Both the position numbers and the translations under genes were made by a program. The notes below the pieces were generated by a model that saw only the letters and a program-made list of their open reading frames with translations, was not told where the DNA came from and did not search any database. From a virus (Duplodnaviria; Caudoviricetes): a DNA stretch of 30,598 nt. The first letter of the stretch is position 1. Each line of letters begins with the position of its first letter. Location of the stretch: the IMG/VR virus record IMGVR_UViG_3300033067_000698, positions 1 to 30,598 of that record, one strand, 5' to 3'. Positions 1 to 30,598 of this stretch are shown one piece after another.

Positions 1-22
1 TCTAGGCGGCTCCGATGCTTAG

Positions 23-50
23 ATATTACCACATTCCGAATCAGAGTCAA
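23..50 (-). promoter_or_regulatory. sigma70-type early promoter (TTGACT-N16-TAATAT)
   Basis: Minus strand reads TTGACTctgattcggaatgtggTAATAT. Shares TTGACTCYGATTCRGA with the promoter at 2091-2119. Confidence 0.6.
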
Positions 51-61
51 GCATCTTGTGA

Positions 62-355
62 TCACGAAATGTTACAGAGTGTAATTAGAGGTTTATTAAT
101 TTTTTTAACTTTATAACCACGATATTCGCGACCATTGGTCAAATTTCCAACAGGAATATTGTGTTTAATAGAAAATTTTGTTAAACATGTGGTCAAGAAT
201 ATTTGGCCATTTGGATCAGTTACTTCAAAATGATATTTGGCTGGAAATATATTTTTTCCATGCTTTTTAGGTCTAGGTGGATTATAAAAAGGATTTTCTG
301 TATATTTAGAAGGATTGACTCTAAGCAGTCCGGCTGGATAAAAAGATTTAGACAC
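62..355 (-). CDS. hypothetical protein; C-terminus loosely resembles homing-endonuclease DNA-binding (NUMOD/IENR-like) modules
   Basis: 97 aa ORF with AAGGA RBS and the segment FEVTDPNGQIFLTTCLTKFSIKHNI...GYKVKKI. The family guess is weak. Confidence 0.5.
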   Translation of the reverse strand: MSKSFYPAGLLRVNPSKYTENPFYNPPRPKKHGKNIFPAKYHFEVTDPNGQIFLTTCLTKFSIKHNIPVGNLTNGREYRGYKVKKINKPLITLCNIS

Positions 356-366
356 AAAGTTAATCC

Positions 367-594
367 TTATGTTAGAACAAAAAACTTTCTATTGTCTTTC
401 TTGAGATAGACAGTAGAAATCTTATCACAAGTAATTTTAGATTGCAAGCCCACAACTTCGGCAACCCTAGGGGTGGCAGCATAACCAAGAAATTCGATTC
501 CTTTCTTGGTTTTTGCAATCACAGGAACACATTCATTATGGTTCCAAAACTTATCAAGAATATTTTCAATATCTTTAATTTGATTGTTCTGCAT
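367..594 (-). CDS. hypothetical protein
   Basis: 75 aa ORF in a co-oriented gene string. Confidence 0.6.
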   Translation of the reverse strand: MQNNQIKDIENILDKFWNHNECVPVIAKTKKGIEFLGYAATPRVAEVVGLQSKITCDKISTVYLKKDNRKFFVLT

Positions 595-964
595 TTTTAA
601 TCACTTCTAAATCAATAGGAGGCCAATACTCATATTGGTTCCAATAAAGAAGATTAACAATATTATCAGGCAAATAACCGCCCGGTCCACGCTTTACCTT
701 ATATTGTGTTATACCCTTTGACTTAAGATACGAACCAGCCAAACGACCAGTTTCATAATCAATTGCATCGAATTTATAAGGATATTCATAAAATGAATTG
801 CCTTCAATGGCGTCCTTAATACCATTCTTTACACACTGTTTATTGATATATTGCGGAAAAGGAAGAATTGTAACAACAGTTTCATTACCTTCCTGATCAA
901 CCCACTTTGCGGTTTCAGGCTCTTTCCTAGGACGACCACGCTTCTTAGGAGCAGGGTTAGACAT
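575..964 (-). CDS. hypothetical protein with N-terminal AT-hook
   Basis: PKKRGRPRK motif, GGAGA RBS, promoter immediately upstream. Confidence 0.7.
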   Translation of the reverse strand: MSNPAPKKRGRPRKEPETAKWVDQEGNETVVTILPFPQYINKQCVKNGIKDAIEGNSFYEYPYKFDAIDYETGRLAGSYLKSKGITQYKVKRGPGGYLPDNIVNLLYWNQYEYWPPIDLEVIKNAEQSN

Positions 965-984
965 GAATCAATCTCCGTTGTTGA

Positions 985-1020
985 TAAAGAAACACTAGAC
1001 CATTTCTGGTCTAGTGTCAA
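985..1020 (-). promoter_or_regulatory. promoter-stem-loop element: terminator hairpin overlapping a sigma70 promoter
   Basis: TTGACA(1015-1020)-N17-TAGTGT(992-997). Perfect 11-bp stem ACACTAGACCA-GAAA-TGGTCTAGTGT followed by TTCTTT. Confidence 0.8.
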
Positions 1021-1023
1021 CCA

Positions 1024-1185
1024 TCATTCTTCATCAAGAGCAGAATATTTATCCTTGCGCTTCTTATCGCGCTTCTCTTGCTTAATCTTTTCAAAATTCT
1101 TTTGACTCTTTCTGTCATAAGAATAATACTTTTCATCTTCATAATAAGATGAATCACGTTTATTAAATCGAAAAGATTTACCCAT
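1024..1185 (-). CDS. small highly charged protein (53 aa, not in ORF track)
   Basis: MGKSFRFNKRDSSYYEDEKYYSYDRKSQKNFEKIKQEKRDKKRKDKYSALDEE*, with GAGG RBS. Fills the gap between neighbours. Confidence 0.65.
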   Translation of the reverse strand: MGKSFRFNKRDSSYYEDEKYYSYDRKSQKNFEKIKQEKRDKKRKDKYSALDEE

Positions 1186-1363
1186 TGATATTAACCTCGA
1201 AAGTAAAATTAGAATTGTATTTAAATTGATATGTCTTGTTAGGTTCTGCTATAAATGCAGCCATCCCAACCTTTCCATCAGTATTTTTAAAAAAATAAAG
1301 GCGATCATTACGCCATGATGCGCTAAATATTTCCTGTTTATTAAATGTTTTCTCAACTATCAT
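1178..1363 (-). CDS. hypothetical protein
   Basis: 61 aa ORF with AGGA RBS, downstream of a promoter. Confidence 0.6.
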   Translation of the reverse strand: MIVEKTFNKQEIFSASWRNDRLYFFKNTDGKVGMAAFIAEPNKTYQFKYNSNFTFEVNING

Positions 1364-1381
1364 TATTCTATCCTAAACGAT

Positions 1382-1419
1382 ATGGGCTAGGGTATATCAC
1401 AACCCTAGCCCATTGTCAA
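1382..1419 (-). promoter_or_regulatory. promoter-stem-loop element
   Basis: TTGACA(1414-1419)-N17-TATACC. 12-bp inverted repeat ATGGGCTAGGGT/ACCCTAGCCCAT right after the stop of 1423..2028. Confidence 0.65.
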
Positions 1420-1422
1420 CTA

Positions 1423-2028
1423 TTAGGCCGCAACTTCCTGATTTTCGGCAGGGACAGCGGGGGCAGCAAAGGTAAACACCTTGCGGCGAGAACCCTCAAC
1501 CTTAGTCACAGTCTTAACAAGCTTGTCATGCTTGGCAATGTTATGCATTGCGACACCAACAATGTTGTTAAGAGCAAGCTTATCCTTATCAGGGAAAGCG
1601 GCGATCAGAGCGTTAAGAGCATCCTCGCGAGTGAAAGGCTTACCAGACACCATCAGATCGCGAACAATGCCGGTTGCCTTACCATGATCGGGCTTCTTAT
1701 TAGCCTTGGCAAGGAAAGACTTGGCAATGCGATTGCCGTTTTCATCAACCATGGCAGGGCGACCACGCTTGCGAACGATGGGATTACCATCAGCGTCAAG
1801 GGCAGGAGCCTTAGCAGCCTTGGAACCAGTCGCCTTAATCACGGCGACACCATCCTTAACCTTAAAGGTCTTAATGACCTTATCACCGTCGCGCATTTCA
1901 ATCTTTTCAGCCTTGGGAGCGCGGGCGACGACCTTAGCAAGATCATCAACAAGATTATCAGGAGTAGTAACCGTGCGAGTAGCGCGGGAAACAACATTAC
2001 CAGAAACGATTGCAAAAAGCTTAGACAT
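1423..2028 (-). CDS. basic Lys/Ala-rich putative DNA-binding (nucleoid-like) protein with AT-hook-like motif
   Basis: 201 aa, RKRGRP motif, many K/A/R residues, GGAGA RBS, strong upstream promoter. Codon usage is visibly GC-richer than the flanks. Confidence 0.7.
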   Translation of the reverse strand: MSKLFAIVSGNVVSRATRTVTTPDNLVDDLAKVVARAPKAEKIEMRDGDKVIKTFKVKDGVAVIKATGSKAAKAPALDADGNPIVRKRGRPAMVDENGNRIAKSFLAKANKKPDHGKATGIVRDLMVSGKPFTREDALNALIAAFPDKDKLALNNIVGVAMHNIAKHDKLVKTVTKVEGSRRKVFTFAAPAVPAENQEVAA

Positions 2029-2090
2029 AATTTAGTTCTCCATTTGGTTTGTGTTCAGCGTCGGACACCATGTCGCTTGCTGATGATCCT

Positions 2091-2119
2091 TATATAAGCC
2101 ATGTCTGAATCGGAGTCAA
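2091..2119 (-). promoter_or_regulatory. strong sigma70-type early promoter
   Basis: TTGACT-N17-TATATA with an upstream A-tract (UP-like). Confidence 0.75.
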
Positions 2120-2188
2120 CACCTTTTTTCAGTCTGGCCTACATTTTTATGATGCACTGCACTATATAAAAAGTTATTATGATTTAAT

Positions 2189-2548
2189 TCATTCGATAAT
2201 AACTTCTTTCTTACCAACTTTAAACCTACCACATTCGATTGGCTTATTCCAGCCATTTTTTGCAGCTTGTGTAACAGAAGGAAAGAATTTAATATGAGCC
2301 ATAATATGGGCCATCATCTTTCCTTCAAAATCTTTTGATTGAATAATCGGAACATCATTCCTATCTTGAAAAAATGTTCCAAAATCTCTTTCTGGAATGT
2401 TTGTTTTAATTGTTCTTTCACCAATTGGTTCCTCTCGGATACCATTAGTATTACAAATAAAACAATTAAACCATTCATTTTTATTTAATTGTCTGGTAAA
2501 TAGCGCACCAGTTCCTTTACAACAAAAACAAATCATAATTGACCCCAT
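2189..2548 (-). CDS. hypothetical protein: N-terminal CxxC...CxxC zinc finger and C-terminal S4-like (TyrRS C-terminal-like) segment
   Basis: CFCCKGTG...CFICN and MAHIMAHIKFFPSVTQAAKNG...FKVGKK. Domain call made by eye. Confidence 0.5.
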   Translation of the reverse strand: MGSIMICFCCKGTGALFTRQLNKNEWFNCFICNTNGIREEPIGERTIKTNIPERDFGTFFQDRNDVPIIQSKDFEGKMMAHIMAHIKFFPSVTQAAKNGWNKPIECGRFKVGKKEVIIE

Positions 2549-2552
2549 ATAT

Positions 2553-2589
2553 AAAGAAAGACCCTAGCACATTGCTGCACTAGAGTCAA
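2553..2589 (-). repeat. promoter/terminator stem-loop repeat, copy 1
   Basis: GACTCTAGTGCA-GCAA-TGTGCTAGGGTC-TTTCTTT, containing TTGACT-N17-TAGGGT. Confidence 0.85.
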
Positions 2590-2603
2590 TAGGGTTATGA
2601 GAT

Positions 2604-3014
2604 TTAAAGTCTAACTTTTTCATATTTTCTATGATAATCAAAACTTGCTTTATCAAGATAAAGTGTTATTCTTTCAACAAGAATTGCTTTATTTTTCTTA
2701 AAAATTATTTGATTGATACCATATCTAACATTTCTCTTATCAATTTTATACCAAGAAATCATAGCACCATCTTCTCTAAGCCTCAAATTTTCATCAGCAA
2801 GATAAAGCCAAGAATACAGTTGATCAATACTTTTAAATCCAAAAAAATATTCTTTTCTATTCTTTTCTATTTGTTTAAAAGAAAGATGATAACCAAAATA
2901 ATCTTTCAACCCATCACGAGAAGGGCAAGGATGACTTTGATATGCTTCAATATAAACATCAAGGCAATACATTCCGACGCCTTCGCTGTTTTCAACTCTA
3001 AAAACAAAAGCCAT
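2604..3014 (-). CDS. hypothetical phage protein (start moved to MAFVFRVE)
   Basis: GGAGAG RBS before the ATG at 3014. The longer track ORF runs through the hairpin repeat. Confidence 0.7.
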   Translation of the reverse strand: MAFVFRVENSEGVGMYCLDVYIEAYQSHPCPSRDGLKDYFGYHLSFKQIEKNRKEYFFGFKSIDQLYSWLYLADENLRLREDGAMISWYKIDKRNVRYGINQIIFKKNKAILVERITLYLDKASFDYHRKYEKVRL

Positions 3015-3032
3015 TAGTCTCTCCGTGAATAT

Positions 3033-3068
3033 AAAAAAGACCCTAGCACATTGCTGCACTAGGGTCCA
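3033..3068 (-). terminator. stem-loop repeat copy 2, intrinsic terminator of the OMP gene (degenerate -35)
   Basis: GACCCTAGTGCA-GCAA-TGTGCTAGGGTC-TTTTTT. The -35 position reads TGGACC. Confidence 0.85.
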
Positions 3069-3086
3069 ATCACGAATTGTTACATA

Positions 3087-3611
3087 TTAGAATCGATAAC
3101 CAATACCAGACCTTACAGAATGATCTTCACGAATAAATGCTGAATTAAAATTAGCATATCGGTATTCAACCCTTGCAAACCAATTATTCATATGATATTC
3201 TAGACCAGCACCGGCAGTATAACCAACATGAACCTTATTAAATTCACTCTTATAAGCTAGACCGCCACTGACAAATGGAACAAAGTTATTATAATTATAA
3301 CCAAGCCTAGCACGAGTTGAACCATCCCAATTACTACGGAATTGATTTAGATTATAATTAAAATCGGTTTCGATTCCTAGGATGATATTGCTAATATCAA
3401 AATTATAACCGGCAAAAACTCCTAGGAAATTGTCCCTATTGTATGAATATTGACCGCCAAGATAAAATCCGGCAAGGGCTGGCCTATAATTAATTTCCTC
3501 TACCACATAACGTTGCATATAGGGCTGACGAATATCAGCAGCAACACTTGTTGAAGCCATTCCAAAAATCATTGAAGCGGCAAGACCAAGGCCGATGAAA
3601 AACTTACGCAT
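3087..3611 (-). CDS. outer-membrane beta-barrel protein, Omp25/RopB family
   Basis: Signal peptide ending ...SVAAD; GFYLGG, GIETDFNY, GSTRARLGY, PFVSGGLAY, GYTAGAGLEY and ARVEYRY motifs; C-terminal GIGYRF BAM signal. Confidence 0.88.
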   Translation of the reverse strand: MRKFFIGLGLAASMIFGMASTSVAADIRQPYMQRYVVEEINYRPALAGFYLGGQYSYNRDNFLGVFAGYNFDISNIILGIETDFNYNLNQFRSNWDGSTRARLGYNYNNFVPFVSGGLAYKSEFNKVHVGYTAGAGLEYHMNNWFARVEYRYANFNSAFIREDHSVRSGIGYRF

Positions 3612-3669
3612 TATTTATCCTTTATGTTTGATGTGTTATATATCTAGTGACCATCACCAGACAACAGGG

Positions 3670-3698
3670 AGACTACACATAGATTGTTCTAGTGTCAA
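3670..3698 (-). promoter_or_regulatory. sigma70 promoter for the OMP gene
   Basis: TTGACA-N17-TAGTCT. Confidence 0.7.
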
Positions 3699-3703
3699 CC
3701 CTA

Positions 3704-3736
3704 GAAATGGAAATGGCACCATTTCTGATGCCATTT
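3704..3736 (-). terminator. intrinsic terminator after gp32
   Basis: AAATGGCATCA-GAAA-TGGTGCCATTT followed by CCATTTC. Confidence 0.65.
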
Positions 3737-3762
3737 TATTTTTTGATGTAATTTTTAGAAAA

Positions 3763-4701
3763 TTATTTTGCTAAATTATTGAAAAATTCTTCATCAAAAG
3801 AATCGTCTTCATCACTTACAGCTTTAGTAGGTTCTTTGAAAGGTTTTTCTTTCAATTTCTTACCAAAATCTGTTTTAGCAGCGATTTCTTCTCTTACTTC
3901 TTCTGAAGGTTCATTCAAATCTAACACTTCATATAATTTATTTTTTAATTCATCATATGATAAGAATTGATCTGGTTGTAAGAATTTTTGCAATGAATGT
4001 TCTGATTCCCAAATCAATTTAATTTCGTCGTCAGATTCAGCCAAAGGACTTACATCAAGGAATTTAGATAGATCATAATTAATATTACCATCTACTTTTC
4101 TAATTCTCAATTCAAAATTAGCGCCTTCCCATAGATCGAATGGATTAATTGCATCTGGAATTTTACCCTTATAGTTTTCAGGATATAGTTTTTCAGGATA
4201 CATTTTTTCTTCGATTTTGTCAAAGATTTTCTTACCCATTTTAAATAGTTTTACTTTACCATTATTGGATGGGTTAGCAGGGTCTTCAACGATAAAGACA
4301 TTAACGTAGTATTGTAATTTTCTTTTTTGCTTACGTGCTTGTAAACGAGTTGGAGATTTTTCATCGTCTGATTGTTTCCACAATTTAGAATTGTATTCTA
4401 CAACCGGACATTTTTGACCAATAGTTGTTAATGATTTCTCAATTAACCATTTGCCTGATGGACCTTCGAAACCGAAGGAAAACATTTTAATGAATGGAAC
4501 GCCGTCGTCACCATCTACAGCAGGAGCAGGAAGGAACCTAATAACAGCATAACCATTACCAGTTTTATCTAATTCTGGATACCAGAAATCTTCATTGGTA
4601 TTATTGCTATAACTTGTGTTATTAAGTGTTTCAGTGTATTTCTTTAGTTCTTCTAAAGTTTGTTGTGAGTTCTTTTTTAGTGATTTAAAGTCTAATGTCA
4701 T
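3763..4701 (-). CDS. 32: T4-like single-stranded DNA-binding protein gp32
   Basis: DKTGNGYAVIRFLPA, CPV, RKQKRKLQYYVN, GKVKLFKMGKKIFDKI, NPFDLWEGANF and NYDLSKF motifs, acidic C-tail. Lies downstream of 59 and 33 as in T4. Confidence 0.96.
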   Translation of the reverse strand: MTLDFKSLKKNSQQTLEELKKYTETLNNTSYSNNTNEDFWYPELDKTGNGYAVIRFLPAPAVDGDDGVPFIKMFSFGFEGPSGKWLIEKSLTTIGQKCPVVEYNSKLWKQSDDEKSPTRLQARKQKRKLQYYVNVFIVEDPANPSNNGKVKLFKMGKKIFDKIEEKMYPEKLYPENYKGKIPDAINPFDLWEGANFELRIRKVDGNINYDLSKFLDVSPLAESDDEIKLIWESEHSLQKFLQPDQFLSYDELKNKLYEVLDLNEPSEEVREEIAAKTDFGKKLKEKPFKEPTKAVSDEDDSFDEEFFNNLAK

Positions 4702-4763
4702 GTTGATATATTCCTATATTATGTTGATATTTTGTTGTTTTCCACGATATCATAATATAAGAC

Positions 4764-4771
4764 TATTTATA
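4764..4771 (-). promoter_or_regulatory. T4-type late promoter
   Basis: TATAAATA in the intergenic region upstream of gene 32. Confidence 0.75.
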
Positions 4772-4774
4772 TAA

Positions 4775-5347
4775 TTAGTTAGAGAATTTTTTAAGCAATG
4801 CTTTTTTTATTTTGTCCCTATCATATTTCAAAAATGGATATATTTTATCCATTTTGTGAACAATATCTGCCCACAAAGGATCATCATTTAGTTTATTATT
4901 TAAATAGCCAAATGAATCTGAAACATCGATTAAAGCAATCAAGGTTTCAATTTCAATTTTTTCTTCAATGTATAGTTTAAGAATATGCGGGTAGCTATTC
5001 TTTTCGCAAGTGAAATTTTCATTAAAATTATCCTTAAGGTAATTACAATCTTCAATAAAGAGATATGTGAAATTTTCTAATCGCTTTTTCCATTTGAGCA
5101 TTATACTAAATGCTTCATCGCTTGTCAAGTCTTTTATCCATACATTAGGATTATTTTTTATGTTGGCAATTAGTATGTCTTCTGCATCTAATCTTTTAGC
5201 CAATTTTTCAAAGAAATATTTATCTTTTCTTTTTTCAAATGTGGCCGGCAATACCTTGATATTACCAGAATATTTAAAATAATCATAATCAGAAGTGAAA
5301 TGGCGTTTCAATGCTAAATATTTTTTATAACATTCAAATGGAGTCAT
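4775..5347 (-). CDS. 59: T4-like helicase loader gp59
   Basis: YLALKRHFTSDYDYFKYSG and FEKRKDKYFFEKLA motifs; synteny 33-59-32. Confidence 0.93.
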   Translation of the reverse strand: MTPFECYKKYLALKRHFTSDYDYFKYSGNIKVLPATFEKRKDKYFFEKLAKRLDAEDILIANIKNNPNVWIKDLTSDEAFSIMLKWKKRLENFTYLFIEDCNYLKDNFNENFTCEKNSYPHILKLYIEEKIEIETLIALIDVSDSFGYLNNKLNDDPLWADIVHKMDKIYPFLKYDRDKIKKALLKKFSN

Positions 5348-5540
5348 TTTTCAATGCTTTTAATTGTTTAGCTTCTGTCTCTACTTTAGTTCTGATGTCA
5401 GAATTTTTTCTAATGACAGAAGCAATAAAATCTATTTCTAGTTTATTTACTTCACAATAATGAATGGCGGCTTCAATATAACTTGAGCCGCCAGCCACAA
5501 TTTTTTCTATATTTTTAATATGATCTTTAGTTTTTAACAT
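5334..5540 (-). CDS. 33: T4-like late transcription coactivator gp33
   Basis: SYIEAAIHYCEVNKLEID...KVETEAKQL; synteny with 59. Confidence 0.85.
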   Translation of the reverse strand: MLKTKDHIKNIEKIVAGGSSYIEAAIHYCEVNKLEIDFIASVIRKNSDIRTKVETEAKQLKALKNDSI

Positions 5541-5892
5541 TACCTAAAATGTCTTCTGCGTTAAGTCCAACCATTTCAATAAATTTTTTAATGGTGGCAA
5601 TTTTTTCGTCGTTATGACAATCCGGCTCATTATGAATCTTATCATAATTTTGGGCACGTTGCAACAATTCTTTCAAGTCTTGAATTTCTTTTTTTAACTG
5701 ATTAAATTCTTCTCTTGTAATTACTGGTTCCTCTTTAATTATTGTTGGTTGTGGCAGTGGACCTTCAACCCTAGGAACAATAGGAGTCGTTACTGGCGGA
5801 AATGTAATATTTGGATAACTAGGATAAAAAGTTGGATATTGTTTTCTCCATCTTTCGTCGTAATGATCCATTACCATACTTACAACACACAT
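5527..5892 (-). CDS. hypothetical phage protein (Pro-rich linker, coiled coil)
   Basis: 121 aa, MCVVSMVMDHY...EPDC, GAGG RBS. Confidence 0.7.
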   Translation of the reverse strand: MCVVSMVMDHYDERWRKQYPTFYPSYPNITFPPVTTPIVPRVEGPLPQPTIIKEEPVITREEFNQLKKEIQDLKELLQRAQNYDKIHNEPDCHNDEKIATIKKFIEMVGLNAEDILGNVKN

Positions 5893-5895
5893 ATA

Positions 5896-6147
5896 TTAAC
5901 CTCTTACTAAATGAATTAAAAATGGATCGTTAAGCGGTTTTTCAACTACTGTTGCTTTAACAGCTTCTCTAACAGATGCAAAATCAAAATCTGGTTCTTC
6001 GTTCAAGAATAAAATTTTAAATTTATCTAAAGCCTGTTCTACATCATCAGCAACACATACTAAAATTTCTGGTGGAGAAGACATAATGCTTAGAGAATTG
6101 CCAATATCTAATGATGCTTGTAATGGATAAATGTAATAAATGTTCAT
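5896..6147 (-). CDS. hypothetical protein
   Basis: 83 aa, GAGG RBS. Confidence 0.65.
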   Translation of the reverse strand: MNIYYIYPLQASLDIGNSLSIMSSPPEILVCVADDVEQALDKFKILFLNEEPDFDFASVREAVKATVVEKPLNDPFLIHLVRG

Positions 6148-6157
6148 AATATACCTC

Positions 6158-6535
6158 TTAAATTGGAAATGAAAATGGATTTGATGCTTTAGTTTGCAAC
6201 AAATTTTGGAACTCTTTTACACCAAAAATATAAATAAACACTGGCAGTCTAGGACCGGTTACAGTTTCAAAGAGTAATTGATAAATGCGTTGAAATCCGT
6301 GTCGAATGGCTTTGCCATCAACGCCAAAATACTTCTTAGTAATTTCATAGATTTCAAAAGTCAAACCTTCTTCATTAATAGAAGGATTAATATTCATTAC
6401 ATCGTTAATCCAAAGTATTACTTTTTCAGCCTCGGAACGATAAAATTCAATATCACCATCAATTTCTTCGTTAACGTCAAGATGCTTATTATCTTGAAAA
6501 TAATAATAGGCAGCTAGAGTCTTCATTGAAATCAT
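6158..6535 (-). CDS. stand-alone anticodon-binding domain resembling the class I lysyl-tRNA synthetase C-terminus
   Basis: LTFEIYEITKKYFG...IRHGFQRIYQLLFETVTGPRLPVFIYIFG matches the LysRS1 C-terminal pattern F..lY..LlG...GPR.g.F....G. No HIGH/KMSKS catalytic domain. Confidence 0.7.
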   Translation of the reverse strand: MISMKTLAAYYYFQDNKHLDVNEEIDGDIEFYRSEAEKVILWINDVMNINPSINEEGLTFEIYEITKKYFGVDGKAIRHGFQRIYQLLFETVTGPRLPVFIYIFGVKEFQNLLQTKASNPFSFPI

Positions 6536-6969
6536 TATAGATACTCCACATTAAATTCTTTTTTAAATCCATCATTGATCATAGTGTATAACCATTTCAA
6601 ATTTTCTATTTGTAATACTGATGGCATTTCCATAAATGTATTGATAGGAATTATATGAATTTTTTCTTCTTCTAAAGTTTTAGCATCAAAAATAGCATCG
6701 CCGCAATCAATAGAATAAATATACATTTCAAAATCATTTGGTCTATATAATAGACCATTATATGTAAACTCATTTACATTAAAATGTAATCCGCATTCTT
6801 CTTTAATTTCTCTTGAAATTGCTTCGTCGGCAGTTTCGCCTTCTTCAATTTTACCACCAAGAAAATTATATTTACCAGCTTGCCATTCTGGTTGTAATTT
6901 ACCAATTAAAAGTATATGTTTACTACCTGTAACTATACCTAATACATATTTTTTATTCGCCATATTCAC
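6535..6969 (-). CDS. Nudix hydrolase
   Basis: Nudix box GGKIEEGETADEAISREIKEECG. Confidence 0.92.
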   Translation of the reverse strand: MNMANKKYVLGIVTGSKHILLIGKLQPEWQAGKYNFLGGKIEEGETADEAISREIKEECGLHFNVNEFTYNGLLYRPNDFEMYIYSIDCGDAIFDAKTLEEEKIHIIPINTFMEMPSVLQIENLKWLYTMINDGFKKEFNVEYL

Positions 6970-7153
6970 CTTTCATGCACTGTATAAAATCATCCATAAT
7001 TTCTCTGATATCGTATTCTTCAAAACCTTTATTATGTAATTTTAACCAAATACCAGATAGTTCTTCATAAGGGTCATGAAACCATTCATGGCTTTTATAC
7101 CATAAATTAAAATCTTGTTCCCATTGTTCTAATTTTGTTACAATATAACTCAT
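6953..7153 (-). CDS. hypothetical protein
   Basis: 66 aa, overlapping neighbours. Confidence 0.6.
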   Translation of the reverse strand: MSYIVTKLEQWEQDFNLWYKSHEWFHDPYEELSGIWLKLHNKGFEEYDIREIMDDFIQCMKGEYGE

Positions 7154-7449
7154 GTCAACTCTAATGCTTTCATAAAGATATAATTGAAACCCATTTGTTG
7201 TAATGTAATATCATCGAACATTGGTTTAAGAGTTGTTTCAACTACAAACAAACAACCATTTTTAATTTCATATTCAAATGGTTGTGCAGATTTTTTGGCC
7301 GCAATATTCAATTGTTCGACCAGTCCATATATATCAAGTTTTGCTTTTTCTAAAAGAGTCATGTCAGCCACATAGATTGTTCTAATTTTTGGAACATCTA
7401 CAACGACTGGTTTTTCTTTCTTTTCAAATTTAAGAATAGTTGCGGTCAT
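7150..7449 (-). CDS. hypothetical protein (start at MTATIL)
   Basis: ATG overlaps the upstream stop (TAATG). Confidence 0.6.
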   Translation of the reverse strand: MTATILKFEKKEKPVVVDVPKIRTIYVADMTLLEKAKLDIYGLVEQLNIAAKKSAQPFEYEIKNGCLFVVETTLKPMFDDITLQQMGFNYIFMKALELT

Positions 7450-7673
7450 TACCAGAATTTCCACCAAGACTTTTTTTGTTCAAAATAAATACCATCAGGA
7501 CCACATGGTCCCCAACTTCTAGCATGTTTAGCAAACATTAAATCATAATTTGTTTTACCAGAAACCAAATCTACATCTTTATAGTTTTTTATAGATACTT
7601 TACAATATCTTAAATCTAATGGAAGCACGTCCCATTTTAAATGTTTGCAATCTTTACAAAATTTATTAGTCAT
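7449..7673 (-). CDS. small Cys-containing hypothetical protein (start at MTNKFC)
   Basis: CKDCKH...C...CGPDG, AAGGA RBS. The longer track ORF starts inside a tRNA. Confidence 0.7.
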   Translation of the reverse strand: MTNKFCKDCKHLKWDVLPLDLRYCKVSIKNYKDVDLVSGKTNYDLMFAKHARSWGPCGPDGIYFEQKKSWWKFW

Positions 7674-7691
7674 TATATATCCTTCAAAAAA

Positions 7692-7767
7692 TGGTGGGGC
7701 CACTCGGATTCGAACCAAGATATGACGTCTTATGAGGACGCGGCATTAACCATTATGCTATAACCCC
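7692..7767 (-). tRNA. tRNA with CAU anticodon (Ile2/lysidine-type or elongator Met)
   Basis: GGGGTTA...TGGCCCC-A-CCA acceptor, D loop TAATGGTTA, anticodon arm GCGTC-CTCATAA-GACGT, T loop TTCGAAT; 76 nt. Not an initiator (1:72 paired, no GGG/CCC in the anticodon stem). Confidence 0.93.
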
Positions 7768-7924
7768 TATAGTTGTTATTATTTAAACCAATATAACGAT
7801 TTGTTTTTGTGTTGAAACAAGTTCCATTTTTAGTAATGATTAATGTACCATCATTAACTTTGCCTACGAAAAATTTCTCTGCTTCTGTCTGTCCTATACC
7901 TTTAGAAACCATTCTTTGAATCAT
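7730..7924 (-). CDS. hypothetical protein (3' end overlaps the tRNA)
   Basis: 64 aa ORF filling 7770-7924; its stop lies inside the tRNA gene. Confidence 0.45.
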   Translation of the reverse strand: MIQRMVSKGIGQTEAEKFFVGKVNDGTLIITKNGTCFNTKTNRYIGLNNNNYRGYSIMVNAASS

Positions 7925-7931
7925 ACCCTAC

Positions 7932-8132
7932 TTACAACGACCTGTCAAGCACCTTTTCATAGAAAAGACTTATGATAAAAGCAATGACCAAAAATGGCCA
8001 ACCAAGAGTATAAATGAATAACAATCCAAATTTTTCTTTAGTTGAGATATTTTGATACATATCATCTTCTTTTAGCATGAAAATTAATGCCCACATGCCA
8101 ATATAAGCAATAATAAAATATAGTGCAATCAT
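7932..8132 (-). CDS. small two-TM membrane protein
   Basis: Two hydrophobic segments, GWP motif. Confidence 0.65.
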   Translation of the reverse strand: MIALYFIIAYIGMWALIFMLKEDDMYQNISTKEKFGLLFIYTLGWPFLVIAFIISLFYEKVLDRSL

Positions 8133-8419
8133 TACATATTCTCCCTAATCCATTGAGCAATTTCTTTGAATGACATTTGTTTAACATCATTCATGTCAAT
8201 AAATTCATTAATCATTTTGTCACTAATATACTTACTAATAGCAACATAACCACTCATAAAATCATCACTGTATTGTGGAATATTGTTGATTTCACAAAAA
8301 ACACCAAGACAGCAATATTTATTATCTCTTTTTAATTGGGCAATCCCTTGTTCAAATTTATCAGATTCTAGGGCTTCGATCCACTTATCCCTCATTTCAG
8401 GTTCTAATTTATTCATCAT
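8132..8419 (-). CDS. hypothetical phage protein
   Basis: KWIEALES...CCLGVFC...MND...SFKEIAQWI pattern; GGAG RBS. Confidence 0.7.
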   Translation of the reverse strand: MMNKLEPEMRDKWIEALESDKFEQGIAQLKRDNKYCCLGVFCEINNIPQYSDDFMSGYVAISKYISDKMINEFIDMNDVKQMSFKEIAQWIRENM

Positions 8420-9094
8420 TTATACTCCTTGTTTAAAAGCTTTCATTACTTCATACATAATAATTGAAGCAGCGGATGCCACATTTAGAGAACGCATTAC
8501 ACCAAGTTGTGGAATGCTGACAACATGCTCAATTTTTGACAAAATATCATCAGGAATACCTGTTCCTTCTTGCCCCATAATGAAACAAGGCTTTAGACCA
8601 AAATAACAGCCACGATTAGGATATTTTACTGGTTCAATACAAGTTAAATAATCACCATTACTTCTGGTAGATACACCAATTTTATTCAAAAAATCATCAA
8701 TATCTTCACCACCAGTTTCAACGGCAATTGGTAGATATTTATTATCTTCCATAATTTTGAAAAAAGCATCTGCATCAATAGTTGTTTCATCAACCATTGC
8801 AGAATACTTTTCAATAGTTACATAATTTTGGGCACCAACTGCACCACGACGATCAAAATTCTTTCTACCAATGAGAAGAACCTTTTCGGCTCCAAACATG
8901 GCAGCAGAACGAATAATGCCAGATACATTAAGATCACCAGTAATGTTAAGTGCTGCAACAGCATAAGGAAGGCGAGACTTGGCTACAATTTCGTCCAATT
9001 CTTCCTTAGTCATATGCTTAAATTCTTCCCTCACATTGAAGGTATTCCTTTCAGCATTTTCCTTAATCATATCAGAATAATTAATAGTAGTCAT
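8420..9094 (-). CDS. SpoU/TrmH-family (SPOUT) RNA 2'-O-methyltransferase
   Basis: Motif 1 NVSGIIRSAAMFG, motif 2 IMGQEGTGI, motif 3 IPQLGVMRSLNVASAASIIMYE. Confidence 0.92.
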   Translation of the reverse strand: MTTINYSDMIKENAERNTFNVREEFKHMTKEELDEIVAKSRLPYAVAALNITGDLNVSGIIRSAAMFGAEKVLLIGRKNFDRRGAVGAQNYVTIEKYSAMVDETTIDADAFFKIMEDNKYLPIAVETGGEDIDDFLNKIGVSTRSNGDYLTCIEPVKYPNRGCYFGLKPCFIMGQEGTGIPDDILSKIEHVVSIPQLGVMRSLNVASAASIIMYEVMKAFKQGV

Positions 9095-9366
9095 GGTGCA
9101 ATGCCTTCATCCCAATCATATGTTTCTGGACCGTCTTCGCCATTTTTTACAATTTTTACAAATTCATTATATCTTTTTTCTGTTACACACAATGCCCTAA
9201 CAATTTGATCGATTACCCAAGTTTTATGATGGGCACCGTCAGTTTGACCATAAGAAGCAGCAATGTTTAATGCTTCCTTAATTCCGTTTGGAATTGTATG
9301 ATCAAACATTGAGTCATCTGCAAAGTCAACAAATTTTTCAAAATCTTTTTCAAATGTGTCAGTCAT
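9091..9366 (-). CDS. hypothetical phage protein
   Basis: GQTDGAHHKTWVIDQIVRAL...WDEGIAP; GGAGA RBS. Confidence 0.75.
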   Translation of the reverse strand: MTDTFEKDFEKFVDFADDSMFDHTIPNGIKEALNIAASYGQTDGAHHKTWVIDQIVRALCVTEKRYNEFVKIVKNGEDGPETYDWDEGIAP

Positions 9367-9386
9367 AATCTAGTCTCCAATTTGTA

Positions 9387-9420
9387 GAAAGACCCTAGTA
9401 CATTGCTGCACTAGGGTCAA
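9387..9420 (-). repeat. promoter/terminator stem-loop repeat, copy 3
   Basis: TTGACC-N17-TAGGGT within GACCCTAGTGCA-GCAA-TGTACTAGGGTC-TTTC, directly 3' of the tRNA-like RNA. Confidence 0.85.
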
Positions 9421-9428
9421 GGGTTAAA

Positions 9429-9519
9429 TGGTAGGAGTGCAAGGATTCGAACCTTGTGGAAAACGGTAATCAGCCGCTAAAGTGTTATAAGCACTTCCCC
9501 TGTGCCAACAGCCACTCCC
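9429..9519 (-). tRNA. atypical tRNA-Ile(UAU)-like RNA with a second GAU anticodon-like hairpin
   Basis: GGGAGTG/CACTCCT-A-CCA acceptor; CAAGG-TTCGAAT-CCTTG T arm; mini D arm CTGT-TGGC-ACAG; AAGTG-CTTATAA-CACTT; AGCGG-CTGATTA-CCGTT; 91 nt. Confidence 0.8.
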
Positions 9520-9524
9520 AAACT

Positions 9525-9716
9525 TCAACGTTTAATAGTTTTAACAATTATATCTTCGGCACAATACCAACAATCAACAATGTGCCATTCGCCATCTACA
9601 TAATTCATATGTTCAATTCTAATTTCTTTATCATTATAATAATTACATGATTGACAAGCCTGACAATAAACTTGTCTATTATAATAAGAACTTTCTTTAG
9701 ATTTAGGATGAAACAT
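9525..9716 (-). CDS. small Cys-rich hypothetical protein
   Basis: CQACQSC...CWYC; AAGGA RBS. Confidence 0.6.
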   Translation of the reverse strand: MFHPKSKESSYYNRQVYCQACQSCNYYNDKEIRIEHMNYVDGEWHIVDCWYCAEDIIVKTIKR

Positions 9717-9949
9717 TATATATTCCTTGAGTCTAATTCTTGTCTATAAATTTCAATTCCTTTAAATGCCCAACGTTGAGCATCTTGATACTGGTTTGCA
9801 AAACTTGCATAACAATATTCCATTTCTTCTACAGAAATCCTATGATATATTTGATGCCAATTTTGCATATCGATTATATGAGCAATCAATTCAGCATTAC
9901 TAAGAGATTTAGCCTTATTAGTAAATTCTTCAACTTCTCTTTTATCCAT
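9716..9949 (-). CDS. hypothetical protein (start at MDKREV)
   Basis: GGAGATTATATCATG leader. The longer track ORF starts inside a tRNA-like gene. Confidence 0.7.
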   Translation of the reverse strand: MDKREVEEFTNKAKSLSNAELIAHIIDMQNWHQIYHRISVEEMEYCYASFANQYQDAQRWAFKGIEIYRQELDSRNI

Positions 9950-9970
9950 GATATAATCTCCGTTAAAGAA

Positions 9971-10051
9971 TGGACCCCTAGACAGGATTCGAACCTGCAT
10001 TTTCAATCCAGTTACGGGTTAGAGGGTAGAAGCCACTGCCGTTACTAGGGG
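9971..10051 (-). ncRNA. tRNA-like RNA (Arg UCU-type loop), rearranged arm order, copy B
   Basis: CCCCTAG/CTAGGGG-T-CCA acceptor; GCAGG-TTCGAAT-CCTGT T arm; TA then ACGG..AGTGG-CTTCTAC-CCTCT..CCGT; then AACTGGATTGA. Confidence 0.8.
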
Positions 10052-10446
10052 ATATCATTCTTTTGTTTTCTTGAAGCAACACCTTTTAAAGCGGCTTCTT
10101 TATTCATACGTTTATATTCTTCTAATCCATATTTTTCAATAGTTCTTTCTTTAAGACTTTTAAAATTTGGATTAAAAAACTCATAATCTTTTCTATTATC
10201 AGAATCAGTGCCCCAATATAAATGATATGGATTAGAGCATTTAGGATTATTACACCCATGGCACACTAATATTCTGCATTTCTGATTTTTTGAATGAGGT
10301 ATAGTTGTTTTCAATGTATGTGCTAATAATCCTCTGAATATTCTTGAATCACCGCCTATTTCTATACATTTTTCATTTAGTTTAAGATGCGATCTTCGTT
10401 CTTCTCTAGATTTTGTCATCCATTCTGATATGTCTATAAATTCCAT
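10045..10446 (-). CDS. HNH-type (His-Cys/HNH_3-like) putative homing endonuclease
   Basis: VCHGCNNPKCSNPYHLYWGTDSDNRKD. Free-standing between two tRNA-like genes. Confidence 0.85.
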   Translation of the reverse strand: MEFIDISEWMTKSREERRSHLKLNEKCIEIGGDSRIFRGLLAHTLKTTIPHSKNQKCRILVCHGCNNPKCSNPYHLYWGTDSDNRKDYEFFNPNFKSLKERTIEKYGLEEYKRMNKEAALKGVASRKQKNDIP

Positions 10447-10463
10447 TTTATTATCTTAAAATT

Positions 10464-10542
10464 TGGCGCCCTTGGCAGGAGTCGAACCCGCATCAATCCA
10501 GTTATGCACCAGTCGCTTAGAAGGCGCGGCCAATACAAGGGC
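10464..10542 (-). ncRNA. tRNA-like RNA (Arg UCU-type loop), rearranged arm order, copy A
   Basis: GCCCTTG/CAAGGGC-G-CCA acceptor; GCGGG-TTCGACT-CCTGC T arm; TA then TTGG..CGC-CTTCTAA-GCG..CTGG; then AACTGGATTGA. Confidence 0.8.
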
Positions 10543-10552
10543 TGATTTCGTC

Positions 10553-10580
10553 ACTATACACTATTGATTGAGGCTGTCAA
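10553..10580 (-). promoter_or_regulatory. sigma70 promoter for the tRNA-like RNA cluster
   Basis: TTGACA-N16-TATAGT, about 10 nt upstream of the RNA 5' end. Confidence 0.7.
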
Positions 10581-10785
10581 GATGCCTTTTGATATCCGAG
10601 TAGGTATCTTTATCTTGTCTTTTATATGAATCTTTACGAGATTGTTTGAAAGGATATACAGCAATTAGTTTATTATTTATAAGAATTTTAAGATGTTTTG
10701 AACCGTTTTTTATATCAATTCGTTGACCACTATTCTTTAGTAGTTTAACAATATCGTTATCCATATGTCTAGGATACATAAGCAC
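10561..10785 (-). CDS. small basic protein, possible HicA-like fold
   Basis: IDIKNGSKHLKILINNKLIAVYP...YSDIKRHL; GGAG RBS; has its own promoter. Confidence 0.55.
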   Translation of the reverse strand: MLMYPRHMDNDIVKLLKNSGQRIDIKNGSKHLKILINNKLIAVYPFKQSRKDSYKRQDKDTYSDIKRHLDSLNQ

Positions 10786-10805
10786 TCCTATTTAAATGAT
10801 TATGT

Positions 10806-10834
10806 ATCCTAGCACACAGAATGAACAATGTCAA
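10806..10834 (-). promoter_or_regulatory. sigma70 promoter
   Basis: TTGACA-N17-TAGGAT. Confidence 0.7.
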
Positions 10835-10837
10835 GCC

Positions 10838-11419
10838 TTAGTAACCACAATCATATTCTTCAGTATGTGTTTTACCTTTTTCAATAACAATTGAAGCATT
10901 AGAATCAAAAATATTTTCGTAAATATCTTCTGGAATTTGGTTTAAAATTGTTTGCATTTCTTTAATTTTTTCAACAATAATAGGTCCGCGTTCACCTAAT
11001 ATTTCTTGTAATTCTTTATTCCATTTTTCAACATCTTGTGGATATTTTTCTTTATACCAATCACCAAATTCTCTAGTAATTTGAAATAAATTACTGTTGT
11101 TATCAAATGGATAACTTTCACCAAGTAAATCATTTACAGTAATTGGTTCGTCATCTTCATTTAATGAATCAGCCAAAATAAAATTAAAATCTCCCATTCT
11201 AAAAACACATGGATCGCCATCATTGAAGCCGGGCACCCATTGGCACCATGAAATATATTTCACTTCTGGCACTTGTTCAAAAAATTCATCAAATAAAGTT
11301 GAAAAATTGGTTTCAAGTTTGCCCATCATTTCTTTTCTAAGTTCATTATATCTTTCAACCATTTCTTTAATGGTTTCACCAGCAGTTTTATTAAATGTTT
11401 CTACTTTAAGTTCTTGCAT
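10838..11419 (-). CDS. acidic conserved phage protein
   Basis: ISWCQWVPGFNDGDPCVF motif; GGAGA RBS. Confidence 0.75.
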   Translation of the reverse strand: MQELKVETFNKTAGETIKEMVERYNELRKEMMGKLETNFSTLFDEFFEQVPEVKYISWCQWVPGFNDGDPCVFRMGDFNFILADSLNEDDEPITVNDLLGESYPFDNNSNLFQITREFGDWYKEKYPQDVEKWNKELQEILGERGPIIVEKIKEMQTILNQIPEDIYENIFDSNASIVIEKGKTHTEEYDCGY

Positions 11420-11422
11420 AAT

Positions 11423-11809
11423 TTATTCTCCTGTTTCATCTTGTTCAATAGAATTTGCAGCTTCAACAAATTTAGAAATTTCTTTCTTTCTTGTTGTTCC
11501 ACTCATCCATGGTTGTGGTGTCATATTTTTAAACCAATCTTCCAATGATGGAATACGGCCTAAATCTTCTAAAACATGATCTTCTGCAATGTCTCTTACA
11601 TTGACATGTTTTCCTTGGGAATTTACAATAGTTGTTCCGAAAATTTTCTCAACAATGTAAATGCCGAAGGCATTGTGAAACACCGCCCTATGGCGATGAT
11701 CAGCGATTGCAGACTTGCTAGAGTCCATCAAGTCATGGATGGCTAGGTAATCCTCTGGAATGCCTCCGTAGCGCCTTACAGAGGCTTTGGCATGGACATA
11801 GGGCTTCAT
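11423..11809 (-). CDS. DUF6915-like His-rich protein
   Basis: PYVHAKASVRRYGG..EDYLAIHDLMDSSK....DHRHRAVFHNAFG...VRDIAEDHVLEDLG.IPS. Confidence 0.78.
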   Translation of the reverse strand: MKPYVHAKASVRRYGGIPEDYLAIHDLMDSSKSAIADHRHRAVFHNAFGIYIVEKIFGTTIVNSQGKHVNVRDIAEDHVLEDLGRIPSLEDWFKNMTPQPWMSGTTRKKEISKFVEAANSIEQDETGE

Positions 11810-11823
11810 GATATAATCTCCAT

Positions 11824-12042
11824 TTATATAATATTTTTATAGGTTTCTTGTGAACCATCTTTTTTTGTAATTGTCACAATAAACTCAACATGTTCATATT
11901 CTTCACCAACTAATTTAGCAGCTTCTTTTGCTAAAGTTCCTTGTGGATCGCCCGGATAAATAGATGCCATTTTTAACAAAAATTCTGATTGTTCTCTGCG
12001 GCGTCTTTGGTGCCTTTTAGAACAAAGATGATATGGTTTCAT
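11824..12042 (-). CDS. hypothetical protein (start at MKPYHL)
   Basis: GGAGATTATATTATG leader. Confidence 0.65.
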   Translation of the reverse strand: MKPYHLCSKRHQRRRREQSEFLLKMASIYPGDPQGTLAKEAAKLVGEEYEHVEFIVTITKKDGSQETYKNII

Positions 12043-12055
12043 AATATAATCTCCA

Positions 12056-12241
12056 TCAAGCAGCAACAGAACATTCGGTATTACATACAGGACATTTAAT
12101 ATAAATCTCAGATGATACCCAAGTATCTACACGCCTAGCTTCATGTTCATAAAAATCAAATATGGTAGAACAATGATAACATGTGCATCTATATTTTTTA
12201 GGCTCTGGAATTTTGCCATGTTTAATAATCTCCACCATCAT
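12056..12241 (-). CDS. zinc-ribbon protein
   Basis: CYHC...CPVC. Confidence 0.7.
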   Translation of the reverse strand: MMVEIIKHGKIPEPKKYRCTCYHCSTIFDFYEHEARRVDTWVSSEIYIKCPVCNTECSVAA

Positions 12242-12606
12242 TTATCTCCAAATTTTTCTTTTAGTTTCAGATATGTAAAATATTCTAAATCTTCTTTTTT
12301 CTTTTTGTCTTCAATTGTTTTTTTACGTTTGTCAGCAGCTTCTTTTTTAGCCCTATCTCTTTCATCTTTAGCCAATGCTAATCGTTCCTCGACTTCTTTT
12401 TGAGTCTCTAAACGTTCATCAGTTATATAGAAAGTTTTAGAAGTGTCATAATAATCAGAATCAACCTCTACATAAAATTTAGCATTTTCGCCATATTTAC
12501 TAATTAGTTCTTTAAATGATGTATATTCAATATTATCAACGCAATCATTAATATATTTCATCATTGGTTCTGGATTATCAGAATATGTATAATAATTTCT
12601 AGCCAT
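12238..12606 (-). CDS. hypothetical protein with charged coiled-coil C-terminus
   Basis: 122 aa; GGAGA RBS. Confidence 0.7.
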   Translation of the reverse strand: MARNYYTYSDNPEPMMKYINDCVDNIEYTSFKELISKYGENAKFYVEVDSDYYDTSKTFYITDERLETQKEVEERLALAKDERDRAKKEAADKRKKTIEDKKKKEDLEYFTYLKLKEKFGDK

Positions 12607-12627
12607 AATGTAGTCTCCATTATTGAG

Positions 12628-12647
12628 AAAGGGGCCGAAGCCCCTTT
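12628..12647 (-). terminator. intrinsic terminator with UUCG tetraloop
   Basis: AAAGGGGC-TTCG-GCCCCTTT, typical of T4-like phages. Confidence 0.85.
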
Positions 12648-12651
12648 ACAA

Positions 12652-12747
12652 TTATTTTCTAAAATATTTTGCTATCCATTCTGGTTGTGGTAGGAAATTC
12701 CAACCAACAACTAGACCAGCAGCAAAACCTACGATTAACCAAACCAT
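12652..12747 (-). CDS. 31-aa membrane peptide (not in ORF track)
   Basis: MVWLIVGFAAGLVVGWNFLPQPEWIAKYFRK*; GGAGAG RBS; followed by a terminator. Confidence 0.7.
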   Translation of the reverse strand: MVWLIVGFAAGLVVGWNFLPQPEWIAKYFRK

Positions 12748-12759
12748 ATTACTCTCCTA

Positions 12760-13296
12760 TTAAATTTTAGACCATACATATTCTGTAATTTTTTCATAAA
12801 CTGTTCTAACTGATGTAGCTAGATTTTTAATACCATTCCAAATATTTACAATCACTCTATTTAGAATATCGCTCAATAGAGTCCATAGTAAAGAGAAGGG
12901 CCAATAAACAATCCACACCGCAATTGAATCTAAATGGTTAGAAACGCTTGGCATATAACGTTCAATTGCTTCTTTTCTTTTTTCAGCATTAACACCTTCC
13001 CAAGTATAAGACCATTTTTTCTTTTCGGAAAGAAGAAAGCGCCACCATTTGAAAAATGAATAAAGCAAACCAGAAAGTAAATACAAGCCAATAAATGCTA
13101 ACACATGCAATGGATTATACCATGCATAAACAAAAATGTTAAATGGAGGGGTAAAGAAAATATAATAAACAGCTAGACCAACTAGTGCTATAAATGTAAA
13201 TAAAATTGCCGACATTTCTTCAATAATATATGCAGAAATTAAGGCTAAAACTGGTATAATAAATAACAAAGAAAATGCGAATTGAAGATATTCCAT
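12760..13296 (-). CDS. multi-pass membrane protein
   Basis: Three to four hydrophobic segments; WIVYWPFS. Confidence 0.75.
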   Translation of the reverse strand: MEYLQFAFSLLFIIPVLALISAYIIEEMSAILFTFIALVGLAVYYIFFTPPFNIFVYAWYNPLHVLAFIGLYLLSGLLYSFFKWWRFLLSEKKKWSYTWEGVNAEKRKEAIERYMPSVSNHLDSIAVWIVYWPFSLLWTLLSDILNRVIVNIWNGIKNLATSVRTVYEKITEYVWSKI

Positions 13297-13321
13297 AATT
13301 AAGTTCCTTTTTTAAAAACAA

Positions 13322-13727
13322 AACAACTTTTCTGTTGCTAGGCAAGTTGACAGCCCCGAAAACATGGTTCTTACCTAAGAGCCCTTAAAGGGAATTAGGC
13401 AGCTAGCGCCATATCTCCATAGTTTGCATTATCGTTTGCATCTATGTTTATTTATGCTTTTACGCAGTCATCTACGGATAACTCAATGTTTTTTATCTAT
13501 TGCCAATCGATCCTAGGTCAACCCCATCAGGAACAATTATATTACCAAATTTCTTGGACTATTTTCTAGAATATCGTCCAATACTTTCCCTCATTATCTA
13601 TCAGGCTTGCGCTCGCCGTCATCTAGATTGCTGCTACCTACATGGTAGGATATAATTGCTCTTGGTGGAGTTGGCGGGAGTTGCACCCGCGTCTTGCCAA
13701 TTTTAATAACATGTCAACGTTATCAGT
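13322..13727 (-). ncRNA. ssrA: permuted (two-piece) tmRNA, alphaproteobacterial type; tag (A)ANDNANYGDMALAA
   Basis: Acceptor piece ends GCGGG-TGCAACT-CCCGC-CAACTCC-A-CCA (CCA at 13663-13665). Coding piece starts GGGGTTG at 13525 (G3:U70). Tag ORF at 13395-13439; GCAACAGAA near the 3' end. Outer ends are approximate. Confidence 0.93.
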
Positions 13728-13731
13728 CTCT

Positions 13732-13762
13732 TATTTATAGCATAGTCAGAGTCAGTTGTCAA
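13732..13762 (-). promoter_or_regulatory. overlapping early (sigma70) and late promoter for tmRNA
   Basis: TTGACA-N17-TATAAA, where the -10 is part of TATAAATA. Confidence 0.8.
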
Positions 13763-14064
13763 GATATCTTTTTTACTGATAATACTGCCATTGCTTCATG
13801 TAATGCATATGGTGAAAATGCACAGGGAGAATGCTGATTAGATGTAATATAAGTAATCTCATAATACATATCTCTGCCAGTGTATTCTTTAGTTGTTGGA
13901 TTATATTCTCTTACCCAACAAATATCACCAACTTTATAATCACGATCCATAACCCTTAAATCGTGGGTTTTTGAACCATCAAAAAGAGGTTGAAATAATC
14001 CTACCCACGATTTCAATTCATGTTTATATTCTTGCATATTAACTCCAAATTTAACAAATGACAT
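13759..14064 (-). CDS. DUF3850 / ASCH (PUA-like) domain protein
   Basis: HELKSW..LFQPLFDGSKTHDLR..DRDYKVGD...REY......YTGR.....ITYIT. True start may be MQEYKH. Confidence 0.82.
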   Translation of the reverse strand: MSFVKFGVNMQEYKHELKSWVGLFQPLFDGSKTHDLRVMDRDYKVGDICWVREYNPTTKEYTGRDMYYEITYITSNQHSPCAFSPYALHEAMAVLSVKKIS

Positions 14065-14288
14065 TATACATCAACACCATTTTTCTGAATACGATAAATT
14101 AAATCAAAATTTGCTCGCAAGTAATCAGTATATAGCTTATCCAATTCATTAATAGTTTCTTCTGAAATTTTAATGTCATCATGGGGAAAATGTTTAAACA
14201 TTCTCCAATGATTTTTATCTAATGCATATTCTCTGAATTGCCTAAATGTATATTCTTCACCATCAATATTTTTAATTTTTTGTGCCAT
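14064..14288 (-). CDS. hypothetical protein (start at MAQKIK)
   Basis: ATG just after the stop of a small upstream ORF. Confidence 0.6.
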   Translation of the reverse strand: MAQKIKNIDGEEYTFRQFREYALDKNHWRMFKHFPHDDIKISEETINELDKLYTDYLRANFDLIYRIQKNGVDV

Positions 14289-14289
14289 A

Positions 14290-14415
14290 TTAAGAATCCA
14301 ACCATGAAAACCAAAAAAGTAATCCGAAGAAAAATGCTGCACCCGGCCAATTAATTAACATAGAAATTAGACAAAGCGATGCAGTAATCATCATTGAAAA
14401 CATGTTTTTATCCAT
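14290..14415 (-). CDS. 41-aa membrane peptide (not in ORF track)
   Basis: MDKNMFSMMITASLCLISMLINWPGAAFFFGLLFWFSWLDS*; TAATG coupling to the upstream gene. Confidence 0.6.
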   Translation of the reverse strand: MDKNMFSMMITASLCLISMLINWPGAAFFFGLLFWFSWLDS

Positions 14416-14765
14416 TAAAACTTACCTTCCATCGCTCTTGATGCTTCGGCGGCATCAACAGACAAAATGGTGTAAATAAAAACTTGACCAGTTTGTCTAT
14501 CAGCACAAGTAATAATAGATTCATTGTCATGGGTAATAAATTTCTTTCCCATTAGATGGCATAGCTTAAATGCATATGCAGAAGCCAATGGATTGGGATT
14601 TTTATTTATAGCCGAACGACTAGTTTCTGTTCTAGTAACATTACTAGGTTCATTTTTAGGTGACGGGCTCATAAGTACCACAAAAATAATAAAAATAAAA
14701 ATTCCGGCCAAGACACTCATAATAAATTTTAAAAAAAGATTGTCGGCATCTTCTTCATCAAACAT
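14415..14765 (-). CDS. membrane-anchored hypothetical protein
   Basis: N-terminal TM helix; GGAGATTATATTATG leader. Confidence 0.7.
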   Translation of the reverse strand: MFDEEDADNLFLKFIMSVLAGIFIFIIFVVLMSPSPKNEPSNVTRTETSRSAINKNPNPLASAYAFKLCHLMGKKFITHDNESIITCADRQTGQVFIYTILSVDAAEASRAMEGKF

Positions 14766-14779
14766 AATATAATCTCCTG

Positions 14780-15133
14780 TTAATTAAGTCTTGTTTCATA
14801 AAACTCAAACAAATCCATAACGCCACGCTTATTATTACAACCATGACACGTAACGACCCCATTGTCAAGTGATACTTCACCGCCATCTACTTTACATTTA
14901 ATATGTTCATATGTGGACCTACTTTTGTTTCTTTCATTTACCTCAACATAAGTAATTGTTCCACATACCGCACAACGATGATTTTGTCTTTCAGATAAAA
15001 TCGTGCGAATATAAATCTTCCAAGCTACTCTTTTAAGTATTTTTTTCTCAAATCCTTTTACATCTGGAAAATTTTTCTTAATCCATTTATCATCTGGTTT
15101 TTCATAAATGTAATTTGGAAGATTTAAAATCAT
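14780..15133 (-). CDS. HNH endonuclease (McrA-like, zinc-binding)
   Basis: QNHRCAVCG...TYEHIKCKVDGG.....NGVVTCHGCNNKRG. Confidence 0.88.
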   Translation of the reverse strand: MILNLPNYIYEKPDDKWIKKNFPDVKGFEKKILKRVAWKIYIRTILSERQNHRCAVCGTITYVEVNERNKSRSTYEHIKCKVDGGEVSLDNGVVTCHGCNNKRGVMDLFEFYETRLN

Positions 15134-15137
15134 AATA

Positions 15138-15536
15138 TTAAGCCGCGTCTTTTACATCAACTCTTTCATCAATATTTTCTTGTTTGCTAGCAAATTCAAC
15201 TAGTTTATCAGGATCAAGATGAGGATTGTAAATAGCTACGCCCTTATACTTAAACATTTCATCTACTTCATGTTCCATAGCAGCCCTAAAAGCCTTGTGG
15301 GCAGTTCTGACAATCTCGTTACGGCACATGTGTTCAGATAGATACCACTTGCGACCAGTCCAATCCATGGGATTGCCTGTATGCTGATCTACACCATTGG
15401 CATAAACTTGAACATAAGGACGGCCACCATTATTAGCCTTATCCTTGAAAATCATAAGTTTCCAATTTTCATGTTTATAATCAAAAGTAATATTACAAAC
15501 AATGTCAATCATTTCTTTAAAGGTAATCATTATCAA
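15138..15536 (-). CDS. conserved phage hypothetical protein
   Basis: WTGRKWYLSEHM...EIVRTA.KA...AMEHE..E.FKYKG.AIYNPH. Confidence 0.75.
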   Translation of the reverse strand: MIMITFKEMIDIVCNITFDYKHENWKLMIFKDKANNGGRPYVQVYANGVDQHTGNPMDWTGRKWYLSEHMCRNEIVRTAHKAFRAAMEHEVDEMFKYKGVAIYNPHLDPDKLVEFASKQENIDERVDVKDAA

Positions 15537-15819
15537 TCCTCTTTTTCATTGCATGACAAAAACCATAGTTATCAAAGATTTCTTCGACCACATAATTATC
15601 TTTATAATCTTTGACACTATCATTAAAATTTTTTAAACCACTTTCCGATAATCCTTTAGGGGGATCACGATCAGCATGGGGATTCCAATGATATGTTTCT
15701 ACAACAAGAGTCTTTTTATTTAAAACTCTCCATGTATTGGTAGGCTTTTTATTGTGTTCAAAAGAAATACAACGCCATGCTATACATGGTTTATCAATAT
15801 AAGGACAATGTTTAGCCAC
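15517..15819 (-). CDS. hypothetical protein
   Basis: GTG start, GGAGA RBS, CP....C...C motif. Confidence 0.65.
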   Translation of the reverse strand: MAKHCPYIDKPCIAWRCISFEHNKKPTNTWRVLNKKTLVVETYHWNPHADRDPPKGLSESGLKNFNDSVKDYKDNYVVEEIFDNYGFCHAMKKRIDNDYL

Positions 15820-15832
15820 TAGAATCTCCTAT

Positions 15833-15874
15833 AAAGAATGGGGGAACAGTAACATACCATTCCCCCACTGTCAA
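15833..15874 (-). promoter_or_regulatory. promoter-stem-loop element (terminator of the AAA gene plus promoter)
   Basis: TTGACA-N17-TACTGT inside TGGGGGAATGGTA-TGT-TACTGTTCCCCCA-TTCTTT. Confidence 0.8.
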
Positions 15875-15877
15875 CTA

Positions 15878-17044
15878 TCAGAAATCATAACCGACATATG
15901 ATTTTTTAGCATAAACCTTAAAGGTATATCCTTCTGATTCAAAGACCATTACTTTATTTTTCATCCCTACATAATGCTTTTCAGGATAAATATAAATTCT
16001 TTTACTTACATAATTTTTACGGTCTTGTGGTGAAAGATCATCATCAAGAAAATAATCTTCATCCTTTTCAGCATCAGTTTTTTCTCTCTTAATCCGTTCA
16101 GTGAACAAAATAGAAAACACAGAAACAGATTTAGGATTGGTTCCTGTGGATACAAAATTACCAACACCCTTTTTAATCACCACGCCTTCAGAATTATAAA
16201 CATCTGTTACCCAATCAGTTTCAGAAGTATTAATATTCATAATTTTAGCAGATTCCATTGGAGAAACATTCCAACGATTGGTTTCTTCAACCAATGCTTT
16301 AAGAATATCAAAATTAAAATCTGAAATCATTGAGAAAAGAGTCTGAATATCAGATAGATAATTTTTGTCTTTTAGATTATCTTCACAATATAGGGTCACA
16401 AATTCTTCTGTTAGACCAGAATATTTTAGACGATAAAAAATACGACCGGGCCTATTAAACATGTAAGAATTAATTGCCCATTCATCATTAGCAGTCAATA
16501 GAAATAGAGTTTGTGATGAGAATACCCCATCCAAAAGAGTTAGCAAACCATTTTGACTAGAAGTGTCTGCATCATCCTCCGAATCCATACGAGGCGCACC
16601 AGAATAGACCTTTTCAAATTCGTCAATAAAAACGATCTTTGGTTGTTTAATATAGGTCAAAAATTCTGAAAACGAATCACCAGAATAAGGAACGTTCATG
16701 ACAAGAGTCGGAATGTTATACCTGTTGGCAGCTTCAATGCACAAATGCTTGGCCTGTAGAGACTTACCAGAGCCTTTGTCACCTGTTAGAAGGATACCGG
16801 TTGTTGCCGGTCTATCCAGAAATGTCTTAAGGGCACGACTTGAAAATGTTTCAACATCACCATAAATTTTTACTGGCATGTCAAAATCATCAATAGCCTC
16901 TAGATAGAAGCCACCCATCATAGGATTAAATTTAATAAGATATGTTAGTGGTGGAAGCACTTCGATAACAGTTTTTGCGTCTGGTTTATGGACGAAAAAT
17001 TTATTGTCATATACGTCAAACATTATATAATATTTCCTTTTCAA
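15878..17044 (-). CDS. AAA+ family ATPase
   Basis: Walker A GDKGSGKS, Walker B IVFIDEFEK, LLTLLDG, LTAN, NRPGRI. Likely start is MFDVYD. Confidence 0.9.
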   Translation of the reverse strand: MKRKYYIMFDVYDNKFFVHKPDAKTVIEVLPPLTYLIKFNPMMGGFYLEAIDDFDMPVKIYGDVETFSSRALKTFLDRPATTGILLTGDKGSGKSLQAKHLCIEAANRYNIPTLVMNVPYSGDSFSEFLTYIKQPKIVFIDEFEKVYSGAPRMDSEDDADTSSQNGLLTLLDGVFSSQTLFLLTANDEWAINSYMFNRPGRIFYRLKYSGLTEEFVTLYCEDNLKDKNYLSDIQTLFSMISDFNFDILKALVEETNRWNVSPMESAKIMNINTSETDWVTDVYNSEGVVIKKGVGNFVSTGTNPKSVSVFSILFTERIKREKTDAEKDEDYFLDDDLSPQDRKNYVSKRIYIYPEKHYVGMKNKVMVFESEGYTFKVYAKKSYVGYDF

Positions 17045-17047
17045 TTA

Positions 17048-17182
17048 TTACATAAAATAGCTAGTTAGAAGTTGTTTCATGCTGTCAAAAGTAAGTATAA
17101 AAACAGCTAGAAGGGTAGAAAAAATTACAGCGACGGTAATCATAAAATTCCATCGCTGATTTGTAGTCATGTCATCTTTCAT
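17048..17182 (-). CDS. 44-aa membrane peptide (not in ORF track)
   Basis: MKDDMTTNQRWNFMITVAVIFSTLLAVFILTFDSMKQLLTSYFM*; GAGGA RBS. Confidence 0.55.
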   Translation of the reverse strand: MKDDMTTNQRWNFMITVAVIFSTLLAVFILTFDSMKQLLTSYFM

Positions 17183-17185
17183 AAT

Positions 17186-18307
17186 TTAAATCCTCATCAA
17201 TACACAGTTTTCGTTAATCCTATCAGGGATTTGAATCTTCTCTGTTGAGACAGTATCAAACACCTTTCGCGCCTGCACCTTACCACCATTCTTCACAATG
17301 TCAAGGACAGTTTCAGCTTTTCTACCAACTCTTTTAGCAATGCTACCCTTTTCATCATAATTAGTAATAGCAGTCCTATAAATGTCAAGACCTTTAGAAT
17401 CTTTGGCCTTAAACATAATTAGAATTTGATATTTTACATTAAATACCCACAATTCTTGGGCACCAATGATCTTAGAAGGATTAATTGAAACAATCTTGTT
17501 TTCTGTATCCTCTTGACAAAATTTAAAATGCTGCAACTTCTTATCAATAGTTACAGCCTTCTTTTTTCTAGGCTTACGAGTTGCTTGCTTAACCTTTTTT
17601 GTGTTATTAATAAAATCATCACAATCATCAATGATTGCTTGATATATATCAGCCTTTTCTTGCAATTCATCTTTGGAAATGTAAGCAAAAAATTCCTTCA
17701 ATTGAAGGTCATGGTCAGTTTTACCTTTCCATTTTTTATCTTTAGTTTCCAAACCATCAATCATTTCATCCCAAAAAGGAACAAAATAATCTCTAAGTTG
17801 TTCAGCCATTTTAATAGGAACATTATTATCAGTCAAATATTCATACATTGAAAAATCAGCATCTTGATCAATCAATTCTTCAATGTTTCCAATTAGCATT
17901 GACAGATTATCCATAGCACGTTGTTCTTTGGTGCGATGGATAACCAATTCCTTTGAATTTTCCTTAGCAGCTTCAAATTCAGAATGCTCTAGGAATGTAT
18001 ATGAACGCATGACACTTTCTTTAATAAAGTCATGATTATCAATTACATAACCATTAGCAATAATTCGAGCCATCCATGCCGCCGTAAGCGGAATGAATTT
18101 GTCCGAGATTTGGGCCAAGGTCTTAATCATCTTGGTATCATTAGCAAAATAAGATGCTAGATAATTTCTAGCATCCTTATAATCTTTCATGGAATTATAC
18201 CAATTCAATGTATGAATATATTCCATATGGGTTAGCTTATGACCATCAGCAAATTGTGGCTCATCACCATACAACTTTGCTTCAAGGGCCTTTTGGGAAA
18301 GCTTCAT
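17186..18307 (-). CDS. conserved T4-like phage hypothetical protein
   Basis: 373 aa with LNWYN, RKPRKKK, SINPSKIIGAQELWVFNVK and RINENCVLMR motifs. Confidence 0.8.
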   Translation of the reverse strand: MKLSQKALEAKLYGDEPQFADGHKLTHMEYIHTLNWYNSMKDYKDARNYLASYFANDTKMIKTLAQISDKFIPLTAAWMARIIANGYVIDNHDFIKESVMRSYTFLEHSEFEAAKENSKELVIHRTKEQRAMDNLSMLIGNIEELIDQDADFSMYEYLTDNNVPIKMAEQLRDYFVPFWDEMIDGLETKDKKWKGKTDHDLQLKEFFAYISKDELQEKADIYQAIIDDCDDFINNTKKVKQATRKPRKKKAVTIDKKLQHFKFCQEDTENKIVSINPSKIIGAQELWVFNVKYQILIMFKAKDSKGLDIYRTAITNYDEKGSIAKRVGRKAETVLDIVKNGGKVQARKVFDTVSTEKIQIPDRINENCVLMRI

Positions 18308-18663
18308 AAATTTCTTCCTGTCAATTCAGAGAAAAAGGATTTAAAGCGTCGTTCAGCATTTGAATCTGTGAACAACACCTTACCTTCTAACAGATCATAT
18401 ACCAACTCATTAGCACTGTCAACCCCATCCAAATATAGAATTATACCATCATTTCTAGATTCAATTTCAGAAACCATATCATCAGTTGATACATTGTTTA
18501 ATGTAAAATGATCATTATAATGATCAATTACTTCTTCTACACAATTATTTCTATCTATAATATCAAAAATTTCATAATCAGAAAGATTATCTATTTTATT
18601 TTTATATAAATCTAATTTTTCAATTATGTCTTCTAATTCAATAATTAATTTGGTTGTTGCCAT
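18304..18663 (-). CDS. acidic hypothetical protein
   Basis: 119 aa ORF overlapping neighbours. Confidence 0.65.
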   Translation of the reverse strand: MATTKLIIELEDIIEKLDLYKNKIDNLSDYEIFDIIDRNNCVEEVIDHYNDHFTLNNVSTDDMVSEIESRNDGIILYLDGVDSANELVYDLLEGKVLFTDSNAERRFKSFFSELTGRNL

Positions 18664-19301
18664 TCGAATATTTCCTTCACTTTATCTACAAATTTGGCCT
18701 TTTCATTAATGAAAATTTGACCAGTTATAGAACCATCAACTGCAATAATAGTAACAATTTGTGGAACCTCTATATCATACATTTCTTCAAGCATCAAGCC
18801 ATAACATGTTTTTTGTAAAAAATAATTTAAAATCCAACTTTCTTGTTTCATATTTCTTGATGTTTTAAAATCAATGATTGATTTAATACCATTAAATTTA
18901 CCAACTAAATCTGTTCGACCAGCAGTCTTATAATTATAAGAATATAATGGCAATTCAATTCCATAAATGTCTGTCAAACCTTTTTCTAAATATGGTTTAA
19001 TTTGGTTAAACATCATTAAATCAGGAGGCATTGCACCTTTTTTATAATCTAATCCATGTAAATAGTTTTCTGCTATATTATGTAATCTACTTCCTCTTAT
19101 CTTAGCAAAATTAGAAATCGCATCAGCTTTTTCATCACCAATGCGATTCCGCCAATCTATTAAGGCATCTTTGGGTAATTTTTCACCAAGAATAGTAGTT
19201 ACTGATTTTAATTTAATCCCATCGGGAGTAGTGTAAAATCTTTTTTCGTCTATTATCTCATCAGATAATTCAACGTATGGTAACAACTCATGATTATACA
19301 T
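18645..19301 (-). CDS. PD-(D/E)xK exonuclease
   Basis: SVTTIL, RGSRLH, E, AGRTDL, IIDFKTS and YFLQ..Y motifs; adjacent to phoH as in T4-like phages. Confidence 0.88.
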   Translation of the reverse strand: MYNHELLPYVELSDEIIDEKRFYTTPDGIKLKSVTTILGEKLPKDALIDWRNRIGDEKADAISNFAKIRGSRLHNIAENYLHGLDYKKGAMPPDLMMFNQIKPYLEKGLTDIYGIELPLYSYNYKTAGRTDLVGKFNGIKSIIDFKTSRNMKQESWILNYFLQKTCYGLMLEEMYDIEVPQIVTIIAVDGSITGQIFINEKAKFVDKVKEIFEWQQPN

Positions 19302-19311
19302 TATTATCCTT

Positions 19312-20055
19312 TTATAATTTTAATTGATCCTTTACAATCAAATAATCTTTCACGATACCTGATCTAACGATATCTTCTACACCAAATTCAACCATTTTAA
19401 ATGATTTCATTCTTTCAACAATTCGTAGAAAATCTTTTAGACCCGCTCTTTCTTGTTCTTTTGTTAAATCAGATTGTCTCATATCACCAGAGAAGATAAT
19501 TCTTGCATTTTTACCAATTCTAGTAATGATAGTATCTAATTCATGGAATGACATATTTTGTAATTCATCAACGATTATGATACAATTACTTAATGTAATA
19601 CCTCTTAGGTAAGAAGTGCTTACAAATTCAACAATTCCTTTTTGTTTTAATATTTCGTAAGCATCACCACGTTTAAACAATTCTGTGCAAATTGCTTGGT
19701 ATGGTGCTTCATATACCGCTGTTTTGTCTTTATCTTTGCCCGGTAAGAAACCAATATCTCTGGTTGGAACCGCGCTTCTAACTATATAAATTTTCTTATA
19801 ACCAGTTTCATAATGAAATATATCTTGTAGGGACAAATATAATGCTAAAAATGATTTACCTGTTCCCGCCATACCATGTAACAACATATTATAATTATTT
19901 TCATAGAAAGTAAAGGCAGATTGTTGATTTTTTGTTAACGGATTAAAATCGTATAATTCCAATTTTGACTTTTGTTCTGTGCTTCTTTCTCTTAGGGCAC
20001 GTCTTTCTTTTCTTGTTAATTTTTTAGTTACAGGTATTTCGATATTTGTTTGCAT
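19312..20055 (-). CDS. phoH: PhoH-family ATPase
   Basis: GMAGTGKS, RDIGFLPG, YLRGIT, DELQN, TRIG, GDMRQSD and DIVRSGIVK motifs. Confidence 0.95.
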   Translation of the reverse strand: MQTNIEIPVTKKLTRKERRALRERSTEQKSKLELYDFNPLTKNQQSAFTFYENNYNMLLHGMAGTGKSFLALYLSLQDIFHYETGYKKIYIVRSAVPTRDIGFLPGKDKDKTAVYEAPYQAICTELFKRGDAYEILKQKGIVEFVSTSYLRGITLSNCIIIVDELQNMSFHELDTIITRIGKNARIIFSGDMRQSDLTKEQERAGLKDFLRIVERMKSFKMVEFGVEDIVRSGIVKDYLIVKDQLKL

Positions 20056-20100
20056 ATGCTTAACCTTTGTTTATTTGTTAGAGTTATCAAAAGGTCATTA

Positions 20101-20331
20101 TTAAACGTCTATTGTTGATCCATGATTGCTTTTCTTAATGGTTTTCAACAAATTCGTAAATTCTTTATCTGGTTTTACCCTCCCATGTAATACTGGATCA
20201 CCTATAATTGGTGAAGTTACGGCTTGGTCATATTCTGGATTTTCTTTTAAGAAAGTGTCCCTTTCGGAAATGGAAAGGAACATTTCTTTTTCTTCACCAG
20301 TTTCTTTATGAAAAAATGTGTAATAAGGCAT
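20101..20331 (-). CDS. FmdB-like small regulatory protein
   Basis: MPYYTF...ISERDTFLKENP...F..LL..IKK; position upstream of phoH. Confidence 0.65.
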   Translation of the reverse strand: MPYYTFFHKETGEEKEMFLSISERDTFLKENPEYDQAVTSPIIGDPVLHGRVKPDKEFTNLLKTIKKSNHGSTIDV

Positions 20332-20576
20332 TATAATCCATTCTTCTTTTTATATTCTTCCCATTCTGATGCATATCCATATTCATAATAATTATCATCA
20401 GAATCGTCATAATAATCTTCATCTATATTTTCTTCTAATTCTAGAAGTTTATCAACATTCTTAGATTTAATTGCCGATTCTAAACGTTTTTCTTTCAAAT
20501 GTTCGGAATGATTGGAAATAAATCCGCCTTCTGAATCATCATCAAAATCATTGAAACGTCTTTTAGATTTGCTCAT
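20331..20576 (-). CDS. acidic hypothetical protein
   Basis: 81 aa. Confidence 0.65.
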   Translation of the reverse strand: MSKSKRRFNDFDDDSEGGFISNHSEHLKEKRLESAIKSKNVDKLLELEENIDEDYYDDSDDNYYEYGYASEWEEYKKKNGL

Positions 20577-21039
20577 CCTTCTTACCTTTTACTGGTTTTT
20601 TAACTTCTTCTATTGGTTCTGAAATTAGACCGGGAAATGTTTCCATAATAAAAGTTGGCGTCAAATTAGGAAACAACTTAGTGATATTCTTATCTTTAGC
20701 ATGTTCCAATAAAATTGCGTCTTGTGGATGGACAGATTCTAATAATTGAACCCATAATTGTTGAACCTTTTTTGGTTCCATGTTCATACCATTATTCTCA
20801 CAAAAAATGTATAAACGTCTAGCTTCACTATATAAGCGCCCATGCACATCAACAGCAACAGTAGGGTTATAAGGGGCAGGAATGTCTTTTGGTAGATTAG
20901 CTACCACATTTTTATCATAACCAAACTGTAATACTGTTGTAACTGGCGATGAAGATACTGATCTTAAATATTCTGATCTTTCTTCATCTACTTTTATAGC
21001 GTTAGCAGTTTTCAATAATTCATATATAGATAATTGCAT
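20563..21039 (-). CDS. conserved T4-like hypothetical protein (DUF6433-like)
   Basis: LP...PYNP...LYSEARRLYIF...QLLESVHPQDA.LL...KDK; follows rnh. Confidence 0.75.
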   Translation of the reverse strand: MQLSIYELLKTANAIKVDEERSEYLRSVSSSPVTTVLQFGYDKNVVANLPKDIPAPYNPTVAVDVHGRLYSEARRLYIFCENNGMNMEPKKVQQLWVQLLESVHPQDAILLEHAKDKNITKLFPNLTPTFIMETFPGLISEPIEEVKKPVKGKKDEQI

Positions 21040-21876
21040 TTAAAACTCCGAAATGTGTTCCATTAAATGTCTCAATTTAGCTTTAATAAAATAATTGAGC
21101 ATCTTTTGTCTTGTGTTAGGTTTATTCTCAAATTGTTCTAATATGGCCATAGATATATGTTCTGGTGTATTAGACAAATCGATTAATTGTTTATTTCTTT
21201 CATAATTACGTCTTAGTCTTTCAGACCATTCAAATGTGCCATCACGTAATGTTTCTAATTTCTTTTTTGTTAGTGGAGTTTGTCTAACTCCATCAGTTAT
21301 TAGAACATTATCATCAGATAAGAAATTAGGAATGCCGTCGCCACTATCACCACCATATATATGTTCTTCTAAAAACATTATTGGATCATCAACAACCAAC
21401 ATTTGTTTTTTAAATATTGGTGCATATTGTTTAACATGATCTAATTTGTGTAATTGACAAAAATCATCATCTTCTGAAATTATAAGGATTTGCTCATCTT
21501 TTTTATTGTAGCACAAAACTCCGATGATGTCATCAGCTTCTGCACCATCAACTTCGATAATTTTATATGGCATATTATCGCGCAATTCTTGTTTAATAAC
21601 AGAAATTACACTGAAAATTTTATCCCAATCAATTTTGGATTTATCTCTATCTTTTTTACGATTTGCTTTATATGGAGGGAAAATGTCTTTTCTCCATGAA
21701 CGCTTAGAGTCCATGGCTATGATTAATTCACCATATTCATTTTTAAATTTGTTGCGATATGATCTTAATGAATTTAAGACTAAATGTCTTACCATATCTT
21801 CATTCATTTCATTTGACATAGTTGCTTCTCTAAAAATATTAGAAAGCAATGTTTGTTGAAAATCAACTATTATAAT
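21040..21876 (-). CDS. rnh: T4-like RNase H / 5'-3' exonuclease, probable ATT start
   Basis: WRKDIFPPYKANR, EADDII, SEDDDFCQL, GDSGDGIPN and RNKQLIDL motifs. The N-terminal IIVDFQQ lies upstream of the track's TTG start. Confidence 0.93.
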   Translation of the reverse strand: MIIVDFQQTLLSNIFREATMSNEMNEDMVRHLVLNSLRSYRNKFKNEYGELIIAMDSKRSWRKDIFPPYKANRKKDRDKSKIDWDKIFSVISVIKQELRDNMPYKIIEVDGAEADDIIGVLCYNKKDEQILIISEDDDFCQLHKLDHVKQYAPIFKKQMLVVDDPIMFLEEHIYGGDSGDGIPNFLSDDNVLITDGVRQTPLTKKKLETLRDGTFEWSERLRRNYERNKQLIDLSNTPEHISMAILEQFENKPNTRQKMLNYFIKAKLRHLMEHISEF

Positions 21877-22262
21877 GTTACTTCTCCATCAGTTTGGTCG
21901 GAGGCTTCAATATCAGCTAATTTAACCATTAATGTATCAGCAATATAATATTCACCTTCAATACCATCTAGCATTGTTTCAGCTACTTGTTGGAATGGAT
22001 GAGATATACCATATTTTGCTAAACAAAATGATTTAATACTTTCTAACATAAAAGATGCTAATTTTTGACCTTCTTCATCATTTTCATCGGGACATTTAAA
22101 ACCTAATACACCCATCATTTGAAATAATTGATAAGATAATGCTTCAATCGTTTCATCTACATGATATCTATGCAATTCATCTATAGTGTCATCTACATCA
22201 TCTTTAGACATTGGTTTTACGGGCTTTAATGGAAATTCTATTAAATTATCTGTCATTAACAT
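21870..22262 (-). CDS. hypothetical protein
   Basis: NLIEFP N-terminus, HPFQ motif. Confidence 0.7.
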   Translation of the reverse strand: MLMTDNLIEFPLKPVKPMSKDDVDDTIDELHRYHVDETIEALSYQLFQMMGVLGFKCPDENDEEGQKLASFMLESIKSFCLAKYGISHPFQQVAETMLDGIEGEYYIADTLMVKLADIEASDQTDGEVTL

Positions 22263-22309
22263 TCCTTTTTATATGTGCCAGACTTTACTGACACATATAT
22301 TTATTCATT

Positions 22310-23320
22310 TCATGCTCTGTAGATAAATTTTGGTTCTGGAAACCCTCTATCTTTTATTGAGTTGTTTAATACTGTTAATAATTGTTTCCAATGCTCTTTT
22401 CTACTATTCCAATTATAAAATAATTGGGTATAAACACGTTGCATGTTTATATGTAGCTTCATATCTTCAGTATCTTGAATAACATTTTCAATCGCATTAT
22501 CCATACAAGTATAAAATAGATTTGCATGTTGATGGGCACTTTCTTGCCATTGATACATAAAAGTATAATTGGAACCAGTTTCGTATAATGCACCATAATT
22601 AGGATGGACACAAATTAATCCAGCACTCATAGCTTCCATCAAACACATACATGAAGTTTCCATCCATATAGATGGATATGCAAATATGTGGGATTGTTTT
22701 AATGCTTCTCTTACTTCATCATTTGATACAGAACCATGATAAGTTGCATTTGGTAATTCTTTCAACTTATTAAATGTTCTTTCGTGTTGTTTATCTCTAT
22801 CATCCCAACCATACAGTTTAAATGATGAATAAACGTCTAGATGAATGTTATCCCATTTTTCAGATAATTTTTCAAAAACAGGAACAAGAATATCCAATCC
22901 CCTATGTGGAGTTGGGGTATAGATTATATTAACTTTTTCTTTTGGATCAGGTTTGGTATGTTCTTCAATTGGATAAATTGAATTTAATAACACATCACAT
23001 TTAGACCAAGGAATATTGTAATAATTTAAATAAGCTTGCATTTGCCAATTAGATACAAATATAATCTTATGGAATTTTTCATGACCGTTATTTGCTAATA
23101 ATTTTTCTGATGCAGGATCATTAGGCAAGTCATGTAAATATAAAATTCTAATTTTAGTTTGGTCTAAATCTGTTATGTCAGCACGAGAAAATATAATCTG
23201 AAAATTATTTAATAACTCTTTATCTATATCATTAAATAATTTTTCAGCAAGTAATTCAGTCCCGCCTTTAGAATTAGGCGCGGCGGGACTTTTAGTTAAC
23301 GTACCATTATTAATTATCAT
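22310..23320 (-). CDS. GT-B glycosyltransferase (GT4-like)
   Basis: GGTE, LHD, FVSNWQ, YTPTPHRGL, YPSIWMETSCMCLMEAMSAG (EX7E) and GALYET motifs. Confidence 0.9.
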   Translation of the reverse strand: MIINNGTLTKSPAAPNSKGGTELLAEKLFNDIDKELLNNFQIIFSRADITDLDQTKIRILYLHDLPNDPASEKLLANNGHEKFHKIIFVSNWQMQAYLNYYNIPWSKCDVLLNSIYPIEEHTKPDPKEKVNIIYTPTPHRGLDILVPVFEKLSEKWDNIHLDVYSSFKLYGWDDRDKQHERTFNKLKELPNATYHGSVSNDEVREALKQSHIFAYPSIWMETSCMCLMEAMSAGLICVHPNYGALYETGSNYTFMYQWQESAHQHANLFYTCMDNAIENVIQDTEDMKLHINMQRVYTQLFYNWNSRKEHWKQLLTVLNNSIKDRGFPEPKFIYRA

Positions 23321-23682
23321 AAAGCTTTCCTTAGATAAAATTTAGTTGTAATGTGATCTGGTGCAAAGAATTGTTCAATAATTTTTTCTACAATAGAAGC
23401 ATCAAAATTCTTACATGAGAAAACATTTAAATAAAATTCACCTGTTGAGTCAACAAAATGACCAGTAATAGATGATGTTTCAATCAATTGAACAAGAGAA
23501 TAACCAGCTTTAGATTCATCATGTTCAGCAAAATGAACAACCATTGGTTCACCATATGGTTTCATATCAATGGCATTAACTAATGTTTTAGTGAAAGCAA
23601 TAATATTACTTTTACTAGTAATTAATGATTTGTCACCATTTGAACAATCATGGGTTGATTCAAACCCCCAATATTTTGACAT
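23317..23682 (-). CDS. speD: S-adenosylmethionine decarboxylase family (pyruvoyl-dependent)
   Basis: GYSLVQLIETSSITGHF...YLNVFSCK.F. Confidence 0.85.
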   Translation of the reverse strand: MSKYWGFESTHDCSNGDKSLITSKSNIIAFTKTLVNAIDMKPYGEPMVVHFAEHDESKAGYSLVQLIETSSITGHFVDSTGEFYLNVFSCKNFDASIVEKIIEQFFAPDHITTKFYLRKAL

Positions 23683-23993
23683 TATTTGAATATTCCTAAT
23701 ACATTTTCCTCACTCACAATAGCAAGGTCTTCTCCGTTTATTTTCATTGGTTTTTGATGGAATTTTTGATACATAATTCTATCACCAACAGTAAATGTAT
23801 CCTTTAAATCTTTAGATACGGCCAATACAACACCCTCATTTGGTGTGTCTTGGGCAGATTCAGGAATATACAGCCCTGAAGCGGTTTTGTCAACAAAAGA
23901 GTCGGGACGAATCAATAAATTTTTTCCTAATGGAACAAATTCTGTTTCGTTTCTTCCTCTTAATGCAGAAGGATTAATCCAGTCTTTAGTCAT
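23682..23993 (-). CDS. groES: GroES/Cpn10 co-chaperonin
   Basis: PLGKNLLIR, KTASGLYIPESA, GVVLAV, VGDRI and EENVLG motifs. Confidence 0.9.
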   Translation of the reverse strand: MTKDWINPSALRGRNETEFVPLGKNLLIRPDSFVDKTASGLYIPESAQDTPNEGVVLAVSKDLKDTFTVGDRIMYQKFHQKPMKINGEDLAIVSEENVLGIFK

Positions 23994-24598
23994 TATTTTA
24001 CTGCATCCTTTTTTTCTTCTTCATTAAATTCTACTGCTTTACCAGTAGTAAAATAAGCAGAAGATTTTTCAGCTAATAGGCCCATAGTTCCACCAAAGTT
24101 AGCAGTAGTCATATTTAAACTTCTAGCAGCGGAATATGCGGTATCTGTTTCTCTATAATAAGATACATTGTTATTAATTTTATCAAAATTCGCACCTAAG
24201 AAGATTAATTCATATCCTCTTTGTTCTAATTCTTTAGTAATAGCTGTAATTTTATTTTTATCAAATATTTTAGATGAATTTTCTTCACCATCAGTCATTA
24301 CAACAATAACAGCTTTTTCTGAACCAGAGTCTAATGCGGACCAAAATAATCTACCAGAAGCATCTAATAATGGTGTTCCTGCTCTTGGTGTGATTTCAGT
24401 AGTTGAAACAGGTTTCCAATTTTTTGGATTTGAATTTCTAACAATGTCATATGATTGACTATCAAATGCTGCCAATACTACATTACCATCAATATCTAAT
24501 TTTTCAACAAACGCATTAATTGATCCAATAGTTTCTTTCCAATGGGTATCCATTGAACCAGAGCGATCTAATAATATAAAACAATTTTGTTTAGCCAT
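23993..24598 (-). CDS. von Willebrand factor A domain protein
   Basis: MIDAS LLDRSGSM, TPLLDA, TDGEENSS and FLGAN motifs. Confidence 0.9.
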   Translation of the reverse strand: MAKQNCFILLDRSGSMDTHWKETIGSINAFVEKLDIDGNVVLAAFDSQSYDIVRNSNPKNWKPVSTTEITPRAGTPLLDASGRLFWSALDSGSEKAVIVVMTDGEENSSKIFDKNKITAITKELEQRGYELIFLGANFDKINNNVSYYRETDTAYSAARSLNMTTANFGGTMGLLAEKSSAYFTTGKAVEFNEEEKKDAVK

Positions 24599-24773
24599 TT
24601 ATAATTTCTTTCCTTTTATTTTTAATTGCTTCTAGATATCTATCAGCTAAATATGTAGCTGTATTAATATCGTTTTTTTCTTTTGTAACGTAATAATTAA
24701 ACATTACTTCCCACAAATCAAAATCTTTCTCTTGTTGTGATCTATTATCAAATATAGATAGATTACCCATCAC
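24591..24773 (-). CDS. hypothetical protein
   Basis: 60 aa, coupled to neighbours. Confidence 0.55.
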   Translation of the reverse strand: MMGNLSIFDNRSQQEKDFDLWEVMFNYYVTKEKNDINTATYLADRYLEAIKNKRKEIING

Positions 24774-25717
24774 TTTACCTCATTTTTAATTATAGTTTCT
24801 AATGCATCTTCTTCACCATCTTCAACTTCATCAAATACTTTGTTAATGACTTCAGCAAGATATGTTCTATCAATTTCTCTTGATCCAGAATTAAGAATAT
24901 TTAATATTTGGCTAAAATATGCATAATCAACACCAACTAATTGTTCTCTTAATACTTCTGGTCTAGATAAATCTAATTTTGAAATGTCAAATGCAATCTT
25001 TAACATTTCACCAGCAGTTATAGTCCAACCACGTTTAATAAACTTCTTTAATCTAAACATTGAACAAACTGGATACAATGATCCAATATATTTAATCTCT
25101 TTAGTAAGAATTGCTTCTAAAGCTGATTGATTTAAGACTAATCCTGTTCTTTCAGTATAATAATTAGTGGTATGGGCAAAATCGTAATTATGATGGATTT
25201 GTGATGGATCACCAACAAATCTTGTAACAATCTGAATGCCATCATTTAATGAAATTGCATTGGTTGAGATAAGAGATATGCCATATTTATCCTTTTTCTT
25301 TAGGATACTTTTGTCCATATACTTATCTAATTCTTCTGGTGGACATAATTCAAAGAAACGATAACCATCTAGGCCATCTTCGCCTTCGATAACACCAGCA
25401 GATTTAATCATAATTCTAACATGACCATCAACAGGTCTAGCTTCAATTTGTGAAACTAAATTAGAAGAAGATTTTACTTTTCCTAGATAATAATTTGCCA
25501 CTTGTAAACATGAGTCTTGGGTCTTGAAATAGATGTCAAAATCATTTGGCAATTCACCTAATAGCATACTAGCAATTGCACCGCCTGTCAAGATATAATT
25601 TTCTTTAATTACCTTCTTTAGGTCTTCATTTTCAATAGTCGCTAACCATGTATTAATTTTAGTTTTAATAATTTTGGTTATAGTTTTCTTTTTAAAACCA
25701 TGATCTAACTTTTCCAT
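24770..25717 (-). CDS. Pol-beta-superfamily nucleotidyltransferase-like phage protein
   Basis: LTGGAIASMLLGELPNDFDIYF (GG...DxD); YDFAHT; R..KFIKRGW. Confidence 0.7.
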   Translation of the reverse strand: MEKLDHGFKKKTITKIIKTKINTWLATIENEDLKKVIKENYILTGGAIASMLLGELPNDFDIYFKTQDSCLQVANYYLGKVKSSSNLVSQIEARPVDGHVRIMIKSAGVIEGEDGLDGYRFFELCPPEELDKYMDKSILKKKDKYGISLISTNAISLNDGIQIVTRFVGDPSQIHHNYDFAHTTNYYTERTGLVLNQSALEAILTKEIKYIGSLYPVCSMFRLKKFIKRGWTITAGEMLKIAFDISKLDLSRPEVLREQLVGVDYAYFSQILNILNSGSREIDRTYLAEVINKVFDEVEDGEEDALETIIKNEVK

Positions 25718-25808
25718 ATTATATTACCTTTTAAATAAATCTTTCAATGAACCACTAATGAGTTTTCAATTTCGTCTAACTGCCATGCCATTATATGCAC
25801 TCCATATT

Positions 25809-25832
25809 AAAAAGGGGCATTCGCGCCCCTTT
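25809..25832 (-). terminator. intrinsic terminator
   Basis: AAAGGGGCG-CGAA-TGCCCCTTTTT. Confidence 0.85.
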
Positions 25833-25836
25833 GGTC

Positions 25837-26730
25837 TTAACGGGTTGGTTGTGGTGAGTTTTGTAATTGTGGAATTTGAATAAATGGTGTGGAACCACTA
25901 CCCAAAACTTGGGGCAAAATGCCATTCCATCTTTGAACAGCCTCGAATTGGAGGATTTCAGGGTTTGCCCTTAGTGCCCTACCTTTGGCTTCGATGGCCT
26001 TTGCTTCGGCTTCTGATTGGAGCCTAGCAACCTCTGCCGCGCCGGTGGCAACTGCTACAGCCTTTGCAGCCTCTGCCCTTGCCTGTGCTACTTCATTTTC
26101 ACGTTGCATAGCACGTTGAGTTGCAGCATTCTTTTCATCAATAGATGTTCTAATTGCTTCAGGAACTCTTACTTCTGAAATCATAGCAATAACCACAATT
26201 TCAATACCTAGAGATTTTAATTCTTCTTTTACTCGATTTTCAACCCTTTGTAGAAGATCATTTTTACCACGACCATAAATTTCATCTACAGGCATTTTTG
26301 AACCTTCTTGAACCAAAGCGTCTCTAACAGTGTTATAAATTGGACCTCGATTAATACCTTCGATACCTAGTCTATAACGTTGGAATAGAGTAGTTACTAG
26401 TTCTTCTTTAATTACATATCTAACGCTAACGTCAACACTTAGATTCATACCTTCTACAGATTGAAATCTAACAGCTTCATCATTTGGTGAAGAAGCGCGT
26501 CGATCAGCAGTAAATTCAACGTTATTTTCGAATAGAGGGAATGTATATAGTTCTTCATTCCACCATAGCCAATAACGACCGGGACTTAAAACTTGGTTTT
26601 GAACGCCACGATCAGAACCATATAGATTTACTTTAACACCAACATTACCAGCAGGAACCTTGGAACATGCCGCCATTGTTAGAGCCATAAAACATAGTAG
26701 AAGAAACTTTTTCATTATATATCCTTTCAA
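25837..26730 (-). CDS. SPFH/band 7 (prohibitin) lipoprotein
   Basis: Lipobox-like MAAC, VPAGNVGVKVNLYG, Ala-rich coiled coil, WNGILP. Likely start is MKKFLL. Confidence 0.9.
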   Translation of the reverse strand: MKGYIMKKFLLLCFMALTMAACSKVPAGNVGVKVNLYGSDRGVQNQVLSPGRYWLWWNEELYTFPLFENNVEFTADRRASSPNDEAVRFQSVEGMNLSVDVSVRYVIKEELVTTLFQRYRLGIEGINRGPIYNTVRDALVQEGSKMPVDEIYGRGKNDLLQRVENRVKEELKSLGIEIVVIAMISEVRVPEAIRTSIDEKNAATQRAMQRENEVAQARAEAAKAVAVATGAAEVARLQSEAEAKAIEAKGRALRANPEILQFEAVQRWNGILPQVLGSGSTPFIQIPQLQNSPQPTR

Positions 26731-26910
26731 TTTTTAATGTCATTATAAATGATGTAAATAGCAATAGGAAATGCTATAATACAATATACTATGAAAGCGA
26801 TAAATTGTTCTGTTGAACCAGAAACCATCATCGGCCCCATAATTGTTAGTGAAATGAATGCTACTGCAAACATAATCACATATTTAACATAATATTTAAC
26901 CCATGTCATC
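26727..26910 (-). CDS. two-TM membrane protein (start approximate, near MMTWVK)
   Basis: Hydrophobic C-terminal half of the track ORF; its N-terminal part overlaps the upstream gene. Confidence 0.5.
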
Positions 26911-27222
26911 ATAATACCCCGCTTGATACATAAACATAACATACCACATATTTGAATATGCCGTATATAAAGACTCATCATTAACAGAGTCTTTAAAATT
27001 AGGATAATCAATATTGGTAATTTTTGAAGAAATCATATCAGCAAAGTCTTTCTTTGTGATATGAATCCTATACGCATAGTCTCTTTCTTCAAGAAAAATA
27101 ATTTTATTATCAGGAAAATTATCTTTCAGATGATCAATATTTCTTGCCCTTACATAAAGATACTGATTATCTTTTGTATCTTCAACCGCAGACAAAAAAC
27201 CATTATTTAAACAAATCCACAT
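26896..27222 (-). CDS. conserved hypothetical protein
   Basis: MWICLNNGFLSAV...VRAR...DYAYR...IDYPNFKDSV. Confidence 0.75.
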   Translation of the reverse strand: MWICLNNGFLSAVEDTKDNQYLYVRARNIDHLKDNFPDNKIIFLEERDYAYRIHITKKDFADMISSKITNIDYPNFKDSVNDESLYTAYSNMWYVMFMYQAGYYDDMG

Positions 27223-27939
27223 TTATCCCTCATAGTGTTTCAGTAATGCTTCTTTACGTTGCATAAAATTTGAATGCAACTCTGGCCAATTGTGAATACC
27301 AGAAGTCTCAAACGCATTCTTAACAGCATTATGGTCTAGATTCTTCACTCTGTCAAGGGCTTTATATTCCACATGTGGGTCCTGTTGAAATACATGCCCA
27401 AATACGTGTGATGATGAGTAATTACTTGAATTAAGTAATGATTTATGTTCTGCTATATCTGGACCATAATCTTTATGGCCACCTTGGGCTCTAAAATTAA
27501 ATGCTCCACCAGTATCAATAGAATGTAAATCACCTGTTTCTTTATGTCTCATTATATTATCATGCTCTAAACCAACTACGTCCCAATTTTTGGTTAGCAC
27601 AGCAGCATGATACATGGTAGCAATTTGTTCTCTTTGTTTACCATCTAAATTTTCAAAATGATGTGGTTTCATTCGTTCTAAATTTTCATTATATTTTGTT
27701 GAAATCGCATGTTTATCATCATGTTGTTCATATTTTGGATTTAATGTATGTAATCCCATCAAACCATATAACTTTGATGTCAATTCTTCCGTCTTGGCTT
27801 GATCTGGATTTTTATAATATTTTACATAATGTTTTTCACCAGTTTCTGTGTCAACATGGATGCCACCATCATTAGACCCCATTTGTGTTCCCGGTAATTT
27901 AGCCAATGCCTCTTGAATAATATGTTTAAATTTTTTCAT
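27223..27939 (-). CDS. kinase-like (HipA/PI3K-like fold) protein with T4-type capsid-targeting-like N-terminus
   Basis: GTQMGSNDGG, YVK, E, NWDVVG...DN and IDTGG motifs; N-terminus MKKFKHIIQEA. Confidence 0.65.
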   Translation of the reverse strand: MKKFKHIIQEALAKLPGTQMGSNDGGIHVDTETGEKHYVKYYKNPDQAKTEELTSKLYGLMGLHTLNPKYEQHDDKHAISTKYNENLERMKPHHFENLDGKQREQIATMYHAAVLTKNWDVVGLEHDNIMRHKETGDLHSIDTGGAFNFRAQGGHKDYGPDIAEHKSLLNSSNYSSSHVFGHVFQQDPHVEYKALDRVKNLDHNAVKNAFETSGIHNWPELHSNFMQRKEALLKHYEG

Positions 27940-28153
27940 GCTCTTTCCTTAATAAGTATAAATTTAGTGCTTCTTCTTCCACTTGTTTAATATAACTTAA
28001 AAACCATGATAAAGGTATCTTATATTTTAAAGATATAGATTTGGCATTGCCATACTCAATTTCATCATATTGAATAGGTAATGCCAAATTATAGCATTCT
28101 ATACAAGCTTCTATATATTCAGCATAAGCTTCTTCGTATAATTCATTTACCAT
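27926..28153 (-). CDS. hypothetical protein
   Basis: 75 aa. Confidence 0.55.
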   Translation of the reverse strand: MVNELYEEAYAEYIEACIECYNLALPIQYDEIEYGNAKSISLKYKIPLSWFLSYIKQVEEEALNLYLLRKEHEKI

Positions 28154-28298
28154 TTAACGCATCTAGATATCTAGTGACATAATAATAGAAATCTTTTCTA
28201 TAATCATCTTTAAAAGGAACATAGGTTGGATTTTCCTTAACCATTGCTTCCAATGCTTTTTCTACAACTTCACTGTTTATCTTTTTTAAGTTCGTCAT
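28143..28298 (-). CDS. 51-aa hypothetical protein (not in ORF track)
   Basis: MTNLKKINSEVVEKALEAMVKENPTYVPFKDDYRKDFYYYVTRYLDALNGK*; fills the gap. Confidence 0.5.
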   Translation of the reverse strand: MTNLKKINSEVVEKALEAMVKENPTYVPFKDDYRKDFYYYVTRYLDALNGK

Positions 28299-28473
28299 TT
28301 ATTTTATCTTCCTCTAAAAATATAGCCACAAACGATACCCATAAAAACAATAAAACTAAACAAACTGCAATAATAGGAAATAACATAATTAATGTCATTA
28401 TAACTACTATTGCAATTATACAAACCGTTGCTAAAAAGGCAGCTTTTAGCAAACCAATAAAATATTTACCCAT
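28270..28473 (-). CDS. membrane protein
   Basis: Long hydrophobic stretch. Confidence 0.6.
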   Translation of the reverse strand: MGKYFIGLLKAAFLATVCIIAIVVIMTLIMLFPIIAVCLVLLFLWVSFVAIFLEEDKINDELKKDKQ

Positions 28474-28605
28474 TTACAGTAATCCTACTAAACCTTTTAT
28501 AGTAACTAGAAGATCATATCCAATACTTAAAAGATATGCAAGAAATGCAATAAATGGTATAATTAAAGTCCATTTTTTCCATTTTTGAAATGTCTCATTT
28601 GACAT
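28474..28605 (-). CDS. 43-aa membrane peptide (not in ORF track)
   Basis: MSNETFQKWKKWTLIIPFIAFLAYLLSIGYDLLVTIKGLVGLL*; TAATG coupling. Confidence 0.55.
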   Translation of the reverse strand: MSNETFQKWKKWTLIIPFIAFLAYLLSIGYDLLVTIKGLVGLL

Positions 28606-29057
28606 TAGTAATCACCTTCAACTACTTGAAATACCCTTAAGCCTACATCACGCCAAGCTTGGGTAACATTCTTTCTATCTTCAAAACACATAATTGGATT
28701 AAATCCATCCGCCCTAATGTCAACCAACATTTCAGGTTTAACTAATGTATCTGATCTAAAATCGCCGTGTTTCCTCATATAAGGACCATGATACATACCT
28801 TTTAAACCAGCAATTTCATCCAACCACTTAATGGTTAATTCTCTGTTTTCTTCTCCCCTAGCAGTTGCTATGATTAATCTACAACCAGAAGAATGAAGCA
28901 TTTTAACTACATTTAATACATCTTCAATTGGTGCATCATATAAAGTTGCTTCATGAAATTTATCCCAATTTTTAGGTTGGCCGGGAGTTATAATATGATG
29001 AATTCTATGTTCACAATCCGCAATAGTTCCATCAATATCAACTATAATATCGTACAT
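28605..29057 (-). CDS. HAD phosphatase resembling the polynucleotide kinase (PseT) 3'-phosphatase domain
   Basis: DIDGT, TAR, MR..GD.R.D..VK and FEDR..V...WR..GL..FQV..GDY motifs. Confidence 0.88.
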   Translation of the reverse strand: MYDIIVDIDGTIADCEHRIHHIITPGQPKNWDKFHEATLYDAPIEDVLNVVKMLHSSGCRLIIATARGEENRELTIKWLDEIAGLKGMYHGPYMRKHGDFRSDTLVKPEMLVDIRADGFNPIMCFEDRKNVTQAWRDVGLRVFQVVEGDY

Positions 29058-29066
29058 TATTATTCC

Positions 29067-29330
29067 TTAACTTATTGTTATTACTGAACCAACCCTGAAT
29101 GAACGCCATGCTTGCTTATCCATATCCCAACAAACAACAACATCATCATTTTTCTTTTTGGTTGTTTCAATATCTACTTTATCTTCTTTAATTTCTGGTA
29201 AATGTTCTGCTAACAGAGTAGCTTTCATTTCTCTTTCTTCACCATTTGTTTTCATAAACAAAACTGTGACAATACCATTGCGTAGCTTATTTACTATTTC
29301 TTCTTTAGTTAGTTTTACTTCTGGTTCCAT
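29067..29330 (-). CDS. WYL_2/DUF2693-like SH3-barrel protein
   Basis: V.F.K.NGE.R.M.ATL...WDMDKQAWRSFR. Confidence 0.8.
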   Translation of the reverse strand: MEPEVKLTKEEIVNKLRNGIVTVLFMKTNGEEREMKATLLAEHLPEIKEDKVDIETTKKKNDDVVVCWDMDKQAWRSFRVGSVITIS

Positions 29331-29332
29331 AA

Positions 29333-29596
29333 TTAAATTCCTTTACATGAACAATTTTCTTTACATTCACATTGGGCTTGATACAATTCAACAAAATTTG
29401 TATAACCACCAATAAATTTACCATCAACTACAACTACAGGAAATGTTTTAGCATTTGGATATAACTCTAACAATTCTTCTCTAGTAAAATCGACAGTTAA
29501 TTTTAGTTCTGTATATTCTTGTTTCTTTGCTTCTAAATATTTTTTAAGTTTTGCACAGTAATCACAATTATCTCTACTGTAATATGTTACTCTCAT
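29333..29596 (-). CDS. glutaredoxin
   Basis: CDYC, TFPVV and IGGY motifs. Confidence 0.92.
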   Translation of the reverse strand: MRVTYYSRDNCDYCAKLKKYLEAKKQEYTELKLTVDFTREELLELYPNAKTFPVVVVDGKFIGGYTNFVELYQAQCECKENCSCKGI

Positions 29597-30287
29597 TTAT
29601 ACTTCCTATTTCTGTTAGTAATTTTCTTCTTATTGCTTTTGCAAAATCATTAAAATCTTGAATAATGACTGCAAATGAGCCGGGACCATAAATCACATTT
29701 TGTTCATACCATGTGCCTACATCAGCTTCGGCATCTATAATAGGCAATGCATTAATTTGCACTCCCATTGATTTTAATATAACTCTGATAGAGTGGATTC
29801 CTTGAACAGCAGTGAGGCCAGTATCTTTACCATCACCTGAAATGTCTATTACCTTTTTATCAGCTTCAAAAGGTAAATTACCCATTATTTCTAAACTTTT
29901 AGTTAGCAGTCCTAAAACTGAAGTATCCCATGAAAATTTTCTTTCAATTGATCTAACATATTTGGCAAAATCATCGGCCTCTTGATCAGAGGATATAATA
30001 AACCATTCTGATATCCATTGTTGGTTTATTGAAGACCATTGGACATACATCACTGCGATTTTTTTATAATATCCGTTTCTGATAGCCCGTTTAATTTCTT
30101 CTGATTCAAATGCTTGTGCTATTCCTTCAACTTGAAGGTTATAACTAGGAATACTAACGGAACCAGATACATCAGTAGCTAATATAATTGCTACATCTAC
30201 ACTAGGTTTTTCAGCTTTTGCTACGGTAATCATTAATATGAAAAACAATGATAATATAGCGAAAAAAACAGATAAATATTTTTTCAT
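29574..30287 (-). CDS. DUF1194 (vWA-like) secreted protein (start at MKKYLS)
   Basis: Signal peptide; LATDVSGSV, VQWS, VIDISGDG, INAL, WYEQNVIYGPGSF and F..AIRRKL..EI motifs. Confidence 0.85.
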   Translation of the reverse strand: MKKYLSVFFAILSLFFILMITVAKAEKPSVDVAIILATDVSGSVSIPSYNLQVEGIAQAFESEEIKRAIRNGYYKKIAVMYVQWSSINQQWISEWFIISSDQEADDFAKYVRSIERKFSWDTSVLGLLTKSLEIMGNLPFEADKKVIDISGDGKDTGLTAVQGIHSIRVILKSMGVQINALPIIDAEADVGTWYEQNVIYGPGSFAVIIQDFNDFAKAIRRKLLTEIGSINESNILQ

Positions 30288-30288
30288 A

Positions 30289-30588
30289 TTATGTCTCTTG
30301 GTGTGGTGGAGTTTTTGATATATTATAGACGTTAGGATCGAATACATTTATTGTTTTCTTTTCACAAACATATGTTAAGAATAGCCCTTCATCCATATAT
30401 TCCATTGTTAAATGGGTAGTTGCATTTTCTAACATTTTTATACACATTTCTTGATTATATATGGCACCTTTAACTATTGTTCCATCAGAACCATGAACAT
30501 AAAATGGAGAATGTGTTTCAGTTCTTAAAATATCTCTGAAACGACCATCAGTACCACAATAAAACTCATCTTCTTTAATTTCTGACAA
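30289..30588 (-). CDS. hypothetical protein (start may lie outside the window)
   Basis: 99 aa ORF at the window edge. Confidence 0.5.
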   Translation of the reverse strand: MSEIKEDEFYCGTDGRFRDILRTETHSPFYVHGSDGTIVKGAIYNQEMCIKMLENATTHLTMEYMDEGLFLTYVCEKKTINVFDPNVYNISKTPPHQET

Positions 30589-30598
30589 AACTCTAATT

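Follow-up and report, generated by a model that had tools for sequence, protein, structure and literature searches.

Class I lysyl-tRNA synthetase (LysRS1) ends in an alpha-helix cage, its domain V, which the accessible text of PMC2978374 treats as homologous to the cage of glutamyl-tRNA synthetase (GluRS). The GluRS reader of base 36, Arg358, lies in domain IV, and class I LysRS has a tyrosine where an arginine of GluRS stacks on U35 (PMC12088422, accessible part). U35 and U36 are named as LysRS-1 determinants in the accessible portion of PMC9976931. Virus-encoded enzymes of this lineage are also on record. GenBank phage records searched with full-length LysRS queries returned HGTV-1 only, and its gp197 (L082:5608-6735; 375 aa, annotated as a class I LysRS) matched only the C-terminal half of those queries. 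Single synthetase modules can live alone, as does Glu-Q-RS, and other free-standing synthetase domains include Trbp111, AlaX and YbaK; these are cellular catalytic, editing or OB-fold modules. The tRNA itself is contested between bacteria and phages, and T4 Pnk and Rnl1 provide tRNA repair against anticodon nucleases. PrrC cuts, and AriB recognises, the tRNA-Lys anticodon loop, and phages counter with a tRNA-Lys of their own (PMC10802454, PMC11555353 and PMC13191261, each as far as its accessible text goes), as with the T5 and SP15 tRNA-Lys against PARIS and PrrC170. The known phage counters replace or religate tRNA, whereas the literature searched yielded no account of a protein cap.

Here, we describe a viral family that shares with Glu-Q-RS the habit of a single synthetase module living alone, and differs from the free-standing domains above in being a viral class Ib anticodon cage. 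The window, meaning the whole stretch of DNA analysed (30.6 kb), belongs to a record that is about 18% complete; all of its features given below lie on the minus strand. A block of T4-like gp32, gp59 and gp33 genes (3763..5540) marks the window virus as T4-like, and a gp59 scan for close relatives of the phage gave none, the best reaching 44%. The alphaproteobacterial host proposed in the preliminary description is likely, given a permuted alphaproteobacterial-type tmRNA (13304..13755) as host indicator. The intervening segment of this tmRNA (13395-13724) is about 110 bases longer than the Rfam model. Within the 30.6 kb there is no tRNA-Lys, and a promoter scan gave chance level only. A tRNA-Ile(TAT) with a long variable arm was called at 9429-9519, and a 90-base Ile(TAT) occurs also in L113. 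At 9974-10051 lies a weak tRNA-like sequence whose anticodon may be CUA (Rfam 27.3 bits, which is below the cut-off; missed by ARAGORN); CUA-type tRNAs were called also in G014 and G002. Additionally, the window of this T4-like phage encodes an outer-membrane beta-barrel-like protein (3087-3611; weak Porin_4 match, E 0.0016) and a 238-aa ORF (27223-27939) that looks kinase-like by eye from an HNIM...IDTG motif, with no confident Pfam match.

The gene of interest, at 6158..6535, encodes P0001, a protein of 125 aa. The ORF has zero internal stops and a codon adaptation of 0.67, against 0.59-0.82 in 18 other window genes, so that it is complete, as first described, and ordinary in codon use. Directly upstream lies a gene for a Nudix hydrolase (6535..6969), which carries a GGAG ribosome-binding site 9-12 bases upstream of the P0001 ATG, and whose stop overlaps the P0001 start as TAATG. 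The translational coupling to Nudix that had been claimed thus holds in the window; the adjacency is not conserved in relatives, where no Nudix gene abuts the family gene except for an unrelated NadM-Nudix in two related loci. Further upstream on the same strand are a tRNA-Met(CAT) gene (7692..7767, 1.16 kb away) and a SpoU/TrmH-family RNA methyltransferase gene (8420..9094, 1.9 kb away). Of the sequencing runs listed, none is of RNA, and four low-share runs give no coverage of the P0001 ORF.

P0001 is matched by NCBIfam NF001968 (E 2e-8, profile positions 454-524 of 528) and by TIGR00467 (E 1.2e-5, 419-510 of 515). A family profile of 66 relatives reached residues 441-508 of the P. horikoshii LysRS (1IRX) at E 1.4e-7 and a GluRS at E 0.008. 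Profile-profile comparison with six full-length LysRS1 gave 99.7%, spanning only P0001 residues 40-119, and the Atlas neighbours of the protein are anticodon-domain clusters at 0.95-0.96; a second Atlas search gave nothing further. The AF2 model has six helices (pLDDT 96.2, pTM 0.89). Of 48,161 chains compared with it by VIA, 1irx_B alone reached a Z of at least 8 and so took rank 1 (Z 8.2; 83 aligned, rmsd 2.5), and six GluRS filled ranks 2-7 (Z 5.1-7.4). A Z of 8 is modest for a helical protein, and the VIA ranking and the sequence evidence agree. Foldseek of the model found no match in the PDB, and among viral structures its top match was a 511-aa protein at E 0.023. Pfam, PHROGs and phmmer against the PDB gave no match to P0001; Pfam Anticodon_2 (PF19269) likewise missed it, and only one of the 66 family members touches PF19269 (E 0.009). 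By sequence, the LysRS1 link of P0001 is far beyond chance. The preliminary description had named a helical signature, which reads FQRIYQLLFETVTGPRLPVFIYIFG in P0001 and occupies residues 81-105, and had read the protein as a LysRS1 anticodon domain; the NCBIfam and 1IRX profile matches and the structural ranking all sustain that reading.

A reading of the gene as a class I LysRS enzyme was rejected. It lacks the Rossmann catalytic domain with HIGH/KMSKS (PF01921), and its 125 aa match positions 416-510 of a 515-position profile only; the full LysRS architecture of about 500-550 aa, with SC-fold and domain IV before the cage, does not fit, as residues 1-39 are unalignable to full-length LysRS1. 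From homology and model together, P0001 is domain V of class I LysRS, the alpha-helix cage at the C-terminus, to which 39 new N-terminal residues are added. The family-specific N-terminal part (residues 1-39; 6419..6535) contains an AAY(L/F) helix and a DxN motif, and the cage core (residues 40-119; 6179..6418) holds a predicted pocket of Y63, K67, F81, Y85, G94, R96 and G105. The predicted fold and the Y/F-K-F-Y-G-R-G pattern are those of the LysRS1 cage. The phage family differs in having no Rossmann, CP or SC-fold part and no domain IV, in its new N-terminal helix and C-terminal P-F/L motif, and in a stand-alone form found in phages and unseen in the sampled cells. With the bacterial GluRS anticodon domain it shares a homologous cage, as the VIA and Atlas results reflect, but Tyr85 and Arg96 are as in LysRS1, where GluRS has Arg and Glu/Gly.

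The seven pocket residues are the only positions conserved at 92% or more in the 66 members: F81, G94, R96 and G105 at 100%, Y85 at 98%, Y63 at 97% and K67 at 92%. In 77 cellular LysRS1 domains, F81, Y85, G94, R96 and G105 are invariant, Y63 stands at 81% and K67 at 83% (otherwise R). Other positions invariant in LysRS drift in the 66 members, namely Q59 (64%), L88 (47%), G90 (20%), P95 (77%), G98 (71%) and F100 (85%). Since the members were recruited by similarity to P0001, these conservation values are inflated; a partial control comes from patterns that did not include the G-x-R motif, with which nine distinct viral proteins were found, and of these R96 is kept in 9/9 and P95 in 2/9. In the register of the profile alignment, Y63, K67, F81, Y85, G94 and R96 correspond to 1IRX F473, K477, F487, Y491, G500 and R502. 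Levengood et al. 2007 are said to have found that Y491 and R502 of LysRS1 read U35-U36. P0001 Y85 matches the class I LysRS tyrosine that stands in place of the U35-stacking GluRS arginine in the accessible text of PMC12088422. The family also has residues of its own, including the AAY(L/F) helix, F39 (70%; E in all cellular rows), F109 (91%; T/S in cells) and P120. The proteins are acidic, with a median net charge of -6, and the core carries -2 against -4 in cellular LysRS1. In six related pairs dN is 0.51-0.62 and dS runs from 1.7 to saturated; the family is under purifying selection.

HMMER over 1.84 billion representatives gave 77 matches, of which 65, the query included, are stand-alone proteins of 113-181 aa, most of them aligning from near the N-terminus; the first full-length LysRS appears at rank 41. 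The 12 matches dropped comprise two repeat surface proteins, three full-length LysRS and seven fragments. P0019 and P0059, considered as multi-copy family members, were rejected as repeat surface proteins. The 65 proteins, known as sequences only and without genomic context, form together with P0002 the 66 rows of alignment A3, at 23% mean column identity. Word-index protein searches returned two near-length relatives and none longer, and six relatives with a profile. Pattern scans of viral contigs yielded 18 distinct contigs, 15 with a stand-alone gene (14 distinct proteins) and three with a full-length LysRS1; the same scans with P0001 alone or with sub-alignment A6 gave nothing. An A7 pattern scan of GTDB genomes also gave nothing, the only match of a metagenome pattern scan was an archaeal-type LysRS, and two queries of 50,697 GenBank phage records found no family member. 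In 301 alphaproteobacterial genomes, 228 of which matched the family profile, no stand-alone member was seen among the best 150 matches, with 82 weaker matches beyond these. None of the 150 scores above 84 bits or begins before profile position 20, and with one exception they fall in frames of at least 286 aa. A single short frame in G223 and four matches in G130 look like broken or cut LysRS ends. A description of the family was not found in the literature searched, which covered few subscription journals.

Seven carriers of the family gene, of 170-376 kb, reach 90% completeness or more, and terminal repeats are present in three. By profile search each has one family copy. Their GC content is 36-53%, five carry the permuted alphaproteobacterial-type tmRNA, and gp32 is present in four and absent in three. 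Because gp32 occurs in only four of the seven, the family gene spans different phage groups. The LysRS catalytic part is absent in all seven. When 80 alphaproteobacterial LysRS1 were run against them by tblastn, the sole match was the small gene; TIGR00467 and PF01921 searches agree, TIGR00467 having missed the small gene in G011, and their weak extra matches are CysRS-like proteins and a transposase-like ORF. The window likewise has no LysRS catalytic domain, in a record about 18% complete. The claim that the phage kept the anticodon module alone is thus supported by these genomes, and a full-length synthetase in relatives, named earlier as a reason to doubt it, is found in none of the seven. 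Some aminoacylation-type genes were seen in the carriers: a 292-aa catalytic-only GluRS-like gene in G003 (L274:9653-10531), a 402-aa GluRS-like gene in G319 (L113:8577-9785) and CysRS-like genes in G004, G014 and G319. All seven encode 29-56 tRNAs including tRNA-Lys. Unusual features of the phage tRNA-Lys genes, 11 in number, were noted in G002, G004, G011 and G319: a U replaces the A before CCA in five genes, a G2-U71 pair occurs in several, and the loops of two carry U32/C38. An RNA ligase is present in 7/7 (Rnl1 in six, RtcB in one), a count made in carriers only, and its gene is never adjacent to the family gene, the nearest being 6.5 kb away.

Trees on 86-87 columns are weak, and they place the family in two ways. 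One tree sets 77 of 78 stand-alone rows on a single branch (SH-aLRT 94). In a second, free tree with outgroups the stand-alone rows split, the P0001 group falls near phage-type full-length enzymes, and one stand-alone clade appears in 0/200 bootstrap trees; the constrained one-clade tree is 3.4 log units better and not rejected (p-AU 0.58). With an N-terminal profile from which the P0001 subgroup was left out, P0001 itself reaches 26.2 bits, and none of 83 full-length C-termini exceeds 1.5. On these alignments, a single origin is favoured, the source presumably being a LysRS1 of alphaproteobacterial or phage type. L107 is among the nearest full-length relatives in both trees. The complete class I LysRS genes at L107:4525-6204, L108:4477-6204 and L111:4594-6180, in viral records of 195-500 kb, have HIGH and KMSKS that look intact, and in these three no second, stand-alone copy was seen. 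Together with HGTV-1 gp197 they resemble the family in being viral and of the same synthetase lineage, but viral LysRS genes keep all or much of the catalytic region and the stand-alone family keeps none.

The idea that P0001 is a remnant in decay, or half of a LysRS that has been split, draws on the same-type full-length LysRS1 in other large viral records (3/18 contigs), on the incompleteness of the window record and on the one free tree that sets the P0001 subgroup beside full-length enzymes, but it is largely refuted by the seven carriers that lack the catalytic part, three with terminal repeats, by ORFs that stay intact and alike in size with mean column identity at about 23%, by the common N-terminal helix that full-length C-termini do not match, and by dN well below dS.

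The surroundings of the gene give a softer kind of evidence. Across the 15 loci, at least five tRNAs lie within 6 kb in seven (each including tRNA-Lys), one in four and none in four. The family gene is closer to tRNAs than random positions are (Fisher p 1e-4 to 9e-4, on incomplete tRNA lists) and than other 80-200-aa ORFs are (p 0.013). It is also closer to tRNA-Lys than other 80-200-aa ORFs (Fisher p 0.002), Lys ranking first of 19 tRNA types, with Pro (0.006) and Ile (0.008) as runners-up and a Bonferroni p for Lys of about 0.04; in two of the seven genomes the distance to tRNA-Lys is 32 and 63 kb. The tRNA-Lys proximity is a soft signal. Neighbours (74 scanned) vary among loci and include NAD-salvage operons, NADAR with Macro, SpoU and a GmrSD-N domain. 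In two phage NAD-salvage operons (L087:1867-4791 and L089:4366-8330) the family gene is inserted between NadM-Nudix and NAMPT, in L091 it lies between the NADAR and Macro genes, and in G014 alone a SpoU methyltransferase gene follows directly. A fixed partner gene, whether Nudix, SpoU, ligase or an aaRS catalytic core, was rejected, as none is constant across the 15 loci.

P0001 most likely acts like a LysRS1 anticodon reader set free, and from the conserved residues its pocket probably still binds the tRNA-Lys anticodon loop. The stand-alone cage of an alphaproteobacterial-type LysRS1 would cap the U35-U36 anticodon loop, and this capping would help lysine tRNA to stay in use under attack by host anticodon nucleases. 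That the protein protects or rescues tRNA-Lys from such nucleases is a tentative reading of the sequence, which we place somewhat short of even chances. In its favour stand the action of PrrC and AriB on this loop and the wealth of tRNA and ligase genes in the carriers. Low tRNA affinity is expected because only domain V is kept and domain IV, which holds the base-36 reader in GluRS in the accessible text of PMC12088422, is absent; a lone acidic domain should bind tRNA weakly. Weak, reversible capping would slow cutting by nucleases that read the tRNA-Lys loop, or would hold the cut halves for the phage RNA ligase, and such a cap would not block charging and decoding for long. The proposed target is the one addressed by the T5 and SP15 tRNA-Lys against PARIS and PrrC170, as far as the accessible sources describe it. 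That large phages of Alphaproteobacteria domesticated a host-type LysRS anticodon reader as a cap physically shielding tRNA-Lys, as opposed to replacing or repairing the tRNA, is doubtful at present and is offered as a possibility. Counting against the shield, a cap that held the loop tightly would itself stop charging and decoding, and the carriers already encode their own tRNA-Lys. Additionally, DUF4435 (AriB) occurs in 2/151 and AAA_13, which we take to be linked to RloC/PrrC, in 5/151 alphaproteobacterial genomes, in a survey that scored six candidates per genome. The lysine demand of AAA-rich genes, suggested earlier as the need for protection, holds in the window, where 9.0% of 4451 codons are Lys and 76% of these AAA; with carriers as high as 53% GC it is not a common factor.

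The same conserved pocket would also serve a protein that binds the tRNA-Lys loop, or a tRNA-like mRNA hairpin, in order to steer translation and not to protect. By sequestering host tRNA-Lys or competing with the LysRS1 of the host, it might give phage tRNAs the advantage or repress certain mRNAs. No host nuclease is required here, such genes being rare in the sampled genomes, and each of the seven near-complete carriers encodes a tRNA-Lys itself, in some cases with changed bases in the loop (U32/C38). However, U35-U36 is common to phage and host tRNA-Lys, removal of tRNA-Lys would hurt a phage with genes as lysine-rich as those of the window, and there is no conserved upstream RNA element, Rfam having given only tRNAs in seven loci. 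We consider this unlikely.

A further proposal casts the protein as a targeting subunit, through which a phage enzyme for tRNA modification, repair or aminoacylation would reach the loop of tRNA-Lys. The SpoU gene next to the family gene in G014 and near it in the window fits, as do the GluRS-like genes of G003 and G319 (2.3 kb away in G319) and the RNA ligase of every near-complete carrier. Yet SpoU is found in only one of these seven genomes, GluRS- and CysRS-like genes are absent from G001, G002 and G011, and the 15 loci have no fixed partner, which leaves the proposal quite unlikely.

The uridine-reading pocket might instead have been repurposed as a sponge that takes up a short oligonucleotide or a small nucleotide signal of host defence, such as a cyclic nucleotide containing uridine. 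The small size and acidic nature of the protein, and its pocket of aromatic residues plus Arg, would suit this, and some loci lie among nucleotide-handling genes (NAD salvage in L087 and L089, NADAR/Macro in L091, Nudix in the window). The residues kept, however, are those common to LysRS1, with no new invariant polar residue, and the neighbours differ among loci, as expected in accessory regions. Known sponges are oligomers that bind at interfaces, which may count against this role as well. It is improbable.

The family is missed by Pfam and PHROGs, and hence sits unannotated in phage genomes. P0001 is small and confidently modelled, its predicted ligand is defined, and Y85 and R96 are evident sites for point mutation, so the capping of tRNA-Lys is directly testable. 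The counter-defence role is possibly new. Bacteria commonly counter phages by cleaving tRNA, and the descriptions found of phage answers concern spare tRNAs and repair ligases. If the capping reading is true, a stand-alone synthetase tip in T4-like and non-T4-like phages would be a third kind of answer; alternatively, it may represent a new phage way to steer translation.

Follow-up and report, generated by a model that had tools for sequence, protein, structure and literature searches.

Two tRNA-like genes flanking an HNH endonuclease gene

The window, that is, the whole stretch of DNA analysed here, is a virus record of 30.6 kb with T4-like genes (encoding a single-strand binding protein, a helicase loader, and PhoH), and nearly all of its genes are carried on the minus strand. 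Two tRNA-Arg(UCU)-like genes lie on this strand, copy A at positions 10464–10542 (79 nt, with G73) and copy B at positions 9971–10051 (81 nt, with C1-G72, U73, and C38). Both hold a 7-bp acceptor stem, U8-A9, a 5-bp T stem, a TTCGA loop, and an encoded CCA, just as a first-pass annotation made from the sequence had described them. The same annotation had noted that the stems of the two copies differ yet still pair, and this is borne out by the acceptor stems, which are separated by two compensated changes (G1-C72 in copy A versus C1-G72 in copy B, and U6-A67 versus A6-U67).

The two genes, hereafter called re-threaded, depart from canonical tRNAs in the order of their parts. The loop bearing UCU begins at nt 20 in both copies, with the anticodon at nt 22 versus nt 34 in a canonical tRNA, and the interval from A9 to the anticodon arm contains no hairpin. 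This loop had been placed on an extended stem; the loop is present, but the stem is imperfect, with three of its five anticodon-stem pairs formed in copy A and four of five, together with a U·U opposition, in copy B. A D-loop-like segment follows the anticodon arm, at 10493–10504 (minus strand) in copy A, where the equivalents of U13 A14 A15 C U G18 G19 A20 can be read, and at 10003–10014 (minus strand) in copy B. As reported from the outset, the copies share the sequence of this segment, TAACTGGATTGA, which the window contains at exactly two places, one in each copy, versus a chance expectation of 0.28 when up to one mismatch is allowed.

Between both copies lies a free-standing HNH endonuclease gene (10045–10446, minus strand; 133 aa; PHROG HNH/endonuclease, E 2.7e-7), whose product matches PF05551 below the cut-off, and whose last codons and TAG stop overlap the first seven bases of copy B, which form its 5′ acceptor strand. 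On the other side, a predicted sigma-70-type promoter (10553–10580, minus strand; TTGACA-16-TATAGT, matching 11 of 12 positions) ends 10 nt upstream of copy A. The site that had been taken for a dedicated promoter is therefore where it was said to be, although it is a consensus match only, and 59 matches of this type are found in 7.5 kb, versus about 40 by chance. AGA accounts for 171 of the 347 Arg codons in the 57 ORFs of the window, and the lack of a canonical tRNA-Arg(UCU) gene in the window proves nothing, because the contig is a fragment.

Other RNA-related genes are found on the same strand. An ordinary tRNA with a CAU anticodon, either Met or lysidine-type Ile, is located at 7692–7767, and a permuted tmRNA of the alphaproteobacterial type, which hints at the host group, at 13304–13766 (tag ANDNANYGDMALAA). 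About 0.9 kb downstream of the two copies, a SpoU-family RNA 2′-O-methyltransferase gene (8420–9094; PF00588, 76 bits) encodes a protein with weak matches to RlmB, TrmH, and TrmL, which could modify tRNA. A UAU tRNA at 9429–9519 exhibits a 7/5 branch, a D arm with a tetraloop, an anticodon stem of 6 bp, and a long variable arm with GAU in its loop. Similar long-arm UAU tRNAs with a GAU-bearing variable segment occur at L004, L006, L007, L065, L498, L265, and other loci, several of them close to a re-threaded tRNA-Arg, and a term search of the supplement of Mukai (PMC5389517) for three of their motifs returned none.

A family with a rebuilt D stem

Standard tRNA finders miss these genes, as had been anticipated. 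A default ARAGORN run called neither copy A nor copy B, and ARAGORN called 0 of the 110 members of the family described below; the Rfam tRNA model (RF00005) scored copy B at 27.3 bits, below its cut-off of 29, and gave no match for copy A, while some other members score 29–41 bits. IMG/VR was scanned with four patterns for homologues with the same arm order and, with four annotated phage regions added, 373 loci were obtained, a set that represents a sample and gives lower bounds. The fetched loci were parsed with the acceptor stem, the T arm, a U33 loop at nt 20–26 closed by three pairs, and an A(A/G)..GG motif as anchors, and free of any requirement on the tested helix, the anticodon, or position 20. 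At least 110 distinct member sequences were parsed in this way, whereas the U·U pair of copy B kept it from passing the strict parse. A covariance model built from 69 sequences, copies A and B among them, scored members at 48–90 bits and ordinary tRNAs at about 40 bits or less; copies A and B, being in the training set, reached 78.4 and 73.6 bits, respectively.

Members are present in seven cultured phages. Those of Felix O1 (25951–26032), Klebsiella KB57, Rhizobium RHph_I1_18, Pseudomonas M1, and Vibrio 1.170.O (MG592537, with a CCU member) lie outside the training set, and those of Streptomyces phage Enygma and of Slicko01 were part of it. In existing annotations, members are left blank or mislabelled, like the one in Slicko01 (tRNA-Ser). 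Up to four members occur in one record. T4, PAK_P3, and Sf14 hold none, and the plasmids searched with copy A gave no match. Among four sequencing runs, all made up of contigs, the two that might derive from RNA yielded nothing beyond short or divergent pieces, which is evidence neither for nor against expression. BLAST matches to phages (861 and 429 records) include many short partial ones and were not taken as member counts. Among cellular genomes in GTDB, 120 pattern loci were found and 100 were scored, of which five contain members (six genes, in MAG or draft contigs, one to two per genome), four of them in tRNA arrays and one as a pair with no ARAGORN tRNA nearby; these 100 loci gave no sign of a housekeeping cellular gene. 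In the isolate genome of Bradyrhizobium sp. C9, a tRNA array of a 480-kb scaffold includes a re-threaded tRNA-Arg(ACG) (L500, 1501–1579, minus strand). Streptomyces phage Enygma holds UCU, CCU, and GAU members, and re-threaded genes of the Ile type (GAU, UAU, CAU) stand in tandem in L288 (385–641, plus strand), L355 (162–362, minus strand), and L517.

In this family, the chain runs from the acceptor strand through U8 and A9 to the equivalents of canonical residues 22–26, the anticodon arm, and a linker of 3–5 nt, and continues with the equivalents of residues 10–13, the D loop (A14 A15 ... G18 G19 A20 ... A), U48, the T arm, the acceptor strand, and CCA. The first-pass annotation had described these RNAs as lacking a D arm, and no hairpin indeed precedes the anticodon arm; a D-stem equivalent nevertheless exists, formed by nt 11 and 12 with bases that immediately precede the D-loop-like segment and lie two and three positions ahead of the AA..GG motif. 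Nt 11 is paired in 110 of 110 members and nt 12 in 109, with all four Watson–Crick types represented (C-G, G-C, A-U, and U-A). The MI values of both positions (1.52 and 1.28) compare with shuffle maxima of 0.17 and 0.19, and slid registers pair in 40–89 of 220 cases versus 219 of 220 in the true register. The outer positions are loose, with nt 10 paired in 22 of 110 members (U·U in 84) and nt 13 in 48 of 110, so that two of the four pairs are constant. In the model-fitted alignment, which leans to the model, 94% of the rebuilt-D-stem cells pair and two-sided changes are observed in 19 of 20 pairs; RNAalifold, run on a MAFFT alignment, predicts the acceptor, anticodon, and T stems only, and not the rebuilt D stem.

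A further sign of a tRNA core comes from position 15·48, formed by the second base of the displaced segment and the base before the T stem. Of 117 sequences, 114 show A·U here and 3, from three different records, show G·C, with no mismatch. Such covariation is as expected of the R15-Y48 Levitt pair (PMC9976931). All members also share a 7-nt loop with U33, a purine at 37, and a 7/5 acceptor–T branch, although only the purine was free of the parse criteria. Judged from these sequences, the D stem is re-threaded and not lost, with the D-stem 3′ strand and anticodon arm preceding the D-stem 5′ strand and D loop. The earlier term "arm-swapped" is thus right about the changed order, but the exchange concerns two sequence blocks and splits the D arm, instead of moving whole arms. 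The simplest reading of its origin would be that two neighbouring blocks of an ordinary tRNA gene changed places, with 22–45 put before 10–21, a reading supported by the match between the displaced segment and the D loop of the ordinary phage tRNA-Arg genes in the same loci (most commonly AACTGGATA). Residues 9 and 22, 45 and 10, and 21 and 48 lie close together in the tRNA L shape. Where canonical tRNAs have the links 9→10, 21→22, and 45-47→48, the family has 9→22, linker→10, and, at the third, D loop→48, and links rejoined in this manner turn the four-way cloverleaf junction into a three-way one, with the D loop as a junction strand.

Pseudogene decay or a chance arrangement would be in line with the single-sequence folding energies, which are no better than those of shuffles (z of -0.3 and -0.6 for copies A and B), and with Rfam tRNA scores at or below the cut-off. 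However, the existence of 110 distinct members in phages of many hosts, with compensatory changes in 19 of 20 pairs, refutes this explanation because of the covariation across the family, and its probability is considered negligible.

A different matter is whether copy A or copy B, within a functional family, is a decaying leftover of the movement of an HNH cassette, which would be compatible with the main reading and which is regarded as unlikely, albeit worth keeping in mind. Both copies are weaker than the average member, copy A for its anticodon stem (only 4 of 110 members have three of five pairs) and copy B for its U·U, C1-G72, and U73; moreover, the body of copy B has as its nearest relative a member with an ACG anticodon (L001), these same-anticodon genes flank an HNH gene whose stop falls in copy B, and HNH genes adjoin members in Felix O1 and Slicko01 too. 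Against decay, both copies keep perfect acceptor stems, CCA, A20, and A15·U48, and the irregular stem of copy A recurs in L065, L130, and L286 and therefore represents a subtype, in which the rebuilt D stem is extended in an alternative way. The three viral relatives of the window HNH gene are located near ordinary tRNAs and not near members, which also leaves the idea of this HNH protein as a dedicated partner unsupported. The second copy was probably brought or left by the mobile HNH cassette.

Identity elements and the ordinary isoacceptor

The anticodons of the 110 members are restricted to two amino acids, with 93 Arg anticodons (ACG 42, UCU 31, UCG 11, CCU 8, and GCG 1), 17 of the Ile type (GAU 10, UAU 6, and CAU 1, the latter of which could be Met), and no others. 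In bacteria, Arg identity depends on A20, C35, U/G36, and A/G/U73, and Ile identity on A73, U12-A23, and U20 (PMC9976931, Table 1). Equivalents of the Arg determinants are present in copy A (G73) and copy B (U73), with A20 placed by analogy. Throughout the family, A20 is found in 93 of 93 Arg members, a proportion that was partly selected because GGA was a requirement in three of the four viral patterns; the single scan free of this bias gave A20 in 17 of 17 Arg versus 2 of 16 Ile members. Canonical phage tRNA-Arg genes from the same loci hold A20 in 39 of 44 cases, versus 17 of 252 in other tRNAs. Ile-type members show U20 in 15 of 17 and A73 in 17 of 17, and the U12-A23 equivalent is found in 7 of 10 GAU members versus 9 of 93 Arg members. 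Ile and Arg members, however, represent one split on the tree (built from short columns, trait columns included), and the A20/U20/A73 contrast may therefore be a single event, with inflated Fisher p-values. Arg anticodon labels switch 9, 13, and 15 times on the tree and always stay Arg, and this repeated change within the Arg set appears to be the stronger point, outweighing the Ile/Arg base contrast as evidence.

The presence of the ordinary isoacceptor was assessed in 50 larger whole records out of 60 chosen, the 10 smaller contigs being left out; 101 loci held members. Canonical UCU and ACG genes were sought by an exact canonical-spacing pattern, which can miss deviant canonical tRNAs, and 34 matches were checked with ARAGORN, with the removal of five CUA-type genes, one half gene, and two non-tRNA sequences. 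According to these hand tallies, in which records are related, often incomplete, and hence not independent, a canonical UCU gene accompanies the re-threaded one in 1 of 29 records, versus 13 of 21 records that have a canonical UCU gene among those lacking the re-threaded form (p 6e-6), and a canonical ACG gene in 0 of 13 records with a re-threaded ACG gene versus 12 of 37 without one (p 0.02). The figures for records with at least 15 tRNAs are 1 of 18 versus 12 of 18 for UCU and 0 of 12 versus 10 of 24 for ACG. Record G027 holds both re-threaded and canonical forms.

An example of the proposed replacement is Felix O1, whose tRNA cluster comprises 25 ARAGORN tRNAs, none of them Arg(UCU), and where the re-threaded UCU gene lies between Ile(GAU) and Ser(UGA), in the position taken by a canonical Arg(UCU) gene in Sf14. 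A tRNA for the frequent AGA codon was expected in the Felix O1 genome, yet not found (PMC3185647), and this "missing" tRNA is probably the re-threaded gene. In L532 (G012:C1:125200-125460), an intact re-threaded UCU gene is followed, about 70 nt on, by a canonical tRNA-Arg(UCU) of which the 3′ half is present, an arrangement that looks like a scar of replacement. Apparent CUA (amber) tRNAs were also observed in 5 of the 50 records (L524, L526, L531, L542, and L543), with four cta calls and one ambiguous call by ARAGORN.

These data also bear on whether the RNAs translate at all. They might instead be mimics that fold, and are perhaps charged, but act as decoys for host tRNA nucleases or as ligands occupying ArgRS/IleRS or a sensor, an explanation that we regard as improbable. 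A mimic would also retain synthetase determinants, some irregular tRNA1 species are charged yet unused in translation (Mukai 2017, PMC5389517), and both the imperfect anticodon stems of copies A and B and the accumulation of several members (up to four) in some records would fit this role. Nevertheless, a decoy need not exclude the canonical isoacceptor, whereas exclusion is seen anticodon by anticodon; the Felix O1 member occupies the slot of a canonical gene; and the 7-nt loop with U33 and purine 37, as well as the 7/5 branch, are retained throughout. Between the two roles that the first-pass annotation had offered, decoder or decoy, the decoder is favoured.

Proposed function and comparison with known RNAs

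As far as sequence comparison can tell, copies A and B are probably processed, arginylated, and used to decode AGA in place of an ordinary tRNA-Arg(UCU). The core of canonical tRNAs is held by tertiary contacts such as U8·A14, G18·U55, and G19-C56. In the re-threaded RNAs, the D loop is expected to dock on the T loop via G18/G19, and on U8 and U48, so that a normal L shape is likely to be reached and A20 would be shown to ArgRS together with C35 and U/G36; the host ArgRS would then likely charge these RNAs with arginine, and AGA would likely be read. The proposal of a rewired tRNA that keeps its D/T elbow gains support from the rebuilt D stem, the 15·48 covariation, and the conservation of A14, G18, G19, and A20, as well as from the restriction of the anticodons to Arg and Ile and the exclusion of the canonical isoacceptor. 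With less confidence, re-threading may persist by removing features of shape or sequence on which the tRNA-cutting defences of the host rely; an escape of phage tRNAs from such defences has been proposed, with colicin D named among them, in a paper whose abstract and passages offer nothing on re-threaded RNAs (PMC10264068). The wider suggestion that these genes form a widespread working class of phage Arg/Ile tRNAs, which attains the L shape by another chain path, with a three-way junction and the D loop placed behind the anticodon arm, and replaces the ordinary isoacceptor in order to escape tRNA-cutting immunity that recognises the core or the D arm, is a tentative one, plausible but not the likelier outcome.

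If natural tRNAs keep their contact bases and determinants on another path of the chain, synthetases, EF-Tu, and the ribosome read shape and not connectivity. Members lie unannotated in cultured phages such as Felix O1, Enygma, KB57, and RHph_I1_18, and are thus directly testable. Phage tRNA inventories change when re-threaded genes are counted, and these genes provide a means of asking whether tRNAs serve phages for codon supply or for nuclease escape, as well as a natural scaffold for orthogonal tRNAs.

To our knowledge, one arm order is taken to hold for every cloverleaf except those of mitochondria, in which arms are lost and not re-threaded. No Rfam family matched the copies as a re-threaded type, and searches of the open-access literature (CC-licensed PMC papers and bioRxiv) gave no description of a re-threaded tRNA. 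The tRNA variant with a re-threaded core is real and conserved, and apparently undescribed so far.

The RNAs against which novelty was to be checked (T4 RNA C/D, T5 RNAs, YrlA, allo-tRNAs, and Rfam families) do not match this type. YrlA and tmRNA build a tRNA-like elbow on a different chain path, and T4 RNA C/D and the T5 RNAs resemble the family as stable RNAs encoded in phage tRNA clusters. Unlike YrlA, the tRNA-like domain of tmRNA, T4 RNA C/D, and T5 RNA1/2/3/X, however, the family keeps both an anticodon loop and a CCA end. YrlA (RF02553, gathering score 69 bits) gave no match over copies A and B, or over members in 13 loci. T4 gave no match to the family model at E 1e-6, with RNA C at 16.7 bits and RNA D not among the matches listed, and the best score in T5 was 35.3 bits, versus 48–90 for members. 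The 5′-end element of T5 RNAX, which is similar by BLAST, was rejected as a member, since it scores 35 bits like ordinary tRNAs and has no Arg loop and no CCA. This element (NC_005859, 41429–41503; L128, 15430–15504, minus strand) combines a D-arm-like 5′ half with a family-like 3′ half, is annotated as "tRNA-OTHER" in KookSpook, and is possibly a hybrid or a relic.

Allo-tRNAs and the E-loop tRNA1 species (Mukai, PMC5389517) are likewise non-canonical tRNAs from phages or metagenomes, some of them with UCU/CCU or UAU anticodons. They are described there as 8/4 or 9/3 tRNAs whose D hairpin precedes the anticodon arm, allo-tRNAs also having a long V arm, whereas the copies are 7/5 and have neither a long V arm nor a tRNA-Sec-like D stem with a tetraloop. 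A term search of the supplement of the same paper for four family motifs returned none.

Closer in secondary structure are the D-armless mitochondrial tRNA-Ser(AGY/UCU) of type III, in which the D hairpin is also missing and an extended anticodon helix directly follows the acceptor stem; in the account given in PMC7609411, they have no D stem, and their connector contacts both the variable loop and the T loop. Re-threaded RNAs might accordingly be merely D-armless, their anticodon stem being extended, their variable loop long and unstructured, and elbow contacts missing, as a secondary structure without a D hairpin, an extra helix of 2–4 bp stacked on the anticodon stem, and the three helices predicted by RNAalifold would suggest. 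Set against that account, this explanation is very unlikely, as an unstructured loop does not explain the near-invariant AA..GG, an A20 that tracks Arg anticodons, and a perfect 15·48 covariation. In contrast to type III tRNA-Ser, which have no D stem, serine identity, and an organellar origin, the family keeps a full D loop with GG and A20, moved 3′ of the anticodon arm, and exhibits a canonical T loop, Arg/Ile identity, and a bacteriophage origin.

The closest likeness is to canonical tRNA-Arg(UCU) (RF00005), exemplified by Shigella phage Sf14 (15811–15887) and T4 tRNA-Arg, with which the family shares the 7/5 branch, U8 A9, the 7-nt UCU loop, the T loop, CCA, the D-loop sequence AACUGGA with A20, R15·Y48, and, in Felix O1 and Sf14, the gene slot. 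Copies A and B hold the acceptor and T stems, T loop, and CCA of RF00005, but not its D hairpin (10–25) on the 5′ side of the anticodon arm; instead, their anticodon arm lies between the two strands of the D stem, and the D loop is located 3′ of it.
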